Shown here piece by piece: positions 1 through 64,000 of a stretch of 64,000 nt of DNA (its first letter is position 1; every line of letters starts with the position of its first letter). The notes beneath the pieces are model-generated. The model worked only from the letters and a program-made list of their open reading frames with translations, was not told where the DNA came from and searched no databases. Source of the stretch: Dehalococcoidia bacterium (GTDB taxonomy: Bacteria; Chloroflexota; Dehalococcoidia; UBA2979); contig OZ253555.1 of the NCBI GenBank assembly GCA_965262725.1, positions 3,040,001-3,104,000 on the forward strand, read 5' to 3'. The translations under genes and the position numbers were made by a program.

Positions 1-2490
1 CTGATCGCACTCGCGGACATCTACTCCGCCTTCCGGTGCACGCTGGCCGATCGCGGGTGGCGCGATCCCGGCGAGGCGCCCTCGCTGGCCGCGGAGGCGA
101 TCGAGGGCAATCCCGGGCTACCGGGCCTCGTACTCGTCGACTCGTTCGAGTTCCTCAACCCGCGCGAACAGTCGCTCGTCGCCGCCCTGGCGGACCGCAC
201 CCACGTGCTGGTCGCCATCGATCGCGAGGCGAGCGAGCGGGCGCGCTGGACGGCATCGCGCCTCGAAGCGCTTGTCGCCGGCGCCACAGCCGAGGAGCTG
301 ACGCCGCGCGACGGCTCCCCCGGCACCAGCGCCCATCGCGCGTTCGACGCCGAGGCGCAGTTGCGCGGGATCGCGCGGGCGATCAAGAAGCGGCTGGGCG
401 AGGAGGACGCGCTGCGGCCCTCGGACATGGCCGTGGCCTTCCGCCAGGCGTCGCAGCACCTTGCGCTCGCCCGCCGCGTCTTCGCGGAGTACGAGCTGCC
501 GTTCGACCCCGCCGCCGGCGAGCGGCTCGCCTCGCGCCCGTTCGGGACCTGGGTGCTGGCGCTGCTGCGGCTGCCCGCGCACGACTGGCGACTGACGCGA
601 TTGGCCGAGCTGCTGCGCTCCGCCTTCCTCGATCGCCGCCGCTGGCGCGTCGAGGCGGACACCGTCGACCACCTTCTGCGCATCGGGCGAAGGAATCACC
701 TGATGTCGGGCCTCGAGCGGTTGCGGGCACTCCCGCGGGCGCTCGAAGGCGAGGCCACGCAGGCCGAGGGCAACGGCCGCGAGCCGTACGCGACGCGCCT
801 GCGAGCCGCCGGCGACGGTCTCGCGCGAGCCGTCGCGGACCTCCGCGACCTGCTCGGCGGCGGGGACCGCTCGGCGGGGGACTGGGCGACGGCGCTCGAG
901 GCCGCCCTGCTGGTCCCGGGCGGCCTCGTCCGCGCCGCCGTCGAGGGCTACGAGAGCCTCGATGTCGAGACGGCGGCGCTGCGCGCCGACCTCGACACGA
1001 TGCGCGCGATCGACGAGCGGCTCGGGGGGAAGCCGCTCACGCTTGAGGCATTTGCCGCGGAGTTGGAGCGGCGCATGCAGCGGCCCGCGGTGCTGCTGCG
1101 CGAGGCCGGCGGCGTGCTGTTCGCGCCGATGCACACGTTGCACGGACTGCGCTTCGCGCACGTCTTCATCGGCGGCCTCGTGGAAGGCGAGTTCCCCGCT
1201 CCGCGCCGGGCCGCCCGCCTGCTCGGTCGCGAGGGGCGCGAGCGCCTGGGCGAGGCGGGCCTCGCGCTGCCGCCGGAGCCGCGTTCGACGGAGGATGAAC
1301 TGTGGGGCTCCGCCTCGACGCGCGCCGACGCGCGGACCTCGTTCTGGCGGCCGCGCTTCGATGATTCCGGGCGCCCCCTGCCCGCCTCGTGGTACTTCGA
1401 CGAGCGGGAGGCAACCGACGAGCCGGGGAGCGTTGAGCCGCACGACGCCGCCTCACGCCGGGAGCTGGCGGTCACGCTCAGCTCGCGCTGGGGGGAGGGC
1501 GAGCGCCGCCGACCGGCCGCGTTCGCGGCCTGGCCGCTGGTGGTGCGGACGGCGGCGCCGATCGAGCAGCGGCGGCGCTCCTTCGAGGGCGCCGGCCGCC
1601 ACGAGGGTGCCCTGCCGCGCGGCGCGCCGGAACGGCTGATCGGGCCGGAGGTGCGCTGGAGCGCGACCCGCGTCGAGACGTACCGGACCTGCGCATTCCA
1701 GTTCTTCGGCCGCTACGGGCTGGAGCTCTCCGAGGTCGAGGACGAGCTCTCGGAGGCCGATGCGGCGATTCGCGGGACCGTCATCCACAAGATCATGGAG
1801 GCGGCCCTGAGTCCGCTGGCCAGGGACGGCCGCCCGCTCGTCCCCGCGACGGAGGACGAGGCGGTACGGCGCATGCGCGAGCTCGGCCGGGAGATCTGGC
1901 TGCGCGCACCGGACGAGCACCACTTCGGGCGCGCCGCGCTCTGGCGCCTTGGCTGGGAGGACACCGCCGCCGGCGCCGAGCGGCTGATCCGCCGCGAGGC
2001 GAGACACAACGAGGCACTCGGCACGACGAGGATCGCCGGTATCGAGGAGTCGATCCGGATCGCATTGCCCGGCATCGACCCGGAACTGCGACTGCACGGC
2101 AACATCGACCGAGTCGACGTCGGACCGGGCTTCGCGCAGATCGTCGACTACAAGAGCGGGCGGGCGATCAGCCGCAGTTCCGTCGAGAGCGGCGAACGCC
2201 TGCAGCTGCAGCTCTACGCGCTCGCCGCGCGTGAGCAGCTCCAGGCGGAGCGGCTGATCGCCCGCTACGCCTACCTCAACCACCGGGCCGACGAGTGGGC
2301 GCTGGACAGTGCGAACCCGGACGATGCTGCGCTGATCGAGGAGGCGGCGCAACACGCGGAGGGGGTGCGTACCTCGGTGGCCGAAGGTGACTTCCGGGTG
2401 GACCCGCAGGTGCCGACCTGCCCCAGCTACTGCGCCTTCCGCCATATCTGTCGCGTCAACCAGTTCACGAGGCGTAAGCAGTGGACCTGA
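1..2490 (+). CDS. addB: AddB/RexB-like helicase-nuclease subunit B, 5'-partial
   Basis: Frame 1 is open from base 1 (LIALADIYSAF...VDSFEFL). The C-terminal PD-(D/E)XK nuclease (GNIDRVD...IVDYKSG...QLQLY) has four Fe-S 'staple' cysteines (YRTC...CPSYC...IC). The stop overlaps the addA start. Confidence 0.85.
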   Translation: MIALADIYSAFRCTLADRGWRDPGEAPSLAAEAIEGNPGLPGLVLVDSFEFLNPREQSLVAALADRTHVLVAIDREASERARWTASRLEALVAGATAEELTPRDGSPGTSAHRAFDAEAQLRGIARAIKKRLGEEDALRPSDMAVAFRQASQHLALARRVFAEYELPFDPAAGERLASRPFGTWVLALLRLPAHDWRLTRLAELLRSAFLDRRRWRVEADTVDHLLRIGRRNHLMSGLERLRALPRALEGEATQAEGNGREPYATRLRAAGDGLARAVADLRDLLGGGDRSAGDWATALEAALLVPGGLVRAAVEGYESLDVETAALRADLDTMRAIDERLGGKPLTLEAFAAELERRMQRPAVLLREAGGVLFAPMHTLHGLRFAHVFIGGLVEGEFPAPRRAARLLGREGRERLGEAGLALPPEPRSTEDELWGSASTRADARTSFWRPRFDDSGRPLPASWYFDEREATDEPGSVEPHDAASRRELAVTLSSRWGEGERRRPAAFAAWPLVVRTAAPIEQRRRSFEGAGRHEGALPRGAPERLIGPEVRWSATRVETYRTCAFQFFGRYGLELSEVEDELSEADAAIRGTVIHKIMEAALSPLARDGRPLVPATEDEAVRRMRELGREIWLRAPDEHHFGRAALWRLGWEDTAAGAERLIRREARHNEALGTTRIAGIEESIRIALPGIDPELRLHGNIDRVDVGPGFAQIVDYKSGRAISRSSVESGERLQLQLYALAAREQLQAERLIARYAYLNHRADEWALDSANPDDAALIEEAAQHAEGVRTSVAEGDFRVDPQVPTCPSYCAFRHICRVNQFTRRKQWT

Positions 2491-5400
2491 CCGGCGAGCA
2501 ACGAACGATCATCGAGGCGGACGCCTCGGACCTCACGGTCGCGGCCGGCGCGGGCAGCGGCAAGACCCGCGTGCTGGTCGAGCGCTACCTGCGGCTGCTG
2601 CGCGACTGCTCGATCCCGGAGATCGCGGCGATCACCTTCACCGAGGCGGCCGCCGCCGAGATGCGCGAGCGGGTGCGCAGCGCGGTGATGTTGGACCCCG
2701 CGCTGGAGCAGCATCGCGCCTTGCTCGACGAGGCGGCGATCGGGACGGTGCACTCGCTGGGCCTGCGCCTGCTGCGCGAGCACCCCGTCGAGGCGGTACT
2801 CGACCCCTCGGCTGCCGTGCTCGCCGACGACGAGGCGGAACTGCTGCGGCGCACGGCCTGCATCGAGGCGATCGATGCTGCCGCGGAGGCCGACGACGAG
2901 CGCACCACCGCGCTGCGCGGGATCGGCGTCTACCACGCCGGTGTCCGGCTCCCGCGGATGGTCGCCGAGCGGGACGCCGTCGAGTCCGCCTTCGCGGCGA
3001 TGGGCGCGGACAGCGCCGGCTGGCCCGGCCGCGTCCGCGCCACCCTCGACGGGCGCTACGGGCCCCGACAGAGATCGATCCAGGAGCAGACGCCGACGAT
3101 CGCCGCGCGGATCAGGCGCGACGCCGACGCCGTGAGCGACAGGCTTGCCGAGGTCGTGCGCGACGTCCTGGCGCCGCTCACCGAGGCCTGCGAGGCGGAC
3201 TCCTGGCAAGACTTCGCCGCCCTCCTCGGCGACGCGGCGGCGCGCATCAGACTCAACGTGGGGCGCAGGAGTCCGCCCGACTCCGACGTCAAGGACGCGC
3301 TGCGCGAGCTGCGCGAGCTTGCCGGCGAGGCCGGGAGGCTGCCCGCCTGGAACGAGCACGACGAGCCGGCTCTCGAAGCGCTCGCCGGGCTGCGCGCGCT
3401 CTTCGAGAACGCGGTGCGGCGCTACACGGCGGCGAAGGAGGCGCAGGGCGCGCTCGACTACCTCGATCTCGAGCTGGGCGCCGTCGGCCTGCTCCGCGAT
3501 CACCCGGCCGTGGCCGCCGCCGTGCGCGAGCGCTTCCGCCACCTGATGGTCGACGAGTCACAGGACATCAACCCCGTGCAGGCGGAGCTGATCGAGCTGA
3601 TTGCCGGCGGCGACGGCGACGGGCCGCGACCCGCGCTCTTCCTCGTCGGCGACGCGCGGCAGTCGATCTACCGCTTCCGCGGGGCGGACGTGCATCGCTT
3701 CACCGCGTTGCAGGGCCTCGTCGCCCGGCGAGGCGGACCGCTGTTGCCGCTCAGCCGCTCGTTCCGCAGCCACAACGCACTGGTGGCGCGCATCAACGAG
3801 CTCTTCGGCGAGGTCTTCGCCGGTACCGCGCTCTCCCTCGCGGCGCTACCACCGATGACGGGCCGCCCCGGCGAGGCGCCGGGCGACGGCCCCTACCTCA
3901 CGCTGACGCAGGTCGGGAGCAAGGCGCCGGACGGCGGGCGGCCGCGCGAGCCCGAGCGGCGACGGGTCGAGGCGGACGTGGTCGCGGAGGAGATCGAGAG
4001 GCTGCTCGCCGACGGGCGGCTGGTCTGGGACCGGGACGAGCGCGTGATGCGCCCCGCGCGGCGCGGCGACATCGCGATCCTGCTGAGGCGCTTCAGGCAC
4101 GTCCATGTCTTCCAGCAAGCCCTCGACACGCATGGCATCGCGGCCGCGACACCGAGCGGCACGGGTTTCTTCACGCGGCAGGAGGTGTTCGACTGCATCA
4201 ACCTGCTGCGCTGGCTGGCGGAGCCGCAGGACGATCTCGCGCTCAGCGGCGTGCTGCGCTCGCCCTTCTTTGCCCTCGGTGACGACACGCTGCTGGCGCT
4301 GCACGAGCGGGGCTGGCCGGTGGCGGCGCTGGCCGATCCGCCCGACGAGATCGCCGGCGAGGAGCGCGCACGCTGCGCGCATGCCCGGGAGACGCTCGCC
4401 GCACTGCGACGGACCGCTGCCTCCCTGCCGGCCGACGCGCTGCTCGAGCTGGCTCTCGACCGCACCGCCTTCGAGGCGTCGTGGGCGCCGCTCGCGGGCG
4501 GCGAGCAAGCCCGCGCGAACATCCGCAAGCTGCTGCGCATCGTGCGCACGCTGGCCGGGCACCCGCTCTCCGAGGTGGTCTCCTACCTCGAGCAGCGTCG
4601 CGACGACCTCGACCCGCGCGAGGGGCCGGCCACGCTCGACCGCCCCGATGCGGTGCAGCTGATGACGGTGCACGGCGCGAAGGGCCTCGAGTTCCCGATC
4701 GTCTTCGTGCCGGAGGCGCACCTCTCATCCTGGTCGACCTGGGACGCAGTCCGCTGGTCTCGCGAGGACGGCGTCTCCGTCACGCTGGAGCGCGACGAGG
4801 ACGACGACAAGCGGCCGCGGCCCGGCTTCTATGCGCACCTACAGCAACAGGACCAACTGGAGGACGCGGAGGAGCAGCGGCGTCTCTTCTATGTCGCGGC
4901 GACGCGTGCCGGGGACTACCTCCATATCTCGGGCGACGAAACGGGAGGCGGGGGCTGGCTGCACTCGGTGCGCGACGCGCACGCCAGTGGCGCCCTGCGC
5001 GAGATCGGGCTGCGCGAGCCGGTCCCACCCGACCTCGAGGCGATCGCCAGGCGGCGGGCGCCCTCCGCCCTGGAGCGCCCCGACACATCCGAGGAGGAGG
5101 ACTACATCTCGCCGCTGCTCGCGCGGCCACCCGCGATCCCGCTGCGCGCGAGCACGCCCGTCACGGCGCTCCGCCCTCCGGAGACCGCCCCGCGGCAGCA
5201 CGAGCACGGTGACGGCCTGGCGGCGCTGCGTGGCCTGCTCGTGCACCGCGCCCTCGAGGTCTCCGGGGGCGCACCCGGCTCCCTCGACGACGATGCGCTG
5301 GCCGATCTCGCCCGGGAGCAGAGCGAGCGCGCCCTCGACGACGCGACGGCGCGGGCGTTGGCCGGCGAGGCCCGGGAGATGCTCGACCGCTTCACGCGGT

Positions 5401-5801
5401 CGCCGGTCGCGGCCGCGCTGGCCGCACCGGACGTCGAGCGCTGGTTCGAGCTGCCCTTCGCCTGGGACTGGGACGGTGTGCCGGTCCACGGCAGCATCGA
5501 CCTCGTCTACCACGACGCGAGCGGTTGGCACGTGATCGACTTCAAGAGCGATCGACTGGACGGCACCTCGGCTAAGGAGGCGGCACGCCACTACGCCGTG
5601 CAGATCGGGCTCTACCAGCGCGCCATCGAGGCCGCCGTCGGCGCTCCGGCGAGCGCGGGCCTGCTCTTTCTGCGCAGCGGCGCACTGGCGAGGCCGGGGC
5701 ACACCGAGGTCGAGGCGGCCCTCGCCGAGGCGCGCGAGCGGGTGGACGCCGGAGTGCTGCTCGAGCCTGCCGACGCAGGGTTCCTCGAGGAGCCGGAGTA
5801 G
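2481..5801 (+). CDS. addA: AddA/UvrD-family ATP-dependent helicase-nuclease subunit A
   Basis: Motifs AGAGSGKT, DESQD, VGDARQSIYRFRGA, MTVHGAKGLEF and YVAATRA; C-terminal nuclease GSIDLV...IDFKS. Confidence 0.9.
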   Translation: MDLTGEQRTIIEADASDLTVAAGAGSGKTRVLVERYLRLLRDCSIPEIAAITFTEAAAAEMRERVRSAVMLDPALEQHRALLDEAAIGTVHSLGLRLLREHPVEAVLDPSAAVLADDEAELLRRTACIEAIDAAAEADDERTTALRGIGVYHAGVRLPRMVAERDAVESAFAAMGADSAGWPGRVRATLDGRYGPRQRSIQEQTPTIAARIRRDADAVSDRLAEVVRDVLAPLTEACEADSWQDFAALLGDAAARIRLNVGRRSPPDSDVKDALRELRELAGEAGRLPAWNEHDEPALEALAGLRALFENAVRRYTAAKEAQGALDYLDLELGAVGLLRDHPAVAAAVRERFRHLMVDESQDINPVQAELIELIAGGDGDGPRPALFLVGDARQSIYRFRGADVHRFTALQGLVARRGGPLLPLSRSFRSHNALVARINELFGEVFAGTALSLAALPPMTGRPGEAPGDGPYLTLTQVGSKAPDGGRPREPERRRVEADVVAEEIERLLADGRLVWDRDERVMRPARRGDIAILLRRFRHVHVFQQALDTHGIAAATPSGTGFFTRQEVFDCINLLRWLAEPQDDLALSGVLRSPFFALGDDTLLALHERGWPVAALADPPDEIAGEERARCAHARETLAALRRTAASLPADALLELALDRTAFEASWAPLAGGEQARANIRKLLRIVRTLAGHPLSEVVSYLEQRRDDLDPREGPATLDRPDAVQLMTVHGAKGLEFPIVFVPEAHLSSWSTWDAVRWSREDGVSVTLERDEDDDKRPRPGFYAHLQQQDQLEDAEEQRRLFYVAATRAGDYLHISGDETGGGGWLHSVRDAHASGALREIGLREPVPPDLEAIARRRAPSALERPDTSEEEDYISPLLARPPAIPLRASTPVTALRPPETAPRQHEHGDGLAALRGLLVHRALEVSGGAPGSLDDDALADLAREQSERALDDATARALAGEAREMLDRFTRSPVAAALAAPDVERWFELPFAWDWDGVPVHGSIDLVYHDASGWHVIDFKSDRLDGTSAKEAARHYAVQIGLYQRAIEAAVGAPASAGLLFLRSGALARPGHTEVEAALAEARERVDAGVLLEPADAGFLEEPE

Positions 5802-5929
5802 CCGCGGCCGCGTCAGTCCGCAGCCGAGGGCGGCCAGGACGATCAGACCCGCATGGTGAACGAAGACGACGCCACGGACGCAATCGTGATGGTGAGCGAG
5901 ACCTGCGCGACGGTGAAGCGGCTGGTGGT

Positions 5930-6472
5930 GTGATTCGGACCGTCCTGCTCATCGCGGTCGCGTCTCTCGCCGTACTGGCCCTGGCCGGGTGCGCGCGTTT
6001 GTTGCCCGACGTCGAGGACTGGATCGCCGACTCCGAGACGCTCGCACGGCGCTTCGACGCGCGCCTGGACGATCTGAGCGAGTGCGTCGAGGAGGACGAC
6101 TGCGAGGAGGCGCTTGGGACGGAGACGGGCGCCTTCGCCATGTGCTCGTGGGTCACGTCGCGCGGAACGCCTGCTCCGGAGGGGTTCGAGGCGGCGGAAT
6201 GGCAGCGGTTTGACGCCCTCTGCGAGGGTCTGGAGGGGCTGCTGGAGCTGCCGGAGGCGGACGCTCTCCGGCGCATCGAGGACCTCCAGGCTGAGACGGA
6301 CCGCATCAGCGAGGGAATCCGCGCCGACATCGAACCCCGGGAGCAGGAAGAGGCGAAACGAGACGAACGCTCGCCGAGGCCGTCGCACGGAGTGGCGTGG
6401 GTGGAGTGCCGAACAAGAGGGGCAACGAGCAGCGCTCTCCGCGGCAGGCGTCGAATCGAGCAGGCAGGGTAA
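5930..6472 (+). CDS. Hypothetical lipoprotein
   Basis: Signal peptide with LAGC lipobox followed by an acidic helical region. The 3' end looks low-complexity and is uncertain. Confidence 0.5.
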   Translation: MIRTVLLIAVASLAVLALAGCARLLPDVEDWIADSETLARRFDARLDDLSECVEEDDCEEALGTETGAFAMCSWVTSRGTPAPEGFEAAEWQRFDALCEGLEGLLELPEADALRRIEDLQAETDRISEGIRADIEPREQEEAKRDERSPRPSHGVAWVECRTRGATSSALRGRRRIEQAG

Positions 6473-7181
6473 CCCGGGGACGAGCGACGGCAGAGGAGGC
6501 ACGCGAGCGGCAGGGCAGCAAGACGGCGAGCGGTGAGGTGCGGCCGCGAGAGGGGGGACCACCCATGAAGTCGGAATGACGCGGACCGGCTCACGCGAGT
6601 TCGCATAGGTGCGACCACGAGCGACAGCTGAGACCCGAGCCTCGCTCAGATGCGAGCTGCGGCAGCGCCCTGCGCGTGCCACGGGTTCGGTGTCGGCGAC
6701 GAAGCGGCCCCGTACGGCTCCCGTGCCACGGGGCTTCCTCCATATCCGGCAGGGGACGGCGATCGGACCAGGACCGTCCTGGTCGACTGAGCCGCAACGG
6801 AACAACAGGAAGGGAGAGTCGGATGGCAGGCAGGAAGAAGAGCCGGAGCCCGGGGCCGCGGGGCCGGTGGTCCGCATGCGGAGCTGGTGCGGCCGGCGGT
6901 TCACGGCGATGCGGAGCGCGTTTGCCTCACGGCAACGGCCGTGCCGGCCGATGGTCGAGGCAGACGCGGAAGGGAGACACGGGCGCCTCCTGCGCCGGGC
7001 GATCACGCGCGTGACGCGAGGTGACCTCCGCGGACTCGACGTCAGGCCCCCGGAGCACCTGCTCGCCGTCGTGCAGCGCACGGTCGCGCTCGAGGAGCGT
7101 CCGCTGGAGTCGCTGCTGCAGGTGTCCGAGATTGGCGATCGCACGCGAGAGGGAAAGCCTAACCCGCGAAACGGCGGGCAG

Positions 7182-7733
7182 CTAGGGCGCGTCGACCATC
7201 TCCAGCAGTGTGAGGACCGTGCGCCAGTTCCGCATGGTACTCGCGGTTTGCAACTGCGCGGCAACGTATTCGTTCGTCAGCTTGCTGCGAGCGACGCCGT
7301 TAGGGTAGTGCAAGTGGACGTTGCGCCCTCGCACCGCAAATGCGTCTGGCGGCGAACGCTGCGGGTCGAGACGGGATACCGCTTCGGCGCCGGGCGTGTT
7401 CTCGAGAAATGCCACCTGGAGAAATCGCGGATCACCGGCGGTGTCGAAGGGGTTTGAGGCCACGATCTGCCGCAGTTCCTCGCGCGAACGCACGACGACC
7501 ACCGTCTCGTAGCCAAACCGCCGGCGAATGGACTCAGACACAATCTCCGGCACCCGTCTGGCCAAGTCCTGTCCTGCGTCGAATACGACGTTCCCGCTCT
7601 GAATGTAGGTTCGCACTGCCGAGCAGCCGGCTGCAGTGAAGATGTCCCTCAGATCCGCCATCGGGAGCCTATTCCTGCCGCCGACGTTCACTCCTCGAAG
7701 TAGGGCAACGTACCGCTGCCCGCCAGTCGCCAC
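7182..7733 (-). CDS. DUF1697 family protein
   Basis: YVALLRGVNVGG, VRTYIQSGNVVF and C-terminal TMRNWRT are DUF1697 signatures. Confidence 0.85.
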   Translation of the reverse strand: MATGGQRYVALLRGVNVGGRNRLPMADLRDIFTAAGCSAVRTYIQSGNVVFDAGQDLARRVPEIVSESIRRRFGYETVVVVRSREELRQIVASNPFDTAGDPRFLQVAFLENTPGAEAVSRLDPQRSPPDAFAVRGRNVHLHYPNGVARSKLTNEYVAAQLQTASTMRNWRTVLTLLEMVDAP

Positions 7734-7988
7734 AGGCGATTCACCCTGTCGGACCATGCGCCGTCCTCTCGCTCCCCGCAGCAAACTCGGTCATTGGACA
7801 AGACGCAGCCGCTGCTTCTGGGTACACCTTGGGTACATTCAGCCGAGGAGGGGAGTTGGGGGATCCGTTCGTGGCCACCGTGGCGACGCTGGAGGTCCTC
7901 GAGGACTGTTCGCGCTCCTTCGACGCACGTCGGAATCCCTACCGCCGCCGAAGCGGCGATGGCGGATCCCGATGCGGGTTCTTCGAAG

Positions 7989-10900
7989 CTAGTTGTCTTC
8001 CGGGAGCAGCACGACGCGTACGTAGCGGTCGCCTGGCAGGTAGCGCCGAGCTGCGGCAGCGACCTGCGCCAGCGTCAGCGCGTCGAGTCGTTCATCGAAG
8101 CCGTTGATCTCGGTAAACGACTCACCTCGCTGGGTCGCAGCCCGGATGTGTCTGAGCCAGAACCCATTGTCACGCAACTGTTCCTCCCGCGGGGTGCGAA
8201 GCAGTTCCTTGGCCGTGTCCAGGTATCGCTGTTCACCGCCCTCACGCAGCCAATCCAGTTCGACCGCCACCTCCGCCACCAGCTCCTCCGCGCGGGACGG
8301 GTCACTGCCGAAGATGATGGCGACCTGGTATTCGGGATCCGGCAGTAGCTGGAGGTCGGCACTCACACCGATGCTGTAGGTACCGCCCAGTTCCTCCCGC
8401 ACTCGCTCGCGCAGACGGATCCCGAGCACCTCGCCGACTACGCCAAGCGCCAGCGCTTCCCGGCGGCTCCACTCCGCATCCCCGGCGAACACCAGTATCG
8501 TGGTACTGCGTGGCTCGATGCCGCTGCGGACGACATGGTCCGCGATCCCGTCCGGTGGGTCGATCCCGACGTCCAGCCACTGCTCAGCACGCCCGGTAGT
8601 CGGCAAACTGGCCAGATACGTCTCGGTCAACGAGCGCAGGGTGTCCCAGTCAAAGGCGCCCACAAACACGAAGGTGGCGTCACCCAGGTCGGCGAACCGG
8701 TCCGCGTAGATCGCTTCCGCACGCTCCAAGCTGAGTTCCTCGAGGAGTTCGAGGGTCAGGGGTCGAACCCGGTGGTGATCCTGGCCGAGCACAGTGTTTG
8801 CCGTGTCGTAGAGGACTGCGTCCGGCTGGGCGGCCCGAGTCTCGGCGTTGCTGCGCAGCCTTGCCTCGTAGGTCGAGAAGTAGGTCGGGTCGAACCTCGG
8901 CGCCGTTGCATACAGGGTGATCAGTTGGAACAGGCTCTCCATATCCGCTGGGGAGGCGCTCCCGCTGAAGCCTTCGAACAGCTCCCGAATATACGGGGAC
9001 ACCGAGACCCGCTTGCCCGCGAGCAGCTTGTCCAGGGTGACACTGTCGTGCGGACCGGCGCCGCTGCCGTCAGCCAGCGCGGCGGCGTACACAGCGGATA
9101 CGTGATCCGTGTCGGCGACTAGCGAGTGCCCGCCCGGGCTGAAGGCGGTGAACACCACCTCGTCGCTGCGGAAGTCCGTCTGCTTGGCGATGACGGTGAT
9201 GCCGTTCGACAGTGTCCAGCGGAGAGCGTCGATGGACTCGATGCGTTCTTCCTCGACGATGCTCCCCGGAGTCGGGAGCGTTGCCATGAGCGGGACATCG
9301 TCGAACGTGTCTGTGTACGGCTCCACGACCAGCGTGTCTGCTCCATCGAACTGGGTCCGCAATGCTGCGGCCAACTCTGCATCCGAGCTGGTGTCAGCAC
9401 CCTCGGGCTGCAGTACGAGGAGCACCGTGTTCGCGGGCTCCGTCCAGTACACCGCCACGTCAGCGATGTCCGCCAGTGAGATTTGCGGTAGCAACTCCTG
9501 GTACAGCTCCCACTCGGCCTCGATGCCGAGGACCGGCGTCCCGCTGAGGAAGTGGTTCCGGTACGACCCGGCAAGCCGGCCCGACACCTGCTGGTCGCGC
9601 TGCTTGTACACGCTCTCGATCGAGCTCGACAGGTTGACCTTCTCGCGAGCCAGCTCGGTGGCGGTAAAGCCGTGCAGCCGAACGCGCTGCAACTCCTCGA
9701 GCACCGCCGCGAGTCCGCGTTCGACGCCGTCTTGCTCCACCTGCACCGTGAAGGTCGCGATGTCGATCGGATCCACGAACGACCCGCGCCCGCCTTGGGC
9801 CCCCAGGTAGGGAGGGTCGGCGACCTGGCCCCGCTCGAACAGCCGCGCGTTCAGCATCATGAAGGCAAGCCGTTCCGCCGCGCCGCGCCGGAATGCCGCC
9901 AGATCCTGGCCGGTATCGGGGGCAACCTTGCGGACCAGGGTCAGCTGGGTAACGGGCGCCTCGGGATCGCTGAACACATCGATGCGCGGAGCGTCGTGGG
10001 CGGGAACATCAAAGCGCGGCCGGTCGGCAGGATCCGCAGCGGCGGCCCGCTCCTGCGACGCCTCGCCCTCGGGAGGCGGCGCAAAGTGCTGTCGCACCTT
10101 CGCCTCGATCAGCGCCGCATCGAAGTCGCCCACGGCGACCACCGCCATGAGGTTGGGCCTGTACCAGCGCTCGTAGTACGCCTTCAACTGCTCCACGGGC
10201 GCCGTTTCGATGATCTCCGTGAGACCGATTGGACCCCGGTCGGCGTAGCGCGAGGAGCCGAAGAGCAACGGGAACAGGCTGCCTTGCCAGCGAGAGCGGA
10301 ACCCCTGCCCCCTGCGCCACTCCTCCAGCACGACCTTGCGCTCCAGCTCCACCTCCTCGGGCGAGAAGGTGATGGCGTAGGCCCAGTCGCTGAGAATCTG
10401 GAACGCCGTCTCGATGGTGTCGGGCTCGTCCGTCGGAATCTCGAGCCAGTACATGGTTGAGTCGTAGCCGGTTTGGGCGTTCAGGTCGGCACCCAGGCTG
10501 CTCCCGATGGACTCAAGGTAGTCGACGATCTCCTGCTTCGCGAAGCGTGCCGTCCCATTGAAGGCCATGTGCTCTACGAGGTGGGCGAGTCCGCGCTGTT
10601 GCTCCTCCTCAAGGACGGAGCCGGCCTTCACGACGAGCGACAATTGCGCGCGGCCGCGCGGTTCCTCGTTGTGCCGGATGTAATAGGCGAGACCGTTACC
10701 GAGCGTGCCGCGGACGACCGTCGGATCGAAGGGCAGCGGAGCATCGGTCTCGGATACCGGCGGCACGGGAGTAGCTGTGGGTTCTGGGGTCGGAGTGGAC
10801 GCCTCCACGACAGGCGTAGCGGTGGCTGTGGGTTCTGGGGTCGGAGTGGGCGCCTCCGCGACAGGCGTAGCGGTGGCTGTGGGTTCTGGAGTGGCGGTCG

Positions 10901-11060
10901 GCGTCTCGACGGTAGGCGGAGCTGTGGCCGTGGGTGCCGGAGTTGCCGCGGGCTTAGCCGTGGATTCCGGACTTGCCGTGGGGGAGGGGTCGGAGGTGCA
11001 GCCCAGCAAGGCGACCGCGACGCAGACGACGGCGAGCAGGGACTTCAGACTGGCGTTCAT
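7989..11060 (-). CDS. M16 family zinc metallopeptidase (PqqL-like) lipoprotein
   Basis: Inverted zincin motif HLVEHMAF, LLGC lipobox, Pro/Thr linker and a two-half M16 architecture. Confidence 0.9.
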   Translation of the reverse strand: MNASLKSLLAVVCVAVALLGCTSDPSPTASPESTAKPAATPAPTATAPPTVETPTATPEPTATATPVAEAPTPTPEPTATATPVVEASTPTPEPTATPVPPVSETDAPLPFDPTVVRGTLGNGLAYYIRHNEEPRGRAQLSLVVKAGSVLEEEQQRGLAHLVEHMAFNGTARFAKQEIVDYLESIGSSLGADLNAQTGYDSTMYWLEIPTDEPDTIETAFQILSDWAYAITFSPEEVELERKVVLEEWRRGQGFRSRWQGSLFPLLFGSSRYADRGPIGLTEIIETAPVEQLKAYYERWYRPNLMAVVAVGDFDAALIEAKVRQHFAPPPEGEASQERAAAADPADRPRFDVPAHDAPRIDVFSDPEAPVTQLTLVRKVAPDTGQDLAAFRRGAAERLAFMMLNARLFERGQVADPPYLGAQGGRGSFVDPIDIATFTVQVEQDGVERGLAAVLEELQRVRLHGFTATELAREKVNLSSSIESVYKQRDQQVSGRLAGSYRNHFLSGTPVLGIEAEWELYQELLPQISLADIADVAVYWTEPANTVLLVLQPEGADTSSDAELAAALRTQFDGADTLVVEPYTDTFDDVPLMATLPTPGSIVEEERIESIDALRWTLSNGITVIAKQTDFRSDEVVFTAFSPGGHSLVADTDHVSAVYAAALADGSGAGPHDSVTLDKLLAGKRVSVSPYIRELFEGFSGSASPADMESLFQLITLYATAPRFDPTYFSTYEARLRSNAETRAAQPDAVLYDTANTVLGQDHHRVRPLTLELLEELSLERAEAIYADRFADLGDATFVFVGAFDWDTLRSLTETYLASLPTTGRAEQWLDVGIDPPDGIADHVVRSGIEPRSTTILVFAGDAEWSRREALALGVVGEVLGIRLRERVREELGGTYSIGVSADLQLLPDPEYQVAIIFGSDPSRAEELVAEVAVELDWLREGGEQRYLDTAKELLRTPREEQLRDNGFWLRHIRAATQRGESFTEINGFDERLDALTLAQVAAAARRYLPGDRYVRVVLLPEDN
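10774..10889. repeat. 51-bp tandem repeat (~2.3 copies) encoding the PTPEPTATATP linker
   Basis: GCTGTGGGTTCTGG recurs at 10774, 10825 and 10876. Confidence 0.8.
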
Positions 11061-11485
11061 CCATCCCATCTCTCGGTGAATCCTATCCCCGGGGAGGGCC
11101 CGGACAAGGATTTCCGGAGGAGGACAGGCGCGACGGGCATTGTCCGCGACCGGCCACCCACGCGCACCCCGTCGGCCCTGCCACGCCTGGCGGGTGAGCT
11201 GCCGGCGGCACTCAACTTGCATGCCCGTGGCGGTCGTGCCGGACGGCGGTTATGTATGGTATGGGTGCACTTGTCGACACCGCACCACCAACTATTGAGC
11301 TGACCGCGGAGCCGAGGGCGGAAGCCGTGCGCTCGCGGCGTGGCTTCCGCACAGCCGTGGCCGGCTCTAGTCTCGAGCTGCGGCCGCTGGCATCCCACAC
11401 GCTGGTCAGGAAGCGTCCCTTGCCCATGACGCCGCCGGAGGCCTCGCGGCTCCCGGAGCGCGCTCGGATCGGGATCGGATAGCCC

Positions 11486-13708
11486 GTGCTCGGCGTCGTC
11501 GCCGGTTTCGTCAGCAGCCCTCGAGGCAAGTGGATCACGCTGCTTCTCTGGGTCGTGCTCGCCGCGATGTTGATCTCGCAGCTGCCGCGGCTCGACGAGG
11601 TGACCGAGAACGAGCAGGCGCTCTTCCTCCCCGGCGATGCCGAGTCGACCCGCGCCTTCGAGCTGGCGCGCGAGCGCTTCCCCACCACCGGCACGCCCGT
11701 GCTGGTCGTCGTCCGCGAATCCGGCGGACTGAGCGGGCCGACGTGGGCGGCCGTCGCAGATCTTGATGCGTGGCTGAACGGACCGGAGGCGCCGGGCAGC
11801 GTCACGCAGGTCCGCGCACCCGGACCGGACGGGGGCGTCGAGTCCGGCCTTGTCTCCCCGGACGGGACAACCCTCTATGTCTTCGCCGATCTCGCCGGCG
11901 AGCCCGCCGAGCCCGGGTTCGCCGATGCCGTCACCGCGATCCGGGACCACACCGCGGCGCTCGACCTGGCCGGCGTCGAGGTCGCCGTCGGCGGCCCCGG
12001 CGGCCTAATCGTGGACCTCGTCGAGGTCTTCGCGAACATCAACTCGTTCCTGCTGATCGTCACCGTGCTGCTGGTGCTGGTGCTGCTGGTCCTCATCTAC
12101 CGATCGCCGATCATCGCGCTGATCCCGCTGCTGGCCGTGGGGCTCGTCTTCCAGCTGGCCGGCGCGGTCGGCGCCTTCGTGGCGCAGCAGTTCGACCTGC
12201 CGATCTCTGGCCAGACCACCGGCATCATGACCGTCGTGCTGTTCGGCACCGGGACGGACTACGTGCTCTTTGTCTCCGCTCGCTTCCGCGAGGAGTTGAC
12301 GCGCCACGACGACAAGCACGAGGCGATGCGCCGCACGATGCGGGGCGTCGGCGGCGCCGTCGCCTCGGCGGGTGCGACGATCCTGATCGCCTCGGCCGCG
12401 CTGGCGTTCGCGATCCTGCGTTCATACCAGTCGCTCGGTCCGGTGATCGCGATTGCGGTTGGGCTGATGATGCTGGCGGCGCTCACGCTGGTGCCGGCTC
12501 TGCTTACGATCATCGGGCGCCGCGCCTACTGGCCGATGCAGCCGCGCCACGACCCGGCCGCAGCCGAGCAGCCGGGAGCGCGCGAGGACTGGCGACGCAC
12601 CATCTACGGCCGGATCGGCGGCGTCGTGCTGCGTCGGCCGCGCGCGACGCTGGCGGCCACAATGGCGGTACTGACGCTGCTCATCGCGGGACTGTTCGCC
12701 TTCCAGACCAACTACGACCAGCTCGCGAGCCTGCCGGGCAACGCCGAGTCGGTGCGCAGCTTCGAGCTGTTGCGCAGCGGCTTCCCGGCCGGCGAGCTCG
12801 CCCCCACGCGCGTCTACATCTCGCTGCCGCCGGGCGAGCAGGTACTCGATCCGCAGAGGCTCGAGCGGCTCGACGCGCTGACGCTCGCCATCGCCGGACA
12901 CCCGGCGGCCGCGAGCGCGTCCGGACCGAGCCGGCCCTTTGGCACCGGCGCGCCACCCGGCGCGCCAGCGGGAGCCGGGGCGCGCTTCGTCTCCGCCGAC
13001 GGCGGCACGGCGCGGATCGACGTCGTCCTGCAGCAGAACCCGTTCGCCGGCGAATCGCTCGACATCGTCCCCGAGTTGCGCGAACGCGCCCGCGACGGCG
13101 CGGCCTCGGCCGGGCTCGACGCGGGTGGCGTGCTGGTCGGCGGCGACACGGCCGAGGCCGCCGACACGCGGACGGCGGGCGATCGAGACTCGCGAGTCGT
13201 GCTGCCACTGATCCTGCTCGCGATCGGGGTCGTACTGGCCGTGCTGCTGCGCTCGCTGATCGCGCCGCTCTACCTGATGGCGACGATCGCGTTCACGTAC
13301 TTTGCGACGCTCGGTCTCGCGGTCGTGGTCTTCCTGCTGGTCTTCGACCACGCGGGCATCGGGCCGGGCGTCCCGTTCTTCCTGTTCGTCTTCCTGAACG
13401 CGCTCAGCGTCGACTACAACATCTACCTGATGTCCCGGATCCGCGAGGAGGTGCGGCACGCCCCGCTCAAGGAGGCGACGGCGTACGCCCTCGCACGCAC
13501 CGGTCCGGTCATCACCTCGGCCGGCCTGATCCTCGCGGGGACCTTCTCTGCGCTGATGACGCTGCCGCTCGACGATCTCGTGCAGCTCGGGTTCGCGGTG
13601 GCGGCGGGCGTGCTGATCGATACCTTCATCACGCGCACGCTGATCGTGCCGGCGCTGGTCTCGATCTTCGGCCGATGGAACTGGTGGCCGTCGCGCCTCG
13701 GGGCCTGA
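11486..13708 (+). CDS. MMPL family (RND superfamily) transporter
   Basis: Two repeats of TM plus extracytoplasmic loop; motifs FGTGTDY and SVDYNIYLMSRIREE; C-terminal GRWNWWP. Confidence 0.9.
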   Translation: MLGVVAGFVSSPRGKWITLLLWVVLAAMLISQLPRLDEVTENEQALFLPGDAESTRAFELARERFPTTGTPVLVVVRESGGLSGPTWAAVADLDAWLNGPEAPGSVTQVRAPGPDGGVESGLVSPDGTTLYVFADLAGEPAEPGFADAVTAIRDHTAALDLAGVEVAVGGPGGLIVDLVEVFANINSFLLIVTVLLVLVLLVLIYRSPIIALIPLLAVGLVFQLAGAVGAFVAQQFDLPISGQTTGIMTVVLFGTGTDYVLFVSARFREELTRHDDKHEAMRRTMRGVGGAVASAGATILIASAALAFAILRSYQSLGPVIAIAVGLMMLAALTLVPALLTIIGRRAYWPMQPRHDPAAAEQPGAREDWRRTIYGRIGGVVLRRPRATLAATMAVLTLLIAGLFAFQTNYDQLASLPGNAESVRSFELLRSGFPAGELAPTRVYISLPPGEQVLDPQRLERLDALTLAIAGHPAAASASGPSRPFGTGAPPGAPAGAGARFVSADGGTARIDVVLQQNPFAGESLDIVPELRERARDGAASAGLDAGGVLVGGDTAEAADTRTAGDRDSRVVLPLILLAIGVVLAVLLRSLIAPLYLMATIAFTYFATLGLAVVVFLLVFDHAGIGPGVPFFLFVFLNALSVDYNIYLMSRIREEVRHAPLKEATAYALARTGPVITSAGLILAGTFSALMTLPLDDLVQLGFAVAAGVLIDTFITRTLIVPALVSIFGRWNWWPSRLGA

Positions 13709-13952
13709 TCGGCGCGCACGCGCACGGGGGCGGCCCAAGGCGCCCTACTGTCTAGGCAGGTCGCGATGAGTGGCAGTGGTAGTCCGGCTGGGGCTTTCCC
13801 GCGAAGGCGCGCTGCGGACCTCAGCCGAGCGGCACCGTTCGGCATCAAGTCCAAGTCGGCCACCACGCGGACCCCTCATCGCACACGCGAAGGGGGTGTC
13901 CATCAGCCTGCCACGGAGAGAGGCTCCGTCTCCCGCCAGCCGGTCGCGTCCT

Positions 13953-14486
13953 CTAGCCGAGAATCCCTCCGACGATCGCGAAGATGATGCCCTGCGCGAT
14001 CAGTCCCAGAAGTCCCGTCCCGATCGCACGCCACGTGCCGAAGTCGAGTGCGGCCTTCAGCGCTGTGATCGTCGTCAGGATGACCCATATTCCGACCACG
14101 AGGCCGACCAATTCGAACAACCCCGGCACGAGACCCAGCAGAAGCAGCAGCCTCGGCGCGCTCGCGAAGCCGAGCGTGCGCGCAAGCTCGCCCCAGTCGG
14201 CGCTCGTCTCGGACGTCGCGAAGATTCGCGTTCCGATGATGTAGGTAAGCCAGGCGTAGACGGCCCACCCCACCAGCCCGGCGGCTGTGTAGGTGACGAA
14301 CGCGAGAGTTCCCTCGGAGCTGACGGCGCCGATGCCGGCGGCCACGCTAGTCGCAACGACGATGGCCGCCGCCTGTTTCGTCGCATCGCGGTCGTGCTCG
14401 ACTTCCTCATACGCGGCGCGTTTGAGCCGCGCCACGCCCACCACGCGCTCAAGTAGAGAACTCTTCGTCACATCGTCCTGCTGCAT
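13953..14486 (-). CDS. Yip1-like membrane protein
   Basis: YEEVEHD motif followed by about 5 hydrophobic helices; GGAGG RBS upstream. Confidence 0.65.
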   Translation of the reverse strand: MQQDDVTKSSLLERVVGVARLKRAAYEEVEHDRDATKQAAAIVVATSVAAGIGAVSSEGTLAFVTYTAAGLVGWAVYAWLTYIIGTRIFATSETSADWGELARTLGFASAPRLLLLLGLVPGLFELVGLVVGIWVILTTITALKAALDFGTWRAIGTGLLGLIAQGIIFAIVGGILG

Positions 14487-14984
14487 CGCCTCCCCCTCCA
14501 CGGGCCCGATCGCGGGCCACCGCCCACTTGGGCCGCCCGATTCGGCAGGCCTCGCCCAAGCTGCGCCAGCCCGCGGCGACGGCGCGGCTAACGTAGCACC
14601 GCGCACTGGATGCCGCACCCATGGCGGCCGTCACCGAGACTCCGCCCCGCAGGGCGCTCGCTCGCGACATCACCCGCCGCCCGTGCCCGCTCTGCCCACC
14701 CGCCGGCCGGCGCGGTGAACCTGGAGGCCCGCCGGAAGGGTGTGTCCCGGCCAGCGTCTGGTGTGCGCGCTGTCTAGGCGGGCCACAGTATCCCGCCCGT
14801 AGCCCACGTCCCCGACCAGCAGCGGCTTCTCACGGCTTCCCTTCGGCGCGACCGTCGGAGCACACGAAGAGGAGCAGGGGCTCAGTCGGGCAGTCGGTCC
14901 GCCACTCCCCCGTCGGGTCTGCCGGAGGCCGCAATCGCTCCTCCAGCGGGACCGCCATCGCCCCACGCGGCGGGGTGGACTCGC

Positions 14985-16202
14985 TCAGTCGGTGCTCAGG
15001 AGGCGGAAGGTGATCGCCGCTGAGACCGGCCGGAACTGGCGGCTCAGGCTGATCCCCTGATGCTGGAAGTGCGAGCCCGATCCCGTCTCCCCGTAGAGCT
15101 GCTCCGGTTCCCGCGCCATCCGCTCATAGGCGAGGCGTGCTATAGGCTGCCCGTCCTCCAGCAGGAACGGAATGTCGTGCGCGCGGACCTCGAGCACCGC
15201 CCTGGTCCCGTAGAGCTCGGGCCCGAAGCCGAATCCCGGGTCGAAGAACCCCGCGTAGTGCGTCCGCAGTTCCCCGTTCGTCGGATCGTAGGCCGCCATC
15301 TCCGCGGCGAGCGACGGGGGGATGCGGACGTACTCCCGCGAGACCAGGAGGTAGAAGTAGTCGGGATCGAGTACGAGGCGCCCACTGCTCTCCGCCACGA
15401 CCGGCTCCCAGTAGTGGAGGGGGTCGTACGCCTGGGTCACCGAGAGATCGAGCAGCGGCGCGTGATGCCGGGCCCGCCAGCCGACCTGATAGCCCCCGGA
15501 CGGCAGGCTCACGCTGAGCAGGATGCCCCGCGAGCCGATCCTCGGCTCCGCGACCGCGCGGCGCCGCTTCCGCGAGTCTGCGTCCGGGGTGAAGAGCAGC
15601 GGCTCACGCTCGTGCTCCGCCGCGATCTCGCCGGGGGAGAGTGGCTCGCTGGCGGTGGTGAGCCGGAGCTGCGCCAAGCATAGCCCGGCGCGGAGGTTCA
15701 CGGTGAAGGTGTTCGAGTAGAGCTCAAGCCAGAGCGGGCCCTCGTAGCCGTCGTCGATCTCGTCGAACTGGCTGCCGCGGTCGGTGAGCACCCGCGTGAA
15801 GATGTCGAGCCTCCCGGTCGAGCTGCGGGGATTCGCGCGGGCGCGCACGCCCGGCGGGAGCCTCAGCCGCTCCGCGAGCTGGATGAGGTACGGGATGCGC
15901 GGATCCAGCACCACGCCGCCTGACTGCCCGAGGTCGATCTCCGGACCCACCTGGAGCTCGGAGAGCCGATCGCGGACCCGCGCCCCGCCCGGGAGGAAGC
16001 TGCTACGGAGGCGGTAGGCGCGGGCGCCGATGCGCAGGTCGAGGCTCGCCGGCTGGACCTGCTCGTCCCGGATGGCATGCGCGGCGCGGACGACTCCGTC
16101 CCGGATCGCGCCCCGGAGCATCCCCGCCGAGTAGACCCCGGCGCGCTCGCCCCCCTTCGGGGTTCCCGCCGTGCCGTCGGCCGTGCCGACCGTCGCCTGC
16201 AT
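14985..16202 (-). CDS. dcd: dCTP deaminase (long, duplicated-domain type)
   Basis: Motifs QPASLDLR, ANPRSSTGRLDIFTR, HYAGFFDPGFG and LEVRAHDIPF. Confidence 0.85.
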   Translation of the reverse strand: MQATVGTADGTAGTPKGGERAGVYSAGMLRGAIRDGVVRAAHAIRDEQVQPASLDLRIGARAYRLRSSFLPGGARVRDRLSELQVGPEIDLGQSGGVVLDPRIPYLIQLAERLRLPPGVRARANPRSSTGRLDIFTRVLTDRGSQFDEIDDGYEGPLWLELYSNTFTVNLRAGLCLAQLRLTTASEPLSPGEIAAEHEREPLLFTPDADSRKRRRAVAEPRIGSRGILLSVSLPSGGYQVGWRARHHAPLLDLSVTQAYDPLHYWEPVVAESSGRLVLDPDYFYLLVSREYVRIPPSLAAEMAAYDPTNGELRTHYAGFFDPGFGFGPELYGTRAVLEVRAHDIPFLLEDGQPIARLAYERMAREPEQLYGETGSGSHFQHQGISLSRQFRPVSAAITFRLLSTD

Positions 16203-16395
16203 CCGCCCCGCCACTCCTCTCTCGCCCCCGCCGTGTGGGCGGGCTCCACGCACAGGCCCCATGGAGCCCATGGCGGACACGCTACGCGATCCCGCGCACC
16301 GGCGGCAGGGGAGATGCGAACCAAGTGCGAGAGGCGCCGCGCCCGGGCGTGCATGACCTGTGGAGAGCACGCCCCGCCGGGCGCAGCTCTCCCGT

Positions 16396-16848
16396 TCACT
16401 CCCCCGGCGCCTCCGCCCCCTGCGCCTCCCCGATCGCCGTCTCGAGAGGAGCTCCGTGATCGACCAGTGTCCGCACCTCCTCCATCGCCTCCAGAAGCGC
16501 CACCTCGAGGCCCGGCGTCTCGGCGATCGGTCGGAAGTAGGAGGCGGGGCCCAGTGCCATCTGATCGGAGGCAACGCGCTCCACGAGTTCGGTCGCGAGT
16601 GGCGGCTCGATGATGCGCGTCCCGGGCGCGAGATCGCGTGCGAGCTGGGCGACTGTCTCGACGCGGAGTGCCAGCGCCGCGCCCACGTGTACGACGAGGC
16701 GCCGCCGGAACTGATCGCCGTGCCGCGCGGTGGGGACGATGACCATCGTCTCGGCGCAGGGATCCTCCCGGTAGCGGGAGGCCGCGCGCTCGACCAGCCG
16801 CTCTGCCTTCGCCGACGCCGCGGGACCGGTGACGAGGGTGGCCGTCAC
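16396..16848 (-). pseudogene. Truncated AddB N-terminal fragment (150 aa)
   Basis: Degenerate P-loop LVTGPAASAK, VIVPTARHGDQFRRRL and FRPIAETPGL resemble AddB N-termini. The GTG start overlaps the DUF429 stop. Confidence 0.6.
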
Positions 16849-18546
16849 GACGCGCCCGCCTTCCGGGGATGCTCCCGGGCGGTTCGGGGCACCCAGATGG
16901 CGGCGGTCTCATCCCCGTAGGGATCGGCCTCCCCACGCCGGTAGCAGAGGGCCGACCACGCGCACACGACGCCGTCGATCGCGTCCTCGTAGCGCTTGAG
17001 CACGCGGAGCGAGGGGATCTCCGCAGCGGCGGGGAGCGCAAGCGCGATCCCCCCCAGGCGCCCGCGGAGGCAACCCAGGATCGAGGCGAGCTCGGCGCGC
17101 AGCCTTCGGATGCGTTCGCGGATGCTGGCGCCGGGGTGGTAGCGCCCGCTTCTCTGCACCTTGTAGGGGAGCCGGTAGTTCGCGCCGGTGAGCGCGAGCA
17201 GGGTAGCGTGTAGGGTCAGGGGCTGGCGCGGTGCGAGCCGTAGGCGGTGGCGCATCAGTTCCAAGCCGGTTTCCCGGTGGTGCCCAACTCCACGGCCATA
17301 GCAGCGTCCGTCTCCAGCCCCTGCCACATCGAACCGGACGTGAGGTTCTCCCTCATCCGGCTCACCGATGCCCTTCACCAGATGGCATGCAGCGCTCCCC
17401 ACAACGTGGGTCGTGCCTTGGCCAGCCGGTACAGCATGTGCGGAGAGCCTCGAACCCTACCAAGTGGTTGCTAGCCCCGAGGGGCACTCACCAGTCCACA
17501 CCCCCAGCAACATGCACGGACAAAGTAGGGGTCCTTCCCATCACCGGCGGTTATGTTGTCCGTCCGGCTCCAGCGGTACTACGACCCCCTCCGCCACCCT
17601 TCCGGCTGGCTGTCCACTTCCCGGCTCTGACCGGTTATAGGACGCCTCGCTCCGACGCCCTCTCACAGGGTGCCGGGCCGGGGAGGGCTTCTCCGGTTCC
17701 CGTCGCTACCTTCCGTACGTTCCACGTCCCATACGCCGGGAGGTTTCTTGAGGCTGCATTCCAGGATCTTCACCTCGTCCATGGCCTTCGCCCTGACCAC
17801 CCGGGCTCGGCTCCTCCTTGGTCCTGTCAATAGACAGGCGAGTCTCACGGCGCGGCAGACTTCGCGTCATGCTGCGGACCGCACGTTTGCTCCCCCTCAT
17901 AGGGCTCTTGACGTCGGGCTTCGACGCAGACCGTTTCCCGTCCACGCCGCCGACCTGCTAACGGGCCTCCTGACAGTTACCCGTGCCGGACTCTCACCGG
18001 CTGGCAGCAACGAGCATGTCTCCGGACCGGTCACGTCATCACGTCACCACCCCTTCGACTTCCGGACGCACGCGGGTAGACCTCGATCAGAGCCGGGGTG
18101 CGGCCGCGGCCGGTGGCCGCGGTCGCGAGCGGGTAGCCGTGGGCGCCGAAGCCGGCGCGAAGCGAATCGGCGAGGGGGCCGGGCCGGACGGCGGAGGGGG
18201 AGTGCACGGAGGCACCGCGGGCACCGAAGGCGCGGGAGACGGCATCATCCGCCGGCCGCCTGGCGGTGACAGGCGAGGTGGCGAGCGGCATATCGACCGC
18301 GACGACCTCGACCGGGCCCGCCCCGAGCCCGCGGGCAGCGGCGAGCAACGCCCCCACATCGGCGCAGCCCGCGTCCGGCCGCACCTCCCAGTCGACGGGG
18401 GTACCCCCGGCGAGGGCGAGGAAGGAGCCGTAGCTCGGCGCGAGCGCGGCGCAACGCCAGCCGCCCTCGCCGTCTGCGACAAGCAGCGAGACGCCGCTCG
18501 GCCCGGTGGCCGTCCACGCTGCGTCGATTCCGAGCACGGCGGGCAT
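16845..18546 (-). CDS. DUF429 (predicted RNase H-fold nuclease), split by a group II intron; exons 18546-18072 and 17209-16845
   Basis: Motifs VLGIDAAW, VAVDMPL, IEVYP|H and EDAIDGVVCA. Exons of 475 + 365 nt give 840 nt in frame (279 aa). Confidence 0.85.
17210..18071 (-). mobile_element. ORF-less group II intron (862 nt)
   Basis: 5' end GTGCG, 3' end ...CCCTAC. Domain V GAGCCGGATGAGGGAGAACCTCACGTCCGGTTC lies at 17363-17331 with the AGC triad. Removal restores codon CAC of EVYPH. Confidence 0.92.
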
Positions 18547-18763
18547 GCGCCTCATCCTAGCGCGGCGCGGTCCGGCGAGGCGCCTGCTGGGCGACACCAC
18601 TGCGGCTGGCACGGTGCAATCGCGGGCAAAGCGATCCAGCGGTGTGCTAGGATGCGTAACAGCTACCGGCACTCTTGTGTGACGCCACGTCGTGCTGCTC
18701 GCGCAATGTCGCGCGTCGCAAAAAAGGAGACAGCACGTCGGAGAGCGTGATCGCGTGGAATCC

Positions 18764-20005
18764 ATGGCCGACACACACGACTTATCGATGAGCGATAACG
18801 GCTCATCGAACGAGGCACTCATCTCGGTCCGGAATCTCTGGAAAGTCTTCGGCAAGAACCCCCTTCGCGCCCTCGCCGGCGAGAACGCCGGGCTGGGGAA
18901 GCAGAAACTCCAAGAGGACCTGGGACTGGTGGTCGGCCTGAGCGACGTGAGCTTCGACGTGAGCCGCGGCGAGACGTTCGTCGTGATGGGGCTCTCCGGG
19001 AGCGGGAAGTCCACTCTCATTCGGTGCCTGATCCGGCTCATCGAGCCCACCGCCGGCGGCGTCGTCGTGGACGGGACCGACATCATGGCGGCTGACCGCG
19101 ACCGCCTGCGGAAGTTCCGGCGGGGGAAGATCGCCATGGTCTTCCAGCAGTACGGGCTCCTGCCGCACCGCACGGTGATGGACAACGCGTCGTGGGGTCT
19201 CGAGGTCCGGGGCATCCCGAAGGAGGAGCGCTACTCCAGGACCCAGGAGATGCTCGACATGGTGGGCCTGGACGGCTGGGAGGCGTCCTACCCCCGGGAG
19301 CTGAGCGGCGGCATGCAGCAGCGGGTGGGGCTGGCCCGCGCTCTCGCCGTGGATCCGGAGATCCTGCTGCTCGACGAGCCCTTTAGCGGGCTCGATCCAC
19401 TCATTCGCAGGCACATGCAGGACGAGTTGATCCGCATCCAGCACGAGCTCAACAAGACCATCGTTTTCATCACGCACGACCTCGCCGAGGCCGTCCGGCT
19501 CGGCGACCGCATCGCGATCATGCGCGACGGATCGGTCGTGCAGATCGGAGAGCCCGAGGACATCGTGCTCCGGCCCGAGGACGAGTACGTCGCCGAGTTC
19601 ACGCAGGACGTCCGCAGGGAGTCGATCCTGACGGCGCGGCACGTGATGGTCGACGCTCCCGCCGTGATTTTTTGCGACGCCGCGCCCGAGGAGGCGCTCG
19701 CGGTGATGGAGGGCACGGGCGCGGAGGCGGCAATGTTGCTGGAGCGCGACCGCACCTACGTCGGATTCGTGACTTCGGAGCAGGCGCGGGCGGCGCTTGA
19801 GGCCGGCGAACGCGTCCTCAGAGATCACGTCGAGCGCGAACCCGGCGACGGTCCGGAGCCCGTCGCCCCCGACGTCACGCTAGAGGAGCTCATCCCGATC
19901 TCGATGGCGAGTGAGCACCCCGTCCCGATCGTGGATCGGTCGGGGAGGCTGCGCGGCGTGGTCGACAGGAGCACTCTCGCCGAGGCGATCTCAACGACCG
20001 ACTAG
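18764..20005 (+). CDS. proV: Glycine betaine/proline ABC transporter ATP-binding subunit with CBS domains
   Basis: GLSGSGKS, LSGGMQQRVGLARAL and DEPFSGLDPLIR; C-terminal CBS pair. Confidence 0.92.
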   Translation: MADTHDLSMSDNGSSNEALISVRNLWKVFGKNPLRALAGENAGLGKQKLQEDLGLVVGLSDVSFDVSRGETFVVMGLSGSGKSTLIRCLIRLIEPTAGGVVVDGTDIMAADRDRLRKFRRGKIAMVFQQYGLLPHRTVMDNASWGLEVRGIPKEERYSRTQEMLDMVGLDGWEASYPRELSGGMQQRVGLARALAVDPEILLLDEPFSGLDPLIRRHMQDELIRIQHELNKTIVFITHDLAEAVRLGDRIAIMRDGSVVQIGEPEDIVLRPEDEYVAEFTQDVRRESILTARHVMVDAPAVIFCDAAPEEALAVMEGTGAEAAMLLERDRTYVGFVTSEQARAALEAGERVLRDHVEREPGDGPEPVAPDVTLEELIPISMASEHPVPIVDRSGRLRGVVDRSTLAEAISTTD

Positions 20006-20079
20006 CGCTGGAGGGCCCGCCGCACGTCCCGTCTTCGGTGCGCGAGGGTGCGGGGAAGCTGAGGCAAGGATGCACTCAC

Positions 20080-21150
20080 GTGGATAGAGCCGCCCCGGAT
20101 GACGCGGGGCCGAGTGCGGGAGCAGCGCCGCGCGGCATCGTTGCGCTCGCCGCCGAGATGACGGGGCGGATCCCGGATCTCGCCGCGGTCAGTTTCGGCG
20201 TGTGGCTCGTCGCGTTCTTCGTCTCGGTGGTGACCGTCGGATTCGTCAGTGCGGCGATCTGGGGAACGGCGATGGACTTCCCCGTGGCCTGGGGGCGGCC
20301 GATCGGCCTCCGCGTCGACGCTTTCGTCGACTGGATGACCGACAACATGGACTGGCTCTTCGACGGATTCAGCAACGCCGTGCTGCACCTCCTCGTCTGG
20401 ATCGAAGACTTCCTCGTCTGGATGCCCTGGCCCGCCACGGTGCTGGCCGTCTGCCTGCTGTCGTGGAGGGCCTCGGGGCTCGCGCTCGCGGCCTTCTCCG
20501 GCGCCGCGCTCCTCGCCATCGGGTTCATGGGCCGGCTCCCCGACAATCCGGACAGCCTCTGGGGGGCCTCGATGGAGACGCTTGCCCTCATCATAGTCTC
20601 GGTCCTCATCTCACTGGTCATGGGAATCCCCGCCGGCATACTGGGCGCCCAGAGCCGGTGGGTGGACAACATCAGCCGGCCCCTCCTCGACGGCGCTCAG
20701 ACGATGCCGAGCTTCGTCTACCTCGTGCCCGCCCTGCTCTTCTTCGGCTTGGGTACCGTTCCCGCCGTCGTGGCCACCGTCATCTACGCGGTGCCCCCGG
20801 TCATTCGTTTGACCAACCTTGGTATCCGGCAGGTCGCGCCCGAGACCGTCGAGGCGGCCCGCTCGTTCGGAGCCACCACCATGCAGCTCCTGGTGAAGGT
20901 CCAGTTCCCTATGGCGACGCCAACGATCATGGCCGGCGTGAACCAGACGACGATGCTCGCGCTCTCGATGGTCGTGATCGCCTCCCTCGTCGGGGCCGGC
21001 GGCCTCGGCGAGACGGTGCTCCGGGCACTCGGCCGCCAGGAGCCCGGCAACGCCCTGATAGGCGGGCTCGCGATCATCATCCTCGCGATCATCACCGACC
21101 GCATCACGCAGGCCCTGGGCAAGGCGAGGGAGGCGGCATTGTCCGGATAG
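20080..21150 (+). CDS. proW: Glycine betaine/proline ABC transporter permease
   Basis: Motifs QTMPSFVYLVP, EAARSFGAT and IMAGVNQT. Confidence 0.9.
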   Translation: MDRAAPDDAGPSAGAAPRGIVALAAEMTGRIPDLAAVSFGVWLVAFFVSVVTVGFVSAAIWGTAMDFPVAWGRPIGLRVDAFVDWMTDNMDWLFDGFSNAVLHLLVWIEDFLVWMPWPATVLAVCLLSWRASGLALAAFSGAALLAIGFMGRLPDNPDSLWGASMETLALIIVSVLISLVMGIPAGILGAQSRWVDNISRPLLDGAQTMPSFVYLVPALLFFGLGTVPAVVATVIYAVPPVIRLTNLGIRQVAPETVEAARSFGATTMQLLVKVQFPMATPTIMAGVNQTTMLALSMVVIASLVGAGGLGETVLRALGRQEPGNALIGGLAIIILAIITDRITQALGKAREAALSG

Positions 21151-21309
21151 GTTAACCTTGGCCGGAGCATGCCCGTCGGCGCGTGGTCCGACGTGGAGGA
21201 CGGAGAGTCGATCACCGACGATGACATGAGATTGGAGCGACGTACGGAACTTGAAAGATCCTGCTTTGTTAGCCATCTTCGGCAACATAATCTGATTGGA
21301 GACTTGTGG

Positions 21310-22350
21310 ATGTTTAGATCACGCATGATACGCGTAATGTTTGCGCTGGTCGCGCTACTTGCCGTATCGCTTTTCGCAACGTCGTGCGGTGACGACGAGA
21401 CCACGGACGCACCAGCGGGCGATGCCGTGGCGGAGGTTGTCGACAAGCCAACGATCGTTTTCTCGGACCTGAACTGGACGAGTGCCCAAGTCCAGAACAG
21501 GATAGCGCAGTTCATCGTTGAGAACGGCTACGGGTACGAGACCGACGCCATCCTCGGCGGAACGCTGCCGAACTTCCAGGGCCTGCTCAAGGGGGACATC
21601 CACGTCACGATGGAGATCTGGCTCCCCAACCAGAACGAGCAGTGGGACCCGGCCGTGGCCAACGGCCAGGTGGTCTCGATTGGCAAGAGCCTGGGTGAGG
21701 ACTGGCAAAGCGCCTTCGTCATCCCCCGTTACGTCGCCGACCAGTACCCCGGCCTCAAGTCCGTCGAGGACTTGAAGAACGACGAGTTCAAGTCCCTCTT
21801 CGCCACCATCGACTCGGGCGGCAAGGCTCGCATCGTGGGGTGCGTGGTGGGCTGGTCCTGCGAGGTTGTGAACCTCGCCCAGTACGAGGCGTACGGTCTC
21901 GGCGATCACGTGGAGGTGGTGAGCCCGGGCTCGCAGGAGGCGCTCTTCGCGGATCTGCAGGGCCGCTACGATGACCAGGAGCCGTGGCTCGGCTACATGT
22001 GGGGCACGGCCGACCCCGCGCTGGTGCTCGACCTGGTCCGCCTGGACGAGCCTCCTTACTCCGATGAGTGCTGGTTCACCACCAAGGCGTGCGGTTACAA
22101 GGACGCGACGATCCTGATCGCCGTCCACCCAACCGTGGTCACAGACGCTCCGGACGTAGTCGAGTTCCTCCGCAACTGGGGTTTCAACATCGACGTCTAC
22201 CGGGGCGTCGCCCAGTACATCGCCGAGAACCCCGGCATCGAGGCGCAGGACGCGGCCGTCTGGTTCCTCAAGAACAACGAGGCCGTCTGGTCGACCTGGG
22301 TTCCCGCCGACATCGCCGAGAAGGTGATGGAGGCCCTGGCGGAGGCCTAG
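21310..22350 (+). CDS. proX: Glycine betaine ABC transporter substrate-binding lipoprotein
   Basis: Lipobox ATSC; motifs DLNWTSA and MEIWLPN; position in the proVW operon. Confidence 0.85.
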   Translation: MFRSRMIRVMFALVALLAVSLFATSCGDDETTDAPAGDAVAEVVDKPTIVFSDLNWTSAQVQNRIAQFIVENGYGYETDAILGGTLPNFQGLLKGDIHVTMEIWLPNQNEQWDPAVANGQVVSIGKSLGEDWQSAFVIPRYVADQYPGLKSVEDLKNDEFKSLFATIDSGGKARIVGCVVGWSCEVVNLAQYEAYGLGDHVEVVSPGSQEALFADLQGRYDDQEPWLGYMWGTADPALVLDLVRLDEPPYSDECWFTTKACGYKDATILIAVHPTVVTDAPDVVEFLRNWGFNIDVYRGVAQYIAENPGIEAQDAAVWFLKNNEAVWSTWVPADIAEKVMEALAEA

Positions 22351-23050
22351 GGTAAGGAGCCGACAGTCGGGCGCCCTATCGCGCCGGTCGCGCCAGCGAC
22401 CCGAGCGAGGCGCCCGGCACAGCACACCGCGGCGGCCGGCGATTCCGTTGGGCAGGTCCTGCCCACGGGTCGCCGGCGGTCGTGTTGGGCCGCAGCGGGG
22501 GCGGATCCCCTGCTCCCACAGGAGGCGAGGGCCGTAGGCGTGCCGCCGTGGGGGGGTGGGCGTACGCGCCCTGCGCACCTCGCCCGCGGCAGGCGTCGGG
22601 CGCCTGCATCGACGTTGAGGGCAGGCGGCCGGCGCCCGCCCCCTAGCTAGACCGCCACACGCAAATGATGCGAGGATCGCCGTCATTGCGCTCGTCCTCG
22701 GCTCACACTGTCGGTGGAGACGGGGCGCGCCCGCGCGTGCTCACGCGCGATGGCGGCTCCCGGTGAGGCGCAGGCTGACATGGTCTTCTCCGGGACCGTC
22801 GTCCGGGACGGCCGCCCGGGCACGGTCGTCTAGCGGGAGAACGAACACCATTTCGGTCCTCACCCAGTTCGACGTCACAGACTGGTGCAAGTGGTCACGG
22901 CTCGAGACGATCGTCACCGAGCAGACAGGGGCAGTCGGCCGTTCGTGCCGCCCACATCAATCCGAGTTCGGTAGATGTCGCATACGCCTATGGAGGTCAC
23001 GGGGCACCCTCCGGCAAGGCCTCCTGACCCGCCCCCGAGGCCTCCTACCA

Positions 23051-24562
23051 GGGGGGGTCCCTATCTTCTCTGTCAAGGGCCTCGAGGTTGTGAGTCGAGG
23101 TGGCCGGAGGCCATCAGGCAGCTGCCGCGTTGTGGCGAGATTGCGTGGCTCGGTAGGGCTGGCGCAAGCGAAGCATGGCCAAGATGACGTCGCAGCGCCG
23201 GCGCGCGAGGCAGATGACGGCGGCGTTGTGTTTCTTCCCCTCGGCCCGCTTCCGGTCGTAGAAGGCCCTCGATGCGGGATCGCGCAGCGAGGCGAAGGTC
23301 GCCAGGAACATCGCGTTCTTGAGGCGGTGGTTCCCGCGCCGGCTGCGCGCTTCGCCGCGGAGACTCGACCCGGACTGGCGGGTCACCGGAGCGAGGCCGG
23401 CGTAGCTCGAGAGCCTCGATCCGTTCGCGAACCGGGCGCCGTCGCCGATCTCAGCGAGGATCCTCGACCCGGCCCGGGGGCCGATGCCCGGGAGCGTGCC
23501 GAGGATGCGTCCGAAAGGGTGTGCCTCGAAGAGCTCCTCGATGTCGGCCGCGAGCCGCTTCCGTCGCTCCAGCGTGCGGTCGAGTTCGACAACGACCTCG
23601 GAGATCACGCGCCCCATCACGGCCTCGACCGGCACGACGACGCTCTGAGCTCCGAGCGCCTGCGTCACGGCGACGGTGAGGGCCTTCGCCAGCCGCGGCG
23701 AGCGCTTCCGGATCGTGCTCTCGATGCGGCCGCGGCCGGCCTTCGCCAGTGCCTGGGGAGCCGGGTAGCGTGCCAGGAGATCCCGGACGCCCGGATGGTG
23801 CAGCCTCGGGCCCAGAACGCGTTCCAGCGCCGGGGAGATGCCCGTGAGCGCGTCCCGGAGCCGGTTCGACAGCCGTGTGGCGTCCGTGGCGAGGTCGGCG
23901 TCGTAGCCGTTCAGGACGCGGAGCTGCGCGAGCAGCTCGTCGTTGCCGGCGTCGAGCCAGTGCACCTGGTGGCGCCGGATGCGGCCGGTGTCGGCGAGGA
24001 CGAAGGCGTCGCGACGGTCGGTCTTGGCCTCGCCCGGGTAGAGGTCGGCGGCGCGGCGCATTATCAGGCCGGGCACCTACGCCACCGGCACACCGAGGCG
24101 CGCAGCGACGGCGAGCACGAGGCTGGCGAGCGAGCCGGGCTGGTCGACGACCAGGGCAGGGGCACCCAGGGCCTGGGCACGGCCGAGGAGCGTCTCGATG
24201 TCGGCCTCGTCGTTGGCCACGGCGCCGGCGAACAGCGACTCGCCCGCGGCGTCCAGCGCGTCAGCGAAATGTTCTGCCTTGCCGATGTCGAGGCCGATCC
24301 ACACGTCGATGTCATCGGGCGTTCCCACTGCGGCTCCTCTCGGGTGCTTCGTCCACTCGTCCGGAAGGCCGCAGGTGCGCGCGCCGTCATCCACCTTACG
24401 AATCAGCGATCAGCTCGCATGTCCCTATCAGAGGTTCACGCACCGAGCAGTGCCGGTGGCAACACCCCCCAGGCCGTCAAGCGACAAGGGGCACTGAGCC
24501 ATGCCGGCACTGCCGGACTCCCGGCCCGGGAAGCTACCCAGGCCGCAGAAAGAAGGTAAGGG
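23051..24562 (-). mobile_element. IS110 family insertion sequence (ends approximate)
   Basis: IS110 recombinase gene and a ~230-nt upstream non-coding region. The left end begins CCTTACCTT. The right end carries CTTGAC...ATAGGGACCCC. No terminal inverted repeats. Confidence 0.8.
23114..24328 (-). pseudogene. IS110 transposase/recombinase with an in-frame TAG at 24079-24077
   Basis: WIGLDIGK, VVDQPG, KTDRRDA and RQSGSS are all in one frame. VA*VPG occurs where homologues typically read VAY(L/V)PG. Confidence 0.85.
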
Positions 24563-25023
24563 GGTCGTAGGCCCCCGTACCCGGACGCGACCACTCAAGC
24601 GAGAGCGCAGGACGACCTCGATGCGCTGCCTGAGCCGAAGCACGACCTGCCCGTGCCCGGCTGGTTGATCGGTTCGCTCGCAGCGGGCAGCTCCGCGTTG
24701 GCCGCAGCAGGACTGGTGGCCATCCGCCGCCGGCACTACTGGAGCACGAGTCCCTGATGCGGCCGGCTCCGGCGGCTATTGCACTGGCGCCCCCGCGGCC
24801 CGGCCGGTGTCGCTCGCAGCCGATGGGGCGCCGTCAATGCTGCCGCTCGCCGTCGCGCTTCTCGAGGGCGTCTTCTTGGGCCACTCCGCGGGGCGAGCTG
24901 GCAGCGGCCACAGGCCGCTCGCTGCCGCCCGTGTGGGGCCCAGGTCGCCGCTATGCGGGGATTCCGCCACGGCCCCCCCGGGCGACTTCGCCCCGGGCGC
25001 CGCGATGCGGAACTCACGTGAAG

Positions 25024-25057
25024 CGAGGGGGGAGCGCCCGCGGGCGCTCCCCCCTCG
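25024..25057. repeat. Perfect 34-bp palindrome (terminator/REP-like)
   Basis: CGAGGGGGGAGCGCCCG|CGGGCGCTCCCCCCTCG, just downstream of the AapJ-like gene. Confidence 0.7.
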
Positions 25058-25094
25058 TATCGGTCGGTGCGTGCGCACCGTACTCCGCTAGAGG

Positions 25095-26192
25095 CTAGCG
25101 GTACGGCATCGCGTAGAGGATGCCCCCGCTACCGGGCGGGCACCCACTCTTGTCCTCGGTGTAGAGGGCGTTCAGCGTGCACGCGCGATCGATCCCCACC
25201 GGCACGATCGTGCGGTCGTAGATCTCGCCGTAGTTCCCCACCGCCGCGAGCGCCCGCTGCAGGAACTGCGGGTCCACCGCGAAGCCCAGGTCCGCAACCT
25301 CACCGCCGCCAAACGAGACGCCCAGCAGACGCGCCACTGCCGTGCTCGGCGGGTTCGCCGCCTGCTGCGCCACGTTGCCCGACGTCACCCCGAGCTCCTC
25401 GGCGAAGATCAGGCCGTACACGACCCAGTTCACCACGTCCTTCCACTCGCTGTCGTAGTCGCGCACGCCCGGCGCGAGTGGCTCCTTCGAAATGATCTGG
25501 CCCAGCACCCGGTACGCCGACGGGTCGTCGAACGCCGAGATCCGCGATGCCAGGTTGCTCTGGTCCGCCGTCCACACGTCGCAGCGACCCGCCACGAATG
25601 CGTCCTGCGTCTCCGCGTCCTCACCGCCGAGAGGCGTGTAATCAAGACCCAGCTCCGCGAAGTGGTCAGACAGGTTCTGCTCCGTCGTCGTCCCCGACTG
25701 CACGCAGATCGTCGCCCCGCCCATGTCCAACGTGGACTGGATGTCGGAGTCCCCCTGCACCGCGAAGCCCTGGCCCGTGAAGAACGTCGTCTGCGCGAAG
25801 TCCACCGCGCGAGACGCATCGCGCTCTGCCGTCACCGTCGTGGTGCGGATGAGCACGTCGATCTCCTCCGACGCCAGAAGCTCGAAGCGCGTCGCCGCGT
25901 TCGAGGCGTCCACGAAGTTGACCTTGCTCGCGTCGCCCAGAACCGCCGCCGCCAGCGCCTTGCAGAACTCGACGTCGAACCCGACCACGCTGCCGTCCGG
26001 CTTCTTGAAGCCGAAGCCCGGCTGCGTCTGCTTCACGCCGCAGTTCAGCTCGTCGCGGTCCTCGATGGTCTGCACCGTGTTCCCGCGCTCGCTCGCCCCT
26101 TCACCGCCGTCGTCGTCCCCGCCGCACGAGACGGCGACGAGCGACACCACCGCCACCAGCACGGCAGCGGCCACACCAAGACGTATCCTCAT
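25095..26192 (-). CDS. General L-amino acid ABC transporter substrate-binding protein (AapJ/BztA-like)
   Basis: Motifs GFDVEFCKALAAA, ICVQSGTTTE, ISKEPLAP and VGNYGEIY; lipobox. Confidence 0.85.
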   Translation of the reverse strand: MRIRLGVAAAVLVAVVSLVAVSCGGDDDGGEGASERGNTVQTIEDRDELNCGVKQTQPGFGFKKPDGSVVGFDVEFCKALAAAVLGDASKVNFVDASNAATRFELLASEEIDVLIRTTTVTAERDASRAVDFAQTTFFTGQGFAVQGDSDIQSTLDMGGATICVQSGTTTEQNLSDHFAELGLDYTPLGGEDAETQDAFVAGRCDVWTADQSNLASRISAFDDPSAYRVLGQIISKEPLAPGVRDYDSEWKDVVNWVVYGLIFAEELGVTSGNVAQQAANPPSTAVARLLGVSFGGGEVADLGFAVDPQFLQRALAAVGNYGEIYDRTIVPVGIDRACTLNALYTEDKSGCPPGSGGILYAMPYR

Positions 26193-26337
26193 ATTCGCTC
26201 CCCCACCTCATCGCCCCCGCACGCTGCAGGGATCGACATCCACCAGGCCCAGAAAGACTACCCGCACACGGCGGCCGCGGCTACTACACCACGCCCTTCG
26301 CGCGGCCACGGGACAGTGGACCGGGACTGCCCGCGCC

Positions 26338-27609
26338 TCAGAGCGGGCGATCCGCGGCCCCGAGCACCGCTCCGAGGGTGCCAGAACTCTGGGGCAGCGG
26401 CGTCTCGCGTGCCCCCGCGGGCGGGCGCGCCTGCCAGATGATGGCGGCGCCCAGCACGAAGAGCGCCGCCACCGTGGCGAAGGCCGGCAGGTAGGAGCCG
26501 GTCGCGTCAAAGGAGATGCCGACCAGCGGCGGGCCGACGAGGTGAGCACCGAGCGTGAAGAAGTTGACGAGGCCGAAGATCGTCCCGAAGGCCCTCAGGC
26601 CGAACGTGTCCTGCACGAGCAGCGGCATGAGCGCGCCGAGCGCGCCGAAACCGAGCCCGAAGATCGGTGCGAATGCCCAGAACACACGTGAGGAGCCGGC
26701 CACGACCAGGATCGCGATGCCCGCCACCTGGCAGGCCAGGCTCAGCCCCACCACGTAGCGGGACGGCGCCCGCTCCGTCAGCCAACCGAAGCTCACCTTC
26801 CCGATGGCGCCGAAGAGTGCGAGCAGCGAGAGTGCGGCCGCCGCCTCACCGCGGCCGACCCCGACGTCCTCCAGGTGCGGCACGACCTGCGTGAGCACCG
26901 AAAGATAGGTGAGCTGCGCGAGGAAGAGCCCGAGCACGATGAGGTAGAAGGCGCGGGTCCTGAGCGCCTGGTGCGTGGTCAGTCCGCGGAGCAGGGCGTG
27001 CGGCGAGCGCTCGGCGGCAGGGCGATCGCCTGCGGCCTCCGGTGGTGCCTCCCGGATCACGAGCAGCGCGACCGGGACCAGCGCCAGGAAGAGCAGACCG
27101 AAGAGGAAGTAGCTCGCGCGCCACCCGATCGAGACGATCAGAGCCGCCGACAGCGAGGAGAAGAAGATGCCACCGACGTTCGCCCCCATCGCCGTCATCC
27201 CCATCGCGCGGCCGCGCGCGCCGGCGAACCAGATGGCGACGAGCCGCCCTACCGGGATCATCACGACGCCCGGAAGCCCGGCGAACTGCAGAAGGGAGAG
27301 CGCGTAGAGGTGCCAGACCTCGCTCATCCACGGCCGCAGGAGCTGGCTCACACCGAGCGCCACAAGCGAGGCCGCGATGACCGGCCGCGTGCCCCAGCGA
27401 TCGACCGCCCACCCGACCACCGGGGCGGCGAGACCGGCGATCGCGAAGGTCGAGAGCGAGCCGTTGATCGCGGTGCGGCTCCAGCCGAGGTCCGCCTCGA
27501 GCTCCGTCACGAAGACGCCGAAGGCGTACTGAGTGACGCCGATCGTGAGCACGAAGCCCCAGAAGAGTACCGCGCCAATCGCCCACCCGTAGTGGAGCCT
27601 CGCCTGCAT
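26338..27609 (-). CDS. MFS transporter
   Basis: About 12 TM helices; motif A-like GWAVDRWGTR; WF..RGRAMG. Confidence 0.85.
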   Translation of the reverse strand: MQARLHYGWAIGAVLFWGFVLTIGVTQYAFGVFVTELEADLGWSRTAINGSLSTFAIAGLAAPVVGWAVDRWGTRPVIAASLVALGVSQLLRPWMSEVWHLYALSLLQFAGLPGVVMIPVGRLVAIWFAGARGRAMGMTAMGANVGGIFFSSLSAALIVSIGWRASYFLFGLLFLALVPVALLVIREAPPEAAGDRPAAERSPHALLRGLTTHQALRTRAFYLIVLGLFLAQLTYLSVLTQVVPHLEDVGVGRGEAAAALSLLALFGAIGKVSFGWLTERAPSRYVVGLSLACQVAGIAILVVAGSSRVFWAFAPIFGLGFGALGALMPLLVQDTFGLRAFGTIFGLVNFFTLGAHLVGPPLVGISFDATGSYLPAFATVAALFVLGAAIIWQARPPAGARETPLPQSSGTLGAVLGAADRPL

Positions 27610-27810
27610 CCGAGCGGCCGTCCTCGTTCCTCTGCTCGGCCTCACTCGAATCCGGCCGTGGGTCGCGCAGCGTACCCATCGCGTCTCGCGCGCTGGGGCC
27701 AGTCTCTCGCCCCGCGGCGGGAGGGCGGCCCGGCGGGAGTCCGCCCGCGATCCGGGGAGGCACAGGCCTCCACACCCTACGGTACCGCCGGAGAAGGGCA
27801 GGCACACCGC

Positions 27811-29136
27811 ATGAGACGCGCCCTTCTCCTGGCGGCGGCTGTGTTCGGGACGCTCGCCGGTGGCTGTGGCAACGGCGGGACGGTCGAGCGGCCCGCGGTC
27901 GCGACGCCGGAGACGGCCCCGGCCGTCTCACCGACCGCGAACCACACAGCCGGACCGGCGGCCACCCTGACGGCCGAGAGCCCCGCGAGCGCCACTCCGA
28001 CCGCGAGCTCACCGGCCGCCTCGCCGACGGCGGACCCGACCGCCAGCCTGACGCCGGACACCGCACAGGGCGCGGCACGGACGCCGGCGTCCGTGGCCTT
28101 CGTCGAGGCGCTCTCGGGACGGCGCTTCGACCGGCCCACCGATGCGACGGCCTACCCGGACGGACGCGTGCTCATCGCCGAGCAGTCGGGCCTCGCGCTT
28201 CTGCTCGACCCGACCAGCGGCGAGGGGCAGGTCTTCTTCGACCTCACCCGGCAGGTCAGCCGGGGGGGCAACGAGGAGGGGCTGCTCGCGCTCGCCCTCG
28301 ACCCCGGCTTCGACGCCACCGGCCGGATCTACGCCTACTACTCCGTGAGGGGCGGGGAGCGCCGCACGCGGCTCTCCCGCTTCACCGCGGCCGACGGCGT
28401 CGCCGAGCCGGGGAGCGAACTCGTGATTCTCGAGGTCGCGCAGCCCTTCTCCAACCACAACGGTGGCGCCGTCCGCTTCGGCCCCGACGGCATGCTCTAT
28501 CTCGGGCTGGGCGACGGGGGCTCCGCCGGGGATCCCGCCGGTAACGCCCAGGACCTCGGCACGCTTCTCGGCTCGATCCTCCGGATCGACGTGCGCGCGG
28601 CGAGCGCGACGGAGAGGTACCGCGTCCCCGACGACAACCCCTTCGTCGGCGTCCTGGGCGCGCGTCCGGAGATCTGGGCGTACGGTCTCCGCAACCCGTG
28701 GCGGATGGCCTTCGACCCCCAAGGCGGGGAGCTCTGGGTCGGTGACGTGGGACAGAACCGGATCGAGGAGGTCGACCTGGTGGTGCGCGGCGGCAACTAC
28801 GGTTGGAACCGCCTCGAGGGGGACGACTGCTACCAGCCCCCCTCCGGCTGCGACCGGGAGGGCACGGAGCCGCCCGTCGCCGCCTACGACCACCGGGAGG
28901 GCTGCTCGATCACTGGCGGCGTCGTCTACCGCGGCCGGGCGGTGCCGGAGCTGGATGGGGCGTATCTGTTTGGTGACTTCTGCAGCGGGCGCGTCTGGGC
29001 GATGGACGCCTCGGGCGGGGCTCCTGCCGTCCCCGTCGCCGACACCGGCGCCTCTATCGCCTCCTTCGCGCAGATCGGGGAGGAGCTCTGGGTTCTGCGC
29101 TTCGGCGGCCCCGTGCTGCGGGCGGTGAGCCGGTGA
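27811..29136 (+). CDS. PQQ-dependent sugar dehydrogenase (GSDH/YliI-like) lipoprotein
   Basis: Motifs NHNGG, FGPDGMLYLGLGDGG, YGLRNPWR and GGNYGW; lipobox AGGC. Confidence 0.9.
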   Translation: MRRALLLAAAVFGTLAGGCGNGGTVERPAVATPETAPAVSPTANHTAGPAATLTAESPASATPTASSPAASPTADPTASLTPDTAQGAARTPASVAFVEALSGRRFDRPTDATAYPDGRVLIAEQSGLALLLDPTSGEGQVFFDLTRQVSRGGNEEGLLALALDPGFDATGRIYAYYSVRGGERRTRLSRFTAADGVAEPGSELVILEVAQPFSNHNGGAVRFGPDGMLYLGLGDGGSAGDPAGNAQDLGTLLGSILRIDVRAASATERYRVPDDNPFVGVLGARPEIWAYGLRNPWRMAFDPQGGELWVGDVGQNRIEEVDLVVRGGNYGWNRLEGDDCYQPPSGCDREGTEPPVAAYDHREGCSITGGVVYRGRAVPELDGAYLFGDFCSGRVWAMDASGGAPAVPVADTGASIASFAQIGEELWVLRFGGPVLRAVSR

Positions 29137-29318
29137 GCGCGCCGACCCTCGGCCTGGTCGCGCTCTTCCTCCTCTACCTGGCGCTCGTGAGCCGGCAGAT
29201 GCGACGGGCGCTCGCGACGGCCGAGCCACGCGCGCGCCTCGTCGCGGCTAGGCGGCTGCTGCTGCTGGTCACGCTGGGCGTGCCGCTCGCCGTCGCCTTC
29301 ATCCTGCTCGCCGGATAG
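29133..29318 (+). CDS. Small two-helix membrane protein
   Basis: 61 aa with two hydrophobic stretches; GTGA overlap with the upstream gene. Confidence 0.55.
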   Translation: MSAPTLGLVALFLLYLALVSRQMRRALATAEPRARLVAARRLLLLVTLGVPLAVAFILLAG

Positions 29319-29482
29319 GGGCCGGGAGCAGGGCGCCCCGCCCGCCTCGCCTCCTGTGCGCGTTGACGCTCTCGCGCGGCCGCCGGGATACTGGCTCAGC
29401 ACCCACAAGCCGCACGCGCCGACATCGTCCCCGGGCGGCGCCCGGGGCGCGGTGCGCGCGGGGACGGCGTCGAGGAGGGCCC

Positions 29483-32002
29483 GTGACCGCTCCCGCACGC
29501 GGCGAGCCCGGCGCCGGGCGACCGAGCCCCGCCCCCGGGGGCGCGCGCGCCGAGCGCTACGACCCCGCCTCCATAGAGCGCGGCTGGCGCGAGTGGTGGG
29601 ACGCCGAGGGGGTGAACAGCACCCCCGATCACGACCCGGAGCGCCCAAACCGCTACCACCTCACGATGTTCCCCTACACCTCCGGCGACCTGCACATCGG
29701 CCACTGGTTCGCGATGGCACCCTCCGATGCGCTGGCGCGCTTCCACCGCATGCGCGGGAGCAACGTGCTCTTCCCCATCGGCTTCGACGCCTTCGGACTC
29801 CCGGCCGAGAACGCCGCGATCCAGGGGGGAGCGCATCCCGCCGACTGGACGCGCGCCAACATCGAGCGAATGCGCGGGCAGCTGCGCTCGATGGGCGCGA
29901 TGTTCGACCTCAGCCGCGAGATCGCGACGAACGCCCCGGACTACTACCGCTGGACGCAGTGGTGGTTCCTGCTCCTCTACCGGCAGGGCCTCGCCTACCG
30001 GAAGGAGGCGCCGGCGAACTGGTGTCCCTCGTGCAACACAACGCTCGCCAACGAGCAGGTCGTGGACGGCCGCTGCGAGCGCTGCCACACCCTCGTCGAG
30101 CAGCGCCGGCTCGCGCAGTGGTTCCTGCGCATCACGCAGTACGCCGACGAGCTGCTCGAGAACGAGGAGCTGGACTGGCCCGAGCACGTCAAGCTGATGC
30201 AGCGCAACTGGATCGGCCGCTCGGAGGGAGCCGAGGCCGCCTTCCCCCTGGAGGGGGGCGGCGTCGCGAACGGAGCTGGCGAGATTCGCGTCTTCACGAC
30301 GCGACCGGACACGCTGTGCGGCGTCACCTTCATGGTGCTCGCGCCCGAGCACGAACTCGTCGAGCGGCTCACCCGCGAGGAGCAGAAGGGCTCCGTCGAC
30401 GCGTACGTGCGCCAAGCGGCTCACGCCACCGACATCGAGCGGCAGGCGACCGACCGTCCGAAGAGCGGCGTCTTCACCGGCTCCTACTGCCTGAACCCGC
30501 TCACCGGCGACCGCGTGCCGATCTGGATCGCCGACTACGCGCTCGCCTCCTACGGGACGGGCGCCGTGATGGGCGTACCGGCGCACGACCAGCGCGACTT
30601 CGAGTTCGCCGAGCAATTCGATCTCCCGATCCCGGTCGTCGTCGCGCCGCCCGGGTGGGACGGCGAGCCGCTCACGACCGCCTACGTCGAGCCGGGGACG
30701 ATGGTCGGCTCCGGCCGGTTCGACGGGATGCCTTCCGAGGAGGCGAAAGAAGCGATCGCCCGCCACCTCGAGGAGCACGGGCAGGGCGGGCCCACCGTTA
30801 CCTACCGGCTGCGCGACTGGCTGATCTCCCGGCAACGGTACTGGGGGGCGCCGATTCCGATCGTCTACTGCGAGCGCTGCGGCGAGCAGCCGGTGCGCGA
30901 TGACGCACTCCCGGTGGAGCTCCCCTATGACGTGGAGTTCCTGCCCACGGGGGAGTCGCCGCTCGGGCGCTCCGAGGAGTTCGTGAGTGCCACCTGCCCG
31001 GCGTGCGAGGGGGCGGCGCGGCGCGAGACCGACACGATGGACACCTTCATGTGCTCCTCGTGGTACTTCATGCGCTACTCCGATCCGCACAACTCCGAGC
31101 ACCCCGTCTCGCCGGAAGCCGCTGAGAGCTGGCTCCCGGTCGACCAGTACACCGGCGGCTCCGAGCACGCGACGATGCACCTCCTCTACGCGCGCTTCTT
31201 CTACAAGGCGGCGCGCGATGCGGGCCTGGTCCCGGGCGACGAGCCCTTCACGCGCTACTTCAGCCAGGGACAGATCCTCGGCCCCGACGGCCGGCGCATG
31301 TCGAAGTCACGCGGCAACGTCGTGGCGCCGGACACCCAGGTCGAGCGATGGGGGAGCGACGCCTTCCGCTGCTACCTGATGTTCCTCGGCCCGTGGGAGC
31401 AGGGCGGCCCGTACGACCCCGACGGGATCGTGGGGGTCGCGCGCTGGCTCAACCGCGTTTGGTCGGTCGCGACCGAGCCGGCCGACCTCGCCGACTCGGG
31501 GGACCCGGCCGCCGCGCGCTCCCTCCGGCAGGCGGCGCACCAGACGCTCGCGCGCGTGACGGGGGATCTGGAGCGACTGCGCTTCAACACGATGGTCGCC
31601 GCTCTCATGGAGTACACGAACGCGCTATGGCGCAGCCGCGAGTCCGGGGCCCAGGACCGCGGCGCCTGGGAGGAGGCCCAGGAACTCCTGGCGCTGATGC
31701 TCGCGCCGGCATGCCCGCACCTCGCCGAGGAGCTCTGGCACCGCGCCGGTCACGAGAGCTCCGTGCACAGGCAGCGGTGGCCCGAGGCCGACCCCGACCT
31801 CGTTCGCCGCGAGACGATAGAGCTCCCCGTCCAGGTCAACGGACGCGTCCGCGAGCGCCTGGAGATCTCCTCCGACGCCGACGAGGCGGCAGTACGCGAG
31901 GCAGCGCTCGGCTCCGAGCGCGTGCGCGCGCACCTCGCCGGGCGCGAGATAGTGCGGACGATCTACATCCCCGGCCGGATGCTCAACCTCGTCGCGAGGT
32001 AA
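29483..32002 (+). CDS. leuS: Leucyl-tRNA synthetase
   Basis: MFPYTSGDLHIGH, FTTRPDT, YGTGAVMGVPAHDQRD and RMSKS. Confidence 0.97.
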   Translation: MTAPARGEPGAGRPSPAPGGARAERYDPASIERGWREWWDAEGVNSTPDHDPERPNRYHLTMFPYTSGDLHIGHWFAMAPSDALARFHRMRGSNVLFPIGFDAFGLPAENAAIQGGAHPADWTRANIERMRGQLRSMGAMFDLSREIATNAPDYYRWTQWWFLLLYRQGLAYRKEAPANWCPSCNTTLANEQVVDGRCERCHTLVEQRRLAQWFLRITQYADELLENEELDWPEHVKLMQRNWIGRSEGAEAAFPLEGGGVANGAGEIRVFTTRPDTLCGVTFMVLAPEHELVERLTREEQKGSVDAYVRQAAHATDIERQATDRPKSGVFTGSYCLNPLTGDRVPIWIADYALASYGTGAVMGVPAHDQRDFEFAEQFDLPIPVVVAPPGWDGEPLTTAYVEPGTMVGSGRFDGMPSEEAKEAIARHLEEHGQGGPTVTYRLRDWLISRQRYWGAPIPIVYCERCGEQPVRDDALPVELPYDVEFLPTGESPLGRSEEFVSATCPACEGAARRETDTMDTFMCSSWYFMRYSDPHNSEHPVSPEAAESWLPVDQYTGGSEHATMHLLYARFFYKAARDAGLVPGDEPFTRYFSQGQILGPDGRRMSKSRGNVVAPDTQVERWGSDAFRCYLMFLGPWEQGGPYDPDGIVGVARWLNRVWSVATEPADLADSGDPAAARSLRQAAHQTLARVTGDLERLRFNTMVAALMEYTNALWRSRESGAQDRGAWEEAQELLALMLAPACPHLAEELWHRAGHESSVHRQRWPEADPDLVRRETIELPVQVNGRVRERLEISSDADEAAVREAALGSERVRAHLAGREIVRTIYIPGRMLNLVAR

Positions 32003-32031
32003 CGGAGCGACCCGACCACGCGTCTCCCCGG

Positions 32032-32763
32032 CTACGTCGCGGCGCCCTCATCCTCCGGATCGTCGGTCGGAGCCTCGGGGATTGGCTCGTCGTCGAGGGA
32101 GGGAAGCGAGAAGTCGTCGATCACGCCGGCCGGGGGCGCCGGAACGTGGGACTCGCCGGCCCCGGCCGTCTCCGGGCCATCCGCGTCGTCCAGCATCAAC
32201 GTCCCCACGCCCTGCAACCCCTGCACGGTGTCCCAAGGCGACGGCGCCGACCGAGGCGGCGCCGCCAGCTGCGCGATCCCCGATTCGACGGAGCTCACGA
32301 AGGCCTGCAGCTGGCGCTCCAGCCGCTGGAGCAGTTCGCGCGCGTAGTCGTCCGCCGCACGCATCTGCTGCTCGGCAAGCCGGCGCGATTCGTCGATACG
32401 CTCGCGGATCTCGGCGTTGGCGCTGGCGATGCGCTGCTCCAGGCGAGCCTCCCCGTCGCGCGCGAACTCCGCCGCGTGTTGCTCCGCCTGCTTCGTGACG
32501 GCATGATCGGAGACCAAGCGCTCCGCCTGCTCCTCCGCGCGCGCGATGATCAGCCGCGCCTCCTCCTCGGCCTCCCGCCGCAGCCGCTCGTGCTCGGCGA
32601 CGATCTGCTGCGCCTCGCGGATCTCCTGAGGTATCGCCACGCGCATCTGGTCGACAGTGTCCAGGAGCCGACGGCGATCCATCATCACGCGGCTGCCGAT
32701 CGGCATGCGCTGGGCGCCGCCGACGAGCTCCTCCAGACGATCGACGAGATGGAGTAGATCCAT
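32032..32763 (-). CDS. Conserved coiled-coil protein downstream of coaD
   Basis: MDLLHLVDRLEELV...IDQMRVAIP-type N-terminus and a long coiled coil; typical rsmD-coaD neighbour. Confidence 0.7.
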   Translation of the reverse strand: MDLLHLVDRLEELVGGAQRMPIGSRVMMDRRRLLDTVDQMRVAIPQEIREAQQIVAEHERLRREAEEEARLIIARAEEQAERLVSDHAVTKQAEQHAAEFARDGEARLEQRIASANAEIRERIDESRRLAEQQMRAADDYARELLQRLERQLQAFVSSVESGIAQLAAPPRSAPSPWDTVQGLQGVGTLMLDDADGPETAGAGESHVPAPPAGVIDDFSLPSLDDEPIPEAPTDDPEDEGAAT

Positions 32764-32851
32764 CGGCGCCCCCCCTCTACCGGCGACGACCGAGCCGGAT
32801 AGCGACCCCGACGGAACGGCGGCGATGCGAGGCGGCCCAGCGCATCCGCGA

Positions 32852-33346
32852 CTACGAACCCGACGGCGCCACGGTGCAGCCGAACCTCTCGCACAGGGCC
32901 ACCGCCACGCCAGGCGGCACGTGCTCCGAGACGTCGCGGCCGAACGCTGCCAGTTCGCGGATGCGGCTCGCGCTGATGAAGAGGTGCTGTACCGCCGTCA
33001 TCAGGTAGACCGACTCCACCCCGGGCGCCATCTCCCGGTTCATCAGCGCCATGTCGAACTCCGCCGTGAAATCGGTGACGGCGCGCAACCCGCGCACCAG
33101 GACGCGCGCCCCCTCCTCGCGCGCGGCCTCCACCGTGAGCCCCACGTGCGCGCGCACGCGGGTGTTCGGGATGTCAGCCACGGCGTCGGCGAACATCCCC
33201 ACGCGCTGCTCCGTGCTGAAGAGGCTGTTCTCGCTCGCGGCGACGGAAACGACGACCTCGTCGAAGAGGGCAGCCGCGCGGCGCACGATGTCGACGTGAC
33301 CGTTAGTCACGGGATCGAAGCGGCCAGGGTACATCGCGACGGTCAC
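32852..33346 (-). CDS. coaD: Phosphopantetheine adenylyltransferase
   Basis: Motifs YPGRFDPVTNGH, VRGLRAVTDF and ISAS. Confidence 0.95.
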   Translation of the reverse strand: MTVAMYPGRFDPVTNGHVDIVRRAAALFDEVVVSVAASENSLFSTEQRVGMFADAVADIPNTRVRAHVGLTVEAAREEGARVLVRGLRAVTDFTAEFDMALMNREMAPGVESVYLMTAVQHLFISASRIRELAAFGRDVSEHVPPGVAVALCERFGCTVAPSGS

Positions 33347-33360
33347 GGCGCCTCTCCTCT

Positions 33361-33939
33361 CTACGGGTGCGCGCCGGCGTCGGCGCCCTCACCGCCAGCC
33401 GTCCCCCGGTAGAGCGCCACCGCACCGTCTCCCTGCCGGCGGTCGCGCCAGAGCGGGAGTCCGGCGAGCATCGCCGGGGGTTCATGCCGCGCCGCGTGCT
33501 CGACGGCGAGCAGCGCGCCTTCTAGGAGCGCTCCCACCAACGTGCGCTCGATGGCGCCCCACGCGGCGGCATCATCATACGGCGGGTCGGCGAGTACTAG
33601 CGTGAGGCTGCGGTTCGGGCCGGCACGCCAGCGCCCCACGCGGCCGCGCACCACACGCCCGCGCCCCTCAAGCCCAACACGCCGGAGGTTCCCGCGCGCG
33701 GTCAGGCAGGCACGCGCGTCCTGCTCGACGAACGTGCAGTGCCCGGCGCCGCGCGAGAGCGCCTCGATGCCCAGCGCCCCGCTTCCGGCGTAGAGGTCCA
33801 ACGCCTCGCTCATGTCGACGGCGGCCGCGTCGAGCATCGCGAAGAGCGATTCGCGCAGCCGGTCCGAGGTGGGTCGCGTGCCGCGGCCGGGCGGCACCCG
33901 CAGCTCGCGCCCACGGGCCGTTCCCGCGATCACGCGCAC
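33361..33939 (-). CDS. rsmD: 16S rRNA m2G966 methyltransferase
   Basis: MRVIAGTARGR, TRPTSDR, LDLYAGSGALGIEALSRGA and DPPY. Confidence 0.93.
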   Translation of the reverse strand: MRVIAGTARGRELRVPPGRGTRPTSDRLRESLFAMLDAAAVDMSEALDLYAGSGALGIEALSRGAGHCTFVEQDARACLTARGNLRRVGLEGRGRVVRGRVGRWRAGPNRSLTLVLADPPYDDAAAWGAIERTLVGALLEGALLAVEHAARHEPPAMLAGLPLWRDRRQGDGAVALYRGTAGGEGADAGAHP

Positions 33940-33973
33940 GCGGTCTTCGCCGTGCTCGCCCCCGGACGGGCGC

Positions 33974-35959
33974 TCACTCGTTACCCGCGGGTCCCGGCGG
34001 TCCGGGCGGGATCGTCGCTTCGGGCGCCGGCTCGGGGGTCGCTTCCGGCGTCGGCTCCGGCGTCGCTTCCGGCGTCGCTTCCGGCGTCGGCTCCGGCGTC
34101 GCTTCCGGCGTCGGCTCCGGCGTCGCTTCCGGCGTCGGCTCCGGCGTCGCTTCCGGCGTCGGCTCCGGCGTCGCTTCCGGCGTCGCTTCCGGCGTCGCTT
34201 CCGGCGTCGCTTCCGGCGTCGCTTCCGGCGCAGATACCCGCATCAGCACTTGCTGCCCGACGAAGGCGACGCCGTCCGAGACCACGAGCGTCACCCCGTA
34301 GACGCCGGGCGCCTCCGGCGCGCGCCAAGTGACAGCTCCCGAGCCGTCGTCACCCTCGACGCTGCCGCCGGTCACGCGCCAGTTCGGATCGAGGTACGGG
34401 CCGTAGGGGAGGAGCAGCGTCGCCCTGCCCTCCTCCTGATACACCGCCAGGAGATCCCAGACGTCGGGCAGCGAATCGTCGGCCGAGGCGGGCTCGATGA
34501 CGGCGCCCGCGAGCCCGAAACGCTCCGCGAGCTCGAGCCGGAACGCGAGCGAGTAGCGGTTCTCGATCCACACCGTGCGCTCGCCGCCGCGACCGACAAA
34601 GCGAACGGCGACGGCGCGCGCCTGCTCGTCCCACGTGAGCCCCGTGCCACCGCGCGAGCGATCGAGGATCGCGGCGCGCACGGTCACGGCGCTCCCCGGC
34701 GCGATCGCGCCGCTCACCTGCGTCTCGATGGCGGTCGCCAGCGAGAGCGCCTCGAGCCGCGAGAGCGGCTCGAGCCCCTCGGGCGTCCGCAGCTGCGAAC
34801 GCCGGTCCACGACGAGCAGAACTCTCTCGATCGGGACGCCGTCCCGCCTGGCGGACTCGAGGGCCTGCTCGAGGCGATCGTAGTAGGCGCCCCGGTCGGC
34901 GGGCGCGTGCACCCACAGCCGCGAGGCGGCGCTCGCGAGCGCGCGCCAGTCGTAGGCGCCAGTGTCCGAGCCGAGCGGCATCGGCACGCTCACGGCAAGC
35001 TCGCGTCCCGAGTCCTCGAGCAACGAGCCGAGCCGCTGCACGAGGCCGGTGAAGGCGTCGCGGCGCGCCGGATCCACGGCGCGGTAGTCGAGGTGGACGC
35101 CGGCCGCGTCGGCGGCGTCGGCCACTGCGGCGATCTCCTGCGCGTGCACCTCGACGAGAGCGGCGTCGGCAAGCACGCGGTCAACGAGGGCCGAGAGCGG
35201 GCCGGCCGGGGCTTCGACGCCGACGTAAACGGCGTCACCCCTGCGCTCCGCGGCCGCCCGCGCGGCCGCGAGCGCCCCCGCCTCGAACTCAATCCCCCCG
35301 AGCGCCCCACCGGTCTCAGGCGTCTCGGGGGACGCGGCGCGTACACTGACCACGGAGCCGGCCGGCGCGCCGTCGTCCGGCTGCTCGCCGGGTCCGACGA
35401 CGAGCGCCAGCTCGCGCGCCAGCGACTCGCGCCTGAGCACCGCGATCGTCCCCGGGACGACCGGCACCTCCCCCAGGGCGGAGGAGCCGTCGCCGATGGG
35501 GATGGCGGAGCCGAGCCGCTCCCAGCTCCCGTCCCGCCAAGTGTAGAGCGCGAGATTGCGCGCGTCGGCGGTCGGCTCGCTCAGCTGGACGGTGAGCCGC
35601 GCCGCACCCGAGAAGGTCTCGGGATCGGCGACTTCGATGTCGTAGAGGGCGGAGAGCGCGATGAGGCCCTCCGGCAGCTCCGGCAGCTCCTCGCGCGGCC
35701 GGATCGCGAACGCCTCGCTCTCCCCACCCCCCGTCCGCTCGAGGATGGAGACCGGGGGAAGCAGCAGGATAGCGATGACGGCCGCGAGGCCAACCACGAT
35801 CGCGGCGACGCGCAGCATCTGCCCGTCGCCATCGCCGCCCTCGTCGTCGGAGCCGTCCCCGTACCCGTAGGGGGGCTTGCCGTCCTCCTCCTCGTCGCCG
35901 AAGAGGACCGGCGCGAAACGCGGCGGCTCGGAGAAGTAGTCGCGCTCGCGATCATCCAT
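33974..35959 (-). CDS. Membrane-anchored GH18-like protein with an Ig/PKD-like domain and PEAT repeats
   Basis: N-terminal TM; GVHLDY and GAYDW motifs; TVWIEN..SL..RL; VTWRAP..GVY.VTLVVSDG. Confidence 0.65.
   Translation of the reverse strand: MDDRERDYFSEPPRFAPVLFGDEEEDGKPPYGYGDGSDDEGGDGDGQMLRVAAIVVGLAAVIAILLLPPVSILERTGGGESEAFAIRPREELPELPEGLIALSALYDIEVADPETFSGAARLTVQLSEPTADARNLALYTWRDGSWERLGSAIPIGDGSSALGEVPVVPGTIAVLRRESLARELALVVGPGEQPDDGAPAGSVVSVRAASPETPETGGALGGIEFEAGALAAARAAAERRGDAVYVGVEAPAGPLSALVDRVLADAALVEVHAQEIAAVADAADAAGVHLDYRAVDPARRDAFTGLVQRLGSLLEDSGRELAVSVPMPLGSDTGAYDWRALASAASRLWVHAPADRGAYYDRLEQALESARRDGVPIERVLLVVDRRSQLRTPEGLEPLSRLEALSLATAIETQVSGAIAPGSAVTVRAAILDRSRGGTGLTWDEQARAVAVRFVGRGGERTVWIENRYSLAFRLELAERFGLAGAVIEPASADDSLPDVWDLLAVYQEEGRATLLLPYGPYLDPNWRVTGGSVEGDDGSGAVTWRAPEAPGVYGVTLVVSDGVAFVGQQVLMRVSAPEATPEATPEATPEATPEATPEPTPEATPEPTPEATPEPTPEATPEPTPEATPEATPEPTPEATPEPAPEATIPPGPPGPAGNE
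34013..34228. repeat. 12-bp tandem repeat, ~18 units (PEAT/PEPT)
   Basis: CGTCGCTTCCGG and CGTCGGCTCCGG units in tandem. Confidence 0.95.
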
Positions 35960-36022
35960 CGGGCATCTCCTCGGGCGGGGAGCAGGAGGCTCCCGACTGC
36001 CGCGGGTCGGTTCTGAGTCCGC

Positions 36023-37192
36023 TCATACCAGGGGCACCGCCACAACGATCTCACGCTCGTCGCGAACGATCAGCAACTCGGCGATTCCGGAGACGGAGAG
36101 CGCCTTCAGAAGGTTGACAAGCGGTGTGCCGGAGTCGACGGGGCGTCCGTTCACCCCGACGACGATGTCGCCGGGCAGGAGCCCAGCCCCCTCCGCCGGG
36201 CTCCCGGGCTCGACCGCTGTGAGCAGTGCGCCCGACTCAACGGGGAGTGCCAGCTCCTCGGCGAGGCTCTCCGTCACCTCCACGTGGTGGCGGCCGGGCT
36301 GCTCGATGCCGGGCCGCGGGCGCGGGTACGCGCCCGTCTCGATGATCGCCTCGACCTGCGGGCCGAGGGAGTCCATCGACTGGGCGAATGCGACACCCTC
36401 CATCGCCCGGCCGGACGGGTCGAGCCTCACCACCGTGGTGAGCAGGCCCACGACGGAGCCGGCCGCGGTGACGAGCGCGCCACCGGAGTCGCCGTGGTTG
36501 ACGGAGGCGTCGGTCTGCACGAGGTCCTCGAGCACGACGCCGACGCGCGGCCAGCGGATGCCGGTGGCCGAGATCACGCCCGTCGTCACCTTGTTCGCCA
36601 CGCCTATCAGCCCGCCCGAGATCGCCGCGACCGGCTCGCCCGGCCGCGCAATCCGCGCCGAGCCCAAGGAGGCGCGCCTGAGGCCCCCGGGGGGGATCTT
36701 CAGCACCGCCATGTCAGTGTAGGGCGAATCCGAGCCGACCAGTATCGCCTCCCGGCGCTCGCCGGTGGTGAGCACGACGAAGAGCTGCTCGGCCTCCTCC
36801 ACGGTGTGGAAGGTGGTGAGGACGTGGCCGGCCTCGGTCACGACCACGCCGGAGCCGATGTTGTTCCGCCCGACCGTGCGCCCCTCTTCGTCGAGTCGGT
36901 CGGGAAGCTGGGCGACGACAGTGACGACGGTGGGCATGACGCGCGCGATCGCCGTCGCGAGCGGGTCGGGCGGCACGTTGGGCTGAGGCGTGGTCGTCGC
37001 CGGGGTGGAGGTGGCGACTGCGGGCGGCGGCTCCGCCTGGTCGCTCTCCCCGATCAGGAGCAGCGCGCCCACCCCGCCGGTGGCTCCGGCGACGACGCCG
37101 ACCGCGAGGGCGAGGGCCAGCAGCAGCGGCCACGTCGGAGCGAAGCCCGAAGGGCGCCTGTCGCCGGGCGCGGCGGGGGCCGAGTCGTCCAT
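36023..37192 (-). CDS. HtrA/DegP-family serine protease with PDZ domain
   Basis: GSGVV, LTTFH, DMAVL and QTDASVNHGDSGGAL; C-terminal PDZ. Confidence 0.9.
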   Translation of the reverse strand: MDDSAPAAPGDRRPSGFAPTWPLLLALALAVGVVAGATGGVGALLLIGESDQAEPPPAVATSTPATTTPQPNVPPDPLATAIARVMPTVVTVVAQLPDRLDEEGRTVGRNNIGSGVVVTEAGHVLTTFHTVEEAEQLFVVLTTGERREAILVGSDSPYTDMAVLKIPPGGLRRASLGSARIARPGEPVAAISGGLIGVANKVTTGVISATGIRWPRVGVVLEDLVQTDASVNHGDSGGALVTAAGSVVGLLTTVVRLDPSGRAMEGVAFAQSMDSLGPQVEAIIETGAYPRPRPGIEQPGRHHVEVTESLAEELALPVESGALLTAVEPGSPAEGAGLLPGDIVVGVNGRPVDSGTPLVNLLKALSVSGIAELLIVRDEREIVVAVPLV

Positions 37193-37323
37193 CGGGTCAG
37201 CCGTGGGGGAAGCTCGAGGCGCTCCCCCCGCCTCCCTCCGGTCCGCGTCCCCGCGCGGCCTCAGTCTATCATCTGCCGGCGGCCGGACACCGCGCGCCGT
37301 CGGGGCCCCGGGATGAACGGTAC

Positions 37324-37353
37324 TTTACGGCGCGAGCACGCCGACGGTACGAT
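37324..37353 (+). promoter_or_regulatory. Sigma70-like promoter
   Basis: TTTACG-N18-TACGAT. Confidence 0.45.
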
Positions 37354-37411
37354 CGTGACGAGACGGTGCGACACACGCGGACTGGCCGCCGGGCGAGTCC
37401 CTTTCTTTGTG

Positions 37412-37573
37412 ATGCGGCCACCTCGTTCCCCTGGAGCTGGGCCCCAGATATCCCATCAAGATTCGTAGGCCCGGGAAGCTGACGGTACTGCGTCGGGCCT
37501 GAGCGGCCCGGTGGAGGCCACCCGGGACGCAGATGTACCGTCGGCCGCGCCGATCCGGCCGCCAGAGCCGCAT
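37412..37573 (+). ncRNA. Candidate structured ncRNA (6S-like rod)
   Basis: Closing stem ATGCGGC/GCCGCAT, an internal A-rich bubble, and apical stem GCTGACGGTAC-TGCGTC/GACGCA-GTACCGTCGGC. Confidence 0.35.
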
Positions 37574-37578
37574 TTCTG

Positions 37579-37607
37579 ACGCCGATCACGCCCCCAGATC
37601 GGCGTTT
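37579..37607 (+). terminator. Hairpin followed by TTT (putative terminator)
   Basis: 9-bp stem ACGCCGATC/GATCGGCGT. Confidence 0.4.
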
Positions 37608-39295
37608 CCGAGCGTCTCACAGTCCCGGTGAGGCCGCAGCGAGCGCGGTGAAGAGAGAGGTACCTCGCTGGCGCCTTGATCGCTCAAGGCTGGAGAGTGT
37701 CTGTACGAAAAGAAAACTCACCAGCGAGGTGCAGACAGCATGACACGTCAGCGGCTCCCGATCGAGTTCGGCGCCGACACCAACTCCACCGCCCTTACCG
37801 CCAGCTCCGGCCTCGTGCTCCCGCTCCAGTTCATTCAGCGTGCCGGCCTTCTCGACGCCGTCGAACGATTCGTCCCCGATGACTCCACCCAGGGCTGGAC
37901 CGCGTCGGAGATGGTGGAGGCCGTGCTCCTGCTCAACATCGCCGGCGGAGAGTCGCTCTCCGATATCGACCACCTGCAGGGCGACCCCGGGCTCGCGCGC
38001 GCCATCGACGAGGTCTCGGGGCGGGGCCTGAATCGGCGCATGCGGCGCTTGTTCGCCCGGACGGCGGTGCGGAAGCGCTGGCGCTGCCGGCGCACACGGA
38101 GCGTGCCCTCGGGCTCGGCGCTCTCCCGCTGGATCCGCCGCCAGCACGACGAGGAGCAGGAGCGCCTGCGCACCACGGGACCGCCCGCCTTCATCCCGGA
38201 GCCGTCCCCGACCGTGCGCGGTCTGGAGCGCGTCAACGCCGACCTGCTCGCATTCCTGAACACGCACCGGCCGCAGTCCTCCGCGACGCTCGACATGGAC
38301 GCGACGCTGATTGTGACCCAGAAGCGCGAAGCGCTCTACGCCTACACGAAGGAGAAGGCGTACCAGCCGCACACCGTGTACTGGGCGGAGCAGGACACGG
38401 TCGTGCTCTCCGAGTACCGCGACGGCAACGTCCCCGCCGGTCACCAGCAGCTGCGCGTGCTCGAGGAATCGCTGGAGCTGCTCCCTTCTGGCGTGGAGCG
38501 AGTGTCGATGCGCTCGGACACGGCGGGGTACCAGCGGGAGCTGCTCCGCTATATGGCGGAGGGCCGCTCCCGATTCGGCGTCATCGAGTTCGTAGTGGGC
38601 GTGGACCGCACGACCGAGTTCCGTCGGGCCGTAGAGGCGATGCCGGAGAGCGAGTGGAAGCCGCTTTCCCGCACTTCCGACGGGACGGTCATCGAGGAGT
38701 ACGCCGAGGTCGTCTACGTGCCGAACTGGGCCGGCTACAGCGCGAACGCCCCGGACTACCGGTTCGTGGCGACGCGGGAGCCGCTGCGGCAGCAGGTGCT
38801 CCCGGGGATGGAGGAGCAACTGAATCTGGGCATGCCGCTGCTGCGGGGCCGAGCGGGACGTGTCTACCGGTTCTCGGGAGTGGTGACGAACCGCCACGAG
38901 CCAGCGGGCGATGAGGTCATCGCCTGGTACCGGGCGCGGGCGGGGAAGGGCGAAGAGGTCCACGGCGTGATGAAGACGGACCTGGCGGGCGGCAGGCTCC
39001 CGTCGGGGCTGTTCGGAGCGAACGCGGTGTGGTGGGCGCTGACGATGCTGGCGTTCAACGTGATGTCGGTGATCAAGCAGTTGCTGCTGGACACGGGGTG
39101 GGTGAGCAAGCGGATGAAGGCCGTGCGTTTCGCCCTGCTGCAGATCCCGGGGCGCCTGGTGCGGCACGCGCGGAAGCTGACGCTTCGCCTGCCGGAGGGC
39201 CACCCGGGCACGACGCATCTCTTCCGGGCGCAGCGGCGACTGCTGGCGCTGCGCGCTCCGCCCCCGATATAGCCGCTGCTCAGTGCGATTCTCGT
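37608..39295 (+). mobile_element. IS1380 family insertion sequence (ends approximate)
   Basis: Transposase flanked by imperfect inverted repeats CCGAGCGTCTCAC / GTGCGATTCTCGT. Confidence 0.75.
37740..39272 (+). CDS. IS1380 family DDE transposase
   Basis: TLDMDAT, RDGNVPA, RSDTAGY and GKGEEVHGVMKTDLAGGRLPSGLFGANAVWW. Confidence 0.88.
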   Translation: MTRQRLPIEFGADTNSTALTASSGLVLPLQFIQRAGLLDAVERFVPDDSTQGWTASEMVEAVLLLNIAGGESLSDIDHLQGDPGLARAIDEVSGRGLNRRMRRLFARTAVRKRWRCRRTRSVPSGSALSRWIRRQHDEEQERLRTTGPPAFIPEPSPTVRGLERVNADLLAFLNTHRPQSSATLDMDATLIVTQKREALYAYTKEKAYQPHTVYWAEQDTVVLSEYRDGNVPAGHQQLRVLEESLELLPSGVERVSMRSDTAGYQRELLRYMAEGRSRFGVIEFVVGVDRTTEFRRAVEAMPESEWKPLSRTSDGTVIEEYAEVVYVPNWAGYSANAPDYRFVATREPLRQQVLPGMEEQLNLGMPLLRGRAGRVYRFSGVVTNRHEPAGDEVIAWYRARAGKGEEVHGVMKTDLAGGRLPSGLFGANAVWWALTMLAFNVMSVIKQLLLDTGWVSKRMKAVRFALLQIPGRLVRHARKLTLRLPEGHPGTTHLFRAQRRLLALRAPPPI

Positions 39296-39527
39296 TGTAT
39301 GACCCGGCCGCTGCATGCCCGGGTGGTGTCAAATGGGGCCCGCGCCGGCGAGTCGGAGTCCCTGCGCCGCAGCTTCCGGTGCTCGGGAGGCGCTCGGAGC
39401 GGCCTCGCGACCCCGCCAATCCGCGACACGACGCCGATCAGCGTTCCGTGACCGCCTCTCGAGCGCCTCGCCAGCCACAGATGGGAAGTTTGGGTGGGCC
39501 GTGCCCGCTTGCACATCGGGGGTTCCT

Positions 39528-40001
39528 ATGACACACGCAGCGGTACTCCTCACCGCCGAGGGCCTCGTGAAGCTCACGGCCGAGCTCCATGAGCTGCGCA
39601 CAAAGGGCCGGGCGGAGGTGGCGCGGGCGATCCACGAGGCGCAGGAACTCGGGATGTCGCAGGTCGACGGCCAGTACGAGGACGCGAAGAACCAGCAGGC
39701 GTTCATCGAGGGGCGCATCCTCGAGATCGAGAAGCTGCTGGAGCGCGCCACCATCATCGACGAGCGGGCGGCGCACGACTCGACGGTGGTTCGCGTCGGC
39801 TCGAGCGTCACGGTGAAGACGGCCGCGGGAAAGGCGCAGACGTTCCAGATCGTCGGCTCGGCCGAGGCCAACCCCGCCGAGGGCCGCATTAGCCACGAGT
39901 CCCCCGTCGGCCAGGCGCTCCTCGGCAAGACGGGGGGCGACATCGTGACGGTCGTGGCACCCGGCGGTACGAACCAGATGACGGTCACCGCCGTCTCCTA
40001 G
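39528..40001 (+). CDS. greA: Transcription elongation factor GreA
   Basis: LTAEG, YEDAKNQQAFIEGRI and ISHESPVGQALLG. Confidence 0.93.
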   Translation: MTHAAVLLTAEGLVKLTAELHELRTKGRAEVARAIHEAQELGMSQVDGQYEDAKNQQAFIEGRILEIEKLLERATIIDERAAHDSTVVRVGSSVTVKTAAGKAQTFQIVGSAEANPAEGRISHESPVGQALLGKTGGDIVTVVAPGGTNQMTVTAVS

Positions 40002-40100
40002 CCCGGCCGGAACCCCGCGTGCCGATCGAGCGTCCCCGGCTGCGCGCGTACGATGGCCGACGCGGCGCCCTGAGTTCGGTCCGCCACGACGGGAGCAGCC

Positions 40101-41621
40101 ATGCCCACCGAGGGTGAACTCATCGCCAACCGGCTGGCAAAGCGCGAGCAGCTGCTCGCCCGTGGGGGCGGCTACCCGGCGCGCGCGCACCGCACTCACA
40201 GCTGCCGGGAGGCGCTCGCCCTCTTCGAGTCGAGCGAGGCCGGAACCGGCGCGGCCGGATCCGGGGCAGAGCCGCACGCCGCGGTGAGCGGCCGCGTGAC
40301 CGGCCAGCGCCTTCTCGGGCGGGCCGCCTTCCTCGACCTTCGCGACGGCTCCGGCGGCATCCAGCTGCACTTGAGGAGCGACCAGCTTCCCGAGGGGGAG
40401 TTCGCGCTCCTTGAGCTCCTCGATGTCGGCGACTTCGTGGAGGCGGAGGGCGGGCTCTTCCGGACACGCAGCGGCGAAGTCACGCTCGCCGTCGAGCGCT
40501 GGCGCATCCTGGTGAAGGCGCTGCGGCCGCTGCCCGAGAAGTGGGCCGGTCTCACCGATCCCGAAACGCGCTACCGAGAGCGCCACCTCGACCTCGTCGC
40601 GAACGAGCGCTCGCGGGAGGTGGCTCGCCTCTCCGCCGCCACCGTCTCGACCGTGCGGCGCTTCTTCGAGGATCGCGACTTCCTGGAAGTCGCGACGCCG
40701 GTGCTGCAGGAGCAGGCCGGCGGCGCCGCCGCCCGGCCCTTCCGCACCTACCACAACGCGCTTGATCGCGAGCTCTTCCTTCGCATCTCAATCGAGCTGC
40801 ACCTGAAGAGGCTGCTCGTCGGCGGATTCGACCGCGTCTTCGAGATCGGACGCGTCTTCCGCAACGAGGGCCTCTCCCACCGCCATAATCCGGAGTTTCT
40901 ACTGCTCGAGTCCTACGAGGCCTACGCGGACTACGAGGACGTGGCGCGGATGGTCGAGGAGCTCGTCAGGCACGTGGCCCGCGCGGTTCGCGGCACGCTT
41001 GAACTCCCCCACGGCGACCTCGTCGTCGACCTCGCCTCCCCGTGGACGCGCACGACCTACCGCAAGGCGCTCTGCAAGCACGCCGGGATCGACTACCGCG
41101 ACTACCCTGACCGCGACGCCCTCGCGGCGGCGGCCGCCGAACGGGGAGTCCCGGTCGCCCCAGCGGCGTCGTGGGCGAGCGTCCTCGACGCGCTGATGCA
41201 ACGGCTGGTCGAACCGCAGCTCGTGCAGCCGACCTTCGTCTTCGACTATCCGACCGATCTCTCCCCGCTCGCGAAGGCGCGCGAGGACGATCCAGCGGTC
41301 GTCGAGCGCTTCGAGCTCTTCATTCTGGGCTACGAGTTCGCGAACGCCTACTCCGAACTGAACGACCCCGTGGAGCAGCGCGCCCGCATGGAGGCGCAGG
41401 CCAAGAAGCGTGCCTCGGGCGATGACGAGGTGGAGGTCGCCGACGAGGCGTTCCTCGAGGCGCTCGAGAGCGGGATGCCGCCGGCCGGCGGCCTCGGAAT
41501 GGGGCTCGAGCGGCTGATGATGCTCATGACCGGCGAGCACTCGATCCGGGAGGTCGTTCTCTTCCCGGCCCTCCGCGAGCGCGGCGGCGACATCCCGAGG
41601 GGGTCCGACGGCGCTCCGTGA
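40101..41621 (+). CDS. lysS: Lysyl-tRNA synthetase, class II
   Basis: GGAAARPF, FRNEG, ANAYSELNDP and GMPPAGGLGMG. Confidence 0.97.
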   Translation: MPTEGELIANRLAKREQLLARGGGYPARAHRTHSCREALALFESSEAGTGAAGSGAEPHAAVSGRVTGQRLLGRAAFLDLRDGSGGIQLHLRSDQLPEGEFALLELLDVGDFVEAEGGLFRTRSGEVTLAVERWRILVKALRPLPEKWAGLTDPETRYRERHLDLVANERSREVARLSAATVSTVRRFFEDRDFLEVATPVLQEQAGGAAARPFRTYHNALDRELFLRISIELHLKRLLVGGFDRVFEIGRVFRNEGLSHRHNPEFLLLESYEAYADYEDVARMVEELVRHVARAVRGTLELPHGDLVVDLASPWTRTTYRKALCKHAGIDYRDYPDRDALAAAAAERGVPVAPAASWASVLDALMQRLVEPQLVQPTFVFDYPTDLSPLAKAREDDPAVVERFELFILGYEFANAYSELNDPVEQRARMEAQAKKRASGDDEVEVADEAFLEALESGMPPAGGLGMGLERLMMLMTGEHSIREVVLFPALRERGGDIPRGSDGAP

Positions 41622-42073
41622 GGACGATCGAGGAGGACGTGCACATCCACGCCGAGGCACGCGCCGTGTACCGCAGGCTCGCGGCGCTGGAGTCGCTCGG
41701 CGAGTCGATGCCCGAGCTCTTCCGCAGCGCCGATGCCGGCGCCGGACCTCCGAGCGTCGTCGCCCAGCCAGCGCTCGGCGGCTCAGGCGTGCCGCTCGTC
41801 ATCACCCGGGCGGAGGAGCCGCGCTTGCTGACGCTCGCCCCCGCGGAGGACCGCGCGGCGGGAGACGCGCCTCCGATCAAGTCGTTCCGCTGGGATCTGC
41901 AGCCGGAGGGCGCTGCCGAGGTGCACGTCACTCTCGCCGTGCACTACCGGATGCCGGTCGGCGTGACCGGCCCGTTCCTCGATCTGCTGATCCACCGACC
42001 CCGGCGGCGGCAGGCGCTGCGTAACGCGCTGTGGCGGCTCAAGGGGCTCGTGGAGGAGCGGCTGGCGCCGTGA
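41618..42073 (+). CDS. SRPBCC/START-like protein
   Basis: Starts with a ..IEEDVHIHA strand and ends in an L.RLK.LVE helix; coupled to lysS. Confidence 0.6.
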   Translation: MRTIEEDVHIHAEARAVYRRLAALESLGESMPELFRSADAGAGPPSVVAQPALGGSGVPLVITRAEEPRLLTLAPAEDRAAGDAPPIKSFRWDLQPEGAAEVHVTLAVHYRMPVGVTGPFLDLLIHRPRRRQALRNALWRLKGLVEERLAP

Positions 42074-42184
42074 GCGGGCGGCCACATCGCGCGGTGCCCC
42101 GTCCGGGCGGTCATTCCCCCAGGCGCGCTCAGCGGGCGTGAAACCGGCTCGACCGGGCCGCGGCGCCGCGCTAGGCTCGCGGGC

Positions 42185-42745
42185 ATGGAGCGGATCCCCG
42201 AACCCGAGCCGCTCGTGCGCCACTTCACCGCCACGGGGTTCCTCTCGCGCGACGGGCACACGGCACTCCACTGGCACCGCCTCGGGAAGTGGCTCCCCCC
42301 CGGGGGTCACCTCGATGAGAACGAGGATCCGGTCCAGGCGGTTCTCCGCGAGATCGAGGAGGAGACGGGGATCCCCGCCCGCGTGATCGAGACGGTAACG
42401 CCCTATGCCCACTCGGGCCGTGGGAGAGTGGCGCCCCCGGTCTCGATCGGCCTCTACGCCGTCCCGCGCGACGCCCACTGGCCCGGCGCGCACGAGCACA
42501 TCGACTTCGTCTACTTCGCGCGGCCCATGGAGCCGGGCCCGCGACCGCCGCTCCCGGGGGGCGACGTACCGTGGCTCTGGGTGAGCGAGGCCGAGCTCCG
42601 CTCGGAGAAGCCCCTCGCCGCCAATGGACATCGGGCCCCCATAGATGACGACGTGCGGGTACTCGGCCTCGCCGCGATCGAGGCGGCGCGAGGCAACCGC
42701 GAGCGGGCAACGGTTCCCGCGCAGGCGGGTGGGGGAGCCGCGTAA
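42185..42745 (+). CDS. NUDIX hydrolase
   Basis: Nudix box PGGHLDENEDPVQAVLREIEEETG; HEHID. Confidence 0.88.
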   Translation: MERIPEPEPLVRHFTATGFLSRDGHTALHWHRLGKWLPPGGHLDENEDPVQAVLREIEEETGIPARVIETVTPYAHSGRGRVAPPVSIGLYAVPRDAHWPGAHEHIDFVYFARPMEPGPRPPLPGGDVPWLWVSEAELRSEKPLAANGHRAPIDDDVRVLGLAAIEAARGNRERATVPAQAGGGAA

Positions 42746-44067
42746 TGCTCCCGCCGCAGACGATCCGCGAGGAGACGGAGCGACTGCGCGCTGACTACCG
42801 CGCCAGGGGCGTCGACACGCCCCTCGATCGAGTGCTCGAGCTCGACGGGGAGCGGCGGGCGCTCCTGCGCGATGTCGAGACGATGCGAGCCCACCGCAAC
42901 CGCGCGGGCAAGGCGATCGGCGCGGCCTCCGACGAGAAGGCGCGCCGGCGTCTGATCGAGGAGCAGCGCGCGCACGCCTCCGACCTCGACACCCGGGAGC
43001 GGCAGTTGCGCGAGGTCGAGGCGGAGCTCGAGCGCCTCTCGCTCGAGCTGCCCAACCTCCTCGACGCGCGCGTGCAGCCGGGAGGTGAGGCCGAGGCGCT
43101 CGTCGTGCGCCGGTCGGTCGGTACGGGTGCCGCGGAGGAGGTCCCCGATCCTCCCGTGAGCCTTGGGGCCACTGGCGACCCACCCGAGTCCGATCCGGCG
43201 CCGCCGCCGCACTGGGAGATCGGGGAATCGCTCGGGATCCTCGACTTCGAGCGGGGCGTGAAGCTCTCGGGGCCGCACTTCTACGTGCTACACGACGACG
43301 GGGCGCGCCTGCAGCGCGCCCTCATCGCCTGGATGCTCGACCTGCACCGCTCGCGGGGCTACCGCGAGGTCTACACGCCCTTCGTCGTGCGCGAGGAGAT
43401 GCTCTACGGCACGGGGCAGCTCCCGAAGTTCGCCGAGACGATGTACCACGACCACGCCGACGACCTCTGGCTGGTGCCGACGGCCGAAGTGCCGGTCACG
43501 AACCTCTACCGCGACGAGATCCTCCACGCCGACAAGCTGCCGATCCTGCACTGCGCCTACACGCCCTGCTTCCGGCGCGAGCGGATGAGCGCCGGGCGCG
43601 AGGTGCGCGGCATCAAGCGCGGCCACCAGTTCGACAAGGTGGAGATGGTGCGCTTCGTGGAACCGGATCGCTCGTGGGAGGCGATCGAGGAGCTGCTCGA
43701 CGACGCGCTCAGCGTGGTGCGGGCTCTGGGGTTGCGCTACCGCGTGCTGCGGCTCGGCGCCGCCGACACGACCTTCGCCGGCGCGATGACCTACGACATC
43801 GAGGTCTGGGCGCCCGGCTCGCGGGAGTGGCTGGAGGTGTCCTCCGTCACGAACTTCCTCGACTTCCAGGCGCGCCGCGCGGGCATCCGCTATCGGGATG
43901 CCTCCGGACGCGTCCGCCACGTGCACACACTCAACGGCTCTGGCCTCGGCCTGCCGCGCACCCTGGCGGCGCTCCTGGAGAAGGGGTGGCGACCCGACGG
44001 GAGCGTCCGTCTCCCGGAGGCGCTTTCTCCTTACCTAGGCGGCCTCGTCACCCTCACCCCCGCCTGA
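42745..44067 (+). CDS. serS: Seryl-tRNA synthetase
   Basis: GTGQLPKF, PTAEVP, FRRE, HQFDKVE and HTLNGSG. Confidence 0.97.
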   Translation: MLPPQTIREETERLRADYRARGVDTPLDRVLELDGERRALLRDVETMRAHRNRAGKAIGAASDEKARRRLIEEQRAHASDLDTRERQLREVEAELERLSLELPNLLDARVQPGGEAEALVVRRSVGTGAAEEVPDPPVSLGATGDPPESDPAPPPHWEIGESLGILDFERGVKLSGPHFYVLHDDGARLQRALIAWMLDLHRSRGYREVYTPFVVREEMLYGTGQLPKFAETMYHDHADDLWLVPTAEVPVTNLYRDEILHADKLPILHCAYTPCFRRERMSAGREVRGIKRGHQFDKVEMVRFVEPDRSWEAIEELLDDALSVVRALGLRYRVLRLGAADTTFAGAMTYDIEVWAPGSREWLEVSSVTNFLDFQARRAGIRYRDASGRVRHVHTLNGSGLGLPRTLAALLEKGWRPDGSVRLPEALSPYLGGLVTLTPA

Positions 44068-44100
44068 GCGCCGTCTCCGCACGCTCGCTCGATCGACCGG

Positions 44101-44130
44101 TTGACGTCTGCAGCACGTTTGTTCTACAGT
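44101..44130 (+). promoter_or_regulatory. Sigma70 promoter with an overlapping LexA-like box
   Basis: TTGACG-N18-TACAGT. AGCACGTTTGTTCT (44112-44125) is one mismatch from AGAAC-N4-GTTCT. Confidence 0.55.
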
Positions 44131-44195
44131 TCGTCCCTGTTCGGAACACAGAAGGAGACCGGCCGCTGGCCGGAGTGCACGGGGGTTCAAGCAGG

Positions 44196-44414
44196 ATGCT
44201 GTTCATTCTCACAGTGGGAGCGCTGCTCGGAGGGGCCGCCGTGCTGCTCTACCAGCAGTGGGCGGACGAGGTGTTTCGCCCGCCGGAGGAGCAAAGGAAC
44301 GAGAGACTGCGCCGCCGAGCCGTGGTCGCGGCGATCCGCCCCTTCGGCGACGCGGACTGGCGTCCGGCGCGTCCACCCCGAGAGGCTCCCCGCGCGGGGC
44401 GGCGTGCCGCCTGA
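44196..44414 (+). CDS. Small single-TM hypothetical protein (72 aa)
   Basis: MLFILTVGALLGGAAVLLY TM with a basic tail; downstream of a promoter. Confidence 0.5.
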   Translation: MLFILTVGALLGGAAVLLYQQWADEVFRPPEEQRNERLRRRAVVAAIRPFGDADWRPARPPREAPRAGRRAA

Positions 44415-44459
44415 CGCGATTCCCGCGCAGGCGACCGCCTCTCGGACCGGATGCGGTGC

Positions 44460-44720
44460 ATGGCGCTGAGGCGACCCCCCCACCCGATGCCCGCGTGCGT
44501 GCGACGCGCCCTCGAGGAGAGAGGGATGCTGACGGCCTACGGCGCCCGTCCTCCGTACCAGCAGAACGACTACATCGGGTGGATCACGCGCGCCAAGCGG
44601 AAGGAGACCCGCCGGCGACGGCTCGACCAGATGCTGGATGAACTGAAGGCGGGTGACCTCTACATGAGAATGCGCTGGCGCGCCGGTGGGCGCAGCCCGG
44701 GTTCCGGAGATCCCGACTAG
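44460..44720 (+). CDS. YdeI/OmpD-associated family protein
   Basis: RPPYQQNDYIGWI..AK..ETR..RL.QMLDEL..G..YM.M.W. Confidence 0.85.
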   Translation: MALRRPPHPMPACVRRALEERGMLTAYGARPPYQQNDYIGWITRAKRKETRRRRLDQMLDELKAGDLYMRMRWRAGGRSPGSGDPD

Positions 44721-44882
44721 CTGTCCGTCGCACACATGATGTCCCTGCGCTGGACGATCGAGAAGACGCACGCCGCGGGCACCGCGCCGATCCGTGGGCC
44801 CGCGCGGAGGGAACGCCGGTGTCGACTCCCCGCGCCGCGGCCATGGAGCCCGCGCACGCCGGCGGCCAGATACACTTCCCCC

Positions 44883-45404
44883 GTGATGCAGCCCGGACCT
44901 GACCCCCCGCTGCTCGTCAAGATGCAGCTCGACGCTCTCGACGAGCTCGCCCGGGTCGCCGACTTGATGCCGCAGGGCGCGCGCGACGGTGTCGTGCCCG
45001 GGCTCAACGGCGCCGGCTGGACGCTCGCGCATCTCGCTGCGCAGCAGGACCGGTACTGGAACGTCGCGGCGCAATCGCTCGATTCCGATGCCTGGCTCGC
45101 CGGGTGGCGCGCGGCCGACGGCGCGACGGCGGCGCGACCGCCCTTTACCGACGCGCGCGACGCGCTCGCGCGCGTCGACGAGCGCTGCCGCAGCTACCTC
45201 GAATCGGTGCGGCGACCCGACTTCGACACGACTGTGAGCGGGGGGCGGACACTCGGCGATCTGCTGGCGAGAAGCGTCGCGCACATATTCGCGCACGCCG
45301 GGGAGCTCGCGGCAATCGCCTCGCTGTGGGGCGCCCCCGACATGGGCCTGCCGGGCGCCCTGCCTCGCTCCAACTCGCCCCGCGAGAACCGTAACACGAA
45401 CTAA
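44883..45404 (+). CDS. DinB superfamily protein
   Basis: W..AHLA and H...HAGE His triad. Confidence 0.7.
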   Translation: MMQPGPDPPLLVKMQLDALDELARVADLMPQGARDGVVPGLNGAGWTLAHLAAQQDRYWNVAAQSLDSDAWLAGWRAADGATAARPPFTDARDALARVDERCRSYLESVRRPDFDTTVSGGRTLGDLLARSVAHIFAHAGELAAIASLWGAPDMGLPGALPRSNSPRENRNTN

Positions 45405-45465
45405 CCCGGACGAGGCGTTGCCCGACTCTCAGGCGTTCGGCCGCACGCCCGCGCCGGGATGGGCC

Positions 45466-46626
45466 CTAGAACTCCTGGACGATCACGCCGCCGGGCTGGC
45501 GACGCCACGTGCGGAAGCGGACGTTCTTGATCCCGGCCGCGCGGGCATAGTCGCGCGCGCTCGCGAGATGGCCGGCCGGGACGTACACGTAAAGCGGGGC
45601 GTCCGCCGTCTGGAGCGGCGCCCAGACACGCTCTGCCTGCTCACGGGTCACGGTCTCCTTCGACTCGACCTGTACCACCATCGCCGGATGATTCCCCGGG
45701 TACTCGACGATCAGGATGTCCGGGTAGAGCGCCCCGACCGCGCCGCCGGCGACGGTCAGGCCGAGCTCCGGTGTCGGGAGGTTGACGTGCGTCCGGTAGT
45801 GAGGAGCCTCGTCGCTGGGATAGGGGAAACGGCCCGCCGCGACGTCCCGGACGACGCCCACGAGCTCGTGCCGCCGCGATTCCTCCGCCCGTCGCCACAC
45901 CACCGGCGCATCCCGCCACGCTGAGAGCCGCCGCTCGTGGCCCGCGGCGAAGCGAGCGAGCTGTAGCGCCTCGCCGATGAGAACGCCGGGCAGGAAGATC
46001 AGCGCGAGCGGAACGGCGATCACGACCGTCGCACCTATGGAGATTCCGCCGACCGTCAACCAGGTCGGTCCCGGGAAGACCCAGGCCGCGTAGAAGGCGG
46101 CCGCGAAAAGAACCAGCGCGATGAGCGGGCGGGGCGAGGGGAGCGCCGCCGCCGCCGCCCCGCGCGGCGCGGGCGGCGGGACCTGGATGGCCGCCGCGGG
46201 CGCGGGCGCGGCCGACGCGGGCGCGCCCGCGGGCGGCGCCTCCGTTCCCGGCCCCGACGGGGCCTCATCCGGGGCCGCCGGCGGCTCATCCAATGCGGCG
46301 GCGGCCGGAGCGGGCTCCGACGGCCCAGCGGCGGCGGCCGCCGCGCCGTCCCCGGCCGGCACCTTTGCGCGCGCGGATGCGGCGTCCTCGAACCAGAGGG
46401 AGTTGATCTCGGTGAAGAAGGCCTGATCGGCGGGGACATCCTCCTCGGGGAAGATCGCCGTGACCGGGCAGGCGGGCTGGCAGGCGCCGCAGTCGATGCA
46501 CTCGACCGGGCTGATGTAGAGCATGCGGTCCGGGCCCTCGTCGAAGTGGATGCAGTCGACGGGACAGACCTCGACGCAGGACTGGTCCATCGTGTCGATG
46601 CAGGGCTGCGTGATGACGAACGTCAC
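45466..46626 (-). CDS. 7Fe ferredoxin fused to two TM helices and a C-terminal restriction-endonuclease-like domain
   Basis: N-terminal C-X7-C-X3-CPVDC and CIDCGACQPACP; Ala/Pro linker; 2 TM; YPDILIV...VQVESK...LYVYVP. Confidence 0.75.
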   Translation of the reverse strand: MTFVITQPCIDTMDQSCVEVCPVDCIHFDEGPDRMLYISPVECIDCGACQPACPVTAIFPEEDVPADQAFFTEINSLWFEDAASARAKVPAGDGAAAAAAGPSEPAPAAAALDEPPAAPDEAPSGPGTEAPPAGAPASAAPAPAAAIQVPPPAPRGAAAAALPSPRPLIALVLFAAAFYAAWVFPGPTWLTVGGISIGATVVIAVPLALIFLPGVLIGEALQLARFAAGHERRLSAWRDAPVVWRRAEESRRHELVGVVRDVAAGRFPYPSDEAPHYRTHVNLPTPELGLTVAGGAVGALYPDILIVEYPGNHPAMVVQVESKETVTREQAERVWAPLQTADAPLYVYVPAGHLASARDYARAAGIKNVRFRTWRRQPGGVIVQEF

Positions 46627-46744
46627 GGTGAAGCCTCCATCCGGGCCGGGCCGGCCGCCGCGATCGTAGCGGCGGCCCCCACGGGCGTCTATCCGGCGAT
46701 CCGCCTCAGGGATCCGCGCCAGGGAGATTGATGCCCGCGGCCGC

Positions 46745-48525
46745 CTACGCCCCGTTCAGAGTGGCGAGCTCCGCCGCGTGCAGTTCCGCCGCGCGCGCCA
46801 CGACGCCGTCGCGAGCGACGCGTTCGGGCTCGACGGCGGCGCGGAGCCGCAGCTCGACGACGCCTTCGCGCCGGTTGCGGGAGGAGACCGTGAGGCGCAC
46901 GGGGAGCCCGATCAGATCGGCGTCGGCGAATTTCACACCGGGCGACTCGTCGCGGTCGTCGTAGAGCACGTCGAGCCCCGCGAGCCGGAGCTCCTGGAAG
47001 AGGGCGTCGGCCTCCTCCGCCACGGCGGCGTCGCGGGACGCTCCGAGCGCCACCAAGTGCACGTCGTAGGGCGCGATCGTGGCGGGCCAGATGACGCCGT
47101 CTTCGTCGTGATGCTCTTCGACCGCCGCGGCGACGATGCGGTCCACCCCGATGCCGTAGCAGCCCATGGTCGGCACGCGCTGCACGCCCTCCTGGTCGAG
47201 CACGCTGACCCGAAGCAACTCCGTGAAGATCCTGCCCAGGCGGAAGACATGGCCCAGCTCGATGCCGCGCTCGGAGCGGAGACCACGTCCGTCCTCTCCG
47301 GGCTCCCCCGAGCAGCGCGCACAGAGGTGCCCGGGCCCGGCGAGCGCGATGTCCGCCACCTCTGCCTCCCAGTCGCGCCCGTAGTTCACGTTGCGCAGGT
47401 GGATGCCCTCGCGGTTGGCGCCGGCGACGAGGTTCGGCGATCCGGGAATCGAAAGGTCGGCGACGACACGCACGCCGGGCCCCACCCCGATCGGCGAGGC
47501 GTAGCCGGCGACGAGGCCCGCGTGCGCCACCTCCGCGTCCGTCATCGCGCGCAGGCCGGGCGGCGATCCCTCCTCGGCCAAGGCGTTCGCGAGCTTGACC
47601 TCGTTCACCTGCAGGTCGCCGCGCAGCACCGCGAAGATCGGCTGTTCGCGGCCGTCGCCCCAGGCGGCGGTGAAGAAGACGGCCTTCGCCGTCCGCTCCG
47701 GGCCGACGCCGAGGAAGTCGGTGAGCGCTTCGATCGTGGTCACGCCGGGCGTCGCCACCTCCTCCAGGGGACGTTGCGCCTCGTCCGCGGCGGGCGGGCG
47801 CACAAACTCCGCCTTCTCGGCGTTGGCGGCGTAGCCGCAGTCGCAGAGCAGGACCGTGTCCTCTCCGACCGCCGTGAGGAAGAGGAACTCCTGCGAGCCT
47901 TTCCCGCCGATCGCGCCCGAGTCCGCCTCCGCCGCGACGGTGGGTATGCCGACGCGCGCGAAGATGCGCTCGTACGCCCGGAACATCGCGGCGTAGGAGG
48001 CGTCGAGCCCCTCCTCGTCGAGGTCGAAGCTGTAGGCGTCCTTCATCGTGAACTCGCGGACACGAACGAGGCCACCCCGAGGCCGCGCCTCATCCCGGAA
48101 CTTCGTCTGGATCTGGTAGAGCGTGACCGGCAGGTCGCGGTACGAGCGGGCGTGGCCCGCGAAGAGCCGCGTGATGACCTCCTCGTGGGTCGGAGCGAGC
48201 ACGAGCCGGCGCGCACGGCGATCCTGGACGACAAAGAGCGTGTCGCCGAAGGCCCGGTCGCGGCCGGTCTGCTCCCACAGCTCGAACGGGTGGATCGCGG
48301 GGAGCAACACCTCCTCGGCGGCAGCGCGGTCCATCTCCTCGCGCACGATCTGCTCCACGCGGCGCTTGGCCCGCCAGCCCAGCGGCATGTAGGAGTAGAT
48401 CCCCGCCGCGAGTTGATCGATGAAGCCGCGCGCAGGAGCAGCCGGTGCGACGCGAATTCCGCGTCGCTCGGCGCTTCGCGCAGCGTGCGCCCGAAGAGAC
48501 GCGTCATTCGCATCCCGACCGCCAT
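46745..48525 (-). CDS. proS: Prolyl-tRNA synthetase (apparent 1-nt frameshift near 48427)
   Basis: LAPTHEE, FRDEARPRGG, REFTMKDAYSF and MGCYGIG. The N-terminal RLFGRTLREAP..HRLLLRA is in a different frame. Confidence 0.93.
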
Positions 48526-48561
48526 GGAGGCAGTGTAGCGCGGCCCGGAGCCAAGCACGCG

Positions 48562-49530
48562 CTAGGCACTCCGGCCCGGCGGAGGCACCCTGGGCGGCGT
48601 GATCACGCCCGCCCCGGCGAGCAACTCAAGGCCACGAGCCAGGTCGTCGTCGGCCTCCTCCTGGTCGATCTCAAGCGTCCGCACTGCGCTGGCGGGGAGG
48701 CGCTCGGCGATCCGGCGGAAGTCCACGTCGCCGTTGCCCGGCGCGCGGTGGTCGACGAGCCCGTCCACGTCGGAGAGGTGGACGCCGACCAGACGCTCGC
48801 CGAGTAGATCGAACCAGCTGCCGCGGTCGATGAGGCCGAGACGGTGCTGAACCTCGGCGTGGCCGACGTCGTGGACATAGCCAACGACCTCCGGCGGGTG
48901 CTCCGCGAGCAACTCCGCCGCCTCGGCCGGTAGCGGGATCTGGTGGTGGTAAAGGCGGCACTCGAGGCCGAGCGTCACGCGGTGAGCCGCAGCGATCGGC
49001 GCGAGCTCGGCGAGCGAGCGCCGCGCCCGATCGAGCGCGGGGGCCGCCAGGCGCGACCGCTCGCGCAGCGCCTCCTCCACGGCTGCTCCCCACTCCTCGC
49101 CCGACGTCGAGCCGCGCTCGAAGAGACGCCGGAGCGTGCGCTCCGGGCGGAGCTGCGCGAGCCCGATGGCGCCGAGGTGGAGGACCACGAGCGAAGCGCC
49201 GGCCTCCCCCGCGAGCTCGATGGACCGCACCGCGTAGTGGACCGCGAGCCGGCGCTCCTCGTCGTCCTCGGAGGCGGTGTCGAGCGAGCGGTTCCAGCCG
49301 ACCGTCGGATGTCGCTCGAGCGGCGCCGGCGCGTGCACCGCCACCACGGGAAGAACCCGCTGGGCGAGGATCACGCCGACCTGCGACGCATCCATCGAGT
49401 GGTTGATCTCGATGCCGGAGAAACCGAGCTCAGCGGCGCGCTCGACGAAAGCGTCGAGCGCGTGCTCGAAGCGCGCCTGAACCGCCCACATGGTGGAGAG
49501 CACGGCCTGCCCGGGGGCGAGCGGTCTCAT
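48562..49530 (-). CDS. Sugar phosphate isomerase/epimerase (AP endonuclease 2 TIM barrel)
   Basis: Metal-ligand pattern VVLHLG, LGLE, HDVGHA, VHLSD, DHRAPG.G.VDF and LE. Confidence 0.8.
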   Translation of the reverse strand: MRPLAPGQAVLSTMWAVQARFEHALDAFVERAAELGFSGIEINHSMDASQVGVILAQRVLPVVAVHAPAPLERHPTVGWNRSLDTASEDDEERRLAVHYAVRSIELAGEAGASLVVLHLGAIGLAQLRPERTLRRLFERGSTSGEEWGAAVEEALRERSRLAAPALDRARRSLAELAPIAAAHRVTLGLECRLYHHQIPLPAEAAELLAEHPPEVVGYVHDVGHAEVQHRLGLIDRGSWFDLLGERLVGVHLSDVDGLVDHRAPGNGDVDFRRIAERLPASAVRTLEIDQEEADDDLARGLELLAGAGVITPPRVPPPGRSA

Positions 49531-49546
49531 GTGGCGGGAAGATGGC

Positions 49547-50698
49547 TCAACGCCCGGTCGTGCCAGCCCGCTGCTCCAAGATCACCGCCTCGAGCAGCTC
49601 GCGCGTTCGTCCTAGGATCGTGTCGTAGGGGTAGTGCCCGACGACATCGGAGCCGCGTTTCAGGTTGACACCAGTCGGGCCGCACCACAGCCCGATGTCG
49701 GCGCTGTCGGTCTCGCCCGGGCCGTTCACGCGGCAGCCCATCACTGCGATCGTGACCCGCTCCTCGCGGGCGAAGGCACTCATCTCCTTCACCTGCCTGG
49801 CGAGATCGACGAAGGCCTCGTTTTCCACGCGGGAGCATGAGGGGCAAGAGATGATGTTGAGGCCGCCGTCGAGGAAGGTCGGGACTGAGCGGAAGCGGCC
49901 TGCGGCGATATCGGCGAGGATCGCGCGGCCGGCGCGCACCTCCTCGCCCTTCTCCTCGAACGGGACCGTGAGCGAGACGCGCACGGTGTCGCCGATCCCC
50001 TGCGAGAGCAGTTGCTCGAAGGCGACGCGGGTCTTGATCACGCCCTCCGGCGGCATCCCGGCCTCGGTCACCCCGAGGTGGAGCGGGACGTCCGGGCGCG
50101 CTGAAGCGAAGCGCCGGTTCGCATCGACTACCTTGCGCCAGTCGGAGTCCTTGAGCGAGACGACGTAGCGCGTGAATCCGAGGTCGTCGAGGAGCGTCGC
50201 GTGTTCGAGCGCGCTCTCCACCATCGCGCCGACGTCGTCCTCGCCGAAGCGCTCGGTCAGTGCAGGATCGACCGATCCGCAGTTCACGCCCACTCGGAGC
50301 GCGACGTCGTGGCGCTCCGCCGTCTCGGCGAGGAAGGCGACCTTCTCCCGGACCGGCTTCGTGCGCTCGTGGTGGTAGAGGTGGCCGGGGTTGTAGCGCA
50401 CCTTGTCGACGAGCGGCGCGACAAGGGGCGCGAGCCGGTAGTTCTCCTGCAGGTCGACGGAGAGCGTCGCCTGCGCGCGGTCCCTGACCTCCGCCAGCGC
50501 CTCGACATCCTTCCGGGAGTCGACCGCGATGCGCACGATATCCGCACCGGCCTCCTGGAGTAGCTCGACCTGTCTCACCGTCGCGTCGACGTCCTGCGTG
50601 CGCGTCGCGGCCATCGATTGCACCACGATCGGGGCGCCGTCCCCGACCGTGACCGGCCCGATCCTGACCGCCCGCGTGCGGTTGCGCTCCGCGCTCAC
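49547..50698 (-). CDS. ispG: 4-hydroxy-3-methylbut-2-en-1-yl diphosphate synthase
   Basis: [30 protein letters not shown] and [10 protein letters not shown]. Confidence 0.95.
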
Positions 50699-50798
50699 CG
50701 GTTCCCCCTGCTCCGCTCCCCGGACGTTCCGGCTCCGGCGGTCGATATTCCCACAGCGGAGCGGGGGCCGCCAGCGACGGCGGCGCTCCAGCGGACCC

Positions 50799-51956
50799 CT
50801 ACCGGAAGAGCGACTCCCCGTTGGCGATGCGGGCGATGTCGGCAAAGGTGATCACCACCGCGAGGCCGATGAAGACCGCGAAGCCGGCAAGGTGGACGAG
50901 CGCCTCCCGCTCGGGCGCCACGCGCCGCCCGCGTCGCGCGATCTCGATCAGGAGGAAGGAGAGTCGGCCGCCGTCGAGCATCGGCAGCGGCAGAAGATTG
51001 AGCACGCCGAGGTTGATCGAGAGCACCGCGGCCAGCGAGAAGAGGGGCGAGATGCCGCCCTCCCGCGCCACCTCCCCCGTCGTCTGCGCGATGCCGACCG
51101 GACCCGCGAGCGCGGGCCCGCCCGATCCCTTCACCCACCCGATCACCTCGTTGCGAAAGAGGACCATCGAGTCGACGGTGGCCCGTAGCCCCGCCCCCGC
51201 CGCCTCCCAGGGGGGCAGCGCGATCGTGTCGGTGAAGGGGTACTGGGCGGCAATCCTGATGCCGGTCGGGCCCTGGCCGGCGGGCGGCGCCCAGCGCGGC
51301 TCCACCACCACCGTGACGAGGCCCTCATCCCCTCGCTTCACCACGAACTCGGTCTCCCGGCCCTGCTGGAGGCGCACCAGTCGCCCGGTCTCGGCCACGT
51401 TCTTCGCGTTGCGGCCGCCGACCTCGAAGATCACGTCTCCTGTTTGAAGGCCCGCCGCCTCCGCCGGAGCGCCCGGCACCACTTCCGCGATCACCGCGCG
51501 CGCCGCCGACTCCTCGTGCGGGACCGCGTAGGCGACCGCGAAGAGCAGCACCGGCAGCAGCAGGTTCGCGACCGCGCCCGAGACGATCACTACGAAGCGC
51601 TTCCACCGCGCCTGCGCCGCCAACGAGCGCGGATCCTCCGGATCCTCCTCGCCCAGGAGGCGCACGAAGCCGCCGAGGGGCAGCCAGTTGACCGAGTAGA
51701 TGGTCTCACCCCACCGCACGGCGCCGATGCGCGGCGGGAAGCCGACGCCGAACTCGAGCACCTGGACGCCGAAGAGCCTCGCCGTGACGAAGTGCGCCGC
51801 CTCGTGCGCGAGCACAAGCCCGGTGATCATGAGCACGAAGAGCGCCGCCGAGTGCACGGCGTCTCCCGCGCGCGGGAGGACGACGGCGACTACGGCCGCC
51901 GCCAGCAGCAAGGCGAGCGCGGCGGAGCCGAGGCGCCCGCCGAGGCGGCGGCTCAC
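50799..51956 (-). CDS. rseP: RseP/RasP M50 intramembrane metalloprotease with PDZ
   Basis: HEAAH, PLGGFV, PDZ domain and [11 protein letters not shown]. Confidence 0.92.
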
Positions 51957-53176
51957 GTGTCGCGCCCCCCGTGGCGACTCTTGGCGCGGCCACCGGCGGG
52001 GGACGGTGCGCGCAGGCTCGGGCCAGTCCCGTCCACGGCACGGTCGACGAAGTCCCGGCCCCATGCCTCGGCCACGAGCAGCGCGTCGAGGTCGTCCTCG
52101 GCGACCGGCTCGTGCGCGTCGAGCACGGCGTGAAGCAGCCGCGGAATCTCGGTGAAGCCGCAGCGGCCGCCGAGGAAGTGGGCGACCGCCGCCTCGTCGG
52201 CGCCGGAGAGGGCCGCGGCCGATCCATCCGCGCGCCGCCCCGCCTCAAGCGCCAGCGCGAGCGCCGGGAAGCGATCGTGGTCGACCGGCTCGAAGTGGAG
52301 CCGGCCGGTGCGCGCGAGATCGAGCGGCGCGACGTGCTGCGCCGGCAGTCGCTCCGGGTAGGTCAGCGCACACTGGATCGGGAGCCGCATGTTCGGCTCG
52401 CCGAGCTGTGCCTTCACCGAGCCGTCGACAAACCGCACCATCGAGTGCACGACGCTCTCGCGGTGCTGCACGATGTCGATGCGCGAGAGCGGCACGTCGA
52501 ACAGCCAGCGCGCTTCTATCGCCTCGAGTCCCTTGTTGAAGAGCGTGGCGCTGTCGACGGTCACTTTGCGCCCCATCGACCAGGTGGGGTGCTCGAGCGC
52601 CTGCTCGGGCGTCACGCGCTCGAGCTCGCCGGCCTCAAGGTCGCGGAAGGCACCGCCCGAGGCGGTCAGAGTCAGCTGCTCGACGGCCTCCGGCCGTTCC
52701 CCCCACAGGCACTGCCAGATCGCCGAGTGCTCGGAGTCGACCGGGCGGAGCTCCGCCCCGGTCGGCTCGCCCTCGGCGAGCGCGCGCCGCACCTCGGCGC
52801 CGGCCACGACGAGCACCTCCTTGTTCGCGATCGCCACCTTCTTCCCGGCCCGCAGGGCGGCGAGCGTCGGCGCGAGTCCGGCGAGCCCCGTGGTGGCTAC
52901 CAGCACGACGTCGACGTCGTCCCGCACCGCCAGCTCCTCGAGCGGGGCTAGGGACACAGCGCCGGCCCCGGGCGGCGACCACCCGTCCGGGGGCGCGTCC
53001 GCCCACACGGCGGATGGACGGTGCTCGGCGAGCTGTGCCCCCAGCTCCTCGACGTTGCTGCCACAGGCGAGCGCGGAGACGCGGAGACGGTTCGGGAGCA
53101 TACGGACGACGTCGAGGGCCTGTCGCCCGATGGAGCCCGTCGAGCCGAGGATGGCGAGACCGATTATGTCGCCCAT
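51953..53176 (-). CDS. dxr: 1-deoxy-D-xylulose 5-phosphate reductoisomerase
   Basis: LGSTGSIG, ANKE, PVDSEHSAI and HPTWSMG. Confidence 0.96.
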   Translation of the reverse strand: MGDIIGLAILGSTGSIGRQALDVVRMLPNRLRVSALACGSNVEELGAQLAEHRPSAVWADAPPDGWSPPGAGAVSLAPLEELAVRDDVDVVLVATTGLAGLAPTLAALRAGKKVAIANKEVLVVAGAEVRRALAEGEPTGAELRPVDSEHSAIWQCLWGERPEAVEQLTLTASGGAFRDLEAGELERVTPEQALEHPTWSMGRKVTVDSATLFNKGLEAIEARWLFDVPLSRIDIVQHRESVVHSMVRFVDGSVKAQLGEPNMRLPIQCALTYPERLPAQHVAPLDLARTGRLHFEPVDHDRFPALALALEAGRRADGSAAALSGADEAAVAHFLGGRCGFTEIPRLLHAVLDAHEPVAEDDLDALLVAEAWGRDFVDRAVDGTGPSLRAPSPAGGRAKSRHGGRDT

Positions 53177-53991
53177 ACCAAGAGCCAGTATAGGGTCGGA
53201 CCCGCCAGCAGAATCGAATCCATCCGGTCGAGGAGACCGCCGTGCCCCGGCAGCAGACGGGAGAAGTCCTTCCTCCCGAGGCGTCGCTTGATGGCGGAGG
53301 CGAGGAGGTCGCCGCCGTGCGCCGCGACGGGCAGGGCCAGCGCGACGGCGGCGAGTTCAGGCAGGAGGGAGGCCCCGCCGTCGCCTGCGAGATCGAGCAC
53401 CCAGGCCGCGCCGAGCGTCGCGAGGGCGCCGGCGAGGAGCCCCCCGACCGCCCCCTCCCAGGTCTTGCCGGCGGAGAGCTGCGGCGCGAGCGCGTGCCGC
53501 CCGAGCGGGCGGCCGACGGCGTAGGCCCCCGTGTCGGTCGCGAAGACGGCGGCGAGCAGGACGACCAACCACCGCTGCCCCTCCGGCTCCATCCGGAGCA
53601 GCACCACGTGCACGAGCAGGACGCCGACGTAGAGCACGCCCGCCGCCCACCAGAGCACGGACACGCGGCGGCTCGCAGGCGCCCGCAGCGCCGCCGCGAG
53701 CACGAGCACGCAGACGGCGAGCGCAGCCGCACTCGCTCCCCGATCGACCGAGGAGAGACCGGCGGCGAGGGCTGAGGAGGCGCCGGCGGCGGAGGCGATC
53801 ACCCCCGCGCCTCCGCCCGCGGCGCGCAGGAGCTCGCCGGCGCCTACCGCGGCGAGGAGCACCAGCGCGACGAGAAACGCCCGATCCGGGAGCGCCAGCA
53901 ACGCGGCGAGCGCGGGGAGTCCGATCAGCGCGACGCCGAGCCGGGCCCGGAGGGCGCCCTGAGGCGGAAATGCTGCGCGGCCTCTCTCCAC
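53164..53991 (-). CDS. cdsA: Phosphatidate cytidylyltransferase
   Basis: DTGAY, KTWEG and KDFSRLLPGHGGLLDRMDS. Confidence 0.92.
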   Translation of the reverse strand: MERGRAAFPPQGALRARLGVALIGLPALAALLALPDRAFLVALVLLAAVGAGELLRAAGGGAGVIASAAGASSALAAGLSSVDRGASAAALAVCVLVLAAALRAPASRRVSVLWWAAGVLYVGVLLVHVVLLRMEPEGQRWLVVLLAAVFATDTGAYAVGRPLGRHALAPQLSAGKTWEGAVGGLLAGALATLGAAWVLDLAGDGGASLLPELAAVALALPVAAHGGDLLASAIKRRLGRKDFSRLLPGHGGLLDRMDSILLAGPTLYWLLVWAT

Positions 53992-54017
53992 GGCGCCTCG
54001 ATCCTGCGCCGGACCGG

Positions 54018-54806
54018 CTACGCGCCGGCGGACGTGGTCAGCTCATCCGGAGCGCACGGGCTCTCCGGGACGAGGCCGAAGCGACGTCGGCGGCGGCCGT
54101 ACTCCAGAAGCGCGGCGTCGACCGCACCCGCATCGAAGTCGGGCCACAGCGTCGGGGTGAAGTAGTACTCCGCGTAGGCGGCCTGCCAGACGAGGAAGTT
54201 CGAGATGCGCCGCTCGCCGCCGGTGCGGATGAGCAGGTCGGGCTCCGGGAGGTGGGCGGTCGCGATGCGCTCCGCGATCGCCTCCTCGGTGATGTCCTCC
54301 GAGCGCACCCCGTCGTCGACGAGACTCCGCACCGCGTCCACGATGTCGGCGCGGCCGCCGTAGCTGAAGGCGACGTTGAGCACGAGGCCCGTGTTGGAGG
54401 CCGTCCGCTCGACGGCGTGCCGCACCTTGCCCCGGAGCGCCCTCGGGAGCCGCCCGATATCCCCGATGTGCGCCAGGCGCACGCCGGCCTCGTCAAGCTC
54501 CGAGAGCCTGGTGTCGATGAAGTCGGCGGCGAGGCCCAGGATCGCCTCGACCTCGACACGCGGCCGGCCCCAGTTCTCCGTCGAGAAGGCGAAGAGCGTG
54601 AGCACCGGGACGCGGTGCTGCGAGAGCCGCTCGGCGACGGTCCGGATCACGAGGGCGCCCGCGCGGTGCCCCTCCGCGCGGGCGAGACCGCGCGCTGTGG
54701 CCCAGCGGCCGTTCCCGTCCATGATGATCGCGACATGGCGCGGCACGCTCGAGAGCGCCGGGAGCGGCGGCATCTCCGCGGCGTGCGGGGCTTGCCCTGC
54801 TACCAC
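54018..54806 (-). CDS. uppS: Undecaprenyl/polyprenyl diphosphate synthase
   Basis: HVAIIMDGNGRWA, AFSTENW and RTGGERRISNF. Confidence 0.95.
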   Translation of the reverse strand: MVAGQAPHAAEMPPLPALSSVPRHVAIIMDGNGRWATARGLARAEGHRAGALVIRTVAERLSQHRVPVLTLFAFSTENWGRPRVEVEAILGLAADFIDTRLSELDEAGVRLAHIGDIGRLPRALRGKVRHAVERTASNTGLVLNVAFSYGGRADIVDAVRSLVDDGVRSEDITEEAIAERIATAHLPEPDLLIRTGGERRISNFLVWQAAYAEYYFTPTLWPDFDAGAVDAALLEYGRRRRRFGLVPESPCAPDELTTSAGA

Positions 54807-54876
54807 GCGCGTCCTCCGCTTCCCAGCTGCCCGGCCCGAACGGTCCGGCCGCGCCGCCGGCTCCCCAGCGCGGCGC

Positions 54877-55434
54877 TCATACCTCCAGCAGCTCGCGCTC
54901 CTTCTCCGCCGATAGCTGCTGCAGCGCCTCGACGTGCTCCTGCGTGGTGCGCTCGAGTCGCTCGATCTCGCGGCGCTCCTCGTCCTCCGAGAGATCGCCC
55001 GCGCGGAGCTCCCTGCGCAGCCCCTCGACGGCGTGGCGCCGCACGTTGCGCACGGCAACGCGCGAGTCCTCGAGCTTCCCACCGAGCTGTCGCACCAGCT
55101 CGCGGCGGCGCTCCTCCGTGAGTGGGGGGATGGGGAGCCGGATCACGACGCCGTCCGAGGCAGGGTTGATGCCGAGATCGCTCTGCTGTATCGCGCGCAC
55201 AATCGGATCGACGGCGCCCCGGTCCCACGGCTGCACGGTGATCAGCTGCGCGTCCGGCGCCGCCAGCGTAGCGAGCTGGTTGAGCGGGAGCGTCTGGCCG
55301 TAGTGCGAGACGGGGAGGTGCTCCACGAGCGCGGTGTGGGCGCGCCCCGTGCGGATCGTCACAATCGAGCTGGCGAACGCATCGACGGCCTTGTCCATGC
55401 GCCGGGCCGCGTCGTCGAGTATCTCCTCCGACAT
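54877..55434 (-). CDS. frr: Ribosome recycling factor
   Basis: IRTGRA, PPLTEERR and VAVRNVRR. Confidence 0.96.
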   Translation of the reverse strand: MSEEILDDAARRMDKAVDAFASSIVTIRTGRAHTALVEHLPVSHYGQTLPLNQLATLAAPDAQLITVQPWDRGAVDPIVRAIQQSDLGINPASDGVVIRLPIPPLTEERRRELVRQLGGKLEDSRVAVRNVRRHAVEGLRRELRAGDLSEDEERREIERLERTTQEHVEALQQLSAEKERELLEV

Positions 55435-55582
55435 CGCCCCCTCCCCCCCGCGCGAGCCGCCCCGCCACCGATCCGTCCGGGGCCGGTGCATCTAGTCCCC
55501 CACGATAGCGCAGCCACCACCGCCGCGGCAGGCCGCCGCCCGGGGGTCCGTGCTAGGCGGCGGGGAGGGGCGGAGCCGCCGC

Positions 55583-56083
55583 CTAGCCGCCGAGCTCGAA
55601 GCGGGCGAAATTGGCGACGCGGATGTTCTCGCCCGTCTGCGCGACCGCCTCCCTCAGCAGCTCCCCGATGGTCTGCGAGGCGTCCTTAATGAAGGGCTGC
55701 TCTAGGAGCGCGTGCTGGGATCGATCACCCTCCACGTCCTCTGGAACGTCCTCTTCGGTCACGCCGAGCGGGTTCATCGCCGCGACCTGCATCGCGACGT
55801 CCCGCGCGAGGCGGCGGAAGGTGTCGGTCCTGGCGACGAAGTCCGTCTCGCAGTTCACCTCGACCAGCGCGCCGATGCGGCCGTCTCCATGGATGTACGC
55901 CTCGACGAGACCCTGTCCGGTGGCGCGGCCGGCGCGCTTCGTCGCAGCCGCGATGCCGCGCTCGCGCAGCAGGCGGCGCGCCGCCTCGAAGTCCCCCTCG
56001 GACTCCTCCAGCGCGCGCTTGCTGTCCATCACACCCGCGCCGGTCTCGGCGCGGAGCCTCTTCACGTCCTCCGCAGTGACCAA
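55583..56083 (-). CDS. tsf: Elongation factor Ts (short form)
   Basis: VKRLRAETGAG and EVNCETDFVA. Confidence 0.95.
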   Translation of the reverse strand: MVTAEDVKRLRAETGAGVMDSKRALEESEGDFEAARRLLRERGIAAATKRAGRATGQGLVEAYIHGDGRIGALVEVNCETDFVARTDTFRRLARDVAMQVAAMNPLGVTEEDVPEDVEGDRSQHALLEQPFIKDASQTIGELLREAVAQTGENIRVANFARFELGG

Positions 56084-56155
56084 TGCGCACTCCTCGCACA
56101 GCCGAGCGTCCTGCCCGCCACGTTCACGGATCCCGCCCGACCGGGCGGTCTCAGG

Positions 56156-56944
56156 CTAGTCCCTGGGCGCCGCGGCCTCGGGCGGGGCGGCGCCCCGCGC
56201 CTCCTCCTGGGACTCGGCGGCGGCCATTGCACGCTGCCGCGCGGCGAGTTCCTCCTCCACCTCACTGTAGGCCCGCCCCTCGAGGACGGCGTCGGCGACC
56301 CGGCCGGTGATCAGTTGAATCGCCCGGATCGCATCGTCGTTGGAGGGGACCGGGAAGTCGACGATGTCCGGATCGGCGTTGGTATCGCACATCGCGACGA
56401 CCGGAACCTTGACCCGGTTCGCCTCCTTGACGGCGATCTCCTCCATCGTCGGGTCGACGACAAAGACGATGCCCGGCGGCCGGGTGAGCCGGCGGAGGCC
56501 GCCGAAGGCGCGCTCCATGCGTGCGCGCTCCTTCTCGAGCCGGAGTCGTTGCTTCTTCGGGAGCGCCAGATCGGCCTCCGTCTCCGCCCGCTCGTCGAGC
56601 TCCTTGAGGCGCTCGATGCGCCGAGCGATCGTCTGAAAGTTCGTGAGCGTGCCGCCCAGCCAGCGCGTGTTGACGAAGGGCATGCCGCAGCGCTCGGCCT
56701 CCCGGCGCACGATCTCGCGGGACTGCTTCTTCGTGCCGACGAAGAGCACGGAGTCCCCGGCCGAGACCGACTCGCGGACCTGCGTCAGCGCCTCCTCGAG
56801 GCGGCGCACCGTCTGCGAGAGGTCGAGGATGTGGATCCCGTTGCGCTCGGTGAAGATGAACGGCCGCATCCGCGGATTCCAGCGGCGCGTCTGGTGGCCA
56901 AAGTGGACGCCCGCTTCGAGCATCTCGCGCATCGTCGTGGCCAC
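56156..56944 (-). CDS. rpsB: 30S ribosomal protein S2
   Basis: LEAGVHFGHQTRRWNP, RWLGGTLTNF and NDDAIRAI. Confidence 0.97.
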   Translation of the reverse strand: MATTMREMLEAGVHFGHQTRRWNPRMRPFIFTERNGIHILDLSQTVRRLEEALTQVRESVSAGDSVLFVGTKKQSREIVRREAERCGMPFVNTRWLGGTLTNFQTIARRIERLKELDERAETEADLALPKKQRLRLEKERARMERAFGGLRRLTRPPGIVFVVDPTMEEIAVKEANRVKVPVVAMCDTNADPDIVDFPVPSNDDAIRAIQLITGRVADAVLEGRAYSEVEEELAARQRAMAAAESQEEARGAAPPEAAAPRD

Positions 56945-57301
56945 GGTTCCTCCAGCGTCGGCGCCTCTCCCGGTCAAGGCCGCGCAAAACGCGGCGCCGA
57001 CCGTCGGCGCTCTCCAATTCCGATCGAATCCCCGCGCTCGGTGTCGGCGGTCGGGCATCAGGGCCGTCCGCCAGCGACGGTGCGGTGCGCGCCAGGCGCT
57101 CCCGCGAGTTCGCGGTCAGTATAGGGTGCCCCCGCGCGCAGCGGCCAGCGAGGTGCACGGGAGCAGACCGGCGGTCGTTGTCCCGTATGAGGCCTCCCCG
57201 TACACTACACGCCCACCTTGTCGACGGGCGTCGATGACGAGCCGCAGCCGCAGCGGTGAATGCGCTCCGATAGACGGACGCAGCCGGGGGAGGAGACGCA
57301 C

Positions 57302-57721
57302 GTGCCGCGCTACGACTTCGCCTGCGAGGCGGGACACCGCTTCGAGCTCGAACTCCCGTTCAAATCGGCGCTGGAGCAGCCGTGCACCCGCTGCGACAAG
57401 AGGGCGAGGCGCGGCTTCAACCCGCCGCTCTTCCGTTACCGGGGGATGGGCTTCTACACCACCGACACGCGCAAGAACCGCCGCAAGCCCGAGAAGGACC
57501 CAGAGTCCTCAGGGCGCAGCGAGGAGCCCCCGGAGGGCGGGTTGCCCCAGGAGAGCGAGACGAGGCACGGCGACGCGAAGGCTCCCACCGCCGGGATCGT
57601 CCGAGACTCGCCGGCGCCGCAAGCCTCGGAGAACGGCCCGGCTGGGGGCGGCGCCTCCACCACGCGACGCGGCGGCGCTCGCCGCGGCGGATCCGCGCGG
57701 CGGCGCTCGTCCGCCGACTGA
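57302..57721 (+). CDS. FmdB family zinc-ribbon protein
   Basis: MPRYDFAC..GHRFE...C..C...GFYTTD; GGAG RBS. Confidence 0.8.
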   Translation: MPRYDFACEAGHRFELELPFKSALEQPCTRCDKRARRGFNPPLFRYRGMGFYTTDTRKNRRKPEKDPESSGRSEEPPEGGLPQESETRHGDAKAPTAGIVRDSPAPQASENGPAGGGASTTRRGGARRGGSARRRSSAD

Positions 57722-57782
57722 GCCACCCTCTCGCGGCGATTCCGCTCTCGCCTCCGACACACGCGCCCGGAGAGCGACGCTA

Positions 57783-58283
57783 GTGCGAGCGGTCGTCCAG
57801 CGAGTCCGCTCCGCGAGCGTGCTCGTCGCGGGCAACGAGGTAGGCTCCATCGGCCCGGGTCTCCTCGCCTACGTCGGGGTCGCCGACGACGACGCGGAGC
57901 AGGACGCGGCGTGGATCGCGCGCAAGCTCGCGGAACTGCGGCTCTTCGAGGGAGAGGACGGGCGCCTCGACCGCTCACTCGCCGACCGGCTCCGGGCCGG
58001 CGAACCGGCGGCCGCGCTCGTCATCTCGCAGTTCACGCTCCTCGCCGACATCCGCAAAGGACGGCGCCCCTCCTTCGTCCGGGCGGCGCCCCCCGAGCGG
58101 GCCGTGCCGCTATACGAGTCCGTCGTGGACGCGCTGCGCTCCGACGGCGTCGAGGTTGCGACGGGGAGTTTCGGCGCCCGGATGCTCGTTCAGAGCGAGA
58201 ACGACGGGCCGGTCACGCTCTGGCTCGACTCGGCGCGCTCGGTGCGCCGTCCGGGCGGGTTCGGCGCCGGGCCACAGCGCTAG
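57783..58283 (+). CDS. dtd: D-aminoacyl-tRNA deacylase
   Basis: MRAVVQRV, SQFTL, KGRRPSF and NDGPVT. Confidence 0.95.
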   Translation: MRAVVQRVRSASVLVAGNEVGSIGPGLLAYVGVADDDAEQDAAWIARKLAELRLFEGEDGRLDRSLADRLRAGEPAAALVISQFTLLADIRKGRRPSFVRAAPPERAVPLYESVVDALRSDGVEVATGSFGARMLVQSENDGPVTLWLDSARSVRRPGGFGAGPQR

Positions 58284-58843
58284 CCCGACGGCGGACGCTC
58301 CGCGATGGCAAGCGCCTCCCCGGAGGCGACGGCATCCTGCACGCGGTCGGCCGTGTAGTGCTCGCCGGGGTCGAGCGAGGTGTCGAGCACCACGCCCGGG
58401 ATGAGCCCCGACGCCGCCTCCCGGCCGAAGGCGGCGTGCAGGCTCTCCAGACCCCCCGGCACGGCCGCGTCGCGGCCCGCGCCGCGCGACCGCGCCACCT
58501 CCAGGGACGGAAGGAGCGTGACCGCGTGCACAGGCGCGCCCGCCCCGGCGACCGCCGCCCGGTAGGCATCGATGTCGGTTGAGAGCGCCGTGTCGTCGAT
58601 GAGGCAAGCGTAGCGGAGCGCGGAGCACTCGACGGCGATGGCCGAGGCGTTCCTGATGGCCAGCAGCCGCTGCTCGCGCGCCTGCTCATCTTGGGCCCAC
58701 GGGTGGCGGTAGCCGGCGCGGACCCAGCCGCGGAGCACGTCGACATCGACGTGGAGCATGCGGTCGAAGCGCTCGCAGAGCGCCCGGGAGACGGCGGACT
58801 TCCCGACTCCGGGCGGCCCAGTGATCAGCACGATCTGGTGCAC
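58280..58843 (-). CDS. P-loop (AAA_33-like) small-molecule kinase
   Basis: ITGPPGVGKS; nucleotide-kinase-like fold. Confidence 0.75.
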   Translation of the reverse strand: MHQIVLITGPPGVGKSAVSRALCERFDRMLHVDVDVLRGWVRAGYRHPWAQDEQAREQRLLAIRNASAIAVECSALRYACLIDDTALSTDIDAYRAAVAGAGAPVHAVTLLPSLEVARSRGAGRDAAVPGGLESLHAAFGREAASGLIPGVVLDTSLDPGEHYTADRVQDAVASGEALAIAERPPSG

Positions 58844-58862
58844 GGCCCACCCTCCCACGCGC

Positions 58863-59756
58863 TCACGACGACGCCGACACGCGGCCCGGCACCACATCGA
58901 GCGCCACGTCGAGCGCGGGCGCGGAGTGCGTGAGCGCCCCCGAGGAGATCAGGTGTACGCCGGAGGCGGCGACCTCGCGCACGTTCTCAAGCGTGATGCC
59001 ACCCGACGCCTCGAAGAGGACGCGCCCGTCCCCTGTGCGCTCGATGACCTCGCCCATGGCTCGGGGGTTCATGTTGTCGAGGAGGATCACGTCGGCACCA
59101 GCCGCGACCGCGGCGCGCGCACCCTCCTCGTCGGTGACCTCCACCTCCAACCGCAGCGTGTGCGGGACCGCCCTTCGCGCCTCCCGGATCAGCTCCACGA
59201 CGCTCACCCCGCGCGCCTCCCCCGCGCGCAGGTGATTGTCCTTGATGAGCACGCCGTCCTCGAGCGTGTTGCGGTGATTGAAAGCGCCCCCGACGCGGAC
59301 CGCGTAGCGCTCCAGATCGCGCAGACCGGGCGTCGTCTTGCGCGTGTCGACCACCCGCGCCGGACCACCCGCGGCCGCGCGCTCGACGAACTGCCGAGTC
59401 ACGGTCGCGATGCCCGAGAGGCGTTGCACGAAGTTGAGTGCGACGCGCTCCGCCTGGAGCAGAGGCGCGAGAGGCCCCGAGACCTCCGCGAGCGCCTCGC
59501 CCGCCTCGACGGAGGCGCCCTCGTCGACGAGCGGCACGAGGACGAGCTCATCCGAGAGCTGCGCGAAGGCCTCGCGCGCCGCCGCGAGCCCGCAGAGGAC
59601 GCCCGCCTCACGCGCGCGAAGGACGGCTCTCCCGCGCTGCCCGGCGGGCACGACGGCCTGCGTCGTGACGTCTCGCCGTGCGCGATCCTCCTCGAGGGCA
59701 CGGGCGATCGCCGAGCGCAGGGAGGCCGGATCGTAGGGCCGGACCGCTCGCTCCAT
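58863..59756 (-). CDS. nadC: Nicotinate-nucleotide pyrophosphorylase
   Basis: DTRKTTPG, LIKDNH, ILLDNM, EASGG and LTHSA. Confidence 0.96.
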   Translation of the reverse strand: MERAVRPYDPASLRSAIARALEEDRARRDVTTQAVVPAGQRGRAVLRAREAGVLCGLAAAREAFAQLSDELVLVPLVDEGASVEAGEALAEVSGPLAPLLQAERVALNFVQRLSGIATVTRQFVERAAAGGPARVVDTRKTTPGLRDLERYAVRVGGAFNHRNTLEDGVLIKDNHLRAGEARGVSVVELIREARRAVPHTLRLEVEVTDEEGARAAVAAGADVILLDNMNPRAMGEVIERTGDGRVLFEASGGITLENVREVAASGVHLISSGALTHSAPALDVALDVVPGRVSASS

Positions 59757-59825
59757 CGCCGCCCTCCCGCGAGCCTGTGCCGCGTTCCCCGGCCGATGCC
59801 CCCGGCGGCGCCGCTCCCGTGCGTG

Positions 59826-61022
59826 CTAAGCTAGGGCGAGCATGCGCTGGAGCGCGCGGCGCGCGTGCTCCTTCTGCTGCTCCGGCACCTCGATCCGGTT
59901 CACGACGCGCCCCTCCGCGAGCTCCTCCATCACCCACGCGACGTAGGCCGGATGCACGCGGTACATCGTGCTGCACGGACAGACGACGGGGTCGAGGCAG
60001 AAGACGGTCTTGTCCGGGTTCTCGTTGGCGAGCCGGGAGACGAGGTTGATCTCGGTCCCGACGCCGATCACGGAGCCCGCGGGGGACTCCTCGACGTAGC
60101 GCACGATGTAGGCGGTGGAGCCGACGGCGTCGGCTGCGCGTACCACCTCGGCGCGGCACTCGGGGTGCACCACCACGCGCACGCCGGGATGCTGCTCGCG
60201 GGCGCGCTCCACCTGCGTGAGCGAGAAGCGCTGGTGCACGGAGCAGTGGCCCTCCCAGAGGATGACGCGAGACCGGCGAAGTTCCGTCGCGGAGAGGCCG
60301 CCCCGGCTCCCCGGGGGGAGTCGCCAGTTCCACAGCGCCATGTCCCCCTCCGGTATCCCCATCGCGTGCGCGGTGTTGCGGCCGAGGTGCTGGTCCGGGA
60401 AGAAGAAGACGCGACGCCCGCGCTCGAGCGCCCAGGCGAGCACGTTTCCGGCGTTCGAGGAGGTGCAAACGATACCGCCGTGCTCGCCACAGAAGGCCTT
60501 GAGCGCGGCGGCGGAGTTCATGTAGGTGACGGGGACGATCCCCGCGGTGCCGCCGAACTCCTCCGAGAGCTCCCGCCAGGCGCCGAGCACGTCCGGCTGC
60601 GCCGCCATGTCCGCCATCGAGCAGCCGGCCGCGAGGTTCGGCAACACGACCTGCTGGTGGGGGGCGGAGAGGATGTCGGCTGCCTCCGCCATGAAGTGCA
60701 CGCCGCAGAAGACGATGTACTCCGACGCCGGGTGCGAGGCGGCGTAGCGCGCGAGATCGAAGGAGTCGCCGCGCCGGTCCGCGAACTGGATCACGTCCTC
60801 GCGCTGGTAGTGGTGGCCGAGCACGACCGCCCGCTGGCCGAGCACCGCGCGCGCAGCGCGCACGCGCTCCACGAGCTCCGCGCCGCCGAGGCCGTGGTAG
60901 CGCTCGGGGATGTCTATCTGCCAGCTCGCGAAGGCGCCCTCGCTCGCGAGCGGGACGGTGGCGATGCCGACGTCGGACTCGCACTGCAACTGCGGCAGCG
61001 GCGGCGTCGCCATCATCGTCAT
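59826..61022 (-). CDS. nadA: Quinolinate synthase
   Basis: GHHYQ, FCGVHFMAE, AGCSMA, HPEC and CSTM. Confidence 0.96.
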   Translation of the reverse strand: MTMMATPPLPQLQCESDVGIATVPLASEGAFASWQIDIPERYHGLGGAELVERVRAARAVLGQRAVVLGHHYQREDVIQFADRRGDSFDLARYAASHPASEYIVFCGVHFMAEAADILSAPHQQVVLPNLAAGCSMADMAAQPDVLGAWRELSEEFGGTAGIVPVTYMNSAAALKAFCGEHGGIVCTSSNAGNVLAWALERGRRVFFFPDQHLGRNTAHAMGIPEGDMALWNWRLPPGSRGGLSATELRRSRVILWEGHCSVHQRFSLTQVERAREQHPGVRVVVHPECRAEVVRAADAVGSTAYIVRYVEESPAGSVIGVGTEINLVSRLANENPDKTVFCLDPVVCPCSTMYRVHPAYVAWVMEELAEGRVVNRIEVPEQQKEHARRALQRMLALA

Positions 61023-61076
61023 CCCGCCATCCCCACCCCGCCAGCCACTCGCTTCGCCGATCGTCCCTTGATGCCT

Positions 61077-61099
61077 CTTCGTGTACCTGATACACAAAG
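61077..61099. promoter_or_regulatory. NrtR operator upstream of nadA
   Basis: Near-perfect palindrome CTTCGTGTACCTGATACACAAAG containing the GT-N7-AC core. Confidence 0.75.
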
Positions 61100-61169
61100 C
61101 GATGAGGCTAGATGGTACGGCGCGGGCGCCCCGACGGTCAACGCTCCCCGGGCGTGGGCAACTGGCCGC

Positions 61170-61865
61170 CTACAGGAAGACGGGCTCGCGCGTGGTGAAG
61201 CGATAGAGGCGGGCGGGTCGGTGGGCGCCGCGCCGGCGCAGCTCGCCGGTCGGCTCGATGATGCCGGCGCCGAGCATGCGCTTGCGGAAATTGCGGCGAT
61301 CGAGCGAGCGGCCGGCGATCGCCTCATAGATGCCTTGGAGCTCGGGCAGCGTGAACTCCTCCGGCAGCAGCCCGTACGCCACGTTCGTGTACTCGAGTTT
61401 CGCCCGGACGCGCGAGACGGCCTGCGCGATCACCTCCTCGTTTCGGAAGGCGAGATCGGGGAGCGTATCCACGCCGTGCCAGTCGGGCCGCCACGTCTCG
61501 CCGCTACGCAGCCTGACCGTTCCCGCCTCGACCAGCGCGACGTAGCAGACGGCGACGGCCGCCGGCTGCGTCGCGTCGAGGCCGGAGGTCGTGAAGAGCT
61601 GCTCCAGATAGAGGTCGGTCGCGCCGGTCTCGTCGACGAGCTTGCGCTGCGCGGCCCCCTCCAGCGTCTCGGTGCCGTCCCAGCGCCCGCCGGGGAGTGC
61701 CCAGCTCCCGCCCGCGGGTGGCGCGGATCGCCTGACGAGCAGGACGCGCAGCCGCCCGTCGCGCACGGTGAAAATGACGACGATCGTCGCCACGAGGGCG
61801 TGGACGCCCGGGCCGCCCGACCGCTCATCCGCGATCGGCCCCGGGTGCACGGCGCCGCCGTCCAC
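61170..61865 (-). CDS. nrtR: NrtR (Nudix + winged HTH) NAD regulator
   Basis: WALPGG, YLEQL, FTLPELQ..YE, LDRRNFRK and HRPARLY; adjacent to nadAC. Confidence 0.9.
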   Translation of the reverse strand: MDGGAVHPGPIADERSGGPGVHALVATIVVIFTVRDGRLRVLLVRRSAPPAGGSWALPGGRWDGTETLEGAAQRKLVDETGATDLYLEQLFTTSGLDATQPAAVAVCYVALVEAGTVRLRSGETWRPDWHGVDTLPDLAFRNEEVIAQAVSRVRAKLEYTNVAYGLLPEEFTLPELQGIYEAIAGRSLDRRNFRKRMLGAGIIEPTGELRRRGAHRPARLYRFTTREPVFL

Positions 61866-61873
61866 GACGCCGC

Positions 61874-63211
61874 CTAGAGCACCGCGAGCGTTAGGTCGTC
61901 AGCTCGCCGGCCCTGGAGCGACCACGGGCTCACCTCATCCACGTCGACCTCGACAAGCTGGCCGACGAGGCCCGGCCCATCGAAGTGCACGAGTTGGCCG
62001 CCCCTCGCGCGGCCGCTCGAGCGCCCCTCCTTCTCCCGCTCCACTAGCACCTCGAGGCGGCTGCCGAGCAGCGGCTGGTTGTGGTGCGCCGCCGACTCGG
62101 CGTGGAGGCGCTCGATGACCTGCAAACGCTCCCGCTTCACCTCCCGGGGAACGTCGTCCTCCATCTTGCGGGAGGCGTAGGTGCCGGGCCGTGGCGAGTA
62201 GGCGGCGGCGTGGATCACGTTGAAGCGCGTCCGCTCCAGAAGCTCGACCGTCGCGCGGAACTCTCCCTCGGTCTCGCCGGGACAGCCGACGATCACGTCG
62301 GTGGCAAGGGACGCGTGCGGCATGCACTCGCGGATCCGCGCCACGCGCTCCTCGAACTGCGAGACCGTGTAGCCGCGCCGCATCCGCGCGAGCATCGAGT
62401 CGGAGCCCGACTGCACCGGGATGTTGAAGTGCTCGCAGACGCGCGGGAGGTCGGCGACGGCCTCGACGATGCGGTCGGTCATGTCGCGCGGGTAGGAGGT
62501 GAGGAAGCGGATACGGTCGATCCCCTCGACGCGCTCGATCCCCTCGAACAGCGTCGCGAGGTCGGGGCGCGCACTTGCTCCGGCGCCCGGCTCGAGGTCG
62601 TTGCCGTAGGCCTCCACGGTCTGCCCGACGAGCGTCACCTCCCGGACGCCGCGCTCGGCGAGGTATGAAACCTCGCCGAGCACCTCCGCCACCGGCCGTG
62701 AGCGCTCGCGGCCGCGACGCAGGGGGACGATGCAATAGGTGCACATCTTGTCGCAGCCGTGCACCACCGGAACGTAGGCGGTCGGACCCTCGGGGCGGCC
62801 GTAGGTCGACGGCCAGAACTCTCCCTCCGAGACGTCCCGCAGCGTCAGGGGATCGAGGGCGCCGGCCGAGCGCGCCGCCTCCAGGATCGGATCGAACTGC
62901 TGCGGTCTGGCCCACGCATCGACGAACGGGAAGCGTCTGGCGAGCACCTCCGTGCGCGGGCCAACCATGCAACCCATCACCGCGAGTGTGAAGCGCTCCC
63001 CCCGGCGCTTGCGTTTCGCGAGGACGCCGAGGCGCGAGTAGGCGCGGTCCTCGGCGTGCTGCCTGACGGAGCAGGTGTTGATGACCACGAGGTCGGCCTC
63101 GGCGTCGGAGGGAGCCGCCTCGAATCCGAGGCGTTCGAGGCCCGCGGCGAGCTTGAGAGAGTCCGCCTGGTTCATCTGGCAACCGAGCGTCCAGATATGG
63201 TAGCGCGCCAT
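61874..63211 (-). CDS. miaB: tRNA-2-methylthio-N6-dimethylallyladenosine synthase
   Basis: TLGCQMN, NTCSVR, CDKMCTYC, PVQSGSD and YSPRPGT; TRAM domain. Confidence 0.93.
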   Translation of the reverse strand: MARYHIWTLGCQMNQADSLKLAAGLERLGFEAAPSDAEADLVVINTCSVRQHAEDRAYSRLGVLAKRKRRGERFTLAVMGCMVGPRTEVLARRFPFVDAWARPQQFDPILEAARSAGALDPLTLRDVSEGEFWPSTYGRPEGPTAYVPVVHGCDKMCTYCIVPLRRGRERSRPVAEVLGEVSYLAERGVREVTLVGQTVEAYGNDLEPGAGASARPDLATLFEGIERVEGIDRIRFLTSYPRDMTDRIVEAVADLPRVCEHFNIPVQSGSDSMLARMRRGYTVSQFEERVARIRECMPHASLATDVIVGCPGETEGEFRATVELLERTRFNVIHAAAYSPRPGTYASRKMEDDVPREVKRERLQVIERLHAESAAHHNQPLLGSRLEVLVEREKEGRSSGRARGGQLVHFDGPGLVGQLVEVDVDEVSPWSLQGRRADDLTLAVL

Positions 63212-63261
63212 GCGGAAACCTCCCGGCGCCCGCCCGTGCGGGCGCGATCGGTGCTTGGGGA

Positions 63262-63351
63262 TGGCGGAGGGGGTGGGAGTCGAACCCACGACCCCGAAAC
63301 CGGGGTAAGCGCTTAGCAGGCGCCCGCACTAGGCCACTATGCGACCCCTCC
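63262..63351 (-). tRNA. tRNA-Ser(GCT)
   Basis: GGAGGGG acceptor stem, anticodon loop CT-GCT-AA, long variable arm, GTTCGAC T-loop and encoded CCA. Confidence 0.95.
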
Positions 63352-64000
63352 GCGCCGCGTCGATCCTAGACCGTACGTGGTGACCGGCGCCAATGCGCTC
63401 TGCGGGGGTGCGGCGGCATCCGGCGGACCAGTGAGCACACGCCGCCCACGCGACGGCGCCACCCGCCCCGAGGCGGTTCGAGTGCGTCGGGCGCATACCC
63501 GAGCGCCTCGGGGACGAACGCGCCTCAGGGAGGAGCCCCTCTCGTGAGTCGAAGCGGCCCGAGGGGACGGCACGGGACCGCCCTTGCCCATCCCTCGACC
63601 TCCGAGATGCCGTCCTCGTGGGCCGCATCCGCACGACGGTGAGCACGGTCGAATTCTCGACGACAGAACCGTTCGCGTTCGGTGCCGTGGTCGCTCCTTC
63701 AGCGGCGCGGATCGACCCGGGCCAAGTGGGGGGGCGGGCGGCAGATGGGAGGACGACGAGGGCCAACTGAGGTGAGAGCAACAACGGGACCTGAGGCGGG
63801 CACCCGCCCGCCCCGCTGGCGAGCAACGTCCATCTGGTGCCCGGATGGATCGCGGCGACTTCGGCCGCCAACGCGCTCTTCTGGCTCGCAACGTGGACGC
63901 TCTACCACTGTAGTCCGCCGTTCGCGGACACGGTGGTCGCTGTCGTGGCCAAGATGAGCCGCGGCCTGTTCATCGGCGTCCTCATGATGCTGCGCGTGTC

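Follow-up and report, generated by a model that had tools for sequence, protein, structure and literature searches.

An ORF-less group II intron in a DUF429 gene, in all likelihood a very recent arrival, is one of 24 identical copies that also split the RT genes of related introns

A gene of the DUF429 family in this high-GC, Chloroflexota-like genome is split inside a nearly invariant motif by 862 nt, which raises three questions: what the inserted element is, how it came to lie there, and whether it does anything for the gene that carries it. The first-pass annotation of the window, by which we mean the whole 64,000-nt stretch of DNA that was analysed, had read the insertion as an ORF-less group II intron in sense orientation within the conserved EVYPH motif, and all five of the sequence elements on which that reading was built are present. 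The intron (B in what follows) and its two exons are arranged as follows.

18072..18546, minus strand: DUF429 exon 1 (ATG at 18546-18544; 158 codons plus 1 nt)
17210..18071, minus strand: ORF-less group II intron B (862 nt, GUGCG...CUAC)
16845..17209, minus strand: DUF429 exon 2 (2 nt, 120 codons and a TGA stop)

On the minus strand, B runs from its 5' end at 18071 to its 3' end at 17210, and the sequence reads ...GAG GTC TAC CCG C^GTGCGTCCGG... across the 5' boundary and ...CTGACCCTAC^AC GCT ACC... across the 3' boundary (a caret marks the intron edge or insertion point here and below). Joining 18072 to 17209 in silico gives CCG C^AC GCT, with a predicted ligated junction of ...TACCCGC^ACGCTACC; this rebuilds the IEVYPH motif and a 279-aa ORF extending from the ATG at 18546 to a stop at 16845-16847, which reads ...ALIEVYPHATLL... 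The gene has an alternative in-frame start, an ATG at 18555, 9 nt upstream, and its stop overlaps the GTG of the following ORF in a shared GTGA. Exon 1 matches Pfam PF04250 (DUF429) over profile positions 21-78 (E 6.9e-6, 26.4 bits, cut-off 23) and exon 2 over positions 150-210 (E 1.1e-3, 19.1 bits, which alone is under the cut-off); NCBIfam profiles gave no match to the product, leaving Pfam DUF429 as the sole family match obtained. We took 17 of 33 related loci into a homolog comparison, the nearest homolog being from a Chloroflexi MAG. At 16 of the 17 there is an uninterrupted ORF of 261-281 aa that aligns without gaps over the junction and is colinear with the spliced product, the remaining locus having a 141-aa frame only, and the motif (I/L)E(V/T/C)YPH is nearly invariant among the aligned homologs. 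The joined sequence and these colinear, uninterrupted homologs bear out the proposal that excision would rebuild EVYPH and the 279-aa frame. It is also correct, as that annotation noted, that the full-length protein could be made only if B is spliced out, by itself or with a maturase acting in trans.

The identification of B as a group II intron rests on a well-defined ribozyme anatomy. The termini, GUGCG at 18071-18067 and ...CUAC at 17213-17210 (...CCCTAC in the DNA), fit the GUGYG/AY rule. The Rfam/Infernal scan that had been suggested as a check found, over the whole window, the domain I model RF02003 at 102.8 bits (gathering score 49, E 7.8e-22) across the full model, positions 1-138. A second, permissive scan of 17000-18300 aligned RF00029 (Intron_gpII, model 1-77) to 17365-17210, ending exactly at the 3' splice site; at 37.5 bits this alignment misses the gathering score of 40 because of a large insertion in domain VI. 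Chance can be excluded as the source of the resemblance, because of the covariance-model score and because 23 further identical copies in the genome have the same precise ends. Among B and two related introns of the same genome, A and C, the parts that could be placed in B are these.

17867..18003, minus strand: domain I core (Rfam RF02003, group-II-D1D4-4)
17839..17844, minus strand: EBS2, GACUCG (intron positions 228-233), in a loop that varies among A, B and C with their targets
17796..17800, minus strand: EBS1, GUGGU (intron positions 272-276)
17407..17520, minus strand: domain IV remnant, ORF deleted (intron positions ~552-665, limits approximate)
17331..17363, minus strand: domain V with AGC triad and 2-nt bulge (RF00029, RF04357 and RF04336 alignments)
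17214..17325, minus strand: extended domain VI (about 112 nt, with a GAAA-tipped arm)

Domain V is canonical (GAGCCGGAUGAGG-GAGAA-CCUCACGUCCGGUUC). The branch-point A, at 17216, is bulged between conserved pairs 7 nt from the 3' end, and the long domain VI is itself under structural conservation, with 37 pairs of which 7 show compensatory changes across eight related sequences. B has a single 3' splice site, and the longest sense-strand ORF lying wholly within it is 79 aa. The limits of domains II-IV are approximate; a whole-intron minimum-free-energy fold was rejected as a domain map since it mispaired domain V.

What B is becomes clearer when the rest of the genome, a single 3.67-Mb contig, is considered. 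The genome search for related introns that had been proposed alongside the scan returned a populous family. By blastn of B (66 segments) there are 24 full-length copies, all 100% identical and representing 13 distinct sites, plus one copy without its last 5 nt and three split by other insertions, for a total of 28; matches to group II domain V/VI number 59 in the genome. Intron A, present in 12 copies that are nearly identical to one another, matches B only at positions 1-551 (86%) and 666-862 (89%), and intron C, in three copies, is 79% identical to B. With B computationally removed, A is a 2,074-nt intron with a domain IV ORF of roughly 445 aa, whose two halves match TIGR04416 at positions 2-137 and 140-352 of 353 as well as Pfam RVT_1 and GIIM. 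A 38-aa tail follows GIIM, and Pfam and NCBIfam profiles found no HNH/endonuclease domain in this IEP; PDB sequence matches place it among group II RTs, with no finer class. Since A aligns on either side of the gap, and since the domain IV remnant of B retains GTGAGTGC..., a leftover of the IEP start (VSAQ in A), these alignments make B an ORF-deleted derivative of the resident RT/maturase-encoding lineage A.

The locations of the 24 full-length copies are telling: 12 lie in A, one lies in C at the same codon, and 11 are solo. The homing site, ...UUCGAGUCGAUACCGC^ACGACC, is in the RT-coding region of A and C, and the flank shared by the copies borne there, ...TGTTTCGAGTCGATACCGC^ACGACCG, encodes CFESIPH^DRLM. 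As judged by tblastn with the reconstituted IEP against the same genome, the frame breaks at residue 181/182 in all 15 A and C genes (12 of A and 3 of C), giving twintrons, and no continuous A or C IEP gene was found (0/15). The uninterrupted IEPs that the genome does contain belong to other intron families, at no more than 40% identity (12 long matches). In one A copy there are two copies of B, arranged head to tail; this is compatible with B having homed a second time into an occupied site, whose 5'-exon side is still intact. A related intron in a genome of the same genus (G003) has a continuous IEP frame (472 aa between stops) in which the homing sequence is empty, and a homing-like sequence in another relative (G018) is unoccupied as well.

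How B came to lie in DUF429 is suggested by its target recognition. In the alignment of A, B and C, two domain I loops differ among the three introns, and each is complementary to the intron's own 5' flank.

Intron B: EBS2 GACUCG, EBS1 GUGGU; target CGAGUC...ACCGC^
Intron A: EBS1 CAAUU; target GGUUG^
Intron C: EBS2 GAGUC, EBS1 ACCC; target GACUC...GGGU^
18080..18085, minus strand: IBS2-like CGAGGU in DUF429 exon 1 (exon positions -14 to -9), pairing 5/6 with EBS2 (homing IBS2, CGAGUC)
18072..18076, minus strand: IBS1-like CCCGC in DUF429 exon 1 (exon positions -5 to -1), pairing 4/5 with EBS1 (homing IBS1, ACCGC)

Pairing is thus 11/11 at the homing site and 9/11 at the DUF429 site (CGAGGU...CCCGC^), IBS1 and IBS2 each having a single mismatch, a score of 9/11 or better being reached by 1.0% of random genome positions (n = 200,000). 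All 11 solo sites have CGAG or CGGG followed by an IBS1 of 4-5 bp, the spacer being shifted by 1-2 nt in four of them. The DUF429 insertion point, CGAGGUcuaCCCGC^AC, resembles the homing site, and the sequence encoding IEVYPH resembles that encoding the RT motif FESIPH, codon phase included. By its sequence, then, the DUF429 site is an ectopic look-alike target in whose choice the function of the gene played no part.

The other solo insertions are consistent with such indifference. Gene context was assigned from codon-position GC and Pfam, and five of the 11 solo copies, DUF429 among them, lie in sense orientation inside ORFs. The ten besides DUF429 are as follows.

Sense, in ORF: RNase_T/ExoX-like exonuclease gene, near its 3' end
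Sense, in ORF: RT gene of another intron
Sense, in ORF: gene for a giant LRR/cadherin protein
Sense, in ORF: ABC-2 permease gene
Sense, in 5' UTR, at genome position 1302815: 19 nt before the start codon (ATG) of the sole NAD kinase gene
Antisense, in ORF: phosphotriesterase-family gene
Antisense, in ORF: histidine kinase gene, between HisKA and HATPase_c
Antisense: adjoining an IS630-type transposase gene
No gene call: two copies

The two antisense copies within ORFs cannot be removed from the mRNA, given their orientation, and B inserts wherever pairing permits, regardless of the cost to the host. The NAD kinase copy was considered as an essential-gene argument for splicing and dropped: B precedes the GGAGGA ribosome-binding site, and translation of NAD kinase therefore need not depend on splicing. 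The orientation of the copies on the chromosome carries a further signal. Cumulative GC skew is lowest near 0.40 Mb and peaks near 2.51 Mb, and in regions of clear slope the leading-strand orientation is shared by seven of seven solo copies and eight of ten A copies (four solo copies in flat-skew regions were left out of the count). In a review, En-minus introns are described as priming from replication-fork strands, which gives a strand bias (PMC4424553), and the leading-strand bias of B and A matches the expectation for En-less introns.

Several lines of evidence date the insertion. B itself is absent from all 30 relatives searched, where the best matches are related introns of 78-84% identity (G003, G008 and G018). 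DUF429 homologs were found with this query in four of 20 relatives searched, namely three of the four same-genus genomes and G008, and in all four (G001, G002, G003 and G008) the gene is an uninterrupted frame of 281-326 aa that reads ...ATCGAGGTCTA(C/T)CC(G/T)C^ACG... over the site. We also aligned contigs of four public runs, among which are sponge metagenome and metatranscriptome labels, to positions 16600-18800. In two runs from two studies, X5 and X10, one contig each (4,001 nt and 1,607 nt) has 17209 directly adjacent to 18072, so that precisely the 862 nt are missing, and the flanks show no differences; we take these runs to be DNA because they hold contigs of up to 97 kb and 79 kb, respectively. 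Run X5 also contains B joined to the IEP homing-site sequence. Closely related populations in which the twintron is already present thus have, as DNA, an empty DUF429 allele with identical flanks, and the insertion at DUF429 is therefore recent and polymorphic. Exact scans of JGI metagenome contigs gave no match to a 23-nt exon-1 stretch and none to a 24-nt B-specific stretch. Recent insertion had been one of two readings offered for the intact exons, the other being ongoing splicing; the empty alleles in the four relatives and in the X5 and X10 DNA favour the former, and exon integrity is silent on splicing because the insertion is too young to have decayed.

The occupied site is known from the genome assembly alone, the two other samples show only the empty one, and an identical high-copy repeat is involved, all of which count in favour of a repeat copy misplaced into DUF429 during assembly. 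We nevertheless consider such an artefact highly improbable. The boundaries are exact to the nucleotide (GUGCG...CUAC), the upstream pairing to EBS1 and EBS2 is at a level seen at only 1% of sites by chance, and the orientation is that expected from the direction of replication, none of which an assembler error would respect; moreover, the single contig resolves 28 copies of the repeat.

Whether B is spliced from DUF429 transcripts is a separate matter. Each of the remaining two runs, both of RNA type, yields one intron-internal contig, 17658-17920 (263 nt) in X19, a sponge metatranscriptome, and 17430-17608 (179 nt) in X20; the exons are uncovered in both, and the source of these intron contigs may be any one of the 28 copies, or DNA present in the libraries. 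Splicing can be approached from the family as a whole. The 12 near-identical A(B) composites and the 24 identical B copies must have spread with the RT genes already split, which makes accurate splicing of B in vivo very probable, at least in the cognate setting. With nine of the 11 exon pairs available at DUF429, the same RNA would be expected to splice there as well, though perhaps with lower efficiency, and the gene is probably attenuated rather than destroyed. A counterpoint is that the supply of maturase remains a bootstrap problem: with all A and C IEP genes interrupted by B, it needs B to be spliced first.

A harsher outcome of the same recent insertion deserves weight, namely that splicing at DUF429 is nil or negligible, so that the insertion amounts to a knock-out with a polar effect on the GTGA-coupled ORF, in a gene that is dispensable. 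This is possible, although we think it unlikely. The imperfect IBS pairing speaks for it, as do the interruption of every cognate maturase gene, the finding of DUF429 in only 4/20 relatives with this query, and the lack of a spliced contig in X19 and X20, where the exons are uncovered; the antisense copies in the phosphotriesterase-family and histidine kinase genes, moreover, must be knock-outs, and the host therefore tolerates gene loss caused by B. However, the RNA in DUF429 is the same as in those copies without whose splicing no A or C IEP could be produced, and an IBS1 of 4 bp with an IBS2 of 5/6 evidently allowed reverse-splicing at this very site, the reverse reaction of splicing.

The first-pass annotation had gone further and suggested that the intron might act as a splicing switch for the gene. 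A retained regulatory switch gating production of the DUF429 protein would be in keeping with the sense orientation, the intact exons and the precise restoration of a conserved motif. Yet B at this locus is identical to 23 other copies, and no locus-specific feature was found; the real homing site is in the parent RT gene, and similarity to it explains the choice of the DUF429 site; all four relatives with DUF429 have it uninterrupted; and two other metagenomes contain the unoccupied allele, its flanks being identical. The switch is thus not supported, and we rate it as very remote; no gene-specific role of B in DUF429 is implied.

Taken as a whole, the evidence makes it highly likely that B is a structurally intact, non-autonomous group II intron that reached DUF429 by very recent ectopic retrohoming (retrotransposition). 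In the mechanism we propose, an excised B lariat would associate in trans with an En-less IEP encoded by A or C and would find DNA through pairing of EBS2/EBS1 with IBS2/IBS1, reverse-splicing into the lagging-strand template at replication forks and afterwards being copied into DNA. The same trans-acting maturase would then splice B out of the DUF429 pre-mRNA, restoring CCG CAC (P-H), and the A or C IEP would be translatable only once B is gone from its own mRNA. A bolder proposal, which we offer tentatively, is that B is a hyperparasite that holds every cognate RT gene, creating a feedback loop in which it gates its own IEP, and that one maturase acts in trans for some 40 dispersed introns, several of them in host genes such as DUF429.

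The closest precedent is the TeI3/TeI4(TeI3) system of Thermosynechococcus elongatus (Mohr, Ghanem & Lambowitz 2010, PMC2882425), together with archaeal introns that home into intron ORFs. In that report, 28 introns are traced to one ancestor, with the ORF-less TeI3 mobilised in trans and twintrons present. B resembles TeI3 in having arisen from a resident intron by loss of the ORF and in being present in many identical copies; splicing and mobilisation in trans by a related IEP, demonstrated for TeI3 (PMC2882425), are presumed for B. Like the inner intron of TeI4(TeI3), B homes into an IEP-encoding intron to make twintrons, and in both cases the outer introns are placed in another repeated element. 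There are also differences. The inner intron of TeI4(TeI3) sits between the first two ATGs, so that the IEP is made without its splicing (PMC2882425); B, in contrast, splits the RT domain (TIGR04416 ~138) in 15/15 A and C IEP genes. Two Thermosynechococcus introns keep continuous ORFs, as against none of A and C, and few introns there are described as lying inside genes, whereas the solo B copies include 5/11 in sense and 2/11 in antisense orientation in ORFs and 1/11 in a 5' UTR (PMC2882425). The outer A copies are, unlike those of Thermosynechococcus, nearly identical to one another, and the host is linked to sponge samples, Thermosynechococcus being a thermophilic cyanobacterium.

Other systems share individual traits with B. 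In a review (PMC4424553), Methanosarcina acetivorans is described as having ORF-less and RT-encoding introns that home into the ORFs of related introns; as in the present case, both kinds of relative occur within one genome, but B is found in ordinary host genes as well, DUF429 being one. Trichodesmium (Pfreundt & Hess 2015, PMC4649490) likewise offers a bacterial twintron in an intron-rich genome. C.te.I1 of Clostridium tetani is, like B, an ORF-less bacterial group II intron in a protein-coding context; in the same review it is said to have no related IEP in its genome and to show alternative splicing (PMC4424553), unlike B, beside which related IEP genes abound and which has a single 3' splice site. 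Among bacteria, according to that review, ORF-less introns are seldom met with and almost always have IEP-encoding relatives in the same genome (PMC4424553), a pattern that B fits exactly. The B system therefore differs from known ones in degree: every cognate RT gene is split in its RT domain, host genes are struck in both orientations, domain VI is long and structurally conserved, and the host is a different one. A search of the literature on group II introns in connection with sponges, Chloroflexi, symbionts or DUF429 found no report of this system.

For the DUF429 locus the consequence is small, being a fresh insertion that makes expression of the gene dependent on intron splicing, and the interest lies more in the genome-wide intron system than in the locus where it was noticed. 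There is a practical warning for annotation, since genes split by introns of this kind, RT genes included, will appear as fragments or pseudogenes. For the biology of these elements, B and its relatives add to Thermosynechococcus a second natural system in which to study mobilisation in trans, the dynamics of twintrons and the cost of carrying introns inside genes. Its phylum is a different one and its habitat apparently sponge-associated, with every cognate RT gene invaded, host genes hit in both orientations and at least one site polymorphic in natural populations. If the tentative view of B as a hyperparasite is true, this would be a bacterial, apparently mesophilic model of how a selfish retroelement turns into introns that reside in genes and are served by common splicing machinery.

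The source genome (a single contig, G000:C1, with the window at 3040001-3104000) carries a very high load of group II introns: across it we find 59 matches to the Rfam domain V/VI model RF00029 at E≤0.001 and 44 to the domain I model RF02003. At least four families are represented, namely the ORF-less intron B, the related A and C, which encode an RT/maturase (IEP), and a "D" family of ~1.9 kb whose IEP is ~38% identical to that of A. The A homing site lies within a short repeat, as judged from the flanks of 12 A copies, with ~47 nt upstream and ~141 nt downstream (for example G000:C1:1183388-1183434 and 1186371-1186511), and this repeat is also present unoccupied, e.g., around 996160, 1986252, and 2582070; a ~2-kb repeat adjoins some copies. 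Domain VI, which is usually 30-40 nt in group II introns, measures ~112 nt in B (window 17214-17325, minus strand), forming an arm tipped by GAAA, and the same holds for A, C, and the homologs in the relatives G003 and G008. An RNAalifold model of eight sequences contains 37 pairs, 7 of which show compensatory changes, and the branch A remains bulged.

Several introns occupy one another. One A intron holds two B copies directly head to tail (G000:C1:549500-551223, plus strand), an arrangement that fits a second homing into the intact IBS2/IBS1 side (the 5'-exon pairing sequences) of an already occupied site, and that suggests that the +1 exon base is of little importance. B and D-family introns are nested mutually (G000:C1:733701-736485 and 1521918-1526026): a 1,923-nt D-family intron is inserted in the domain V loop of one B copy, at position 722/723, and one solo B copy interrupts a D-family RT gene. 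In G008, position 722/723 of A-like introns is also broken by another intron's domain V/VI. Two further B copies are split by other insertions:

G000:C1:1391732-1392941, B copy split by a 1,208-nt insertion
G000:C1:291404-294033, B copy split by a 2,628-nt insertion

At the ends of these insertions the B sequence overlaps by 4 nt and 5 nt, respectively, and such overlaps resemble IS-element target-site duplications.

Two copies lie antisense within host genes:

G000:C1:537614-538475, antisense B within a phosphotriesterase-family gene, at position 261 of 298 of the Pfam PTE profile
G000:C1:1018206-1019067, antisense B in a histidine kinase gene, between the HisKA and HATPase_c domains

Splicing cannot rescue either gene. 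Two other features of the window, in which B splits the DUF429 gene, are the following:

16396-16848, minus strand, ORF directly 3' of the DUF429 gene
63265-63351, minus strand, tRNA of 87 nt whose extra arm is long, matching the Rfam tRNA model at 52.4 bits

Searches of Pfam and NCBIfam returned no match for the ORF. Because its GTG start overlaps the DUF429 stop codon (GTGA), the sequence suggests that the two genes are translationally coupled, and intron B could have a polar effect on this downstream ORF.
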